From NCBI GenBank assembly GCA_964019425.1, contig OZ025782.1, positions 1 to 64,000 of the forward strand: a DNA stretch of 64,000 nucleotides, read 5' to 3'. Origin of the DNA: Flectonema sp. DT1601. Its lineage: Eukaryota. This document shows, one piece after another, positions 1-64,000 of the stretch. The translations under genes were made by a program, and so were the position numbers. Position 1 is the stretch's first letter. The number at the start of each line of letters is the position of its first letter. The notes under the pieces are model-generated. The model searched no databases, had not been told where the DNA came from, and was given only the letters and a program-made list of their open reading frames with translations.

Positions 1-1156
1 ACTGCAACGACAAACCCAACAATACCACCCGTCAATTTGAGAAGCATACTGGACACTGCAGAATGATCAACCACAGCTGGATTTTGGGTATCTCCTTCCA
101 CTAATTTTAGATATTTCTCGCATTCCTCCTGGGGTGCAATCAGCTCATCAACTGTAATTCTAGTAGATACATCAGCAAGGCTCATAGAAGCCGTCTCAAC
201 CCACGCATGGGTCTGACATGCCAATTCTTCATCCTCCCGAATACAGCACTTGAATTTATGACACTTTGCGCATAGAAAGCTCTCAGTAGCAGTACATGCT
301 GGACAACGTAGTTGATAACAACTTACCCCAAGACAAATGACACTCTTCATCTTATTTTCAACCAGAGCATCGCGGAGTTTTATCATCCCATTGATAGACA
401 TTCGTTGTGCCTCGTCGATGACCAGGAAGTCAGGTGGTTTGTCAAGAATACTTAGGTCATCGTTCAGTTTACATGAGTAGCGCTTGTATCCATTTTCCTG
501 TTCGAGGATAAGGGAGAGACATGTCTTGCCACAACCAGGTGGTGCTTCAACCCACTTCAACATCTTATCACTTTCTGCCATCAGGTTTCTCCTCAAGTTT
601 ACCAGCGGAAGGGCGGTGCTACCGAGGCAGCCAAGTCCATTGGGAAATCCGTGCCATTCATCGAAGTGGACTATGTAATCTGATCCAGTTCTTTCAACTT
701 CCTGTGATTGTTAGTTTCTATATAAGGCTTATTTTTGAATGAATGAAACTTACGAGGATAATAAATTGTTGGGGAAATATGAAAATCCCTTAGTTGCTTA
801 TTTATGGATTTAGATTTAAGGTATGCAGTGGTGCTTGGTTCCATCTCAGAAAAGGAACATACCCGTTCACTTGCATCTGGGATCTTCTTCCGATAGTCCA
901 CCTTCTCCTCCTCCAATCTCCTGATACGCAGTTTCAGATAGGTCTCTTGATTCTCCAGCAACTTGTACTCTTTTGTTTCCGTCTCTTCCTCTCTAGCGAG
1001 TTCTAACATCCGAGCCTGCAGGGTACCAAGTTCCTTCTCCTTCTGCTCTATCTTTTGATTGATTTTTTGAATCTCTTCCCAGAAATCAAACTTCGCCTGC
1101 TTCTTGTTATCCTCACCCTCATCATCACCACCCCTTTGGCTCTTCTTCCGCATCAT
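1..1156 (-). CDS. P-loop (AAA-like) NTPase with N-terminal coiled coil; 2 exons, 3'-partial (runs off window start)
   Basis: The 671..1156 ORF splices via a phase-0 GTATGT...CTAAC...CAG intron (702-862) into an open frame reaching position 1. That frame contains Walker A APPGCGKT (~522-545), Walker B FLVIDEAQ (~405-428) and a Cys-rich CPAC-x7-CAKC segment. Confidence 0.75.
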
Positions 1157-1457
1157 GTTCTGTATCTGTATCTAAAAAGGATAAGGGTTAGCAGGTACAA
1201 CTCCGAAAGAAATTCCTCACTATACACACAAAGCGACAAAATACATCGGCGTCACTTGGCACCCCGTTTGTCAACACTCACCCTGCTACAGAAATGTGAT
1301 TATTGTTCATATGTTGCTATATGGGGGGTTAACTGTTTGATTTTGTACGCAAAATACAAATGTATTGTATCATAAACAACATAACGATAATTTAACATTA
1401 GTTCTGAGATACAGTGACTAGGTGTGATGCTTAACTTAGCCTTTTAAAGTAACTATT

Positions 1458-1525
1458 AGGTTTCGAGAGTAATCCATATACCTCTTACCTCTATTCTCTC
1501 ATCATCAGTATGGTGTAGAAGTAAG
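1458..1525 (-). ncRNA. Hammerhead ribozyme-like motif with non-standard strand order
   Basis: Minus strand reads CCAUA-CUGAUGA-U-GAGAG-[AAUAGAGGUAAG]-AGG-UA-UAUGG-[AUUA]-CUCUC-GAAA-CCU. Complete catalytic core; stems I, II and III all Watson-Crick. Confidence 0.6.
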
Positions 1526-1668
1526 TCAATCATCTGTTGTGACTGAAGCATCTTAGTTAGCAAGACTGGGATGTAGTTACTTTGTTATAATGTTTATAAA
1601 AAAAATATATGGCGGGGTGAAACTTTGACAATGTAAAAACAGTAACAACTTTAGATATTAAAGAAAAC

Positions 1669-1690
1669 AGTTAGTTAGTTAGTTAGTTAG
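1669..1690 (-). repeat. (CTAA)5.5 tandem repeat, probable 3' tail of the retrotransposon
   Basis: Plus strand agttagttagttagttagttag at the end of the structured 3' UTR. Short tandem-repeat tails are common in I-group LINEs. Confidence 0.65.
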
Positions 1691-1909
1691 CAAGTCCATC
1701 AGACCACCGAGTATCGGTTAGGTAGACACTCAAAGAGTACCGGGTGGCTCTTCTGAGGGTCCCCAATACTGCGGCAGTAGGAAGAACCTAATCCCGGGGG
1801 ATTATTTTGTTAGTATCAGCACAGGGCATACTAGATCAGGAGACCTAGAAACACTTTGCTTCCACCTTGTCCGGTATACTAGCAGGAAACCACGCAATTA
1901 AGTAAACAA

Positions 1910-1968
<59 letters not shown>

Positions 1969-2095
1969 AGTTCTAATCTGAAACACTAAATAAACTTGAT
2001 ATTATGATGAAAAAAATAAAACAAAATAAAATAATATAAGATAACATAAAATAAAATAGATGAATTTAATAACTCAGTAAACACAGTTGATGATT

Positions 2096-5000
2096 TCAGG
2101 GATTAATTTTGAATAGTATATCTATGTAACTCCGAGTCGGAGGACCTCGCACCTTGTAGTCGAACCACTTCCGTTCTATCCGCTCATAGTTGGCGTAGTG
2201 GATCTTATTGAGCAGATCAGTAAATTGAGTCTTTTCTATACCATTATAGCAGAAAAGCTCAACTGTCCACAGAAAATTGTGTATTTCCTCGATCACCGTG
2301 TGATTGTAGGCATTATCGATGGCTTGTAAGACTTCGAGCTTATCTCGAGAAGTGAGTTTCGGAAGGTTAGAGAATTTAACAAGATGCCTCAATAACCACT
2401 GTCTCGGCAGGGCCGCACGCAGCGGAAAGCTCTGCAGGTAGCTCTCCAGGTCCTTCAGCATTGCAGCTAGTTTCGGCTGATTCTCTGTGGCAAAGAACGT
2501 ATGGTGGTGTTGTCCGTCATTTGTCGGGTCATCGCATTGCGGGATGTCCGGGAAGAATTGCTGCACTATGATCCTCGCGCCATTACATCTCGAGAGAAGG
2601 TGATGTGCGTCTGTGTCGGTGTGATTACAGAATCGACAGTCAGTAAGACCCAAGGCAGGGAGCTTTACCAGTTCGTGATGACCCGTTCTCACTCGGGCTA
2701 TAATAATCTCGTCACTTCTTAAAAGGTCCTGATGGAACTTCTGTACCCTACCAGACGATGTTGCCAAGTTGTGGACGTGTCGCGTATCTCGGGAGCGAAG
2801 CCATGCTTTTCTGACTTGGTTCACAATTGAACATTGAGCCATTCGGTAGTCAAAGGGAACCTCCGTGAGCGGTATCTCAGATGACGCAGCTTTGGAAGCC
2901 AGGCTATCAGCTAACTCATTTCCAATAACACCACAATGAGAAGGTACAAACTGCATCGTAAACGGGCGATTCAGGGTGGAAATCTGGCTGAGAATCTCGT
3001 GGTTGGTGCGCGAATGCTGGCAGAGGTACCCCTTGGCCAAGCTACTCAGCGATGACTGGCTGTCGGATATGATGTGTATCCTGCCGTTCGGTAGTTGTGG
3101 CGAATTATCGCGGACGATATCCAGAGCCGAGATCAAAGCCCTCTGTTCTGCGTTGTAAATCATCAGAGAGGGGTTATAGCGCTGTAGCTTCGTGTAACAT
3201 TTATTTCGGAAAACCAAGACCGCAGCATTCCCACAGTGGTAACACCCATCTTTGTCCTCAAAGTAAGAAGCATCTGTATAAACACGTGCAATCGCAGGTG
3301 GCAAGGATTCGATTGATGCAAGGGCATAATTTAGGTTGTGCTCTGTGTCTGGTGACTTACGAAAGTCCCTTGAAGGCAGAACCGTGACGTTTGGAGGAGG
3401 TTCCCAAGGAGCCTGATGGTGAGGCAGGTAGAATCTGGACTTGACACTGGGCGTCGGGAAGCATTTCGAGAAGTGGGTTGCTGAGGATTCCCAACGTCCT
3501 TCCTCCCCCTCTCCATTGAAAAGACTCCAGGTCGGAGCATTCTCTGCGTATCGTTGGTAACGTTCGTAGATGAGAGCCATGGATTTAGCCAGGTGTTGTT
3601 TGAATGGTAGGATGTCGGATTCTACTGAAACAGCTTGGACCGAAGCTGATGAAGAGCAACCAGTTAGCTTAAGCATGAGCTTCCTGTGTATGGTTTCTAC
3701 GCGTTTCCATGAGTCTCGGCGGAGATAGGGTGCATATGCTGCAAGTCCGTGGTAAGCTCTCGCTAGTACAAGGCCGTTAACAAGTTGCCTTAGCACTTCA
3801 GTTTTAATTTCGAAAGATGAGATCATCTTCAAGAGACCAATTCCCCGTTTCATAGTGCTAGTCACCTTATTCAGCTGGGGTTCGAATGTCAGTCTATCGT
3901 CAATCAGCACACCCAGGTAGCGAGCATGTTCAACACGGCGAATAGGTATTGCTGTAAAAATGTCAAGCTTCTTCTTGCCAACCCTGCTGCGAAAATCGGT
4001 TCGAGTTGATACGTCTCTCCCATTCACTGTCAAGGGAAAGACGGGACCACTTTCCAAATTTAACTGAGCGCCAGGACCTTCGTCTAATTTGTCCAACAAG
4101 AGCGACGGTTGGGAGAAGGATTCTAGTCTTTTCGTTGATGGTAGGTACAGCCTAGGGAATCTGCAGAGACCCTTGCCGGAGTCAAATCGAGTGCCGATCG
4201 CCAGGAATTCGGTCTTGGCCTGCGACAAACTCATGTTCGAGTCAGAGAGCCAGCTTTCTACCTGTCCAATCGCTTCATTGGCCTTGGTTTCAAGGTCTCC
4301 AATCTTATTGCTGCTCACAAATACTGAGAGGTCATCAGCGTAGAGCAGTTTAATGTCTGCTTTCGTGACAGACTGCGGGAGTGTGTCGACGTACAGCCTG
4401 AAAAGGAGAGGTCCCAGAATACTACCCTGCGGTACCCCCTTATTACAACCAATATCCTTCGAGTATGTTTTTCCATAAAGAAGCCGCGCTGAACGGTTCG
4501 AAAGGAAGTCCACTAACCATCGTACATATGGTTTGGGCAACAGCGGGATAAGTCTTTCTACTAATATACGATGGCTTACGTTGTCGAAAGCTCCGGAGAT
4601 ATCAAAGAAGAGTAATACGCCACATTTTTCGAAGTCTTGTCTGGTTTCCGACGCAGCGTTAGCCAAGATCGCAATATTTTCATCCGTAGTTCTGCCAGGA
4701 ACAAAGCCTGACTGATTGGGGTCTAAGCTCCCCTCCAATAGGTGTTCCAATCGGCGAAGGATAAGAGCTTCAATGAATTTTGCAACAATAGAAGTCATTG
4801 AAATAGGGCGGTACGAAGAAGGTTCTGAGGGGTCTTTTCCATTGCCTTTGAGAAAAGGAATGACGTTTGCCTTTTTGAAACACTCGGGGAGGATACCTCG
4901 TCTTAGAGACCAGTTGGCTATACGAAGGAGTACCAAAATCATTTGCGGTCCCAGATGTAGAAGCATGTTATTCGAGATGGAGTCCGGTCCTGCACTGTTT

Positions 5001-6250
5001 GTTCTCTTGAGGGAACTGAACACAGCCCGGGCTTCTTCCTGCGAGAAAGGACTACACTCCGGAGTTTCATAGTCACCAGGTTTTACCTTTGGAGCTTCTG
5101 GCCTAGTACTGTCAGAGCCGCTTGGGAAGAAACGGCTTATAAGCGACGTCATTGGAGCTCGTGGTGTTGGAAGTGCCGTCTTATCACCCCTGAGTTCCCG
5201 TATTTTTCTGTAGGTCCACGAGAAGCCCTTATCACAACCTTGGGAGGCTACTTGGCTGGGGGATAGAGGAGCTAGGATACGTTCCCTTCCCTTGTGTCGA
5301 GGCTTGCACCACTTGTTGGGTAGCTTGGCGATTGCTACTTTTTCTACCGTATGGACAAAGTTGTTTGAGAGTTTCTTCAAGGATTTTATCTTTAATAGTC
5401 GTGTTGTGTGTGATTCCAATGTATCAGAAAAGGCTGTCCAGTGTGCATCTTGGAACTGATTGAGGAGCCATTTGCGGTGTGGTGGTGAGTTGCTAAAGTT
5501 TGAGAAAGTCGTGATATCGAAGTCCGCTAAGATAGGTGTATGATCCGACATTAGTGCGTCAGGGTCATATTGGCAAACGCTCAGACATTTATGCTGAGGA
5601 GAGTGTAAGACCAGATCGGGGGTTGTACCGTGTTTCGGAATCGTCGGTTTGAGCTGAACTAACTCCAATCCGTTGTCATTTATCCAGTCAAAGACCGTTG
5701 AGCCTGCTGATTTTGTAGGGACTTTCTGTGACCAGGATTCATGATGGGCGTTAAAGTCACCAAAAGCCATGTCACCTAGATCGTATGATGATGGAAGGCG
5801 TGAAACACCGGGTGGAATATATATATTCTTAAAAGTTATGGAACCTATTGTTGAAGCGAGGCTGAATTCCAGCGCCTCAATGTCGGAGGATCCAGATGAT
5901 ACGTCGTTGTTGTGAGAGATCTTTAAACCATTTCTGAAATACGTCAGTAGGCCACCACCCCGGCTCTTGGAGACTGTCTTCCTGTCTCTCCTAATGTACG
6001 AGTACCCATCCATATGTAAAAGATCACTGTTGTTCTTATTCAGCCAGGTCTCCTGCAGGTTTATTATATCAGGGTTTGTTGCGTTAACGATGGACTCTAA
6101 GGCTGCTCTAGTGTTAGTAAGCGACCTTAGATTCCAGGATAAAATTCTCAGAGGACCCGGGTTTTGTTCTATCCCCGATCGGATTAAGAGCTGCCTCGCG
6201 GTGACCGTCAGATGGAAATCCCTGCTGGGATGTGGTTGGGGATGTCGTTG
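2096..6250 (-). CDS. LINE ORF2: 2A-like peptide, AP endonuclease, reverse transcriptase, RNase H, CCHC knuckle
   Basis: The frame is open from the ORF1 stop, upstream of the track ATG at 6013. APE motifs: ILSWN, LQETW, GDFNAHH, SDH. RT motifs: YRPISMTS, DISGAFD, GVPQGSILGP, YADD, YLG. RNase H motifs: VYTDAS, AE, SDSQS, PSHCGVIGNELAD. Knuckle: CRFC-x7-HHLLSRC. Confidence 0.95.
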   Translation of the reverse strand, partial: QRHPQPHPSRDFHLTVTARQLLIRSGIEQNPGPLRILSWNLRSLTNTRAALESIVNATNPDIINLQETWLNKNNSDLLHMDGYSYIRRDRKTVSKSRGGGLLTYFRNGLKISHNNDVSSGSSDIEALEFSLASTIGSITFKNIYIPPGVSRLPSSYDLGDMAFGDFNAHHESWSQKVPTKSAGSTVFDWINDNGLELVQLKPTIPKHGTTPDLVLHSPQHKCLSVCQYDPDALMSDHTPILADFDITTFSNFSNSPPHRKWLLNQFQDAHWTAFSDTLESHTTRLLKIKSLKKLSNNFVHTVEKVAIAKLPNKWCKPRHKGRERILAPLSPSQVASQGCDKGFSWTYRKIRELRGDKTALPTPRAPMTSLISRFFPSGSDSTRPEAPKVKPGDYETPECSPFSQEEARAVFSSLKRTNSAGPDSISNNMLLHLGPQMILVLLRIANWSLRRGILPECFKKANVIPFLKGNGKDPSEPSSYRPISMTSIVAKFIEALILRRLEHLLEGSLDPNQSGFVPGRTTDENIAILANAASETRQDFEKCGVLLFFDISGAFDNVSHRILVERLIPLLPKPYVRWLVDFLSNRSARLLYGKTYSKDIGCNKGVPQGSILGPLLFRLYVDTLPQSVTKADIKLLYADDLSVFVSSNKIGDLETKANEAIGQVESWLSDSNMSLSQAKTEFLAIGTRFDSGKGLCRFPRLYLPSTKRLESFSQPSLLLDKLDEGPGAQLNLESGPVFPLTVNGRDVSTRTDFRSRVGKKKLDIFTAIPIRRVEHARYLGVLIDDRLTFEPQLNKVTSTMKRGIGLLKMISSFEIKTEVLRQLVNGLVLARAYHGLAAYAPYLRRDSWKRVETIHRKLMLKLTGCSSSASVQAVSVESDILPFKQHLAKSMALIYERYQRYAENAPTWSLFNGEGEEGRWESSATHFSKCFPTPSVKSRFYLPHHQAPWEPPPNVTVLPSRDFRKSPDTEHNLNYALASIESLPPAIARVYTDASYFEDKDGCYHCGNAAVLVFRNKCYTKLQRYNPSLMIYNAEQRALISALDIVRDNSPQLPNGRIHIISDSQSSLSSLAKGYLCQHSRTNHEILSQISTLNRPFTMQFVPSHCGVIGNELADSLASKAASSEIPLTEVPFDYRMAQCSIVNQVRKAWLRSRDTRHVHNLATSSGRVQKFHQDLLRSDEIIIARVRTGHHELVKLPALGLTDCRFCNHTDTDAHHLLSRCNGARIIVQQFFPDIPQCDDPTNDGQHHHTFFATENQPKLAAMLKDLESYLQSFPLRAALPRQWLLRHLVKFSNLPKLTSRDKLEVLQAIDNAYNHTVIEEIHNFLWTVELFCYNGIEKTQFTDLLNKIHYANYERIERKWFDYKVRGPPTRSYIDILFKINP
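6152..6193 (-). other. 2A-like (StopGo) peptide QLLIRSGIEQNPG|P
   Basis: In frame directly before the APE start (P-LRILSWN). Matches (D/G)(V/I)ExNPGP as in L1Tc/Ingi 2A-like peptides, with G at the D position. Confidence 0.8.
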
Positions 6251-8249
6251 CTATTGCTTTGACATAGAACTCCGGTGAGGCGTCCTACCCCGTGATCTGC
6301 TGGGGGTATTCGTTCTGTCCCCGTAGGGAGAGAAGGAGTCTTGTAGCTGCTTTGCCACCTCTGATTCCTGTCCCAGGACTGATTTAGACCTGATTCTGTT
6401 CAGCATCGTCTTGTTGGATGCTTTCTTCGGAGGTGCCTTCGTGACTGGTGCTGTTGTGACTTCAGCAGTTGGAGGCTGTGCCGGCTTACCGTGCACCGGA
6501 GGTTTCATGTTCTGAGGTGGCACTTCAGTTGTTTCCGCAAGAGGAGACCCTTCCGGCGATGAGGACTGTTGAAGAACAGTGTGTTCGATCGAGAGTTTCT
6601 GCTCGTGCATTTGGTTAAGCCGAGCTAACAACTCCGATATTCTTCGTGACAGGTTAGCCACTTCGTCGGTGAGTCGGGAGTTCTGTTCCTGCATTTTAAC
6701 TTGCTGTTTCAGAAGATCTTGGATGCGAGCGTCTCTGTCTTCTAATGACGCCTGTGTCCGTGCTGACTGGTCCTTCTGTTGTTGATCTTGACGAGCCATG
6801 AGATCCGAGGCCTGTTCTGTTAAGCCCGTCACTTTGTCGGTTAGGTGGCCGTTCTGGACCTGCATCTGTCGCTGTTGTTTGAGAAGTTCTCCGATTCGAG
6901 TGTCCTTAGCGGAGTCGGATGGGGACGTAGTGTCAGTTGGGGTGCTGTTGTCCGGTGAAGGAGCAGAGTCATCTGGTGAGCTATCATCTATTGTTGAAGT
7001 AGGGAGCGATGGATATTCCGCTTCGTTACGTGGTGGCGGTTCTCGTTTGGACTCTCGGTTTATAGTCAGGAGGCCATGTCCCTTGCAGTGAACGGTGGAG
7101 AAGGTCGGTTCTTCTAGTGATTTCACTACAAAGAAACCTCTGCTACCCTTCTTCCTGTGGTGAGTCGCTGTGTCTACAATCCAACCCTGTCCACCTAGAA
7201 TCTTGATGAGGTCTGTAGTGCTGATCCTATGGAGAGAGGGACCTGTTATGAAGTAGCGGGTACCCGGTGTTGGAGGAGGCATGGCTAGTTGTCCCAGAGT
7301 CTTACGTGTATCTAGTTCCCTTCCCGGGTAAGTAACTAAACCAAGCTTCTTCGTTCCACGAAGAAGGATGACTGCCGCGTCGCAATAATCTGCAGCCTTG
7401 CGGGCAGTATTTAAGTCTGCTGTGTCCAGTCTGATCACGACTGTTTTCGGTAGGTCTTCTTGTATGTGTCTCGAAGCAGAGATAAAGAAGCCCTTGTGTT
7501 CCGCTGGAACGTGCGCTTGCAGGCGGTGAACTGCATCAGTAGGTATACGAAGGTTCACCGATGACACCTTCGGGGTGCGGACTTTAGATGCCCATATCTG
7601 GTGACGGTCTATGGGAGAGAAAGAGTGGTTCTTCGCAAAGTCGTTGTAGATCTTCAAGGCCGCTGCAGATAGATCCGAGGTTGAGAGTGCTTCGGTCTCA
7701 CCGTGTCCAGAGTGGTAGTTCAGTTGAACCACTCCGTTCGATACAGGATCCCCGCCCGAACGGACTAAAAGTTTGGCTATGGAGCCTGAGATTGTCGTTG
7801 CGTAGGCCTTGCGGACTACCGTCTTACCATCTAAGAGCAAAGGTACTTAAACGGCCTGTGTTGCTTCGTCGTTGGAGTTGTGGTATCTGGTCTGTCGGTA
7901 ACAGAAATACAGCCGAAGCCACTGCAGGGTTGTTGATGACTTCACAGCCATCTTTGACCTTAAGGTCCCAATCCTCATCGCGGAGTTGAGCCTTCCCCCA
8001 CGGTTTTGCTGGTTTTAGTTGTCTGGACACTACTGTTGCCCATGACGAGTTCTTCTTCGTATCTTCAGAACCCGTCTGCCTCGGTGTTTTCGACTTTGGT
8101 CTCGGTGATGGAGCCGTTCTCGGTGGAGCTGCCTTCGGTCTCGACACTGATGGCGGCGGAGGTTGCTTGTTCCTGCCATCTTGCGTGTTAGCTACCATGC
8201 TTAGCAGGGCGCTTAACAAGGTCTTCAACTGGACCCTCTTCTTTTTCAT
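6251..8249 (-). CDS. LINE ORF1 (gag-like, coiled coil), split by a +1 frame break at ~7824-7846
   Basis: ORF 7824..8249 has an ATG. ORF 6251..7840 has no nearby ATG and overlaps it in the +1 frame; it is Pro/Ser-rich with a heptad coiled coil. Confidence 0.75.
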
Positions 8250-11200
8250 TGTTTTTTTGGAGATGTTACTGAGGGGAGACGCACCTTACTGCTCTTTCAC
8301 CGTATTGTTTGGATCGAGATCAATAAAGTACAATAAAGTACAGAAACTGTAGCTTTAGAATCGTTGGTGGGGAAAACAAAATTAATATCAAGTACTTGAC
8401 TGAAAAATATTTGTAGTTGTTAATCAAAGAAAATTACCTTTAGAAAAAAGAGAAAATAAAAAGAAAAAATATAAAGAGACAACTATATTTTTTGTCTTAT
8501 TGGCCGGGAAGTCAGGTCTAATCTTGTCATGCCGCAACCATCGCAGCGTTGTCTTTTCTTCACATATTTATCTTTAGCAAGATCACAGCAACCGATGTCC
8601 CTGCAGCTCGCACTTGAAAATTATCTTCAATCTTCTTCAAAGCAGTAACGTAACATCCACGTTTCAGAATAAGGTTTGCTTCCTTCCACAAGTATTCCGT
8701 CTCTGAAAGGGCCTGTTAAAGGAAATAAGAAATTAATCAACGTAACTCGTTACTCATAAGACATGCGAGGACGTTTTGTGGGATGTCGAGACAACAGTAG
8801 TGAATCCCAGGCGGGAATGTGACCCCGCAAGTATCACAGGCTGGTAATTGAAATTGGCGAATGGGTCAACATCGATGAACAGGAAGTCAGCCCTTGAAAT
8901 TCTCAATATAATCAAATGATAATTGGGAAAGAAAAAAAGAGTAAAAGGTCAAAGGGAAACACAAACAACATAATCTTTTGCAAAGAAGGGTCTTTTTGTT
9001 AGTACGTGTGTTGTTCTGGCTAATGTAATTTGACTTAATGGAAGCGGGAGAAAAAAAGAGAACGAAAAGGGTACGGTTTTGGAAATCTGAGGTTCAGTAC
9101 AGGGAGCACAGCTTTATCCATTGCAGGCACGGGACCGGTCGGTATACTTCAGAAGTGGTGAAAATAAAATAAAATTATGGGGTACGTTGGAAAAACTAAA
9201 GAATTTACACTAAACATTGTCGGGCCACAGTAAAGTCATTTTCCTGACCAACTCACGTAGCGGAAGTAGACGCAATCAGTTCCGTTTATTCTCACGCTGC
9301 TTAAACAGCTAGAAATACACAAGGGGTACAGATGGGTAAAAACACATGAGATGTCCTGTTCAGTTTTACAAGAACAAGTAATACGAGAATTGCCAACTCC
9401 ATTATTCACAGGATCAAGCCTGGAGCTGAAAGGGGGCTGTTTCAGGTACCATACGTTGGATGCATGAAGATCGTCATGTGTTACTATTTCACAATGGTCG
9501 ATAGAATATCACACACAAACCTACCAAAAAAAATAGGGAAAGAAACGAGAAGCCACCAAGAAAAGGAACTCCATAATGTTACTAAGAAACTGTAATAATA
9601 AACTCCACGGCGTGTAAGACCAGCGTCTTTGAAATCGCCACTTCGCCGTAACATGACCAATAGAAAGTGTCGACTTCCGACACAACAGATTTGGACTAAA
9701 TCTGAATCACTTACCTGAACTAATAAAGAACTACAATCATTTTCTTTTATTTTTTTTGAATTATGAAACATAGGCAAGAATAATTCGCGTAGTGTCCACA
9801 AACTCGGACCTGGGCAAGGTCATTTATGTTTGCCAGTCTTTATTAGCTCAAAAAAGAAAAGAAAACACGCACAAGAACGAAGAAACACTCAGACAGTTCC
9901 ATTTGGAACATCTTCTGGCGAGACCTCACCTCAGTCTACAAAACAGTCGCTTCACAATAATCACCAACCCAACTGTACTTTACCGTTTTTGAAAATCGAT
10001 TGAATGAATTTCTTCGATTTCTGTGTTGCCAAATGATGAAGACCACCAGAGGCTTGACTGACGGCAAAGGTCGGCGAGTGAACCAGAAGTATCTGATATT
10101 TAATCTTCCAAAAAAAATCTGAAAAAACAATAATACCACACCAGCATATCACAAGTATATTTTTACTGTATTTATGTGAAATTGCTAAAAGCCGTATCCT
10201 AACATTAAAGCAGGTGAGAGAACACGCAAAAATTCTTTGTTATTATGATTAAGGGAAGACAGTAATATTTTCACTGTCATTCGTACCATCTCTAGGACTT
10301 CTGGAGAGTAGTCGACAGGCATGTCCTGAGAGATAAATCATCAAAACGATCTTCCCCATTAGACACCACAGCTTCACCTTATTCTAAACGAACAAGGTTA
10401 ATAAGTTAAAACAAAGTGAGCAGTGTTCCTCCAGTTGATGAGAACCAAATGATAACCAAAACCTTATATATTCTTTATAACACATGTGCTTACAGTTTTC
10501 AATCATGTAGTGCCGGCAGAGAGCCTTTGTACGTAAAAACAACAGCAAAAAAAAAAAAAGAAAGAAAAAAAAAAAAAACACAGTAGTTCAGCACTCACAA
10601 CTATGAAAAATATTGATTGGAAATGTGTGGCACGTCGTAACAAATTAAAAAGAATAAATAAATTGAAAGATACGAACAGACGTTACGACTGCTGTCGTCG
10701 ATTCCATAAACGGTAATAGGAATGCCAGAGAACTGCTCCACAACGAAAGCAGAGAATGTGTTTAGGCAGAATAATTAATGGAAAGTTCAATCGAGGAAAC
10801 AGCTTCAGGAAAGAAAGACTAACTTACGGTACTTTGTCAAACTGCGTTTAATGCGGAGCTGCGAGAATCTGGTACGGAAACAAACAGAATTCAAAGACAA
10901 CGAAGCTCGTGATTACAACCATGACCATCAAAGCTCCAAGTGATGGTAAATCAGATCTCTTTATCATTGCTGGGGAGTTATCAGAAGAAAAATAATTAAT
11001 AAAATAAAAATAAGAGACACCACAGCATTGAGTCCCTGAAAGGTATTAAGTGACATCAGATACCCAATGTGAATATCCGAGAGGAGACAATTATTGAAGT
11101 CTCGATATTGTCTACGAATGAAATCAAGTTAGGCATCCCTTTCGAGTTGGGAATTGACAGAGAAAGTCGCAGTTTTGCAGTACTACAGAACAAGAGCTTT

Positions 11201-11962
11201 TGGGAACCTTTGGGAGATAATAAAACAAATCTCCTGTCAGTGCAGACTGAAACTCAAATGTATCGAACTTAGCGAGAAAAAGGGGGTACCGGTCAAAGGA
11301 AAAAAGGGGGATGTAAAAACAGATGGGATGAATCTGGACTGGCGAATAAAACTGATAAGTTGTGCGGCTCAAACAATCAGCAGCAAGTTCTGTTTCACAC
11401 AGAACTTAAATTGATTGCATTCACAATACCGATGAGAATAAAAGAAAAGGGGGACGTGATATAGAATGAAAATGAGAATGAGAATGAGAATGAAAATCGG
11501 TTGCGAGAAAACCTTGACGTGGCTTACGATAGGAGGTGTGTCAAATATCAGGGCGGTGCTTCCTATTACACCTGCGCTGCCAAACATATTTCTGCATTCG
11601 CTGATAGCAAGAAAAAAGAACAACGAAAAAAAAAAGGGAAGAACGCAATTTTTGAGAAAAAGAAAGGAACAAACACGATATGAAACCTATAGAGAAGGGA
11701 CAGCCCACTATCCTTTTAGCTACCAAAAGAAAAAAGTAAGACCATGAGCCAATAATTGTAGGATGAATAGCAATTCACCACCTTGCGGACAATTCAAGTT
11801 GATCTGCAAAAACAACATGCTCTTCGTTAGTTCTTCATTCTGGTGTTTGATTTTATATATATTTTTTTTGTATTTGGTAATTAACAACCAGAATTAAAAG
11901 TTCTTACGAGTTGCTCTTTGAAAACTTCTCAACTTGAAATACTGAATTCAATAAAATCAAGT

Positions 11963-12706
11963 TTACGAGACTTCACTTGATTCCGCAGGTGCGGGAGCTC
12001 CAGGGGTTTCAGCTCTCTGTTTCTTACGATGAATGTGAAGCTTGTGACACTTGTCACCCTTCTGACATTTTTTAGAGTTTGCGTCTGATCCAAAGTGAGG
12101 ACACCGGCGTAGTGTTTGAAGTGGGACTCTCCACTGAGATTGACAAGTGCGGCATCTGAGGGTAATTGCACCACTGCGAGCACGAATATTATCCCAATTG
12201 TTGTGCTCACATGGTGGAGTCACTGGTTCCGGTTTAGCTGGTTTTGCACCACCAGATCCATTACTCGTATTTGATTCCTCTGGGGACGCTGCATTGCTAT
12301 TTACCTTGCTGGGACATTGATTTCCCATTTGCAATACCTCCTCGACAATCAAATCCAATGACGAAAACACCTGCTGAGTATTCCTAATGGAGGCTGCCCC
12401 CTTCGCTCCTTCGACGTGTCGTAGTATTCTTTGAATTGCTTCTGAATGAGCCAAGCCGCTCAAGTCCATTGGTACCGGCAAGTGACTAGGGTTGCTATAA
12501 ATGTTATTTATGATGTTGGTGTTATTTAGAAGCTGTTGGTGAGGTTCGCACAGGGCGTATGGGTGGTGCTGTCTGATGTTACTCGTAGTCGACACCGACA
12601 TTGATGTTGGAGGGTGAGAAGACATGTCTACTCCTCCGTACCCGGCAGCTGTTGACATAAACGCTGGCTCATCACCGTATTGAAACCAATCTGGAAGACC
12701 TTCCAT
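11963..12706 (-). CDS. Zinc-binding protein: CxHxxWD...CxxC motif followed by a CCCH-type finger
   Basis: CEHNNWDNIR...LRCRTCQSQWR, then CPHF...CQKGDKCHKLH; low-complexity N-terminus. Confidence 0.75.
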   Translation of the reverse strand: MEGLPDWFQYGDEPAFMSTAAGYGGVDMSSHPPTSMSVSTTSNIRQHHPYALCEPHQQLLNNTNIINNIYSNPSHLPVPMDLSGLAHSEAIQRILRHVEGAKGAASIRNTQQVFSSLDLIVEEVLQMGNQCPSKVNSNAASPEESNTSNGSGGAKPAKPEPVTPPCEHNNWDNIRARSGAITLRCRTCQSQWRVPLQTLRRCPHFGSDANSKKCQKGDKCHKLHIHRKKQRAETPGAPAPAESSEVS

Positions 12707-13147
12707 TTTATAACTTTCTGTCCTCCTGTGCTATAAAAAAAATAAAGTTCTTGTTGTTGTCAAAAGGCGGCACTAAACAGCTCTTGTCTCGATCAGGGAA
12801 GTGAAATTAAAATTTTTCTATTATCCTGTTAAAGTTAGAAGAGAGTTAAACAACAGAACACTCAGATGAATAATGATAAGAACAACATGTGGAGTGTTGT
12901 TCAACAGTGACAGGATGCTGATGTAGCTCAGACTAACTCATTTAATTAATATCCGAAGCAATGAAGAGTCTAATGGGTGTTCGTAAGTAAGTCAACTTGT
13001 GGTACCTCACGGCGCCTTAAGTCGATTAATGCGATACCACAAGACACGGTTCATGTCTCTCGCACAGTTAACACACCTCAAGTATTCCGTAGTGTGTAGT
13101 AGGCTACTTCTGCTTAAATTCTGAATTCGGAATTGTATTCGAAAGAA

Positions 13148-13516
13148 CTATTGAAGTGTTGATTTGCTTCCATAAATTGTGGTCACACGTTTTCTAACTG
13201 CCTCAAACCCAATTAAACCTATAACCAGTTTCTTACTGTCTGCTGCTTCTTTTTTAGCAACTGCTTTGTCCCTCTTTTGCTTCGCCTTTGCCTTTCCAAC
13301 AGTTTCATCGACCCGGTTTAAATTCTCAGCAAGTGACTTAGCCATGTCAATACCTCTCTGATCTTTCACACATACCATTTTCGGTTCTCTTTTCTTTGAA
13401 AACGGTGGAGGCTTCGACTTCTTCTTGTTCTTGTCTCTTTTTATTCTACTCCACAACGCCATTTTATTAACTTCGACAGCCTTAGAGGAATACAGATAAA
13501 AGGATTTCAGTGACAT
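13148..13516 (-). CDS. Lys-rich hypothetical protein; start uncertain, probable upstream GTAAGT intron
   Basis: 122-aa basic ORF. Donor at 13558 and a candidate AAG acceptor near 13481. Confidence 0.45.
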   Translation of the reverse strand: MSLKSFYLYSSKAVEVNKMALWSRIKRDKNKKKSKPPPFSKKREPKMVCVKDQRGIDMAKSLAENLNRVDETVGKAKAKQKRDKAVAKKEAADSKKLVIGLIGFEAVRKRVTTIYGSKSTLQ

Positions 13517-13758
13517 GTTTTTAGGACCGAAGAAAAATTAATGAAAAATAGTACTTACCTCTGCACTGAGGTACACGGCTTTGAAAGACGCTGCATTTTT
13601 TTTGATGAGAAGCTTATGTCTGCAAAGCAAAGACAATGAATTCAATCAGTAGGTGTAGCGTTAAGTGGTAAATAAATTTCTAATCTACACTACAAACAGG
13701 GGGAGAAACTTTACTAATGAATGTATTACACGAAAATAAAAATTTTAAAATTAAACTT

Positions 13759-15082
13759 TTATTGCGGTGGGGACATAGGTGACGGATTACCAACGTTAGA
13801 ATCGGGTGATAGTTCAGTCGGAGACTGCGACTGAGCCGGGTAATTAATATGTGATGCTGAATACGCGTTAGTCGGAGGTGATGGGTGTGCCAGAATGGAC
13901 GACAACCGATTTGGGGTGTGGAGGTCCGGGTACTTAATTTTCATTGCAGTTTCCCTCTCAGAGAGTTCACGTTTGAGCCGATCAATAGCTCGCTGCTCAA
14001 TCTCAGTTAGGCGAATGTCACGGCGATTTTGCTGATTATACATATCGTCAACTTCCTTCTCTCGAAGCATAACAGCTGCTTCTCGTTTCTCGATAGCAGA
14101 CAGCCCGTCAGAACACTCTCGCATGAGGCGTTTGATTCGAAGCTTTTCCTCAGCCTTCTCCGAGTCAAACAAGTGAATGCTATCTTCAAGAGTTTTCCAT
14201 TTCTGCTCCCTCGTATTTCGAAATGCTTCCTCAGCAGTTTTTAGTTCTCGTTCTCGTTCATCAACAGCGCGCATACGTTCCGTTATTGACTTTTCTGCTG
14301 ACGCGTAGCTTTGAATAGTCTCATCGAGGTCCTTCTCTCTGAGGGTTAGGGCGCGCTCTTTCAACTCTAACTCTTTCCCTCTGTTGATTAAGTCCACCTC
14401 CCGTTGGCTGATAAGTCTTCTGGTTTCTTGGAGCTGACGTTCTTGTTCATCGAGAATTGTAGCCCTCTTATCGAGATCGGTTGTTGACTTTGAAAACATT
14501 CTCTCTTGAGTCAGGAGATGCTTTCGATGCTTCTCTACCATCTCTGATACTTCCTTTTCTCGTTCTTCAAATCGGATTGTCTCTCCTTCCGACTTCGTTC
14601 GCAGAGCATCTTCCTTCTCCTGCAGAACGCGTAATCTATCTAACTCGTCGTGTCTACGCTCATCAAGCGACTTTTCCCGTACCCGCAGTGCTCTCTCCTT
14701 CTCAGAGATATCTACCGCTCTTGGACTCGCAGCGACTGCACTTGCTCGCGAAAGTTCATTCTTCAGCTTGCGGTCTTCCGATTTTTCGAGTTCCCTGTTT
14801 GCAAATAGTTCCAAAGTCCGTGGATCAGAAAAACTACATCAGTAGAACTTACAACGTAACTAACATACCGAGTGTCTTTTTCAATTTCCTTTAATCGAAT
14901 GCTACGAGCTGTCTTGTATGCTTCAACTTGCGCCTGTTTGAAGTTGTTGAGTAGTTCTTTAAGAAGCTCTCAGTTGAGAATTCATTACACATTCTTGTAC
15001 ACTGTTACTCACATACCATCATCTGTAAAGGTTCTGTTTGTGCAGGTCTGGGTGAACTGCCCGGGTTTCCAACCCAGCTCAT
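13759..15082 (-). CDS. Coiled-coil protein, 3 exons (15017-15082, 14869-14966, 13759-14794)
   Basis: Two GTATGT...AG introns give a continuous frame from MSWVGNPG into the long E/R/K heptad ORF. Confidence 0.7.
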
Positions 15083-15378
15083 GTTGATACCTCCCCCGCT
15101 TGAAGAAAATATTTTACAAATAATTACAAACACTACTCAGTCTTCGAATAACTGTTCGTTAGATTGTTTTCCCTTTTGAAGGACATCTCACGATCTCAAT
15201 ACCATGTGATAGCTGTAGAAGGTGTTGTAGTACTCGCAGAATTAAAGTTTTACTTATTATCAGGCTTCATAATTTCCTGTTTTCGACCCGTAAAAGGTGC
15301 GTCGCTAACAAACGACATCATCATAGTCTCGTTGTCCTTGTCGAGAGCTAAACCAATTCGCAATTAGTTTGACTTCGA

Positions 15379-17715
15379 TCAACCCACATCAACCTTTGCC
15401 CTCTTAGCTTTTGTTATAACTGGATACTTCGCTTCAATAATTCCGGCAACATTATCTGCTGAATAAAGTGAAATACCGAGTTCTTCTTCGAGGTTTGTGG
15501 GCTGAGCCATTGTTGTGAGCCACCTGCACGCAAGATTGATAGCGACGTCTGCAGAGAGATTGAGGTGTTCGGGTCTACTGAGACCTGCCTCGAGAAGCCA
15601 AGTTGGCAGCATGTCTCGACGTTCAGCAGATAAATATCTTTTATCAGCGAGGATCATCATTCCGTAATCCTTTTTGTTTCGTAAGACACGACCCATGCAC
15701 TGACTTGATTGACGCATGGCATCAAATGCTCTGTACGTCTGCTGAGGAATCTTCTTATTCTCTTCCATCCACTGCAACCGAACATTGAGCGCTTGGTCGT
15801 CTGGAGGTAAGTATGGGACACCAAAAATAACCACCGCTCTGCCGTAGTGCCCATCAAAATCAATCCCTTCGGCTACTTTCCCCCTAGCAATACTCATAAA
15901 TAATCCTCCCCTACCAACATCACAAGCTGTACGAAAGTTTGATAATGCTGCTTCAGTCTCAGTGATACTTTTTGTTTCGATAAATATTAATTTTTGCTTC
16001 GTCAACTCAGACAGTAATCCAATGGCATCCCAAGTACTGAGTACTTCTTCCATGTAGCGATATGATGTAAAGAAACAAACTACTCCGTCTGGTACAACCT
16101 GACAAAGTTCCACCAAAAAGGATCCATAATTACGAACTACTTCTGGATTTTGTGACGATACTCGAGTCCTGTAGCTGGTACTCAATGGCGTAGTCTCGTG
16201 AGATTCCTGCAGCGACTGCTGGTCTGCACCTCTGCTCAGAATAAGTGGATATGCACAAGGCCTTACGAAGGTTGGTTTTAGTGATCGCTTTAGCGTGGGG
16301 GCGAACCCCAACATGTTTTCGTACATTTCGAGTGGGGATAAGGTACCCGAAGTCAGAAGAACATTTCGGTATTTCTGAAAGATGTTTCGCATTCCGATGC
16401 TGGCATCACAACAAATTAACGAATAAGCAGAATCCCAATGTGTATTCGCTGAAGAAGCTTCTTCCGGCTCGTAGACTACGCGAAATCCTTCCTCTGCGTA
16501 GGTAGCAAGAGTCGTCACAAGATGTACCATCAGCTGTATGTTAGCAAACCCGTCACTTACTTCCTTTAATGTTCTCAGTAGCAGTCGCAGTCGATCTGCT
16601 GCGAACACCAACTGTTTTGATTGAATTAAAACATGATCCTTAATAGAAGAGAGGGCGTCTTGTGGTGTTTGCACTTCAATTCGAGTAGTTTTCTTTGCAA
16701 ATCGATCATTAAAATAATCAGTCAGTCTGCGTAACATTCCCGCAAAATGCTCAGCTTTTCGCATATTACCCGGCACTAAGTCTTCCACTGGAGCGCCTGT
16801 GCCATATCCGGCAGTTTGGTTCTCACTTACGAGAGCGTTGTATTCCGCCTGTAAGGCTGCCGAGTCCGTGTCGCGGCATTTCTTGATAATCTTTAGCAGC
16901 TTTTTTGCTTCTTCACGAGCAGCTCTGGCGCTTGCTCGTGTGATGGTGTAGGTGAGAGCATCCATACAAACATTATCAATATTGTGTGCCTCATCATAAA
17001 CTACAACACTTGAAGAAGGGAAACCTGCAGTAATATGTTCAGCAACCTTTGGATCAATTGTGTACGGATACGACAGAACTACTACATCTGCAGAATCGAG
17101 TGCCCATCTAGCGAGCCAGTAAGGACAATGGTGTTTATCCTTTCCTGTTTCGATTAACGAATCGAGAGTGTAGACTCCTTTAGGTAAAGGGTTAGCAGGA
17201 GCACCATCTGAAAGAGAAGCATCGAAGTATGAACATCTTGGGCCTTCAATATCTTCTATATCAGGAATAGCACCTCCCTCAGCAGAGTCCCATGTGGTAG
17301 TTCTCGCAAAGCAGGCCGCATCTATTTCTGTAGAAGTTCTTGAGTTCCGAACTTCCGAATTAACACAAAGCGTGCTTCTGGCAGCCAGTCCTACACCCAG
17401 AATGGGTGGCTCCGGGAAGTCAGAATTCTCCATAATATAAACCATTAAGTTCTGCAATTCCTGTAACACCTTTTCAAGCTCCCCAGTAGTTCGCGTGCAG
17501 TAAATAACCTTTCCGACATCGTCTTTATGTTTTATTTTCCAAGACACTAATATTGACAGCAGAGAGATCGTTTTCCCCGTCCCGCAAGGCATCTCCATCA
17601 AACCATGTTTACCGCGATCGAGTAAGTTTTGCAACTCAGTAATGAACTGCAGCTGTTCAGGGTATATCGTTTCGTATGGGAACCAGACATCCAGACCAGG
17701 GAGGGGTATTTTCAT
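15379..17715 (-). CDS. ERCC2: TFIIH DNA helicase XPD/Rad3
   Basis: FPYETIYPEQ, EMPCGTGKT, YCTRT, four Fe-S cysteines (LCV, ACF, RCSYF, HCPY), DEAHNID, TSGTLSPL, RGKVAEGIDF, GRVLRNKKDYG. Confidence 0.96.
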   Translation of the reverse strand: MKIPLPGLDVWFPYETIYPEQLQFITELQNLLDRGKHGLMEMPCGTGKTISLLSILVSWKIKHKDDVGKVIYCTRTTGELEKVLQELQNLMVYIMENSDFPEPPILGVGLAARSTLCVNSEVRNSRTSTEIDAACFARTTTWDSAEGGAIPDIEDIEGPRCSYFDASLSDGAPANPLPKGVYTLDSLIETGKDKHHCPYWLARWALDSADVVVLSYPYTIDPKVAEHITAGFPSSSVVVYDEAHNIDNVCMDALTYTITRASARAAREEAKKLLKIIKKCRDTDSAALQAEYNALVSENQTAGYGTGAPVEDLVPGNMRKAEHFAGMLRRLTDYFNDRFAKKTTRIEVQTPQDALSSIKDHVLIQSKQLVFAADRLRLLLRTLKEVSDGFANIQLMVHLVTTLATYAEEGFRVVYEPEEASSANTHWDSAYSLICCDASIGMRNIFQKYRNVLLTSGTLSPLEMYENMLGFAPTLKRSLKPTFVRPCAYPLILSRGADQQSLQESHETTPLSTSYRTRVSSQNPEVVRNYGSFLVELCQVVPDGVVCFFTSYRYMEEVLSTWDAIGLLSELTKQKLIFIETKSITETEAALSNFRTACDVGRGGLFMSIARGKVAEGIDFDGHYGRAVVIFGVPYLPPDDQALNVRLQWMEENKKIPQQTYRAFDAMRQSSQCMGRVLRNKKDYGMMILADKRYLSAERRDMLPTWLLEAGLSRPEHLNLSADVAINLACRWLTTMAQPTNLEEELGISLYSADNVAGIIEAKYPVITKAKRAKVDVG

Positions 17716-17970
17716 TGGGGGGACTGCGAAAAAAAACTACTATTTCTTTCCCTCAAGAATACAACACTGCAAACTAACCTTTTCCGAAGCTAGTTGTAAA
17801 CAATTACGAGAAGTTAAATATACCGAAACTCAGCTAAATAATAAAAAGTGTTCAGTTTAAAAGTGTAGTTGGTAGAAAAAAGAAGTTCAAGAAACAAACT
17901 AATAAGAATCGTATAAACGCCTGCAGGTTAGAAGGTTGCGGGTTACGAAGTTGACGTTTTGAATGATTGA

Positions 17971-19191
17971 TCACATCACAGAACAGTTATTATTATTATT
18001 ATTATTATTATTGTTGTCAGTCTCGATAGCTGCTTCTCGATATAAATTATTGTCAGCATCCTCAAGAACGGCATCATCGAGTTCTTGCGGAACGTGTGGA
18101 TGGTCATCGGGGAAGTCCGGGAGGATGTTTTCCTGTTCCTCAGGTTCTTCATCTATTTCATTCACAGCGTTCTGTTCATCAACGACAACGTCTTCACACT
18201 TGAAATCAAAACTCTCGAGGTGCATCTTCGGAGTGAATCCATTGTAATCTTTATCAGTCAAACTCAATCCGATATCGTCTGTCAGATATTTCCAACATTC
18301 TCTGATCGCACCCTTTCTTGCGGCGACATGCAGAGCAGTCTCACCAGCATCATTCCTGACTTTAGGATTTGCACCGTGATTTGCGAGTAACTTCATGGTT
18401 TCCAACGGCTGGGTATTTGATGCAGCTGCTAGAAACGCAGTTTTCCCGGACTGCAGAGTTGAGAAGTTCGGATCAAACCCGCACTGAAGTAGCCTTTCGA
18501 TAATATCAACAGCTCCTTGTTTAGATGCTTCTATTAGTGGGCTGTTGTTGTCTGTTGAGGAATCACTTCTGAATAGACCACTTTCAAATAAAGGATCGAT
18601 GCAATCTGTTCTTTGAAATCTCACAATCTTTGAAAACACTTTTTGAATTACATCAGCGTCTGCCCACGATGCGCAGTCGAGATTTAATAAATAATCAAAA
18701 ATGTTGACATCTTGTACCACTCGAACTGCCATACAGAGAGCATTGTCATATCGAGGAATAACTAAGTCTTGTAAGTCGTCTAAGAATCCATAGCTGTGCA
18801 ATATCTCGAGTGAAGTTAAATTATTAGACAGCAAGGTAGTGACGATTAGATTCACTCTGTTGTCAACTATTTGGGCATCAAAGAGTAGTTTGGTGACAGT
18901 GTGTTGTTTATTTATAATTGACTCATGGATTGCTTCACTCGAGGGTTGTACTTCAAGTTCTTTTAATTTATTCAAAGATTTAACTTTTAATGAAACATCC
19001 AACTCGAGGATGTCACTTGGAACTACTTGCTCTCCGTCTCTTAATTGGGTTCCTTCTTTTAAAATTACGAAGTTCCCCAACATCATTCCAGAAACTTCAG
19101 CAATCTTGTTCTCAATTAACTCCAACGGATCCAACGGACTGATGTCAACAGCGAATTCAATTCCCATGATGTCGATAACTGTGACACTCAT
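17971..19191 (-). CDS. Ubiquitin-like N-terminus + ankyrin repeat protein
   Basis: SPLIEASKQG, GKTAFLAA, GETALHVAARKG, GFTP; UBL-like N-terminal ~70 aa; poly-Asn tail. Confidence 0.85.
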   Translation of the reverse strand: MSVTVIDIMGIEFAVDISPLDPLELIENKIAEVSGMMLGNFVILKEGTQLRDGEQVVPSDILELDVSLKVKSLNKLKELEVQPSSEAIHESIINKQHTVTKLLFDAQIVDNRVNLIVTTLLSNNLTSLEILHSYGFLDDLQDLVIPRYDNALCMAVRVVQDVNIFDYLLNLDCASWADADVIQKVFSKIVRFQRTDCIDPLFESGLFRSDSSTDNNSPLIEASKQGAVDIIERLLQCGFDPNFSTLQSGKTAFLAAASNTQPLETMKLLANHGANPKVRNDAGETALHVAARKGAIRECWKYLTDDIGLSLTDKDYNGFTPKMHLESFDFKCEDVVVDEQNAVNEIDEEPEEQENILPDFPDDHPHVPQELDDAVLEDADNNLYREAAIETDNNNNNNNNNNCSVM

Positions 19192-19859
19192 TGTTCTTAG
19201 TTTAGTTAGTCTTTTAAAAGAAATAAACTAAAAGTTTTCTTGTTTCCCATCATATTGATTACAGGGACACGTTACATTGTTTTAGTAGTTTCTGTTAATC
19301 AAATATATATTTATTTTATGAAATAACTATTCTCTCTCTCTCTGTCGGATAGTACAAACGTGCAATTACTAAGAAAAGCTTTTTTGTACCATAAATTCGT
19401 TTGAATATTTTTATGAGACAAGCCAAAGTGTCTCATTACTGTTACAACCAGAGGACTAAATCGCAAATATTTGCAACTCGGAGCTAATCGGCAGCCAACG
19501 CTGGCCACTTGATAGAGTTGATTTATGAAATGATAGCTGGAAAAATAAAACAAGTCTGAAATTAAACTAAGTTTAGCCGACGGTTAGTTATTGGCGCGGC
19601 TTTCAACCAGCAAGTGTGTTCTTTGCTGGACTCTGATACTGCTGATCTAATAGTACTCGTCTTCCTGATCTAGTCATCGTCTTCCTGATCAATATTACTT
19701 GAAGAGGGTGCTCTGTAATAAGTCTTGCAATTAATTGCGCTTTGCGCTATGCTGAATCAAATGCGAAATGTCGGCCGTTCGTGTTGCTACTCAAGTGTTA
19801 CTATGTACAGTCAGTGTAGCGGTAATGTTATCTATTCGATTGGGTTGTTTAGTAATCGT

Positions 19860-20912
19860 CTATCCTTTCTCAAACATTAAGAATAAATAATCGCTGATAG
19901 TTTCATAAGTTAAAAATGTTATTACATAAGAAGGAACTGTTCTAATAAGGGTTGGGGTTAGGCCGCGGAAGAGACCGCGAACACCCTCTTGTCGAACAGT
20001 CATCCGAGAGGCCTGAAGAAGAGATGTATAGCGATAGTCAGAAGCATTCGTTGCGTTTCGTGGATCTTGCATTCGAGTCCGCAAAACAACTAACGGGGTA
20101 GCAAAACATGAAGCAACAATCTTTGAGCTAATCGTTGCTACCGCAGTCTCAACTCCGTTCATCTTACGCACAGAACCAGCAGGTGCTGATCCATAAAGAA
20201 TGTTTGTGGTAAGAAGAACTTGTTTTATTTTTTCATAAAAAGTCATTTGGATGCTACCGTGACTCGTCATCAACAAGCTGGGCGTCAAACCCGAGTAGAG
20301 CCCACGAGAACCTTCCGTTCTTATGATTCGCCGAATAGCGTGACGAGTATTCCGATATTGAACAACACTTCCTGCAGCACCGCGTTGTAATTGCATTCGA
20401 GTTTTAACCACCCACAATGGACAGGTGGCCAATGTAGTTAATATGCCAGAGGCAGTTGCTGCACAGAAGTCTCCAACGCCTCCAGCGGAATCGGTTGTTT
20501 TGTTACCTGACTGAAGGAACTCTCGCAATGCCGCCTGAGTTTGTTTGTATAAACCAAAGTACATTCCCCACGTCGTTGCCGAAGCCAATACCGCTGTGCC
20601 AACTCCCTTGTACATCGAACTGACACCCCCCGCGTGATAATTTCTTTTAAACGCGTGTCCCAAACCTCGATAATCTTTCACACCATCTAATGACCTCTGA
20701 AGACTTCCATCCTGCGCCATGATTCGAACTTTCATGGAATCCAATGGATAAGTAATTATCATTGCAATACTTCCGCTCAGCATTCCAGATAATGAATGCA
20801 ACAGCATTGGAGACACAACTGTCTCCTTCTTGTCGCCTCCCATTTTAGTATTTTGAGAGGCTGAGATGTAAAGTGAAGTTTTTTTTCGTGTCATTGAACT
20901 CCTGTCAGACAA
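19860..20912 (-). CDS. Mitochondrial carrier, folate/FAD carrier-like (SLC25A32/FLX1 group)
   Basis: Three carrier signatures PLDSMKVR, PLWVVKTR, PLVVLRTR; WGMYFGLY; SHGSIQMTFYE. Confidence 0.9.
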   Translation of the reverse strand: MSDRSSMTRKKTSLYISASQNTKMGGDKKETVVSPMLLHSLSGMLSGSIAMIITYPLDSMKVRIMAQDGSLQRSLDGVKDYRGLGHAFKRNYHAGGVSSMYKGVGTAVLASATTWGMYFGLYKQTQAALREFLQSGNKTTDSAGGVGDFCAATASGILTTLATCPLWVVKTRMQLQRGAAGSVVQYRNTRHAIRRIIRTEGSRGLYSGLTPSLLMTSHGSIQMTFYEKIKQVLLTTNILYGSAPAGSVRKMNGVETAVATISSKIVASCFATPLVVLRTRMQDPRNATNASDYRYTSLLQASRMTVRQEGVRGLFRGLTPTLIRTVPSYVITFLTYETISDYLFLMFEKG

Positions 20913-32342: not shown

Positions 32343-33713
32343 CTACTCCGCTCCACCAAAAAAGTCATCCACGTCAATCACCTGACGCGATGACAAGTTG
32401 CTGACAGATCTCGTGACTGGTTGATGAGGCCGAATATTATTCGAGTTTAAATAATAATTTTGAGACGACCTTCGAGTAACTGCTGAGTTTGAGTTTATAA
32501 AATTGTTCAGAGGATGGAAGTGTCCAATCGGACCACTGCTGTGACTGCGTTGCATTGTCTTCACTCCGTCACCTGAATTAGAAACAAAAAGAGGATCTCT
32601 TTGATTGGTACAACTTTGCTTAATTAAGTTCATGAAGGTAGTCTCTCGGTCAGCCCACTGATTGCGTTCTTCGACGTGTAGGTTTGACATTTTTACGATT
32701 TGTTGTCGCAGTACTTCTGGGTTTGAGTTATCGTCTTTTGACCGCTGAACGCATTGGTTAAGTGTTTGCAGCTCTTTTTCGTATTCAGCAGATCTCGTGC
32801 GGTTTTCAACTTCTACGCTGCTCAAGTTCTCTTTCATCTGAGCAATTGATCTGCTGTTGAATTCACTTTCCTTTTTGTATTTACGACATTCTAATTTATG
32901 GATTTTCTCCGAGTCATTTTGGTATTTCTTCATTTCTGAGACCACCTCTCCAATACCTTCGAGTGCTTGCAAGTCGTCGATGTGTTTCTCGCGGTCTTCG
33001 AGAGCTTCTTCCAGCTCCTTTGTCTTTGATCGCAATTCTGAAATTGTTGAATTCAGCGATTCGACTTCTTGTTGATGATATTGTTCTCTCTTCTCAAGGA
33101 GGTTGTTGAGAGTTTGTAGTTCCAGTTGGTGTTTTTCTTCACATTCTCGGATTACATCTTCGACTATGAAATTATTTTTCGTCTCAATAATTTCAACGGC
33201 ATCAGTTGAATGTGTTTCTGTTGATTCTGAGATTGTTTTCATTAGGAACCCGTTTTGATTGAAGTTGCTGGAGAGGTCAGCTACTTCACTATCGATGGGG
33301 CTGCACACGCTGCTGTCATCAGCTGTTGCTACGCTTTCATCTTCTGACTGAATCGATCTCATGGAGTGTTCTTTAGTCTTTCTTGAAGTACTGTCATGTG
33401 GAAGTGGAGGTCTGGCACCATTTCGTCTTACTACAGTTGGCTTTAGAATCCCTTCTTCGCTTTGTAAGATATTAGGCTGAAGTACAATTTGTTCTCCTTT
33501 CATTATTTCATTAGCTGCTTCCTCAGTAGTTTCCATGTTGAGTACAACAGTTCGTTTACCATCCTTTTTGTTGTTATCTTTTTTTTTTAATGAACTTTTC
33601 AATCCACCCACTCGAGAAACAGAAATCTTCCGTTTTCCTGTCTTCGCAGTGACATCTCTCTTCCGTGGTGACTTTTTCGGTGAGACTCCCCGAGAGGGTT
33701 TCCTCCTTTCCAT
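32343..33713 (-). CDS. Coiled-coil hypothetical protein
   Basis: 456-aa ORF with a basic N-terminus and central heptads. Confidence 0.75.
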   Translation of the reverse strand: MERRKPSRGVSPKKSPRKRDVTAKTGKRKISVSRVGGLKSSLKKKDNNKKDGKRTVVLNMETTEEAANEIMKGEQIVLQPNILQSEEGILKPTVVRRNGARPPLPHDSTSRKTKEHSMRSIQSEDESVATADDSSVCSPIDSEVADLSSNFNQNGFLMKTISESTETHSTDAVEIIETKNNFIVEDVIRECEEKHQLELQTLNNLLEKREQYHQQEVESLNSTISELRSKTKELEEALEDREKHIDDLQALEGIGEVVSEMKKYQNDSEKIHKLECRKYKKESEFNSRSIAQMKENLSSVEVENRTRSAEYEKELQTLNQCVQRSKDDNSNPEVLRQQIVKMSNLHVEERNQWADRETTFMNLIKQSCTNQRDPLFVSNSGDGVKTMQRSHSSGPIGHFHPLNNFINSNSAVTRRSSQNYYLNSNNIRPHQPVTRSVSNLSSRQVIDVDDFFGGAE

Positions 33714-34032
33714 TGTCTCCTAAAGAACTCGAATATGTTGTGTGAGAGTAATTATATTATTTTTTATGTGTTCGAAAGCTGTTTTGAAAGAAAGAAGTCT
33801 CATCCAGTACTTCCTCCCACAATTTGCCTTTAACTGTTAAAAGTGAGCTGTTTTTTTGACAAAACTATGAGTCTGAGTAAGCAAACAGCAACATAACCAT
33901 TATATAATTCATGTGTAAGTGAATTCAGAAACAGATGGCCAAATGAAATGCGACAATTTCCACAAAAAAAAAAACAAGAAGAACCTTTTCTCTCTCAATT
34001 AATATTTAGAATGATTATTAATATCAAGCGTC

Positions 34033-35865
34033 TCAATCTTCTCGCATCGTTGCCTCTCTCCATGCTCGGATCCAATTCAAATCTGGTATTGCTGGAGATG
34101 GCATTTGATTCATTGTATGACAGTGAGGACGAGCAGTCTTTGGTCGGGTTCGAAAATCGGGTGCAGGAATCTGAATAGCAGAAGTTAGATTAGAGATCCT
34201 CTCACGAGTTCTGTTTATTTGATCCCTCTTACGAAGAGCTTGAATACTACCAAGAGATTGACAACGAGGAGATGCAGCTACTCGAAGTGATATAATCTTA
34301 TCGAGTGTTGATCTGACTTGTCGTTGACTGTAGCGAGCTTGACTTCTTCTAATCCACATTATGAAAGCATTTCCCAACCGCACGTGTTCCATTCGATTTT
34401 GAAAAGAAATGACGGCGCTAAACATCGCTTCCTCGTCATTGGGTTCATTCATTTTATCATCATCACCAACATCTTCATCGTCATCATCATCGTTAAGTTG
34501 GATGGAAGCTTTTGGTTGGATTTGGTCTTCGTTTTTAGAAAAAGACTTTTCTTCACTAATCCCAGTCACACATGAAACTACTGATGATGCTCCGTCACTT
34601 GATTCTCTAGTTTTACGAGACATTGTACTCATGTGTCTGCTTCGTCTTCCTTTGCGAGAACGACTTCCACCTGATCGATGAGACATTGACTTTGTGGATC
34701 TCGATGAGTTCACACTACTCCTGGAAGCTAGTGAGATATTTCTACTTTTTTGTCTTCTCGTTCCCCTTTTCTCAGACCGAATGTCCTTTCCTTTCTTCCC
34801 CTTCTTTGCAGGTACTCTCTTACCTGAAGTTATCTCATCCATCATTCCCTTCAGCATCTCATTCTGTTGGTTGGCGAAGTCTAAATTGATTGTGAGATCA
34901 TTAATTTGTTTTGTCTGTTCCTCATTTACAGTTGCAAGTGATTCATTCTTTTCAGTAGATATTCGAAGGCGGTTAGCAAGGCAGGATATAATTCGAAGTA
35001 CTTTGGTCGAACAAGCTACCTCTGACTTAAACATTGAGTTGCTTAAGATTTTTGTCGGCAACTGTGGGACGACTTCAGATGGATTGACTGGTGCGGATTC
35101 GTCTTCGATCCACTTGCAGTCAACGAGTATGTTTGGGTTACATTTCTTAAAGTAGTTTATAACTTCCGTGTCTACAACTTCAAAGAGATTTGTTAAGAAT
35201 TGAAGATTCTCTCCCAAGTTGACTAACACTGAAGCTTGTTCAGTCACAGCAGAGTGTAGTTGTGGTATAATACTGTTAGTTGTTAACCAACGACGGTATT
35301 GATAGACGACGTGTCGAATATAAAAACAGGATTCTCGTAATTCAAAAAGCTGCTCTTTGGCATCAGCCATGGTTTTCCCAACGGTGCTCCAATCTGGGGC
35401 TTCAAGCTTAGATTCCAGAGACTTAATGATGGCATTCTTATCGCGAATGGTTGCTTTCCATTCGTCCTCAAGAACATGGAAATCTCGCTGCTGAGTTCGT
35501 TTATGTCGCTCTACCTCAGCCTTGACTAGTTTGTCTAACTTTTGTTTTTGAACTCCTTCTCGACTACTTTCTTCCGTTATCTTCTTATCACTACGAAGAC
35601 TTTCAAGGAAATCTCCATCTAACAGCGTTGCAATTTCGTGCGTACATGAGTCGTCACCTAGTCCAGTTTCCCCTCCTGTTTTATACGCACAGACTTCCTT
35701 TAATAAAGTATCTCTTATCGATCTTACAATTTCGTGAATCTTTCGATTCTTCCCCTCCTTGACATTCAACTCAGACTCCAGTGAGTGGATCTTATTTTGG
35801 AGCTGAACGACAGGGTCGTCATCATCGTGTTCTGTTGACAAGTCAATTGATGAGTCCCTCGGCAT
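34033..35865 (-). CDS. Coiled-coil hypothetical protein
   Basis: 610-aa ORF with coiled coils and an R/S-rich segment. Confidence 0.75.
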   Translation of the reverse strand: MPRDSSIDLSTEHDDDDPVVQLQNKIHSLESELNVKEGKNRKIHEIVRSIRDTLLKEVCAYKTGGETGLGDDSCTHEIATLLDGDFLESLRSDKKITEESSREGVQKQKLDKLVKAEVERHKRTQQRDFHVLEDEWKATIRDKNAIIKSLESKLEAPDWSTVGKTMADAKEQLFELRESCFYIRHVVYQYRRWLTTNSIIPQLHSAVTEQASVLVNLGENLQFLTNLFEVVDTEVINYFKKCNPNILVDCKWIEDESAPVNPSEVVPQLPTKILSNSMFKSEVACSTKVLRIISCLANRLRISTEKNESLATVNEEQTKQINDLTINLDFANQQNEMLKGMMDEITSGKRVPAKKGKKGKDIRSEKRGTRRQKSRNISLASRSSVNSSRSTKSMSHRSGGSRSRKGRRSRHMSTMSRKTRESSDGASSVVSCVTGISEEKSFSKNEDQIQPKASIQLNDDDDDEDVGDDDKMNEPNDEEAMFSAVISFQNRMEHVRLGNAFIMWIRRSQARYSQRQVRSTLDKIISLRVAASPRCQSLGSIQALRKRDQINRTRERISNLTSAIQIPAPDFRTRPKTARPHCHTMNQMPSPAIPDLNWIRAWREATMRED

Positions 35866-36936
35866 GTCTTCTGATTTGGAACATTCAAAACCTTTTTAAA
35901 AAATATAATTCAGAATTACTTAATAAAACAGTTCTCTCAGTAAAAAAGGAAATTTGATTTTATTTTAGCAACATAAAAATAATCTGCTGGTTTTCCGCGG
36001 AAAAGACGGATTCGGGGGGGAGAGGTGTAATAAGACACAATTCACAATTCGGAGAAGTCACATTCAGCAGCAGTAAAGATTTGGAGACATTCGGGTAAAA
36101 ATAATTTATTTTAAAAAAACCCGCAGAACAACACCACCTGATTGAGCAAAAGCCAACTTATGAAGCATGATTTCGAAGGCAGGCAAAATAACCGAAAGGG
36201 TCAAAGGTAAGGGTATCAATTCCTGGTAAGGAATCTCTCTGTCAACATCCTCCACTTCCTGCTGCTGATTGACAACTAAAACAACTGAAGACAAATTAAG
36301 AATAGTCAAGTAGATCAAAATTAGTTTTTTTTTTTTTTTTTTTATTGGACTGAAGAAAAAAAAAAACGGGAAAAAAACACAAAAAAAAAAAATAACCCAA
36401 TCTTTTATCCCTTTCCTTCAGAACAGACTACGAAAAATAAACAAAACCTAAACTTATGATAAAAAAAAAAAAAAAAAACGGAAAGAAATGTAAGAGAGGG
36501 GGGACTTGGATAAATAATTCAAAGGTTAACACGCACCAAATTAGACATGAATCATAATAACAGGATTCCGTGTTTACATCCAAAATTAGGTATTTGAATT
36601 AACGTAATAATAATTACTTACAATCAGCACCAACAGCAGCAAACTACTGAATGTTAGTTTGTTATTAATTGTATTGTGACTACTTAACGAGAAGAAGTGG
36701 TCCAGAATTTAAAGTACCGACTGGAGAACAATACCCAGGGTAGTGAAAGTGTAATCGCCAGAAAATAAATAAAAAAAATTTAAAGCATCTGAAAAAAGGT
36801 AAACACAAAGAGTGAACTCAAATAGGAAAGCAATGAAACTCTACTAAATTAAGCGTTGTGTTCGTATGAACTAATTAAGGTACACAAATGGACTAAGCAT
36901 AAGAAAACATTTCTGTGCTATTAAGTTTGATATATT

Positions 36937-38021
36937 TCAATTAACGTACCCTGGTGCACTAGCAGTGCAAAGACCTTTTGCAATATTTGCGTCACCAATG
37001 ACATGTTGTGAGATACTTCGAGTCACTAATGCAACTTGTGGTTGATTACGTTGTGAAGGAACACCAATGCATTGCGTGCATTTATATCCGGATTTACGAA
37101 CTTCTCCTTTACGACCACTTCGAAGGCAGACAACACAACGAGACTTTTGATTCTTAATTATTGAATTAGATTCTGCAGGTCGCAACGAAAGCGGATTCTT
37201 GCCGAGATCTCTCTTTACAATATTTGAGTTTAAATCTGCTGCTTCCCAAATCTCGAATATGAGATCGTTTTCAATATCATCGACGTCTAGTAATTCAAAA
37301 TGATTCCAACTTTCAGCAACTTCTGTTTTATATTCAAGTGATTGTTTGCCTTCTCTTCGTAGTTCAAATGTTACCCACTTGTCAGCGACAGTACACTCTT
37401 CGCTAAAACTCTGAAAGTTGCATATCTCAATACCAACCTTCCCCTCTTTCGAAGTATCAATGGTTACATAAAATAAACCTTTAATACAGGTCCAGAGATC
37501 GTATGCTTCCAGTTTGAGGGATCCAGGCGTTGAAAGCTGACATTTTGATACCTTCGAGACAGCAGTCAGGAAGCTACGGGTTCGTAACAATTGAGTTCGA
37601 TTTGGAGAAACGCCTTTAGTTTTTGTATACCATTCATTCCAAAGTACTTCAAGGTTACTCAAACAAGAAGCAAATAATTTCCAATTAAAACTACACGGAA
37701 TTTCTACCAAGTCACCTTTTACATAAACTCTTCCGAATGTCATTACAGCTTTAAAGTATCCTCGCTTACCCAGATCTGAACATATCGAATTCGCACGTTC
37801 AACATATTTCAAACTGGTCATCAAGTCTGCAGGCTCATTGCGGGGGATGGCATATCGCTCTACTTCTTTTCCGCTGAGGATGGCCCCGCGGAATTCGCCT
37901 TCCCCGGTCATCTGCAACACCTATAAGAAGAGCCAATACACTATTTGAATGAACCACTTACGATATGATGAACACTACCAAAAGGAACGAGGCAATCCTT
38001 ATAATCTGATACCAGTTTATC
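36937..38021 (-). CDS. Hypothetical protein with C-terminal CxxC...CxxC motif; upstream 60-nt exon via 41-nt intron 37921-37961
   Basis: 327-aa ORF; a GTAAGT...TAG intron joins an in-frame exon DKLVSDY...HHI. Start uncertain. Confidence 0.65.
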
Positions 38022-38352
38022 CTGCGAAAGATAATTATTTAAGATAATTTTCGTACGACTTCAGATCACACTTCTCATGAAAAGACCCATCAATAGACAA
38101 AAGGATAGAAAAGAAGAGTACATTGACAACTTTGTTTTCGTGTAAGCGACGAGGTAAAAATGAATTTAAAATTTTTTCAAAAGTATTAAGTAAATAACGA
38201 ACGACTAAAAAGCGCGAATGTCGATAACAATGGAACTCACTTTGCAGGCTAGGGAGGAGTAAAGAAATTCGACGACACAGCACACGACGAGTGCAAAAAA
38301 AAAAAAAAAAATTCAGAAGTCGACACACTCAAAAATCACAAGGTGAACAAAG

Positions 38353-41106
38353 CTACGAAACGATATTCTCATCTTCGTGAAGAGTCCGGGCGAGTTCTAT
38401 TGCCGTATTGGTAGCAATCTCGAGAGGATTTCTGTTTCGCTTAGCGACAGTCCGAAGGATCGACTCAGCCCAACTGTGAGAGAATCCAAATATTATAGCA
38501 ACTGACGCTTCCTTAAGTGGCACCGTTCCTGACTTAGTGAGAGCATCGAGCAGGTTGAAAGCCGCTTCTTTCTCTGATTTTAGCGAAGGGCCAGAAAGGG
38601 AGATCATCTTTCCCTGAGAATCAAGAAGTGATGAATACTTTAATTTCGACCAGCTATCTCCTGTTTTGAGTGTGAGAGGCCGCAGGGCGACTGCAGTTTC
38701 CGTCGTGGAGGAGAACTTCTGTTCTAAAGTTGAAGGAATTCTTGAGAAATCCCAAATCTCGGATTGGGTTGCTTTGATCTCACCAGCAGATGGTTTTGTT
38801 TCGTCCTCCTCCTCAGTCTCTTTTATTTTAGATTTATTTTGATCTTCTGTCACCGCATCTTCGATTATATCTTTCTTACTGTCACATATTTCATCACGGA
38901 CATCACAGTCGAAAGTTCCCATCACACCTGTGTGTGCTTCCGTTGCGAACTTACATCTTTCCAATGATTGTGTTTTTGCTGAAAGCATCGATGGTAAACT
39001 AAAGCCAAATGTGCTCTTCTTCTTTGACGACGATTTTCTAAACATCTCTGAGCTACTTGAAATACAACATGACTTCTCTACTAAGTTGTCAATTCGCTGA
39101 CCTCTTTCTAATACTTTCTCGATGTTTTCTGACAAGCACCTTGATATATCTGCACATTCATCATAGACCCGCCTGTTAGACTGTAATGTAAATCTCTGTA
39201 TTCGTTTTGCTTCTTCTGCTCTTGCTTCTTCTGCAATCTTTCGTTTTACTTCCTCAAGCTGTCGGAGTCGCTCTTGCTCTCGAAGCTCTTCGTCCCGCTC
39301 TTTTTGAATCAACCCATCGATTCGCGAGATATTAGTGCGCACCTCTTCCAAAGGATCTGAACTTGACTTTGTGGCTGACAACAAGTCAGATGACAACCCA
39401 TCCGTGACCATCATTTTGAGTAGTTTCTCAGAGAGCTCAGTTTCTTTAGAGAGTGTTCCTTCGGGAAGATTGAGGACAACTTCTATCTGTGGTTTGATTT
39501 GAATAATTGCGATGCTGAAGAGGGTCCCATCCAGCTGCATGCTACGATACGCATCTGCGAACCGCTTCTGTTCGGGACTAAGGGACTCAATTGCTTCTTT
39601 GAACTCCTTCGCACTCGGTATCTCTGCCAACACTAACGGGATGGTCAGGTCATCACGATTACGAAGAGTAATCGCATGAGATGGGATCATCATATCAGAC
39701 CCGGACATCTTTCCTAAAACAACAATGAAGCTGCTAAGTTGCTCAGCACGAAGACTAATGTTGAAGGTTTGCGTCTCCGAATCTCCGGAGATCTTTTGCT
39801 TCACAAAGCAGTTGACTGAAACGTTTCCCTTTCGAATTGGAATCGTCGCCTTTGCGCTTGCAGTGATAGGTATCCGAATATCAGGTGAGTTCTCTAACAC
39901 GAGGCGCCTGTCAACATCCAACAGCTTCCCGTTGCCGTCAGTAATTCGAAAGAATCCCTCGGGGTGATTGGTTCTTGATCGAATTTGCTCCATGAAAGGG
40001 ACAGGTTTGTACTTCTTCTTGAATGACAGTTTCTTGAAATATTGAACTACCGCATCGAATTCCGTAGTAGTAAACTCCGTATTCATAACACTTGAGATGA
40101 CTCTCATTGTTATACAATCCATCACATCGATAGACTTATCAAATGACGTAACGTTTGCAACTAAATCGTTGCATGCGATGCACAGGAAGCGTTCCTTAAA
40201 AGTTATGAGAGTCGAGTTCTTGAAGTCTGGTCTTTTGTGGTCTTTTGATAACTCTGCGATTACAGTTAAGAGAGAATCATGGTGACTATCTCGAATGCTG
40301 ACAACATTCTCGTTAGAGATCAACAAAGGAGACACAACTAGTTTGAGTTGATCGTCTGGATGATTGAAATTAATATGCTCCTCGTTATCTTCACTCAGTT
40401 CTGAGGTGTCCATGAAGTACATCGAAACAGATTGACACCAATCTTTTAAAAGATCTGAACTCTTCAAGAGTTCATTCACTTCGCTATTGAGTGTCGGACA
40501 CGCTGCCTTCGCAATGTCAATTTCAAACGCAGAGTTGCTCTTCACATACCGAGCCAACCACGTAATATCTATCTCAATAGGAGTATTAACACTCTTTTTT
40601 GGTCTCGGAGGCTGTTCCTTCGGCCAAGGGATCTCCTTGTGACCAGAGCCGCTCCATAACTCCGTCTTTGAATCTGATTTCGTACGATGGAGAAAGCAAT
40701 TATGAGAATACTCGAAATCAAACACCCAGACGTCATTAACATCATAAGAACGTGTAATGAATGACATCAATCCAGAGATTCCTCCACTCGATTCTGTTTT
40801 GTTCGATGTCTTCTTTTCTATCTTCCTATTAAATACGCAGCTCTCTTCGCTACTAAATTTTAGATACATCTTCTCACCCTGTTCTATGCTTTCCAAAGTA
40901 CATCTCTGTAATCCCATAATTTGAAGATCGCTTAGTATGCTACTGATGAGTGAGTCTCCCAAAGTATTTATTATTTCAAACTTGTCGGAGTATTTGTGGT
41001 CAGCTGTCAATGGGTTCATATCTGGTGCGTCCAATCCGACAATCCGACGTGCCTCTTTCATCAGGTCAGCCATTCGATGTTCGAATTCTAATAAACCGAC
41101 AGCCAT
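38353..41106 (-). CDS. 917-aa protein of unknown function containing an internal R-SNARE (synaptobrevin-like) motif
   Basis: LSENIEKVLERGQRIDNLVEKSCCISSSSEMFRK at ~39020-39160. Confidence 0.8.
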   Translation of the reverse strand: MAVGLLEFEHRMADLMKEARRIVGLDAPDMNPLTADHKYSDKFEIINTLGDSLISSILSDLQIMGLQRCTLESIEQGEKMYLKFSSEESCVFNRKIEKKTSNKTESSGGISGLMSFITRSYDVNDVWVFDFEYSHNCFLHRTKSDSKTELWSGSGHKEIPWPKEQPPRPKKSVNTPIEIDITWLARYVKSNSAFEIDIAKAACPTLNSEVNELLKSSDLLKDWCQSVSMYFMDTSELSEDNEEHINFNHPDDQLKLVVSPLLISNENVVSIRDSHHDSLLTVIAELSKDHKRPDFKNSTLITFKERFLCIACNDLVANVTSFDKSIDVMDCITMRVISSVMNTEFTTTEFDAVVQYFKKLSFKKKYKPVPFMEQIRSRTNHPEGFFRITDGNGKLLDVDRRLVLENSPDIRIPITASAKATIPIRKGNVSVNCFVKQKISGDSETQTFNISLRAEQLSSFIVVLGKMSGSDMMIPSHAITLRNRDDLTIPLVLAEIPSAKEFKEAIESLSPEQKRFADAYRSMQLDGTLFSIAIIQIKPQIEVVLNLPEGTLSKETELSEKLLKMMVTDGLSSDLLSATKSSSDPLEEVRTNISRIDGLIQKERDEELREQERLRQLEEVKRKIAEEARAEEAKRIQRFTLQSNRRVYDECADISRCLSENIEKVLERGQRIDNLVEKSCCISSSSEMFRKSSSKKKSTFGFSLPSMLSAKTQSLERCKFATEAHTGVMGTFDCDVRDEICDSKKDIIEDAVTEDQNKSKIKETEEEDETKPSAGEIKATQSEIWDFSRIPSTLEQKFSSTTETAVALRPLTLKTGDSWSKLKYSSLLDSQGKMISLSGPSLKSEKEAAFNLLDALTKSGTVPLKEASVAIIFGFSHSWAESILRTVAKRNRNPLEIATNTAIELARTLHEDENIVS

Positions 41107-41378
41107 CTTTTGTGTTGTAATTCAAAACCTGAATATAAATATAACTAAGTTATTCGTCAAACAAAATATAAGATGTGATCTATGTTATGTAGCCAGCACC
41201 TGTCATATTTAAGTTTCTGAAGAATTAGCTTATTGTTTTGATCCTTAACGCTTTGTCATATAACTAACTGCGAGAGTATTCCAACACTACAGTATAAAGA
41301 GACAACTCTTCTCAGGTATGTTACTTCTTTGTCGTGTAAACAACTGAAGATTTCGGAAACCACCACAAGAAGACATTA

Positions 41379-41948
41379 TTATCTCTTAAAAATTATTTTT
41401 ATACTTTCGGGGTGGTGGAAATTTGTGAGCCTTGAACTAAGCAAGTCCAACTGGTATGTTTTCTGTTTTTTTTTTTTTTTTAAACAGAATTGTTTATGAA
41501 GAAAGTACTTAGTTGGTAACCAAAAGTAATAACAAACCCTGTTGTATTCCTGTTCTTTTTGTTTTACAGATTTTGCTTTGGTAGATTCTTCCTTTTGCAA
41601 TTGAACTTTTGTTTTTTTGTGACCGTCTTCAGTTGATTCGCTGATGGGCGTTTCAACAAGAAGGTCGATTTCTTCTCGAAGTTGATTTTTCTTCGATTCT
41701 AAATCACAGAATTCCTCCGCCTGTGCGAACTTTTTCTCCGTCAGGAGTGTTGCGAATACCGTCGGATAATCTTTACTGCTGAAATACACTTGTGAAGTAT
41801 CAACTTTCTTACTCGGAAACTCTCCTCCAAGAATACTCATAAAACTACTGTAGCTATCACCCATGTGATTATTCAGACGAATCACGGCTTCCTCATCTGT
41901 TTCAATGAGGAATGGCCGAGCGAATAACTCCGAGCGTGCGACTTCCAT
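41379..41948 (-). CDS. Hypothetical protein; 3' end probably spliced
   Basis: ATG-started ORF that becomes intron-like after YNR|GTTTG. Confidence 0.55.
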   Translation of the reverse strand: MEVARSELFARPFLIETDEEAVIRLNNHMGDSYSSFMSILGGEFPSKKVDTSQVYFSSKDYPTVFATLLTEKKFAQAEEFCDLESKKNQLREEIDLLVETPISESTEDGHKKTKVQLQKEESTKAKSVKQKEQEYNRVCYYFWLPTKYFLHKQFCLKKKKKQKTYQLDLLSSRLTNFHHPESIKIIFKR

Positions 41949-42626
41949 GTTGCCGCCTTGTAATTAAAAGTAATAGTTTTCGATTGAAGAATAAGAAATA
42001 ACACGCTAATCGAATCCACCACCTCACATGGGTTGTAGTATCTGTAACAAAACGAGTAGACTAATAGTTAGTAATAAACTAAACAACATATTCTCCTCAA
42101 AAAATAGTACGAAGCTGAAGTTCGGTTGCTCGAACACACCGTTCCTGTTCTATTGGAGTTAGTCAGACTTGTTATGAGCCCTCATTGATAATTAAAAAAA
42201 CAGATTTTACTTACCATTTTCATATACTGCTATCATTAAGTTGAGCCGCCTTATTGTCAGGATAGGTAATTTGTTGTGGCGGACGCGTTTGTTATTTTTG
42301 AGTCAGTTTAAAAAAAATATTTAACAGTTGTGGTAGATTTGCGACCAGAATGCCGCAATGACCAAAACGAAGTATCTTATTTCGGTGCGTTTCAAAAAAA
42401 ATGAGAAAGGTCGTACACTTTTTTTTTAAATGCGTGGTGTTTTTTTTTTTTTTTTTTTTTAAAATTTTCTTTTTTTTCTAATATTATTATTCGCACACTA
42501 AAAATGAATTATTTTTGTTTACCAAATAAATACTTCTTTACTTAAAGCAGGTCAGATCATTGTGTCTCAATTCAGTGTGAGTCCTCATCCTTTAATTAAT
42601 GGGTAGTTAAAAAAAAAAAAAGAGAA

Positions 42627-42665
<39 letters not shown>

Positions 42666-42873
42666 AAATTGGGAAGAGGAAAAAATCTCAATTATTTTTG
42701 CATCCTTATACTCAAATTTACTCAAAACGCGCGGTTCGCTCGCTTTCGTATCACTCGCAGTTTGGACGTTGAGAATAAACAATACCAAAGAGAAGATAAG
42801 CGATGTAGTAATGGCTACTTTGGTACTAAGTGGCTAGAAGAGTATTAAGATAAACAAAACACTGCAATAAAAA

Positions 42874-43824
<951 letters not shown>

Positions 43825-45477
43825 TTATTTATTTTTTTTTTCGTATTGATGTGTCCTGCAGTTGCTGTTATTTTGATAAATTGTAAACAGCCGTCAGACT
43901 GAACTATTTCTGAGATGTAGAAAGTCCTCTTGAGAATTACATTGCGCTGCATTTTTATTTTTTTTAACAATATCCTGACACAAATATAATAAAAAATAAA
44001 CGGCTGCGTCACGAATAACAAATTAGTTTACTAAAAAAAGATAAAGAAGAACGAGCTTTCATCCTGAAAATTAAATGAAAACAAGAAGTTTGACATTGAC
44101 TAAAAGAAAAAAAAAGTGAAAAAGTAAATCGAAAACACAAAAAAAGGGGAACGGTATTGAGTAAAACGTTAGCAGTCGAACTAACCAACGAAATAATCAC
44201 AAGAAATAATTATTTTTTAAAGTAGAAAGAGGATTTTCAATCAATGGCAGGGGATAAGATACATAATCAGGCTCAAAGGAACAACACCACTTCAGACAAT
44301 TTCGACTGTCAGCGTGATCGCTGGAGGCCACGAACATAGTTGAGCACCACTAACTTGTGTTACCAGTGTTATTATAACAATAATTCGTAACTCACATGAG
44401 TATTTAACTACAGCAGGAGAAAGCCGCAGTAGGAGATAAACACGAAAAGGATTCAAAAGATGTCTTGTCTAACATAAGTAAAAAAGGAATTAATGACCCG
44501 ATTAACTGACGGTACCCCAGCTGTCTGTCACAAATGTAAAACAAAAATGCCTCACACAAGGAAACGGTTGCAGCCATAAGAATTCCTGTGGCGACAGGAA
44601 ATAAATGGGGAAATCAAAAAAGCCTGGTGTCATGCTGTTCCAAAAAATAAAATAGGTGAGCAAATACCCTCATAACTTACACCTCAGGAAGAGGGATGTT
44701 TACGGAATGAGACCAAAATGAAAACATGACAACAGTTCACCTGACAGCTTTGATTAACGACTTGTTGAATCTCAATTAATGAGAAACAACGTAGGCTTAT
44801 CGAAATCATACGGTGACCGCGTTGCTACACACGAATCACTTTTCACTGTGGTGGCTGTAAGTCATTACACGAGCTGAAACGGGAATTTATTCCGTGTGTG
44901 CTTTTAGAAAACTACACTTGTCGCATCCCAAATCGAGTGTTTTCTGGAATCAGACAACACATCCGAGGAGTACAAGAAAGAATGGAAAGGGGGAAAAAGT
45001 AAAAAAAAATACAACACCGAAGCATTAACGCCAAGGGATGCAAAAAAAAGAAAACTAAGCGGCAGAGATGACAATTGAATCTTCTCGCACGCAAAAATTG
45101 AAAACTATACAAAGGTTTTAAAATAATCAACAAGGACAAGGTATCGTTAAAAGTTTTTTTTTTTTTTTTTTTTTTTTCCCGCAAAACTAAAGTCAAAGTG
45201 TGCGGTCTGACGTACGGGAATGATTAATTTGATTAGCAGTCGCCACAATTTTCTTTCATTCCACAAAATCCTATTCTTGCTGAACTTGAATGAACCAGGT
45301 GGTGAAGACATAGATTTGTAAGAAAAAAAGAATATTGTACAGCAAGTGAAGTTATTCGAATATAATAAATCAGTTTATAATTGACAACAAAAGAATCAGT
45401 TTTTTTTTATCTTTTATATTTTTTTGTTATAGCAGTATCCTGGTGTTGGTTAAAGCCACTTTTCTTTTTTGTTTTTT

Positions 45478-46206
45478 TTATGCCTCTTCAAGTTTTTCAG
45501 CTTTTTTTTTATTCTTTGGAATGACCTCATCTGGAGAGTTATCATCAGAATCACTATCTGGGTTGCTATTAAATTCCTTCGCCCTTCGATCATTATCTAG
45601 TCTAGTGAAGTACAGAACTGCAAAATAAACAGGAAGACAAGAAGTAAATATGTTAAGCAACAACAAGACGAGTTTTCCTCCTAAGAAAGCTAGAGAAGTT
45701 AGTGTCGCAGGGGAGTTTTTGCAGTCATCGATACCCCAAGCATCACAGTTAGTAACTTCTTTAAATGAATTGTAAGTATCAAGCATATCACGGGTACAAC
45801 TCGAATATTTCAAACACGGCAATGCATCGACAGCAATAGTACAACCCTTGAAAGAGAGTTGCTCTGCTTGGCAAGACAAAGCGACAGTTACTGAGGCTGC
45901 TATGGACAACACTGTCCTACCTGCTCCACATAAGATACCAAAGACAACATAAAGAGCAGTAATTCCACTATTCTCTCTCCAAACACCCCATGCTCCTAAT
46001 GGTAATGCTGCATACAATAACATCAACGATACAATTATCGCTCCTTCCTCAATGGCACTGTTGTCTTGAACGTACAAATTTATAAACGAAAACGTAGTAT
46101 TTAATATGGTAAAGATAATAAGTTGTTTCTTTAAGTACCATTGAAGTTCTTTTTGATTGAGAGGTTTAGATCTGCAAAGATCTCTCCACATGGCGCAAAA
46201 TCTCAT
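45478..46206 (-). CDS. Four-pass membrane protein with Cys-rich loop between TM3 and TM4
   Basis: Four hydrophobic helices and six Cys in the large loop; probable start MRFCAM. Confidence 0.7.
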   Translation of the reverse strand: MRFCAMWRDLCRSKPLNQKELQWYLKKQLIIFTILNTTFSFINLYVQDNSAIEEGAIIVSLMLLYAALPLGAWGVWRENSGITALYVVFGILCGAGRTVLSIAASVTVALSCQAEQLSFKGCTIAVDALPCLKYSSCTRDMLDTYNSFKEVTNCDAWGIDDCKNSPATLTSLAFLGGKLVLLLLNIFTSCLPVYFAVLYFTRLDNDRRAKEFNSNPDSDSDDNSPDEVIPKNKKKAEKLEEA

Positions 46207-46288
46207 ATTTGTTGTAGTAGGTAAACTGTTTTTTTTAAGAAAATAAAAATAAAATAAAACAACAACAACAAAAAAAAAGATTGTTTTC

Positions 46289-46939
46289 CTAAGAAACACC
46301 CCTACCATCGGTGAGCATCGAAATAATACGACTATTGTTTTTTATGGAAGCACAGATTAGTGGTGTTTGTCCAGCAAAGGAACGACAATCCTTATCAACG
46401 TCAGGATGTGACAGGAGTAGTTGAACAACACTGAGGTCATTAGTACTGGCTGCCGTACACAATAAAGGCATTCTAGTTAGTTTATTTATCACATTGGGTG
46501 AGGCTCCCCTTTGTAGTAGATATGCTAACGAATCGTATTCAGGTTTTTTCATTGGATTTCTGCAACTTACTTTAGAAACAAAAAAAGTCATCGCATCAGA
46601 GATAGAGACTTCGGCATCAAAAAGATGATTTGCAGTTTGTAAATCATTTTTTAATAAACTGAGAACCAGTTGTTCAGATGATATATTTACATGTTGTGAC
46701 AAGAGGATGGATGTAGCAAGAGACTTACGTGAAATATTCAAATCTAATTCGGAGTCGTTCGTTAGACTGTAAAAGATACAATCTGTGAGATTATCCCCAC
46801 AGTGGGTTAAACGAAAATCATTTTCGATATTTAATTCTTCGCTAATCTGATGCCTCATGACTTCGATACCTTTTGTTATATCAACACGAAATGCACATCT
46901 CGTGTTGGGTAACTCGTTTAATACAAATATCGTAAGCAT
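46289..46939 (-). CDS. Ubiquitin-like N-terminus + ankyrin repeat protein
   Basis: LLQRGASPN, PLLCTAASTN, GQTPLICAS; same architecture as 17971..19191. Confidence 0.8.
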   Translation of the reverse strand: MLTIFVLNELPNTRCAFRVDITKGIEVMRHQISEELNIENDFRLTHCGDNLTDCIFYSLTNDSELDLNISRKSLATSILLSQHVNISSEQLVLSLLKNDLQTANHLFDAEVSISDAMTFFVSKVSCRNPMKKPEYDSLAYLLQRGASPNVINKLTRMPLLCTAASTNDLSVVQLLLSHPDVDKDCRSFAGQTPLICASIKNNSRIISMLTDGRGVS

Positions 46940-47123
46940 GTCAACCTGTTTATTAATAAATAATATTTTATAATCAACGTGTGCACTGAATGATTAACGT
47001 GTAATACAAAACAATGTAATGTACGTTGTTTTTTTAAAAATTCACCGCAATAGTGAACAGCGTGTCGGTTAAAGATGTCGGAAGCAGCAAAAATTGAAAA
47101 CGAAAAACAGTCACTCGGAGTCT

Positions 47124-47903
47124 TCAGTAAGAAGTAAACTGACTAACTTTATTCGCCAAGCAGATATTCATGTGTGAACACAGCGAACGAAAACGCTTGA
47201 ATTCAATGCCGTCTTTACGTTGTGTAGTACTACAAAGAGGACATATTAATTGTAAGTTTTCATCCTTGTTACAGAGATGTGATGAAGATGGTACTTTCCA
47301 CATGAAGTGTTCATGTGATATAGTGTCAGTACATCTTTTACAGAGATCATAATCTCGACATTTACCACATCTGTGGTGATCATCTCGTTGGATTAAATCA
47401 CTGCAGCCATCACACCAATATTCAGTCAGCCATCCTCGTCGTTCTTTTCGGAATCTCGGAATTGGTTCTGACTGACTCGGCTTTTCCGATTGGTAGGATT
47501 CCCATGTCTTTCCTCGCAATCCAATTCGCTCACATTTCGCAAGTAGTGATTGACGAAAGTCATCAACTCGTCGTCTTTTAAGTTTTTGCTGATCAAGGGA
47601 CACAAGTCTTTTTTGTTTTACAACTCCAGAAAGTGATTCCACGTCAATCGGGTTGACGGGTTCAGGTTCAATTATTTCCTTTTTACTTTCGATAATCAAC
47701 TTCTTCTCAAAGGTATCCACAGTTAATTCCTTCACGACAGGATGGTTACTTATCTCTGAACGTAGTTCTGAATAAAGAGGCACCTCTACAGAATCGGAAA
47801 GCCTCTGGGACTCGTAATTTTTTACATCTTTGCCGAAGTCCTCCGACACAGCACTGGGAACTTCTGCTTCACTTATTTCTTGTTTAACGTTTAGAGTTTC
47901 CAT
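47124..47903 (-). CDS. ZZ-type zinc finger protein
   Basis: WCDGC...HHRCGKCRDYDLCKRC...HEH. Confidence 0.8.
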   Translation of the reverse strand: METLNVKQEISEAEVPSAVSEDFGKDVKNYESQRLSDSVEVPLYSELRSEISNHPVVKELTVDTFEKKLIIESKKEIIEPEPVNPIDVESLSGVVKQKRLVSLDQQKLKRRRVDDFRQSLLAKCERIGLRGKTWESYQSEKPSQSEPIPRFRKERRGWLTEYWCDGCSDLIQRDDHHRCGKCRDYDLCKRCTDTISHEHFMWKVPSSSHLCNKDENLQLICPLCSTTQRKDGIEFKRFRSLCSHMNICLANKVSQFTSY

Positions 47904-48236
47904 CTCTCTCGGAGAGAACTGTCGATAAAAAAAGAAAAATAAATATCGAAATCAATATTTGAAGGAGTTGCAACGAATAGCGAATCTGCATTCTGACCAG
48001 TACCAGACTATGTATGTTTTTACTGAAATAGAAAGAACGATTAAACATTTTCGGCTGATTACTATATCGCAGCACTTATCCCGAACATCTTGCTGAGTTG
48101 TTTCCAACAAGGAATTGAAAGGCATAACATTCGGGTGCTCAGGTTATGATTTTCTGGGAAAAAATCCGTGTCGATAAGAAGTGATCGATGGCGACACTTC
48201 AATTGTAGTCATCTGACTACTTAAAGAGGATAGTCG

Positions 48237-49760
48237 TTAAGCAATGACAGTTGCAATAAATTCATTAAAAACTGTAACAACTTCATCTAATGCTGATGAC
48301 GACAGTGAAGGAATTCGTCCTAAGATCTCTTCCTTCGGAGTCTTGCCATCAAAGAAGTCAATAGTTGATCTTAGATTTCCAATTACATCAACAGAAGTTA
48401 CACCTGGACAGAGTTTGCTGTGTCGGGTAATCATTTCGAGGAATGTCATGTGTTTTTCAACATTAAGTCGATTGGTAGTGACGACTCGTTTTCGATCATC
48501 ACGTGCACCTGATAAGAATCTAACTGAATTATTACCTGTCGATTCCGTGTTCTGTTTCGCTTGTTGTTGTTGACGTTCATGTTTTGACTGTTGTTGTAGT
48601 TGGTATTGTTGCTGTTGGAGATATAATCCTTCTTCTTGATCTTGTTCTTGTTCTTGATCAGCTAATTCTTGTTCAAGAAGTTCTTGTTCATATTGCTGGT
48701 GATCGTGTTCTTGGTGTTGTTTTGGAACTTTTTGATTCCTTCTTGAAATTGCTTGTTGACTTGCTGTCGCAAATAACAGAGGTTGGAAAACATAATAAGT
48801 CCGCAGTATCTTTGTTATCCCTCGGGATACTAAAAACTGAAGTAATTTATAAAAAGTAACGTAGTCAAGCAGCTCTTCTTTCTCTTTGCCGTATATTCCT
48901 TCCGATGACTGTGTTTGCCGAACACTCTTCGCAAGCTTTCTCTCAATACGTTTCCGAAAGTCCTGTACAGATGTTGGAACAGCAACCAGTGTAAGCAATT
49001 CCGGCAGTGACACTTCTTTTACTATTTCTGCTGCTTTTTCAATAACTTCTTTCTCTAAGGGAAACGGCAAGTCACTGTGAATCATTAAATAAATATAACT
49101 ATTTTCCTCACGAGGTCCTTTCTGTATGTCCTGCGATAATGAAGACAAACCGTCTCCAAGTGTAATTTCACCCTCCAGGTAGAGCCAGTTATTTACATGA
49201 AGCCGGAGGGATCCTCCAGCTTGAAGTACATTTGTTATCGAGACTAATTCGTGAACCAGAGAGAGGTCAGAGACTGCATTGAAAACAGTCGTCCAACTAC
49301 CTTTGTCTTCATATTGATCCCTCTTAACAGTAAGCTGACTAGCAGCTACTCGCAAGTAGTCGCATCGGTTCTGCTCTCTGATAATAGCACTGGTGTAGGC
49401 GTCGAGAAATGATGAAAAACGATGCTGAGCATCCAACACACCTTTTCCATCCATATTCTCCGTAGCCACGACAATTGCTAAGTGTTTAATAGGACCAACT
49501 GGGATGTGGAAATAACGAACATGAAAAGAGAATGCTTCAACAGAAATCACATCGTGTTCTGGTATTTCTCTAATCTGTTGCGGACATAATAAAAATGACA
49601 AGTGATCCGTACGAACACCAAGTGTCGTTACTAAATCACTACTCATTGGAATGTCTCGTCCGTAGAGGTCGGACCCAACTCCCTCCGGGGGGTATCTGAA
49701 CACCATCTGAACACCTCGACTAACACCAAAACAAATCACGAACGACATCACTTTTGGCAT
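48237..49760 (-). CDS. NPRL3: GATOR1 subunit NPRL3/Npr3-like
   Basis: SRGVQMVFRYPP, LSFLLCP, REQNRCDYL, LHVNNWL, FFDGKTPKEEI; Q/E-rich insertion. Confidence 0.75.
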   Translation of the reverse strand: MPKVMSFVICFGVSRGVQMVFRYPPEGVGSDLYGRDIPMSSDLVTTLGVRTDHLSFLLCPQQIREIPEHDVISVEAFSFHVRYFHIPVGPIKHLAIVVATENMDGKGVLDAQHRFSSFLDAYTSAIIREQNRCDYLRVAASQLTVKRDQYEDKGSWTTVFNAVSDLSLVHELVSITNVLQAGGSLRLHVNNWLYLEGEITLGDGLSSLSQDIQKGPREENSYIYLMIHSDLPFPLEKEVIEKAAEIVKEVSLPELLTLVAVPTSVQDFRKRIERKLAKSVRQTQSSEGIYGKEKEELLDYVTFYKLLQFLVSRGITKILRTYYVFQPLLFATASQQAISRRNQKVPKQHQEHDHQQYEQELLEQELADQEQEQDQEEGLYLQQQQYQLQQQSKHERQQQQAKQNTESTGNNSVRFLSGARDDRKRVVTTNRLNVEKHMTFLEMITRHSKLCPGVTSVDVIGNLRSTIDFFDGKTPKEEILGRIPSLSSSALDEVVTVFNEFIATVIA

Positions 49761-52700
49761 TTTGTTCTTTTTGACTCAAACTAGTGGAGCCCCCGCCTCC
49801 CAATTCTTCTGAAGTTCAATAAAAAAAAAATGAAAATGTAAACCGAGTCAGTCCGTACTGTACTGAAAGTAAAAATATATTTGCTACGCGTTTTTCTTTG
49901 TTTTTTTCTTTATTTTATTTTTTTTTTTTTTTTTTGATGAGGTCGGTCTCAATACAACTTGTCAGGAAAAGTCTCTGAAATCTAGGCTGTTTTCATATTA
50001 ATTGGGTACCTTTTAAAATAAAATTTAAAAAAAAAACATGCCAAACAAAGGAACGCGTTGTTACCAATGCAAACAAACTCAAGTCACTGCGTAGTTGCTA
50101 CGCGACTTCCTTTTTTTTTATTTTATTTTATTTTATTTCTTTTTCATTCATTCATTATTTCATTTTTTTTTTTTTTTTTTTTTTTTATTGATAATTTATA
50201 ACTAGATAATATAGATTTCAGTTCTTGTTCGTTTTTATTTTTTATTTTTTTTTTTTTTCCAAGAAAAAAGAAAAAATATCCGCCAGAAGAAATGGGGGAA
50301 AAAAAAAGAAAAAGAAAGCAAAACCGTTGAGAACACAATGGGGGAGAATAAAAAAGGATCTAAAATAAAAAAGCTACTGAGCATTTTATAGCACTTCTGC
50401 AATCCTTTCACAGCACATCATCCTTTATTCGAGATAAGCTTCTCTCTGGATATCCCTTTATTTTTTTGAGAAACACGTAATCGAAGTTGCAACCCAAATC
50501 GTCACAAACGGTTGCAGCAATAAATGGAGGTTTTTTTTTTTTTTAAATTTTTTTTTTTTTCAATCCTTACTTGAATTATGACAGTCTTCCTCGTAAGAAG
50601 ACACGGGGAGGTTGGAGGGGGGCGGCTCGGGTAATAAAATTATAAACAAGGCAGAAGTATAAACCAAAAGAATAAGAATATAGAGACACGTGCGATAATC
50701 AATTTTTGCAATCATCTCAGTAAATGAAATAAGATTCAAGAGATAAATTCATCATCGGAGGTTTGTCACCCACATTAAGATATCTGAATTACGATACTGC
50801 ACAGTCAATAAAAAGGTTTTTTTTCTCAACTCCGCGAATAAAGAGATTCTTTAATTACTTTATGTAATAAAGGTAAGGTAAACGAGATCTTCATATATAA
50901 AGGAAATTTGTTCTTCACATTCTTCTTGAGAAGTCAATCAGAGCTAAGGTAAAACAAAACCAGAAAAAAAAAAAAAAAGGAGAAGGAAATACGTCTTTGC
51001 TGCAGCACGTTCGAATTTTCCAAGAAAAAGAAAACATCAAAGAATTCAGAAACCTATTCATCCACGCGTGAGGAACCGACACACATGTTTGTTAAAAAAA
51101 ATTAAGTTAACACTTGTTAAGACTACTCACACTGTACTAAAGTAATCAGAAGTATTATTCTTAATGTCCTTTACGTTTTGAAGTTAAGTAGTTGTACGAA
51201 AAAGCGTAAATGGGAATATAGTAATATCGAATATCAGTGAAAAGGGGGAAATAGAAATCAGCACAATCGGTATCGAATACCGTCAGGGATGATCACAGCC
51301 AGTTTCGACGTTGTGAAGTGGAAAAAAAAAAAATTTTTTTTTTTTTTTTTGTTCCTTCCGTTGCGCTGAACTCGTACCTAAAATGAAAGACTTTTGTTTC
51401 AAAACAACGAGGAATCAACAGAGCTCAGAGAGCAACTTTTCCAATGTTGCAGTAGTTGTTGCACCTCCATACCAATTGCATTCAAAATTGATATCGTGAA
51501 AGGGGAGTGTTCATGGGAGATTCTCATCAGTAGGAGCCAGGGACTCTTACCTTCTTTTAGTAAGCCTTGATTTTATTAAAAAGTAGTATAATGATTGACT
51601 GAAATAACATAATACACCGCAGCGTACCGAAAGACTTACGGACGCGAGTGTTTTAAGGTCACTGATGCCGGCCTTTAAGACGGTGATTTCCTTTCAATCT
51701 AATCCCCTAAAAGGAAGGGGACAACGTCTGTTTTTTTGTTCACATGACGCAATCCTCCTTTGTGCCGAACAATGGATTTGTAAGTACAACAACAACAATA
51801 AAAAAATAATTTAAAACCCTTAAATAAAAATGAACACCCCAAGTTGGAATGCTTCTCGTTCGCTTCCGTCTTGTGACAAGAAAAAAAAAATAAACAACAG
51901 AAAGAAGAAATAAAATAAAAAAAAACTTACAGCGTTGTGAATGGGATTTTTTTTGTCAAGCACAGATATGTCTTTTTTAATTAAGTAAAGAAGTAAAGTA
52001 ATGACTGAGGGGAGGGGGGGGGAGAAGGGAAGTTATATAACGTGACGGGAAAGGAGCCAACACAACTGTGACGAGAAAAAAAAAAAAAAAAAAAAAAAAA
52101 AAACCAGAAATATAGGTTCAGCACAACTCTTTGTAGACTTGAAAGTCGCTATTTACAATCAAATAAAACAAATAATTACTAACGTAGTATTAAAAATAAT
52201 TTCTCGAAGAAGAAAAACCGTTTTTCACGTACACTGATTGCAAAAAAAAAAAAAAGGAATAAAGAATAGCGGAATCAGGGAACAAGAATATGCACATATT
52301 TTATTTATTCAGGACTTCTTTGTTAGGAGAGAGAAAGTTTTGAGGATTAAAAAAATAAATAAAGAGTTAAGAATATTATCCGTTACTAGGAGATTTTAGA
52401 GGGAAAAAAAAAAAAAAAAAAATTAAAAAAAAATTCTCGCGAGAGGAGGGAGAACAATAGGGGAATCCAAACCGAAAACTAACTATGTACAGATGGGCAT
52501 CTTATTTTTCAATTTTTTTTTTTTTTTTTTTTTCGTTTTCTGAACGATAAGAGTCTCATCAATGGCGAAGTTTCTCTCTACCTGATAAGGATGAAGACTC
52601 CAATCCAGCTGTTTCGTCATCCGTCATCATTCACCTCATCGTTCTGTTTCACTTCGGAGTGTTCCGTTTTTTTTTTTTTTCTTTTTTTTTTTTCCCTTTA

Positions 52701-55186
52701 ATTTTTGTTTCGTTCAAGTGGCACCAGAGCACTCCATGGGCCATTCTAGAGAGGAGAAATGGTAGCAAAAGACAAGTGTCAACACACATGAAATTTTCTA
52801 CTCAACAGTTTTTGGTATCCAATTATTTTTAACAAAAAAAAAAAAGAACCACCTGAAGTGCCGCTAGCAGTGAGAATCCGTTGATTATCATTCCGTCGCA
52901 CAAAAGTTACAGATAGACTAACCTTAAATAGGTTAGCGGGGCTATCAAAAATGAAGTTTTGATTGCCCAGTCGACAAAAAACAGTCGCATACAATGTAAG
53001 TAGAGAATCGGCCACGTCCAAATCCACAGGTCATTAAAACAAACACATCAACATGGTGAGCAATAGCTGGCAGATATCGTGACGTCTTTTATAATTCTTT
53101 TAACAAATGACAGACTTAAGTCTGGTTTGTGGTTAGACTCGTCTTTCTGACCCACCCCCCCAAAAAAAAAAAAATTTTAAAAAAAAAAAAGCATCGCAGG
53201 AAATCAGCGTCAGTGTGGAGATAAAAAGTTCAAGAAAATAGAACTTGACGACTTGAGGAAATAAAAGGGTGAAACAAAGACTGAAAAAAAAAAAAAAAAA
53301 AAAAAAAAACTCAATGAATAGAAGAAGGTTACAATATCCATCCTACATAGTAACTTATGGCAAGAGTGTCAGAGTGAAGTGAGGGCACCACTACCTCTTT
53401 CAACATAAGCTAACCGAGGGGTACGTGACTTACACTCAAGCCGCCAACTAAGACTATGCTGTTATCATTAAGAAACCTTTGACAGTTGACCATCACTAAA
53501 AAACCAACCAAATAGATTCTTTTTCCACACAAATGCTTGCATCAACAATTAGAAAAAAAGAGCAGACGCTTCGCACTCATAAAAAAAGATGGCACGTAGA
53601 CATGTGATGTTCTGTATGTTACCTAAATGCATTCCGCACTGATGAGCCGTATAGAAACGACATTCGCACTAAAAAAACCAATAATAATAAAAAAAACAAG
53701 CGACCAACAAAGTCTTCCTTAAAGACTTTTTCTATGGTAGTTCCACAGCAATCAAATCAACAAAAAAAAAAAACAAAAAAAAACCAATTCACCTTCAACT
53801 ACTTACATCCAATAACATTCATTATTATAATTTTATTTGGTTTTTTTTCTTCTTCTAATTGTTAAGTAAATCAAGCCATACAACAGGAAATGAAAAAAAA
53901 ACAAAAAAAAAAAAAAAACCAAATTCAGATAAAAAGCTAATATATTTTTGTTGATCGCAGACAGTATTACTGAACCGCACAGGGAAAAATAGATAACATT
54001 TTGACAATAATAAATAAAAACGGCTCTTTAATCTGAATAGTTTCTTAAAACCTTAACCACCAACCAACCCGACAGCAACGCCATTCAATAACTCAAGCGA
54101 TTGAAGACACCACAGCCAGGAGGAGGAGGAAAAAAAAAAAAAAAAAAAAATCTTTCCAGCTGAACGCAAGATATTCGTGGCATGAAAAGAATTAGAAGAA
54201 AAGAAAAAAAAAAACATAGGGGGTTGGTGCCCGCAATAAACGTACAAAGTTATCTTGATCAACCAATCGGCGTGGTACATTTAACAACTGGCATTTAGTC
54301 AGTCTGTGAGGGTACAACAGGCAATCATCCCGTACAAAAAAGGTCGGAGCTTCTTAGCTTTGATGGTTCACATCAGTGTGATCGAACTACGTTATATCCG
54401 ACTTTCAGTTATAGAGATATTGATGAATGAGATAAAAAAGGTTTTTTTTTTTTTTTTTAATTAAAAAAAAAGTCCCCCTTTTTTTTATTTTTATTAGGCT
54501 CGTGAAATATAAAAGAATTAGACTTTTTGATTTGACAAAATAAAAGAAAAATTCCTCTTTTTATTCTTCTTATTCTTCTTTTGTTCTGCTTACTAGCTGA
54601 GTACCTTCTCAAATACGATTAAGGAATACTCCCCCTACCGACTGAGTTACAACTGTCCACAACTTTATGCAATGCGATAGTAAAAAGAGACTTGATAAAG
54701 TTTACCAAATGTAATCAAGGCAGTACAAGGCAAATTAAACAGCTGTAGTGATGTAGTAGTCTACTTTGTTATTGTGATTTGGGGAGGGGAGGTTTGTTCG
54801 GATTTATTAACACAACCATGAAATCTTTTCTTATTCTACGATTCTATGACGCGATTACTTTTGTGTGTGGGAGTTGTTCAGCACACGAGAAGTGTCCTGA
54901 GTCGTTGTTGTTTTTTTTTTTTTTTTTTTTTTAAGTTTTTTTTGTTTCTTCGTTCTTGGTGAATTTAAATAATAGAGCCTTGCATCTCTTTTAAAAGTAA
55001 CTTTATTCAACAAGGAAGTTAGAACTTTTTTTTTTTTTCGGGCGTTGACGCAAATTTCTCGTCAAAGCTAGGTGTAGGCGGAAAGGAAGAATAACTATGC
55101 TGCTAATCTCAATCGTCAAACATGAATCCGCAGCAGTGCAATTGTCCTTTCATTTCGTATCACTCAGATGGTTAGCAACGCAGAGA

Positions 55187-56369
55187 TCAACTGTCTTTCA
55201 ACCTCTCAGCTGCCCGTTTTGTGATGGCGGATATCTTCTCAATTTCCAATGGCAATTTCATCTTCACTTCTTCTTTTGTTAATTTGACTTTCATTTCTCC
55301 CTGAGCAACTGAGGCGCTGACTGCTTCTTCGGTCTCACGGTCTTCATCTGAATATCTGTTGTTGTTTTTGTTGTTAATTTCCATCATCATCATCATCACT
55401 GCCATGACTATTTCAAAATTAACTTATTAATTAAAAGTATTCATACCGGTATCCAGTCGCTTTCCCGTCTTTCATGTCATCATTCCATGCAACGAATTTC
55501 CAATTTCCGTATCGGTAGCGAGTCTGTTTGTTGTTGTTTTTTTTTTTTTTGTTATTTTCTTCCAATTAAATAATAACACTTCAGTTAACATAAACTAACT
55601 AAACACAAACCTCAATGCGTACACTATGAGTACCGTCGCCAGCATTTTGAAGAAGTTTGAGAAGCTCGAGATGAAGACGAGACCAACGGACGTCTTCATA
55701 AGTTGACGAGTCAGATGGACAAGGACGGAATGGTATTGAAAGAGAATCCTGTAATGCAGTACGATCATTACCATAAACAGCTCCTCTGTCTGGTGTAAAG
55801 GTAAAGAAGGCACCAGCTATTGGTTCGCAGTCCCAGGGATCTCCCGACACAGCTGCGTTAGTTTCTTGTGATTTCCCATTCAACCACAAGAATATTCCAA
55901 TATCCTTAATACTTTCTGGGTATAAGAAATACTTTCTTCTCTTTGAGTAGTCAGGTACCTTACCCTGTTGGAGGAGCTTTTCTTCTTTCTCTTTTATTTT
56001 TCGTGTGTTGTGATGAGGTCTTTCTTTTGATAATTCCAACCGAGCCCAACCAACACTGTAGCAAGGTAGAGAGTGTGAAAAGAAAGCTCTGGCATATATT
56101 GGTTCTTCCCATTTCCAAAGTGCGTGACTGAAGGCACCTCCTTTGCTGTCTTTGTCGATCTCTTTGATGTCAAATTTAACTTTTTCTGTGACATTCGTAC
56201 GTGGTGTCGCTGCATTCTCAAAGGGACCAATGATTGGTACCTTTTCTCCTGATCGTGTTAAGTTACCTGGAACCATGTCACCTGCAGCCCACCATTCGTA
56301 TAGCTGAAGACCATCAGGACCGTATTCCTTGGAATCATCTTCTACGTAATTAGATGACCCGCACCCCAT
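55187..56369 (-). CDS. N-acylated (MGCGSS) hypothetical protein, 3 exons (55611-56369, 55447-55523, 55187-55355)
   Basis: GT-AG introns 55524-55610 and 55356-55446 restore one frame linking two track ORFs. MGC start suggests myristoylation/palmitoylation. Confidence 0.75.
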
Positions 56370-56464
56370 TTATGTGTTTATGGTGGGGCCGGGGCCTGAC
56401 AATTAATAGAAAAGATGAATCAAAATAATAATACAAAACCTGAATTGGAGACACATTAGGAAAT

Positions 56465-56500
<36 letters not shown>

Positions 56501-56803
56501 CCGCTCTAAAATAACAGACGAAACACGTCGCACGGATCAAAATCAAAAGAACTGTTCGTTTGAAGATAAAATCGAAATTTTACACTTTCGCGTGGCTATG
56601 ACCTGCTTTGGCTGGGACTTGGATAAGTAAATCAAGGGTAAACATGCAACAAATTAAAAATGAATCATCATAACTGGATTCTGTCCACACAAAATCGCAT
56701 GCTTTAAATAACTACCGGAGAGAGAAATGCTGTCAAGTCAAATTGACCCGGGGACCACGCACTTGGCTGGGTGTTTGCTTTATTCTCACGTTTCTTATAA
56801 ATA

Positions 56804-57565
56804 CTATTCAACAATCTGTTTCCAGTCGTAGTAGTCGAGGTGATCACCAGATGTGAATTCGTTGGCGCTCAGAAGCTGCGATACTACTGCTGCAGATGCA
56901 TTTGGATCGACCAGTTCCAAGGCTTTAAAGGTATCTTGCATCTTAGTGTCTGAGTGTGATGTACGAATCTCCATTGCCATATCTGTATTCATTGGACCTG
57001 GAGCATAGTTTAAAGTCTTTACATTATCATATTCTTCCCCGAGTACCTTCATATGCATGTCACGGGCTGCTTTACAACTACAGTACAATGAGAATCCTTT
57101 TAAAGCTTTTATAGCTAAGAGTGAACTGATGTTTACAACCTTTACGTCTTCTGCTTTATTCCCAAACAGAGACATGAATGCTGAAGTAATTACAATTGGA
57201 GCTGTCATGTTCGACATTATGTTTTCACTAATAACATCTGGTGGGAGATCTCCAGTGTTCTGAAGTCCACCGAGAGAGCCAGCGTTGTTAATTAACATCA
57301 CTTTCTTTGATGATGCGAATTGTGTGAACGCTTCAATCGATGATTTACGAACTGTCTCAGAGTCTGTGGACATATCAATCTCCCATTTCACGACTTTCTC
57401 AGCACCAGATTCTAAACAAAGCCTTTCAGTTTCATCCATTCCCTTACTCGTCGCTCTGTGAGATAATAACAACGTCGACTGAGGAAACTTCTTACTGAGA
57501 GCGACTGCAACAGATCTCCCAAATCCACGATTCGCACCAGTGATAGCTATCAGCTGCTGAGTCAT
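56804..57565 (-). CDS. SPR: Sepiapterin reductase-like SDR
   Basis: TGANRGFG, LINNAGSLG, VVNISSL, YCSCKAARDM, LNYAPGPMNTDM, FTSGDHLDYYD. Confidence 0.88.
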   Translation of the reverse strand: MTQQLIAITGANRGFGRSVAVALSKKFPQSTLLLSHRATSKGMDETERLCLESGAEKVVKWEIDMSTDSETVRKSSIEAFTQFASSKKVMLINNAGSLGGLQNTGDLPPDVISENIMSNMTAPIVITSAFMSLFGNKAEDVKVVNISSLLAIKALKGFSLYCSCKAARDMHMKVLGEEYDNVKTLNYAPGPMNTDMAMEIRTSHSDTKMQDTFKALELVDPNASAAVVSQLLSANEFTSGDHLDYYDWKQIVE

Positions 57566-57852
57566 CTTTTGTTGTTATTGGTTTGCTGAATTTTAAAATA
57601 ACTACTTCATAATATTCCTTAATCAAATGCCTACCATTGCTGTCATAATCACTGCTGGTCAGCTAAATAATAATAACAAATAAAAGTACAAACATAACTA
57701 CGACGGTGAGCTCTCTCGTAGAGACTATAGCTGCATGAAAAAAAAAAGAATCGGACGGTGTCATCCAATTAGTAGTTTAGTACTAAATACCAGTTCAGCA
57801 ACTGCTGTTTACTTAAAAGATTATTTCCAACAGCCACAAAAGAATAGGAATA

Positions 57853-58419
57853 TCACCGTATTGTCTGTACGCCTTCCTGAGCTTTCAATTCAAATTCCCT
57901 TTTTGCACTCCATCCCATTGCGAGATTGGCTTGAGTAGAAGGAATGTCTCGAAGTCTATTTAACTTATCAGGATAGATATTGTAGTAATAAAATGAACTC
58001 TTAATCGCAGCACTGCAAGATGCGAGTAGGATAATTGTTGATAACAAGAAGTATGGACGAGCTCTAACACGAAGCAGATCTCGTAGGGCGACTACTTCAT
58101 GACGACGAAGCCATTTCCGAGCGAGTGCTCTCTGAATAGCTGTGGTCAGTGTTCCCATTCCTAGACCTGCTATAATTGATGGGATAATCTTTGATACATC
58201 ATACACTTCTGCTGCTTCCATTCCTGACATATTTCTCGCTACTTCCCTCCTTCCAAAATCTTCTCTCAGCTTCCACTTCACCGTCATCCATGAGAATGAA
58301 CTTCCAACTGCCACACTTCCAATTGTGATTCCACTGAAAACAACCCATCCAACGTTCCTTCTCAAGAAGAACCTTTTTATTAAAGGATTGAAGTATACTT
58401 TTATATCTCTATTCCACAT
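57853..58419 (-). CDS. Small membrane protein (three hydrophobic segments)
   Basis: 188-aa ORF on the coding strand. Confidence 0.6.
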   Translation of the reverse strand: MWNRDIKVYFNPLIKRFFLRRNVGWVVFSGITIGSVAVGSSFSWMTVKWKLREDFGRREVARNMSGMEAAEVYDVSKIIPSIIAGLGMGTLTTAIQRALARKWLRRHEVVALRDLLRVRARPYFLLSTIILLASCSAAIKSSFYYYNIYPDKLNRLRDIPSTQANLAMGWSAKREFELKAQEGVQTIR

Positions 58420-58661
58420 TTGATTATTCCAATAAAAGCTGTATTAAAAATATGAATGGGAGATAACGATAACAAATTATTATATTAAAAAAAAACAGAT
58501 TCTGACCTGGACGGTGTTCGCAAGTTTTAAATAAATGAACCTGTCCTACTGAGGACCGTGTAAGAAGAACAACTCGACACAGTGACTATGAGATATAGAA
58601 TCTCACTAAGAAGCCAATCGCACAGATAATAAACATGAGGCTCGTCTAGTCTTTATCATCA

Positions 58662-59804
58662 CTAAAATAGTGATACCAACATCATCAACAAGGCTATCAC
58701 GTGAATAGGTTGCCATGTGACACCTGAAGAATACTCCGGGACGAGTGTTGGTAACGCTGTGTCAGTATCAGGTGTCAAGGTATCTCCCTGATCACAACCG
58801 TGAGTTGTAAAGGTTGAAAGCGCCACACCCAAATCACGAAGTACAACAGACTGAGCTATTGCAGTGACACAAATACTATCACTCGGTGGAGCACTTGACT
58901 TGTCTAAAGCAGTCACCGTAATGTACATAAATAATGAATATTCTCGATTTGGATCAGAAGACGAGAACTTCCCAGGAATCGCATGATATCCGTTGAAGAC
59001 TTCCTTATCAAGATGTGCATGTGCTGTGTACTTCTCAGGATGTTCTGATGCATAAAAACAGTCGGGAACAGGCCACTGAGAACTCTTGTGAGTGTATTGT
59101 AAGGTGTTGGTATTTACATCAAAGAAAGTAGGATTTATATCTCTACCTGACTCTACTTTGTTTATTAATTCCATTCCCTGAATAGTAATATCAAGTCTCT
59201 GAAAGTACAACTGATCCTTAGTTGTACTTACTTTACATCCGACAGTGTAAATCCCTTTCTCTGTTGATGTTACGTTGTGAATGTCAACAGAAAATCCTTT
59301 TGAGGTCGTTTCGAATGGTAAAGCTGATAATGGATGTACGCAGTTCTCCTGATTAAGACCTCCCAATCGCATTTCAAAGTGGAGGTGAAAAAATCCAGAT
59401 TTGCTAGCACCACATCCCGCGATGACATCACCCTTGTTAACTCTGTCACCATTATTAAAGTTAACAGGATTAATAATATGAAGATACGTACTGTAGACTT
59501 TCTCATCGTTGATGTCGTGAATGAGTTGGTACACACCATCTTGGTAACTAGGGTGGTTTCCATTTATTCTAACTTCTCCGTCAGCAATTGCATATATAGG
59601 ATCACCCTCATTACAAGGTATATCAATCCCACGATGCCAGTCGTATCTGTATCCTTCACTATTCTTCTCTCTTGGACCGAATGTATTTGAGATTGGAGTT
59701 GGGGTGTTTGTTCCAGTTGTTGGCCACACAGCACCTAACTGGTGCAGGTCATCCCAACCACTCATTGCGATTATTACTAACCCACTGTTGAGTATTAACG
59801 ACAT
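58662..59804 (-). CDS. Secreted/surface M23 family zinc metallopeptidase
   Basis: HRGID (HxxxD), YAIADGEV, STYLHI, GDRVNKGDVIA, HLHFE (HxH); hydrophobic N- and C-termini. Confidence 0.88.
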   Translation of the reverse strand: MSLILNSGLVIIAMSGWDDLHQLGAVWPTTGTNTPTPISNTFGPREKNSEGYRYDWHRGIDIPCNEGDPIYAIADGEVRINGNHPSYQDGVYQLIHDINDEKVYSTYLHIINPVNFNNGDRVNKGDVIAGCGASKSGFFHLHFEMRLGGLNQENCVHPLSALPFETTSKGFSVDIHNVTSTEKGIYTVGCKVSTTKDQLYFQRLDITIQGMELINKVESGRDINPTFFDVNTNTLQYTHKSSQWPVPDCFYASEHPEKYTAHAHLDKEVFNGYHAIPGKFSSSDPNREYSLFMYITVTALDKSSAPPSDSICVTAIAQSVVLRDLGVALSTFTTHGCDQGDTLTPDTDTALPTLVPEYSSGVTWQPIHVIALLMMLVSLF

Positions 59805-60277
59805 TCTAATATCTGAGATGAGAAAGAAGTAAGAAATCACTTTATTAAGTTAATAAAAAAAAAACATCACAATGGACAACACACAGGTTAGATTAATTGT
59901 TTTTAAATACTGAAATGAAATAATAATTATTAAAACAAACTCACATAACTGACGCGCCACAACCCACAACAAAGATTGTCTACGTGACTTATGAAAATAA
60001 ATACAAAATTGAGTACAACGTGTTGGAACTTTCAACACAGAAAATAAACGTTTCGAAAAGCAGTGGGCGCAGTTAATAGAGGACGGCTTTAAACGATTTC
60101 TTTAATGTAAAATCGAAATGACAGAACCGAAACTACTGCAATTTGCTTCGATTTAATGAGAAGCTAAAGGAAAGATTACAAAAAGGAAAATATTATGAGC
60201 AAATAATGTTCGCAACGGATAAAAAGATAGACTATGGACCATAATCAACATCAACACCATTAAGTTAACAGCAATCT

Positions 60278-61093
60278 TCATTTCAACGATCTCAGTTGTT
60301 GCGGCTGTTCAACAACAGAACGATGACTACCATGTCGACGTGCTGTAGTATTCCTAGTAGGTCCAAAGGCAGCCATAATTGTGCTTATCGTTTCTTCTTG
60401 CGCCTCAACAACTGCTCTTCGTTTCTCGAGAAGAGCTCGCTCTTCTCGAAGCTCAGCTGAGATGCGGATGATTTCCTTTCGAGAGAGATCTGAAGAAAGC
60501 TCTCTCTCTTCGGCTCTCATCGCAATATCAAATCTATGTTCAACATCATCTAATTCATCATGCAGAGATTCGTATCTATTCTTAACCCAATTTACTAATC
60601 CTGAAGTTTGTGGTTTCCCAGATGACGGAGTTCTATTTCTGGGTGTGGTGGGTGCAATCCCAGCTGGTTTCCAAGGGCGATCTGGAGAGGGCTCACGCTT
60701 ATAAATTGCAGGTCGGGAGAGTCCTGCTCTCATTTCATAACTAACAGATCGAGTAGAATCTGACGGTCTAAATCTGACTGGAGAATATTGTCGAGCTGGT
60801 GAAGAATATCTATCGCGAGATGACATCAAAGGACTCGAAGATTCCACAGAAATTGATTTTCTAACGGGACTGTTAAGTTCAAGTGCATCGTTAACATTTA
60901 TCTTTTTAGTAGGCGATGCTGATCTGTGCAGCTTCTTCAGTCCTTCCATTGCATCCGACAGATCAACACTCGCTTTCAGACATGCGTCGCTTACCTCGTC
61001 GGCATCAAAACTATCTCCACCTACTCTTCTCGGGGATACTGACCCTGAGGGTGTAATGTAAGAACGAATTGAATCCAACATGTTATTAGTCAC
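60278..61093 (-). CDS. Ser/Pro-rich coiled-coil hypothetical protein
   Basis: 271-aa ORF. Confidence 0.7.
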   Translation of the reverse strand: MTNNMLDSIRSYITPSGSVSPRRVGGDSFDADEVSDACLKASVDLSDAMEGLKKLHRSASPTKKINVNDALELNSPVRKSISVESSSPLMSSRDRYSSPARQYSPVRFRPSDSTRSVSYEMRAGLSRPAIYKREPSPDRPWKPAGIAPTTPRNRTPSSGKPQTSGLVNWVKNRYESLHDELDDVEHRFDIAMRAEERELSSDLSRKEIIRISAELREERALLEKRRAVVEAQEETISTIMAAFGPTRNTTARRHGSHRSVVEQPQQLRSLK

Positions 61094-61815
61094 TTAGTGA
61101 CATTAACTAGATCTGAGTTGGGAACTTTTATTTATAATTATTCAACGAAAAAAATACAAAAAATAATATTAACAACAAATAGGGACATCTCCAATCAAAC
61201 GACAAACATATTGTAATATTTCTGGTGATGGAAATCATAATATTCAAGAGAGGGGATGCTAATTAATTAACGAAAGGGGAAGTGGATGGAACGACAAAAG
61301 GAAGTAAAATCCTCAAACATGGACTTTGCTTCAAAATGAGAAGTTCCGTAACGAAATGAGGGTCGCAACCCATCAGTAGGAAAAAAAAAAAGAAAAGTTT
61401 TCTAATGCAGAGAGAGGTTGTGTAGTCGTATGTGGTGTTTTATATAAAGAGATGAGAAACCTAATTAACTTTTATCACCACGACTACCATCCAAAGGCTA
61501 AAAACAGTGCCGAAAGCACTGCTAAAAACAGTGCCGAAAGCGCTGTTTTTCGCCGAAGGGAAGCACACCTAGTTGAAATCTTGTGTAATGGAAGGAAGTT
61601 GTACGCAAAAAAAAAAAAAAAAAAAAAAAATCCATCGCATAACGCTGAGAGAGAGGTTACAACGAACTAGCTGACTTGATTAAACAGCTAAAAACTTTTA
61701 TATTATTTTTCCGATGACCAATTCAAACTTACAAACCGATAACAAAGAATGGATAATAATCACTACCAAGAGAAAGCACTAAGTACCTCAGCCGTCATAA
61801 AGTATCGTCTGTATT

Positions 61816-61977
61816 CGAGGCTCAATTCGATTAAATGACAAACAACATGACATCTGTTATACCTACTGATTAGTTTGACTTCTTTAAAACTTGTAAACGA
61901 GGCTCAATTCGTTTACAAATTTTATCAAAAAAAAGTAAATATAATTTTTCTAAAGGTTGCTCACGAGGCTCAATTCG
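61816..61977. repeat. Three dispersed copies of the 14-mer CGAGGCTCAATTCG
   Basis: Exact copies at 61816, 61898 and 61964. Confidence 0.85.
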
Positions 61978-62553
61978 ATCACATTCTGATCACTCACATC
62001 ATTTGTATTAGTTTGGAGAGAAATTGATCATCAAAAGTAATATTTTCATTTTTTTTTTATTGATATTGAGGTTTTGAATAAAAATAACCGAAAACAAGGA
62101 GGCAACCCTCAACAAGGCTTGCTAGTTACTGCCTTCCTACATTCGGAGGGGTGCAGAAAAAGATACACCTGAAAAACAAACAAGACATAAGTCGCTGTGC
62201 ATACAAAATGTTTTTAGAAAAATAATAATAATAATAATAAAAGATTGAAAATAGAAAAAAAAAGTCAACCTCCTACACAATGAGGTAATAGATTTAAATA
62301 ATGCTATCGAAAAACGCAAAAAAAAAAAAAAAAAATAGATAATGGAACTGGAGCACTGCCACCAACAAAATAATGACTTGAGAATAGTGAACAGAACTGG
62401 GGGTTATTAAAGATTGGTTGTTATATAGCAGAGAAGGTCTATTCGACCATAATTTTGTCATCTATCCCGAAACTAGAATAGGTGGCAAAAGTAAAATAGT
62501 TTTTTTAGATTATTAGGTAAAGAGAGGGAAATAATATCAACGAGCTTGCAGGC

Positions 62554-64000
62554 CTACGATCTGTGCCTTCCGAAGTATCCCTTTGGGATTCTTGATTTGT
62601 CAGGTTTTCCTTTTTTAAACTGTTTAGTGTGTCTGTGAGATATCTTTCTAGGAATTTGTTCTGCAACGATGTCGTTAATCTTTTGACATGTACCGTCAGC
62701 ATTACATCTTTGACCAACATCACAATCAGAATCAATACAATTTACAGTGCAGGCTCCTTCTGTTGGAAGTCCCTTCGCTCGCAAATGAAATGCTGTTGGG
62801 TACCAGTGAGACCGACACGAGTCACATTTACCTGTCGCAGAGACAACAGACTGGTGTGGGTTATGACAATAGCAAGATTCTTTTTGTAATGAGTCTCCGA
62901 GTTGAAAAGCCTTTATTAAGTCAGTAGGACAAGTAGTTCCTCCAGTTGATGTAAAGTGACGACAAGCATCAACAATACACTCTTGATGCATTAATGGACA
63001 ATTAGCTCCTTCTTCACAACAGTCGAGTGCGAGTTTCATGTTTGAAGATGAGCAGTCGAGTTGCTGAGTCTCTAGTTGTTTGAATTCTCTTTTCCACTCT
63101 GGAAACTCACCGACGTCTGGGCAGTCTACTGATTTACGTGGCCAACAGAATGATCTTCCTGAATTGTCTATCCATTTGAAAGCTGTTCTTGAAGGGTCGT
63201 AATCAGGATCGAAGAGTAACCCAATTGGGAAATCATCACTACCTACGTATTCAAACTTAACATCGAGATGGAATGAAGGTAGACCAACATCAACAGATGT
63301 TATTTTGAAATAAAGTTTCGGAAGTCCATCAGGAGTAGCAATGTAAAGGTCAGCAGTTTCACCGCTGATTGGTCCATCACCTACAATAAAGATATTTTCA
63401 AAAGGGTATTGAGGTGAATTAATGTAATATTGTTCCAGTGACAGATAGACGTATGACTCCCGACCACCCGCACAGTCGGTAGTAATTTCAGCAAACTTAC
63501 TTGCACGGACTACTTTATTTGAGAATTCCGTAACGTGTGTCGCAGTGTACACAGCAAGGTGAACAATGCAACTGCTACTGTTACCAAAACATGGAGCTAT
63601 TGTTGCTGTGAAGGTGTGAATGGAGTCCTCGAAGAGTATGAAAGTAGTCTCAACAGGTACCTCAATGTTTAAATTAACATTCACCTTCTCCATATGAACA
63701 TCTCCCCACAGAAATGCTTCCCTCCCGCATTGTTCACCAGTATAGGTCGCAGAAGCAATACACTCTACTTGATTACCGTCTTCAGTCTCAAACTGACCAG
63801 GACACTGATTATAAATACCAATTGAAATAGGTCTTTCTGGAGGGCAGGAACATTGGTTAGTTACTCTATCAAAGTGACCTCCATTTCTACACGTAATAGG
63901 TTTTACTGCGCTAAAATCATCAAAAACAAGGAAGATTGGATTACCAGTTTTATATGCACACAACAATACCATCTCAACATTTGGAGTAGTAGTTGAAGAA
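62554..64000 (-). CDS. Cys-rich extracellular protein, EGF-like + VWD-like + C8-like; 5'-partial
   Basis: CRNGG...CSCP, YTGEQC, LWGDVH (GDPH-like), CIVDAC; the frame stays open to the window end. Confidence 0.7.
   Translation of the reverse strand, partial: SSTTTPNVEMVLLCAYKTGNPIFLVFDDFSAVKPITCRNGGHFDRVTNQCSCPPERPISIGIYNQCPGQFETEDGNQVECIASATYTGEQCGREAFLWGDVHMEKVNVNLNIEVPVETTFILFEDSIHTFTATIAPCFGNSSSCIVHLAVYTATHVTEFSNKVVRASKFAEITTDCAGGRESYVYLSLEQYYINSPQYPFENIFIVGDGPISGETADLYIATPDGLPKLYFKITSVDVGLPSFHLDVKFEYVGSDDFPIGLLFDPDYDPSRTAFKWIDNSGRSFCWPRKSVDCPDVGEFPEWKREFKQLETQQLDCSSSNMKLALDCCEEGANCPLMHQECIVDACRHFTSTGGTTCPTDLIKAFQLGDSLQKESCYCHNPHQSVVSATGKCDSCRSHWYPTAFHLRAKGLPTEGACTVNCIDSDCDVGQRCNADGTCQKINDIVAEQIPRKISHRHTKQFKKGKPDKSRIPKGYFGRHRS

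Follow-up and report, generated by a model that had tools for sequence, protein, structure and literature searches.

A type CSG hammerhead ribozyme motif in a probable small repeat unit of a diplonemid genome

The minus strand of the window (the whole 64-kb stretch of DNA analyzed here) contains what looks like a hammerhead ribozyme with its strands in an unusual order. This raises the questions of whether the motif is a genuine ribozyme, to which type it belongs and what kind of genetic unit carries it.

The ribozyme core and its fold

Direct inspection of the sequence revealed a complete hammerhead core on the minus strand at 1513–1458, and every element that the sequence-only reading had listed was found at its coordinates. 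In the nomenclature of Eckert et al. (2023; PMC10085705), who split the hammerhead into three blocks named C, S and G, block C (1496–1513) comprises the 5′ strand of stem I (1513–1509), CUGAUGA (1508–1502), one extra U (1501) and the 5′ strand of stem II (1500–1496). Block S (1474–1483) comprises the stem III strand, U16.1 (1480), A17 (1479) and the 3′ strand of stem I, and block G (1458–1469) the 3′ strand of stem II, GAAA (1464–1461) and the 5′ strand of stem III. Stem I (1513–1509/1478–1474) and stem II (1500–1496/1469–1465) each have 5 Watson–Crick pairs, and stem III (1483–1481/1460–1458) has 3, plus the core U-A pair. A linker of 12 nt separates the 5′ strand of stem II from the stem III strand, and one of 4 nt (1470–1473) joins the 3′ strands of stems I and II. 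As proposed earlier, the GUA triplet predicts cleavage between 1479 and 1478.

The motif contains all that defines a hammerhead core (CUGANGA, GAAA, UH and stems I–III). Its three unbroken blocks follow each other as C, S and G, which is the order of type CSG and not one of the circularly permuted orders of types I, II and III (CGS, GSC and SCG). A scan of the 64 kb for all six block orders, with stems relaxed to 4/4/2 and G-U pairs permitted, returned this single hammerhead, again in the order C-S-G; the non-circular arrangement with pseudoknots that had been read from the sequence is therefore correct. In 3032 dinucleotide shuffles of the 64-kb window (both strands), no hammerhead of any order with Watson–Crick stems of 5/5/3 appeared, while permitting G-U pairs in the same shuffles gave 35 hammerheads across all orders, 1 of them CSG. 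Rfam returned no match at the gathering threshold over the window, nor at E ≤ 5 over 1100–2100.

Pairing scans and nested folding both predict a further helix on the minus strand, hereafter the stem I-II helix, between 1516–1525 and 1484–1493 (10 bp, −10.4 kcal/mol, pair probability 0.91–0.98). Among random 22-mers, 99/20,000 reached 10 bp with the linker. With this helix the motif extends over 1458–1525, and its layout is that of Supplementary Figure 10 in Eckert et al. (2023). In nested folds the 10-bp helix and stem III form with a probability of about 0.9, and neither stem I nor stem II appears, because both cross the other helices. The folding z-scores of the whole domain (−1.0 to −1.6) are unremarkable, which is what one would expect of a domain with pseudoknotted stems I and II. 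Sequence and covariation (see below) together show that, in the predicted fold, the stem I-II helix and stem III nest and two pseudoknots, stems I and II, close across these helices; this would rebuild the usual hammerhead core within one strand. It had been argued that this block order forces either a pseudoknot or a dimer; the pseudoknots are borne out, whereas a dimer need not be invoked, because the published CSG RNAs cleaved during transcription.

Further out, a perfect helix of 10 Watson–Crick pairs (1583–1574/1455–1446, spanning 1446–1583 of the minus strand) is predicted to enclose the ribozyme and to close just after stem III, and a hairpin is predicted at 1546–1526 (minus strand). 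The 7-bp outer helix (1552–1546/1432–1426) that was first thought to close the domain is also predicted as an alternative, but it is displaced by the 10-bp helix when the entire 281-nt unit described below is folded.

Published type CSG and a second, covarying family

The block order had been put forward, as A-C-B, as a candidate new topology. It corresponds to type CSG, which was published and validated by Eckert et al. (2023; PMC10085705), the sole report found in a literature search for "type-CSG". The topology itself is no discovery; what is new is its setting, with a diplonemid host, a covarying second family and a repeat as carrier. The published type consists of two unique soil-metagenome DNA sequences, termed CSG-1 and CSG-2, which both cleave in vitro during transcription (0.004 and 0.026 per min). 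Its authors rate the evidence for biological relevance as weaker for CSG than for the non-circular type SGC. SGC was found in viroid-like RNAs, CSG in DNA only. Another paper (PMC13725137) cites hammerhead permutations with no mention of CSG in its accessible parts.

The window copy resembles CSG-1 and CSG-2 in its C-S-G order, its full set of core nucleotides, its two core pseudoknots and its similar size. They also share a helix in which the strand that precedes stem I pairs with the one that follows stem II, and a short A/U-rich linker from stem I to stem II. The stem sequences are unrelated, and the window copy has an extra U after A9, a longer stem I-II helix, a GUA instead of a GUC triplet and a stem III of 3 pairs plus the core pair, compared with 4 in CSG-1/2. 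CSG-1 and CSG-2 are hostless soil-metagenome DNA, whereas the window copy lies on a diplonemid chromosome. The CSG search descriptor of Eckert et al., which permits the extra U, missed the window copy when we re-implemented it, because it demands at least 4 bp in stem III (3 in the window) and at most 10 nt in the linker (12 in the window); a match was obtained after both limits were relaxed. This descriptor is a search tool and not a definition of type CSG. That Rfam and the published descriptor both miss the window copy indicates why standard searches overlook such RNAs.

The short stem III, the extra nucleotide after A9 and the lack of stems I and II in nested folding might point to a decayed or dimer-dependent relic, inefficient as a monomer, and some vertebrate retrozyme hammerheads do require dimers (PMC7229834). 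We consider this quite improbable, as neither the core nor the stems contain a mismatch, CSG-1 and CSG-2 cut in cis assays, and the extra U is allowed for in the published descriptor. We rather expect, with good confidence, that an RNA with this sequence would cleave itself at the predicted 1479/1478 site.

A pattern scan of metagenomes returned 69 matches, 67 of which were rejected by the pairing test. The remaining two, L160 and L204, show the complete fold in register with the window copy: the first helix strand is followed after 2 nt by stem I (5 bp), the core with one added nucleotide leads to stem II (5 bp), and after another 2 nt come the second helix strand, a short stem III (2 pairs in L160) and a 4-nt linker, as in the window. 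Both were recovered with a pattern built from the window motif, in which the core and three linker bases were fixed and the pairing was free. They are 94% identical and represent one element. Over an alignment base of 2 distinct rows only, 18/18 pairs of the window copy are preserved in L160/L204, 8 of them through changes on both sides, and none is broken; the two stem III pairs included in this count are invariant. Such a level of pairing was reached in 3/500 shuffles, and slid controls paired at 32–47%. In the stem I-II helix, 6 pairs are kept, 2 by double changes; this covariation and its stability uphold the earlier view of the helix as part of a selected fold. Covariation had also been named as one of the checks to make on the ribozyme, and it came out in its favor.

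The silent Rfam search and the weak folding z-scores are what could be said for a chance arrangement. Set against the absence of any match in 3032 shuffles and the covariation with L160/L204, chance is a negligible explanation, and we are nearly certain that the CSG fold in the window is genuine. Type CSG is considerably strengthened by having a copy on a chromosome of an identified eukaryotic lineage, together with a second covarying family.

The 45 differences between L160 and L204 over 1020 nt all lie outside the region around the ribozyme (0 within 562–744), and a 16-bp helix surrounds the ribozyme in both. A large structured domain (z −3.1) lies around it in L160 (551–725) and in L204, with splice-site-like motifs nearby, and in L204 an open frame of 268 codons crosses this domain. 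For the open frame upstream of the L204 ribozyme, we found neither a family nor a longer homologue. Rfam gave one match on L160/L204, which was judged to be chance.

Wider scans added no member. Among the metagenome contigs, those with weak CSG-order matches (L166, L171 and L182) were rejected with helices of ≤4 bp. In viral contigs, the strict pattern gave 0 matches, the relaxed pattern 22, none of which paired, and a narrower pattern 95 (73 new), none of them CSG. A generic pattern, for which 16/64 parts were scanned, gave at least 120 loci (about 530 estimated); 3 of the 120 have CSG order and were dismissed, with stems of 3 bp and helices of ≤3 bp. None of the 10 pattern matches in prokaryote genomes paired, and the CSG fold was absent from all viral and prokaryote matches inspected. 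The contigs of CSG-1 and CSG-2 were not among the scan matches. A covariance model of the three sequences scored high for its training sequences only, and its weak matches in L158, L175, L206 and L215 failed the pairing test. Canonical type I hammerheads were seen in L166 (108–200, inside a 27-nt tandem repeat) and near the contig end in L173 and L180.

The host, the neighboring genes and the repeat unit

The XPD helicase encoded in the window shares 66% identity with its Diplonema papillatum counterpart; among the matches listed, five other proteins reach 64–67% and the rest ≤44%. The long open reading frames are co-oriented on the minus strand, which is also the arrangement of diplonemid gene arrays (PMC10161547). 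Judging from these sequences, the host is a diplonemid and the window is part of its nuclear genome. The gene array also holds, at 58662–59840 (minus strand), a member of the peptidase M23 family, known mainly from bacteria. Bacterial promoter and terminator scans gave nothing informative.

Downstream of the ribozyme lies a euglenozoan gene of the P-loop NTPase family (1–1159, minus strand), probably intron-bearing or broken, with its start about 300 nt away and the ribozyme on the transcribed strand. Among ten of its 23 relatives that we looked up, the two with a species name belong to Entosiphon and Diplonema. Its identification as a viral helicase was discarded, as the viral contigs searched held no relative and the species-named ones are euglenozoan. 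The gene shows apparent GT-AG introns with frames that do not join cleanly. Relatives with 500–850 aa carry a coiled-coil or RRM at the N-terminus and a C-terminus that resembles, by eye (Pfam was blank), a restriction-endonuclease fold.

Upstream of the ribozyme, and outside its element, lies an apparently intact LINE (1670–8371, minus strand) with endonuclease, reverse transcriptase and RNase H, a (CTAA)n tail and a flanking GAAAACA duplication (1663–1669/8372–8378). For comparison we used X1 and X2, public runs from two studies with short contigs at depth 2–8, RNA or DNA unspecified. X1 contigs join 1662 or 1669 to the far-side LINE sequence near 8375–8405 (by eye). Because these contigs bridge both sides, the LINE probably inserted later, into a repeat separate from the ribozyme unit. 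This second repeat (1614–1662 plus about 8372–8405), split by the LINE, is represented by several diverged X1 and X2 contigs; its inverted repeats surround the site of insertion, and it may be favored as a LINE target. Folding of the empty site gave no clear structure. At the LINE end (1671–1700), the tail is a (CTAA)n tandem and not poly(A); a T run of 59 nt lies some 270 nt upstream of it. At the LINE 5′ end (8333–8370, minus strand), a 38-nt stretch is followed by a short repeat of the 3′ end of the LINE. This stretch resembles, as we assume, a euglenozoan spliced leader. Rfam and the available D. papillatum supplements offered no support for this, which, if true, would mean that the LINE was copied from a trans-spliced mRNA.

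The ribozyme itself lies in a repeat unit of 281 bp that folds back on itself (1325–1605, minus strand; inferred boundaries), with a z-score of only −1.6. Its arms (1584–1604/1365–1385, 21 nt, 76% complementary) reach the 5′ end. The unit is flanked by the direct repeats TATATGG at 1318–1324 and 1606–1612, a candidate target duplication; a 7-mer common to both sides occurred in 160/20,000 random windows. TATAT is present at both unit ends, and a T-run at one. In X1 contig 1, too, TATAT is found ahead of the boundary, so TATATGG may mark a target preference or the element end instead of a duplication. There is one unit copy in the 64-kb window and no tandem.

Related units occur in the public runs. 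At least 3 diverged variants overlap 1369–1424 in X2, and X2 contigs 12 and 13 agree with the window at every position of 1424–1486 and 1457–1532, with diverging flanks; in the 30 nt past 1532, 20/30 match (counted by eye). In X1 contig 1 homology is lost at 1323, and in X2 contig 10 at 1324, with different DNA beyond each, and this shared end is seen in three contexts. X2 contig 10 (206 nt, depth 2.5) is a 176-nt loop, as the same 30 bases stand at its start and end. In this one contig, homology breaks off precisely at 1478, the base with which the predicted 3′ product would begin.

These data bear on a role for the ribozyme as a device of the host that would cut the polycistronic pre-mRNA upstream of the NTPase gene, for example uncoupling it from the upstream gene. 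The sequence-only reading had proposed such cutting between the LINE and the NTPase gene. The position fits, on the transcribed strand about 300 nt before the NTPase start, diplonemid genes are co-transcribed in arrays, and the ribozyme stretch is more conserved than its flanks. In those arrays, according to PMC10161547, the genes are already separated by trans-splicing. The X1 and X2 copies end at 1323/1324 and continue into unrelated DNA, so that related units share a boundary but not a neighbor, and the LINE looks like a later insertion into the neighboring repeat. There is no second hammerhead in 64 kb of co-oriented genes, and nothing links the unit to the NTPase gene, which neither X1 nor X2 contigs cover (a weak argument with short contigs). 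We regard a host device as unlikely and the cutting between LINE and NTPase gene as not upheld.

A possible origin from Penelope-like elements

Animal retrozymes are non-coding hammerhead repeats of 170–400 nt (PMC7229834) and have been proposed to stem from the pseudo-LTRs of Penelope elements (bioRxiv 10.64898/2026.07.22.740005). The window unit, non-coding, equipped with a hammerhead and 281 bp long by its inferred boundaries, agrees with this description. It further resembles non-LTR retrozymes in its low GC and self-pairing, and solo monomers exist among them. They differ in having type I hammerheads, usually in tandem, and were described in animals, whereas the window unit is solo within the 64 kb and has a CSG and no type I hammerhead. 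Another likeness is with the HDV-like Pr77 ribozyme of trypanosomatid ingi/L1Tc, a self-cleaving RNA on a euglenozoan retroelement under polycistronic transcription (PMC12278014); Pr77 belongs to another ribozyme class and sits at the 5′ end of the LINE itself, whereas the window motif is outside the LINE.

A closer parallel is provided by Naiads, Penelope-like elements that Craig et al. (2021; PMC8557442) described as having no canonical hammerheads, many of them preferring (TA)n targets. These authors marked eight Naiads as half cores with the second half 35–50 nt away; the corresponding gap in the window copy is 37 nt. In the supplement, we viewed five nematode Naiad records (Naiad_Parc, Naiad-1, -2 and -3_Nbra and, by metadata order, Naiad_Ppac), located in two supplement parts chosen through a motif-search match. 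By eye, all five (5/5) have a complete CSG fold at the 3′ end, as well as the stem I-II helix and a linker of 3–5 nt. Three of them had been marked HHR_core or HHR_half_core by the authors, and CSG was not called in the parts available. Their stems III (5–11 bp) are longer than in the window copy, and what is shared with the window unit is the fold, with no sequence similarity; the window unit has no open reading frame. Marks of a Penelope-like pseudo-LTR would be a position at the end of an RT/GIY-YIG ORF, or homology to such an end, partial tandem copies and a bias to TA-microsatellite targets; what was observed is a window with no such ORF, the 176-nt loop contig and TATAT at both unit ends.

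The unit could also be a genuine CSG hammerhead of a mobile element other than Penelope, such as a SINE-like, LINE-dependent element or an integrated viroid-like circle. Pfam scans found no Penelope reverse transcriptase among 27 window ORFs, an apparently intact LINE adjoins the unit, one unit end has a T-run, and type SGC inhabits viroid-like RNAs. Published CSG, by contrast, comes from DNA only, and no viral-contig match inspected forms the fold. The 3′ end of the unit is unlike the LINE tail except for a 12-nt match inside it, and the CSG fold is found, by eye, at Naiad 3′ ends. We hold this for the less likely explanation by a clear margin in our own judgment, though the most plausible of the alternatives.

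On balance, we favor the account of a self-cutting CSG hammerhead in a diplonemid, carried by a small Penelope-derived repeat of about 281 bp, either a solo pseudo-LTR or a retrozyme-like unit. The unit would be transcribed by read-through within the unidirectional gene array. The nested helices would form first, and the two pseudoknots would then complete the core. A cut at 1479/1478 would free an RNA with a 5′-OH at 1478, setting the 5′ end of the element RNA. A Penelope-like reverse transcriptase might copy this RNA, linear or ligated into a circle, and place the copies at TA-rich sites. At the window locus, such a cut would lie in the spacer RNA that precedes a splice acceptor; as trans-splicing would discard this spacer RNA, the insertion is probably tolerated instead of required. 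An orphan ribozyme type gains a host among eukaryotes, a second family that covaries and, probably, a home in a retroelement.

A broader proposal, to which we give slightly less than an even chance, is that CSG hammerheads are overlooked terminal ribozymes of Naiad-type Penelope-like elements and, at the same time, that a CSG retrozyme family has spread in diplonemids, cutting itself from polycistrons, with copies starting at the cut site. The accessible literature, subscription papers being outside the search, yielded no report of a permuted ribozyme in Naiads, nor any that diplonemids or Euglenozoa have a hammerhead or a Penelope element. The string "euglen" is absent from the main text of PMC8557442, and Penelope is unmentioned in the accessible parts of the D. 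papillatum genome paper (PMC10161547). If true, the proposal would give Euglenozoa a hammerhead-bearing element and a lineage of Penelope not described in the papers searched. According to the published view, Naiads spread with no working hammerhead; a CSG fold at their 3′ ends would overturn this, and what the ribozyme does in Penelope transposition would become testable in a new group. In the octopus Naiad records of File S5 of PMC8557442, the core pieces stand in yet another order.

Follow-up and report, generated by a model that had tools for sequence, protein, structure and literature searches.

Translation of the second open reading frame of LINEs has been tested in few cases, and the role of 2A-like peptides in these elements is unsettled. 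In L1Tc/Ingi of trypanosomes and in Ingi-1_AC, as in the element described here, a 2A-like peptide stands directly before the APE domain of an APE-RT LINE in a euglenozoan host (PMC3708506, PMC3894237), and one standing idea is that 2A substitutes for ORF1 as a brake on ORF2p (PMC3894237). In SART1 and LINE-1 two ORFs are likewise carried on one RNA, with RNA structure near the junction, and termination-reinitiation is the route considered (PMC5972666, PMC10275272). Type I stop codon readthrough (TMV UAG-CAR-YYA; yeast UAG-CAR-NBA) shares with our locus a UAG followed by CAA, A at -1/-2, and no 3'-adjacent structure (PMC3159437, PMC13517186).

Here we describe a LINE that does have an ORF1 and in which a leak-type UAG and a 2A-like peptide follow each other within a 110-nt cassette. 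It lies in the window, i.e. the whole 64-kb stretch of DNA that was analysed. Readthrough, in one form or another, is probably the way into ORF2, since the stop is common to other copies and sibling families at the protein level and its context is rare by chance. Our tentative preference among the specific explanations is that this shared, leaky UAG is read through and that 2A-like skipping then frees ORF2p.

Organization of the element

The element is a young APE-RT-RNase H LINE, and its host is probably a diplonemid. Its main parts are as follows.

7824-8249, minus strand: 5' part of ORF1, from ATG 8249 to TAA 7826-7824 (141 aa), out of frame past the deletion; matches residues 1-134 of the intact 680-aa proteins P0035 and P0038
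7847-7848, minus strand: point at which 44 nt are deleted (intact residues 135-149), which throws ORF1 of the window copy out of frame; span of 1999 nt vs. 2043 nt when intact
6254-7846, minus strand: remainder of ORF1 (intact residues 150-680), with RRM-like region(s), a long coiled coil and a disordered tail ending SMSKQ
2096-6154, minus strand: ORF2 proper from the Pro of the 2A-like peptide, intact, with APE, RT and RNase H (Pfam) and a C-terminal Cys/His finger read from the sequence
1669-2095, minus strand: probable 3' UTR that contains a 56-nt U run (1966-1911) and closes with (CTAA)5.5 at 1690-1669, the tail from which the end of the element is taken

The residues deleted in the window copy are present in P0035, P0038 and P0039, and the remainder of ORF1 is 100% identical to P0038 151-680. 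Because of the frameshift, translation from ATG 8249 ends at 7826-7824, short of the UAG, so that the window's own copy cannot run the cassette from the normal start. A programmed frameshift within ORF1 was rejected, as the other copies are continuous. No Pfam family scored above cut-off for ORF1p and its atlas scores were at most 0.80; the predicted models are of low confidence (mean pLDDT 43 and 59) and the best Foldseek matches, to tandem-RRM proteins, are weak (E 9e-4 to 3e-3).

In the 1384-aa frame that contains ORF2, Pfam places Exo_endo_phos at 37-237, RVT_1 at 475-684 and RNase_H at 990-1122. RNase H is carried by Ingi/L1Tc as well. The element shares with Ingi/L1Tc a 2A-like peptide ahead of APE, RT and RNase H; in trees of the retrieved proteins, which included no named Ingi/L1Tc element, it groups with P0073 of Flectonema and with P0100, and the atlas returned generic APE-RT-RNase H clusters only. 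From Met80 on, ORF2 is identical to P0014 and differs by one residue each from P0015 and P0016. The ORF2 cluster has 18 members, near-identical and 5'-truncated copies with C-terminal fragments included, dispersed over many contigs. There is no second copy within the 64-kb window. No convincing target-site duplication was seen, the flanks, taken with a provisional 5' end, sharing no word longer than 12 nt, and an Rfam scan of 1000-12000 for a 5' Pr77 promoter or HDV-like ribozyme gave just one sub-threshold snoRNA match.

The ORF1/ORF2 junction

Three features make up the junction.

6263-6265, minus strand: in-frame ATG, the fourth codon upstream of the stop (MSKQ, then stop); two sibling ORF1s have no Met there
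6245-6256, minus strand: ORF1 stop in the leak-type context CAA-TAG-CAA-CGA (A at -2/-1, CAR-NBA; motif as given in PMC3159437)
6152-6250, minus strand: 33 in-frame codons, a Pro/His-rich leader and the 2A-like peptide TVTARQLLIRSGIEQNPG followed by P

Read codon by codon on the minus strand, the junction runs CAA 6256, TAG 6253, CAA 6250, CGA 6247, in agreement with an earlier note on this DNA, which had ORF1 ending CAA-UAG-CAA-CGA and the frame running on for 33 codons to the Pro of the 2A-like peptide and into APE. The TAG occupies 6253-6251, and the same frame is open from 6250 to TGA 2098-2096 (1384 codons), so arranged that a 32-residue linker ending GIEQNPG/P is followed by APE, RT and RNase H. 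The 2A-like peptide reads QRHPQPHPSRDFHLTVTARQLLIRSGIEQNPG followed by P, with Gly at 6157, Pro at 6154 and LRILSWN next. That no in-frame ATG occurs until 6013, as the note had also stated, holds past the stop, where ATG 6013 (Met80) is the first, behind the conserved APE motifs WN and LQETW, and where no GTG or TTG precedes it in frame; upstream of the stop it overlooks ATG 6265. Thirty-three stop-free codons have a chance of 0.21, and the open linker by itself is unremarkable.

The context UAG-CAA-CGA, with A at -1 and -2, matches the yeast motif UAG-CAR-NBA and not UAG-CAR-YYA of TMV, which is the stronger of the two. Of 1291 TAGs counted over the two strands of the window, 11 are followed by CARNBA, and one of these, the junction itself, is also preceded by AA; at in-frame positions of both ORFs the corresponding counts are 14 and 1 of 1911. 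The 1-in-1291 figure overstates the case, because the context was picked post hoc and several leaky motifs are known. TAG is the commonest stop of the host, ending 13 of 27 host ORFs, on which ground reassignment of UAG was rejected; CARNBA follows none of those 13. Directly 3' of the stop no structure was supported (z +0.83; z -0.62). By likeness to yeast UAG-CAR-NBA and to viral sites of type I, which work without a 3' structure, readthrough is likely here; the accessible portions of the literature yielded no measurement of UAG-CAR-NBA readthrough in any euglenozoan.

Other copies and related families

Sharing of the stop was judged from proteins, the TAG and its nucleotide context being known from the window copy alone. 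In the five-member ORF1 cluster, four proteins extend to the C-terminus, each with the ending SMSKQ (six contig records), and the remaining one is a 255-aa N-terminal piece. Two sibling ORF1s (45-51% identical) terminate at the corresponding position in the alignment or a single residue short of it. Among the 15 members listed of the 18-member ORF2 cluster, five start at Met80 and none exceeds 1305 aa. An ORF1 record and an ORF2 record apparently lie together on three contigs, and no fused ORF1-ORF2 protein was found among 13 matches in a search covering 761-2422 aa.

Two further families inform on how ORF2 may be entered. Family B has its own Met (MM or M) just before the 2A-like peptide, which gives the lineage one AUG route or more, and an AUG route is likewise present in the Flectonema relative P0073. 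Family C consists of four 1335-aa records on 7 contigs, all called only from the Met after WN. A repeat homolog search with the ORF1 alignment recovered the same three proteins again, and families B and C therefore cannot be paired with an ORF1. Searches for related DNA confirmed 0 of 596 and 0 of 230 pattern matches in metagenome contigs, 0 of 24 in viral contigs and 1 of 89 in genome contigs, the last with an RT at 27% identity that was left out of the analysis.

The linker is similar between the window family and family B (15 of 29 residues identical, shuffle p 5e-5). Its leader holds a 12-nt tandem duplication at 6250-6227. CTG 6211 is the first usable near-cognate codon, with just AGG 6223 ahead of it, and protein conservation with family B extends upstream of this CTG (3 of 9 residues identical, p 0.005).

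RNA structure and reinitiation

Predicted hairpins flank the junction on both sides.

6286-6337, minus strand: two predicted hairpins (6334-6313, with a cUACGg loop, and 6308-6286), 33-84 nt upstream of the stop
6091-6136, minus strand: strong predicted hairpin, 18 nt past the 2A Pro codon and 117 nt past the stop, from a scan of 626 windows

The upstream pair overlies the ORF1 motifs SFSPYGDR and TP..SRGR, invariant in three families. Its region has z -2.4 against synonymous shuffles (p 0.017), a weak figure as the region was picked after looking, and the residues of the siblings permit 15 of 16 pairs, as do 9 and 14 of 200 shuffles. The downstream hairpin (-20.3 kcal/mol, z -4.5) was matched by 0 of 200 dinucleotide and 1 of 1500 synonymous shuffles; in the same register of family B it is unsupported, with 11 of 16 pairs permitted, as in shuffles.

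The Met before 2A in the sister family, together with hairpins where reinitiation elements usually lie, makes reinitiation a serious rival, if in our judgment an unlikely one. Ribosomes would terminate at the UAG and restart in frame at a non-AUG codon (CUG 6211, ACG 6208 or a non-cognate one) with the aid of the hairpins; 2A would trim a short leader as in Ingi/L1Tc, and the resemblance of the context to a leaky one would be accidental or secondary. Reinitiation is the tested route for SART1 and has been proposed for L1, and caliciviruses tolerate loss of the AUG and use elements 40-90 nt upstream of the stop (PMC5972666); the upstream hairpins, over residues invariant in three families, lie at a comparable 33-84 nt, and the strong downstream hairpin recalls SART1. 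One may further speculate that an ORF1 ending AAA-TGA-TG would, in the other frame, yield exactly the ATG-ATG of family B; both sibling ORF1s end in Lys. Against reinitiation, restarts that follow long ORFs mostly occur in a different frame (PMC10275272), and here ORF2 shares the frame of the stop. There is neither an overlapping AUG (the ATGs within 6500-6000 are just 6406, 6265, 6013, in frame, and 6009) nor a UGGGA motif 1, CGGGGA at 6324-6319 standing instead. Furthermore, the conservation upstream of CUG 6211 would precede the restart codon, the rare context is left unexplained, and the upstream hairpins are modest and chosen post hoc, with invariant residues that may reflect a protein motif.

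The 2A-like peptide

The earlier note had recognized a 2A-like peptide before APE. Its core has G in place of the canonical D, so that D(V/I)ExNPGP is not matched, but QLLIRS-GIEQNPGP matches the expanded functional core (D/G/C/N)(V/I)ExNPGP, where G occurs as often as D (PMC12846837), together with the Leu-rich upstream stretch. From this motif, skipping would occur between Gly and Pro.

The main doubt concerns efficiency. The element's own peptide is absent from a human-cell screen of 20-mers, in which we compared look-alikes instead: 6 of 13 GIEQNPGP peptides skip, 2 cause fall-off and 5 are non-skipping; for RSGIE/RAGIE/RSGVE peptides the figures are 3, 3 and 5 of 11, and the closest look-alike, SLAFIGTLLIRAGIEQNPGP, shows no skipping (PMC13405545 supplement 3). 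Half or more of these look-alikes thus do not skip, and the protein level was reduced for 59% of ORF2p-linked peptides (preprint PMC13405545). Readthrough followed by poor skipping or fall-off would account for the same junction evidence, and would give an ORF1p-ORF2p fusion of about 2065 aa, similar to Gag-Pol, or a second brake on the level of ORF2p. The core of family B, in which E is replaced by H, can be read in the same sense, since this change has very low activity in Crack-15_BF (PMC3708506). On the other hand, families that are 53% identical retain both NPGP and the Leu-rich stretch, natural H-for-E variants are >95% active in native context, and longer contexts boost activity (PMC12846837), so that 20-mer screens under-call skipping. 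We regard the fusion or second brake as rather unlikely. The notion that possession of an AUG has let the 2A of family B decay finds no firm footing, as E to H had little activity in one study and full activity in a second.

Other routes to ORF2

It is very unlikely that ORF2 is translated from its own RNA or entry site, by spliced-leader addition at AG 6316 or 6301 or through an internal entry element. Euglenozoan mRNAs are trans-spliced (PMC10161547) and AG 6316 is preceded by a stretch with 14 of 15 pyrimidines, but this tract is C-rich (T 6/15 vs. 13/15 upstream of ORF1) and predicted to be paired; the next AUG, 6265, would still meet the UAG, and the following one, 6013, would drop conserved APE motifs.

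Most improbable, and already largely refuted, is a TAG that arose by nonsense mutation of CAG in a once continuous ORF (or with ORF2 from ATG 6265) in a defective master copied in trans: one transition in a Gln-rich context would suffice and the window copy has another lesion, yet every full-length ORF1 record ends there, which at the protein level answers the note's own check for a copy-specific mutation, the ~50%-identical siblings end at the aligned place without a Met, the copies have an intact ORF2 with almost the same sequence, and the search for a fused protein came up empty.

Proposed translation of ORF2

Under the preferred explanation, readthrough followed by skipping, most ribosomes would halt at the shared in-frame UAG and yield ORF1p, a few percent would read through, and the 2A-like peptide 32 codons on would free ORF2p, starting at Pro, from part of these. 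The expected products would be much ORF1p, little ORF1p with a 33-residue extension and still less free ORF2p. The 2A is probably old in the lineage, as AUG-started relatives carry it, and the leaky stop would give it a new use, cutting ORF2p from the 680-aa ORF1p. The readthrough-then-2A proposal of the earlier note gains from the shared stop and the rare context; it loses from the frequent failure of look-alike 2A peptides and from reinitiation as a serious rival. A plausible rationale, given the euglenozoan host, is one cap-dependent start on a trans-spliced mRNA; for L1Tc, unspliced transcripts from an internal promoter have been reported (PMC1874656).

A broader statement, that a diplonemid LINE lineage uses programmed UAG readthrough with StopGo 32 codons on to make a free ORF2p that lacks its own start codon, and that a sister family arrives at this 2A through AUG stop-restart, is possible though doubtful. 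If true, nature would have switched between readthrough and reinitiation around a single conserved 2A, a 2A-before-APE element would have an ORF1, and programmed readthrough would occur in a euglenozoan with the standard code. A working cassette would assign 2A a definite function, the release of ORF2p from the fusion made by readthrough; it would also bring recoding to diplonemids and offer a compact means of making two separate proteins together at a low, fixed ratio. As the two signals are in series, a single reporter would allow either to be turned off on its own.

Comparison with known systems

No precedent for a stacked leaky stop and 2A was found in the open-access literature (Repbase reports and bioRxiv supplements were outside its scope). 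Each part of the cassette has precedent singly. One case comes from Paramecium, whose genetic code differs from the standard one. In non-LTR Group 3 of Paramecium tetraurelia, as here, ORF1 and ORF2 are in one frame and stop readthrough has been proposed, from consensus sequences; this is a separate ciliate clade, readthrough there is a proposal too, and the available sections of its description mention neither 2A nor RNase H (PMC5405496).

According to published descriptions, L1Tc/Ingi lack an ORF1 and have a single AUG-started ORF (PMC3708506), whereas the element described here has a 680-aa in-frame ORF1 and an ORF2 without AUG. CR1-26_BF, CR1-53_BF and CR1-1_LG combine, as here, an ORF1 with a 2A in ORF2 (PMC3708506), and two Cordylochernes proteins have 2A between ORF1p and ORF2p domains, yet are annotated as single proteins (PMC13405545); the available text of these sources mentions no leaky in-frame stop ahead of the 2A. 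Unlike SART1 and LINE-1 (PMC5972666, PMC10275272), the window family has neither an overlapping UAAUG nor an AUG after a spacer, and family B may use such a route. Compared with the type I readthrough signal, finally, the second codon of the element, CGA, fits the wider yeast motif only, a 2A-like peptide follows, and the signal sits in a LINE.

Anatomy of the ORF1-ORF2 junction

On the minus strand ORF1 and ORF2 meet at ATG TCA AAG CAA TAG CAA CGA CAT CCC (TAG at 6253-6251), after which 1384 codons stay open in the same frame, so that the in-frame CAA-TAG-CAA-CGA junction described in an earlier note is borne out codon by codon. From the TAG to the Gly of the 2A-like peptide GIEQNPG/P there are 32 residues, followed by the APE (Pfam E 1e-12), RT (8e-34) and RNase H (5e-9) domains. 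As the note also stated, the first ATG after the stop (6013, Met80) lies behind the motifs WN and LQETW, which are common to the sister ORF2 family B; initiation at Met80 would therefore truncate the endonuclease.

The stop context is rare. CARNBA follows 11 of the 1291 TAG triplets in the window, and only the junction TAG also has AA before it. TAG is the commonest host stop, closing 13 of 27 host ORFs (a count leaving out three element ORFs, one open-ended and two overlapping ORFs), none of them in the AA-TAG-CARNBA context, which indicates that UAG is an ordinary stop in the host.

Position of the stop in other copies

Sharing of the stop was judged from predicted proteins in the collection, the stop codon and its 3' bases being seen for the window copy only. 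Four of the five ORF1 cluster members extend to the C-terminus and all four end in SMSKQ (P0035, P0039 and P0041 on one contig each, P0038 on three); the remaining member is an N-terminal fragment of 255 aa. Among the 15 of 18 ORF2 cluster members listed, P0001, P0014, P0015, P0016 and P0024 start at Met80, and the others are truncated, none exceeding 1305 aa. ORF1 and ORF2 records apparently share a contig in three cases, and no ORF1-ORF2 fusion occurs among 13 matches in a search spanning 761-2422 aa. The C-termini of the two sibling ORF1s (P0036 and P0037, 45-51% identity) coincide with the aligned position or precede it by one residue, neither protein having a Met at the corresponding place in the tail. 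Judged from these protein ends, some of which may belong to the window copy itself, the stop position is a feature of the family and lineage, and the check proposed earlier for a copy-specific nonsense mutation comes out in favour of a shared stop at the protein level.

Linker and related families

Family B (P0002, P0042, P0043, P0049) is 53% identical to the window family (A) and begins (M)MPPPPKKQYHETVTAR(V/I)NLLRSGVHPNPGP, with H replacing R in one record. The linker between the TAG and APE shares 15 of 29 residues with it (shuffle p 5e-5), the likeness being weak upstream of CTG 6211 (3/9, p 0.005); from this likeness we infer translation of the linker. For family C (four 1335-aa records, 7 contigs) all calls begin at the Met after WN, which suggests that an AUG before APE is missing there as well, a sign that is indirect because gene callers are able to pick late starts. 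A 12-nt tandem duplication (6250-6227, minus strand) starts directly after the TAG, and dropping one unit in thought aligns the MM of family B with the Gln-stop of family A.

A carefully built tree with nine ORF2 proteins recovers A+B+C at 100/100 and a Flectonema pair as its sister (100/100), concordant with a quick RT tree of 48 rows; B+C (83/86) is not firm. If B+C holds, AUG-less entry would occur on either side of the split, the Met of family B lying in between. Further out, the Flectonema relative with its AUG start suggests that a leader combining AUG and 2A may be the older state. That relative (P0073/P0220/P0221) is a Flectonema neradi element of APE-RT-RNase H type that is transcribed; its leader starts at an AUG, it carries GNVEVNPGP, and its two isoforms differ at the N-terminus. 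P0077, a fragment of the same LINE lineage, has 46-50% identity to the three families and comes, like the full-length P0073, from one diplonemid transcriptome. Full-length ORF2 of families B and C (P0002/P0042, P0003) accounts for twelve contig records vs two single ORF1 records (P0036/P0037), and one of these families may have no ORF1 or an unrelated one. A bacterial MAG has, in a 4-kb contig, a eukaryote-type LINE RT of 27% identity (L001:515-1030), which is probably contamination.

The 2A-like peptide

NPGP occurs upstream of APE in 29 of 153 APE relatives examined, and 10 of the 29 have G at the D position, so the G variant is common in the group. In PMC12846837 the functional core is widened to (D/G/C/N)(V/I)ExNPGP, with G as common as D and H for E active; PMC3708506 has E to H nearly inactivating the Crack-15_BF 2A, and stresses upstream context. 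Of the GIEQNPGP 20-mers in supplement 3 of PMC13405545, 6 skip, 2 show fall-off and 5 do not skip; for the three variants searched there, RSGIE, RAGIE and RSGVE, the respective numbers are 3, 3 and 5, and the closest look-alike of the window 2A shows no skipping. Substantial skipping by the window 2A in its full native context is judged somewhat more likely than not.

Routes into ORF2

Readthrough of the ORF1 UAG would carry the ribosome into the ORF2 frame, and the 2A-like peptide would then act as a release step, freeing the ORF2 product from the readthrough fusion. Readthrough would account for the frame common to both ORFs, for the rarity of the stop context, for the lack of an AUG and for conservation extending towards the stop; we consider it the likely way into ORF2. 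Its combination with useful skipping has a little less than an even chance; readthrough ending mostly in fusion or fall-off is improbable. No fold directly 3' of the stop is better than chance, which fits a type I readthrough signal (PMC13517186).

Alternatively, ribosomes might terminate at the UAG and reinitiate in frame at a non-AUG codon, near-cognate codons in the linker being AGG 6223, CTG 6211, ACG 6208, AGG 6196, ATC 6184, ATA 6172, CTG 6151 and ATT 6145. Two hairpins at 6337-6286 (minus strand), one with a cUACGg loop, lie 33-84 nt before the stop, and a strong predicted hairpin (6136-6091, minus strand; z -4.5, second of 626 windows) lies just past the 2A site, though the same register in family B gives it no support. 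Upstream elements are typical of termination-reinitiation, and SART1 needs downstream structure (PMC5972666), so these hairpins raise the odds of reinitiation, which we still hold to be unlikely. The upstream pair underlies two motifs of the ORF1 tail, SFSPYGDR and TP..SRGR, which do not vary across the window ORF1 and its two siblings, and scores z -2.4 against synonymous shuffles in a region picked after looking. Sibling residues permit 15 of 16 pairs, matched by 9 and 14 of 200 shuffles, and codons are invariant at 12/14 stem vs 2/5 other positions in a partly circular test; a reinitiation or packaging element is possible. Two further ORF1 stretches, 7771-7715 and 6637-6581 (minus strand), likewise show folding well above that of synonymous shuffles (1 and 5 of 1500).

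Expression of ORF2 from a separate RNA is very improbable. Least probable of all is a nonsense mutation at the TAG, given the ORF1 ends common to the family. What the data show is the anatomy of the sequence and the stop position common to the copies; the steps of translation are all deduced from these.

The window copy and its surroundings

Intact ORF1 encodes 680 aa from ATG 8249, its span being 1999 nt in the window vs 2043 nt. A 44-nt deletion at 7847-7848 (minus strand) removes residues 135-149 and shifts the frame, so that ORF1 of the window copy stops at 7826-7824. This copy is defective, with ORF2 intact; onward of Met80 the ORF2 product matches P0014 throughout and differs by one residue each from P0015 and from P0016. 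The element family is young. The source copy of P0039, called from residue 84, apparently has a different 5' lesion. Models of ORF1p are poor (pLDDT 43 and 59), with a long coiled coil visible; the best structural matches are tandem-RRM proteins (E 9e-4 to 3e-3), a lead rather than an assignment.

The element probably terminates at a (CTAA)5.5 tail (1690-1669), without sense-strand poly(A), and a 56-nt U run (1966-1911, minus strand) lies within the probable 3' UTR. A target-site duplication and the 5' end of the element were looked for and neither was found, and an Rfam scan gave no family over its gathering score. As to the trans-spliced mRNA suggested in the earlier note, which is plausible for a euglenozoan host, a U-rich acceptor-like tract lies at 8439, upstream of ORF1, but L1Tc reportedly yields unspliced RNA.

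The 27 long host ORFs share the minus strand with the element, one ORF of at least 140 aa being on the plus strand; those at 11966-63999 (minus strand) appear intron-poor. One host protein, resembling mitochondrial carriers, falls into a cluster with a protein of Flectonema neradi (91% over 140 aa). Together with the diplonemid transcriptome origin of P0073 and P0077, this makes the host probably a diplonemid or closely related to one. Diplonema is described in PMC10161547 as having co-oriented gene clusters and spliced-leader trans-splicing. Downstream of the element lie:

1171-671, minus strand, coiled-coil-like ORF
within 3-1171, minus strand, running off the window end, ORF encoding a P-loop (APPGCGKT) as well as a DEAQ motif; it may belong to a helicase-like gene or to a further element

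Comparison with known systems

Providence virus combines readthrough with 2A, each at a site of its own. In LINEs, a 2A ahead of APE is known, as the earlier note held, from Ingi/L1Tc and from further clades, in most cases without an ORF1, and ORF1 together with 2A is a rare exception (PMC3708506, PMC3894237). We class the element as an APE-type LINE and do not assign it to Ingi: Ingi is described without ORF1 whereas the window element carries one, and the trees cover families A to C and relatives such as the Flectonema pair rather than named Ingi members. Readthrough of a LINE ORF1 stop has been proposed for Paramecium Group 3 (PMC5405496), and a 2A lies between the ORF1p and ORF2p domains in Cordylochernes (PMC13405545). 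A search of the open-access literature turned up no leaky stop with a 2A immediately behind it, in line with the earlier view of such stacking as unusual. Readthrough, a LINE 2A and ORF1 with 2A each have precedent, and within the literature covered the leaky stop directly before 2A appears to be a new variation on these; by analogy, the element would work like Gag-Pol readthrough, plus a built-in release step.
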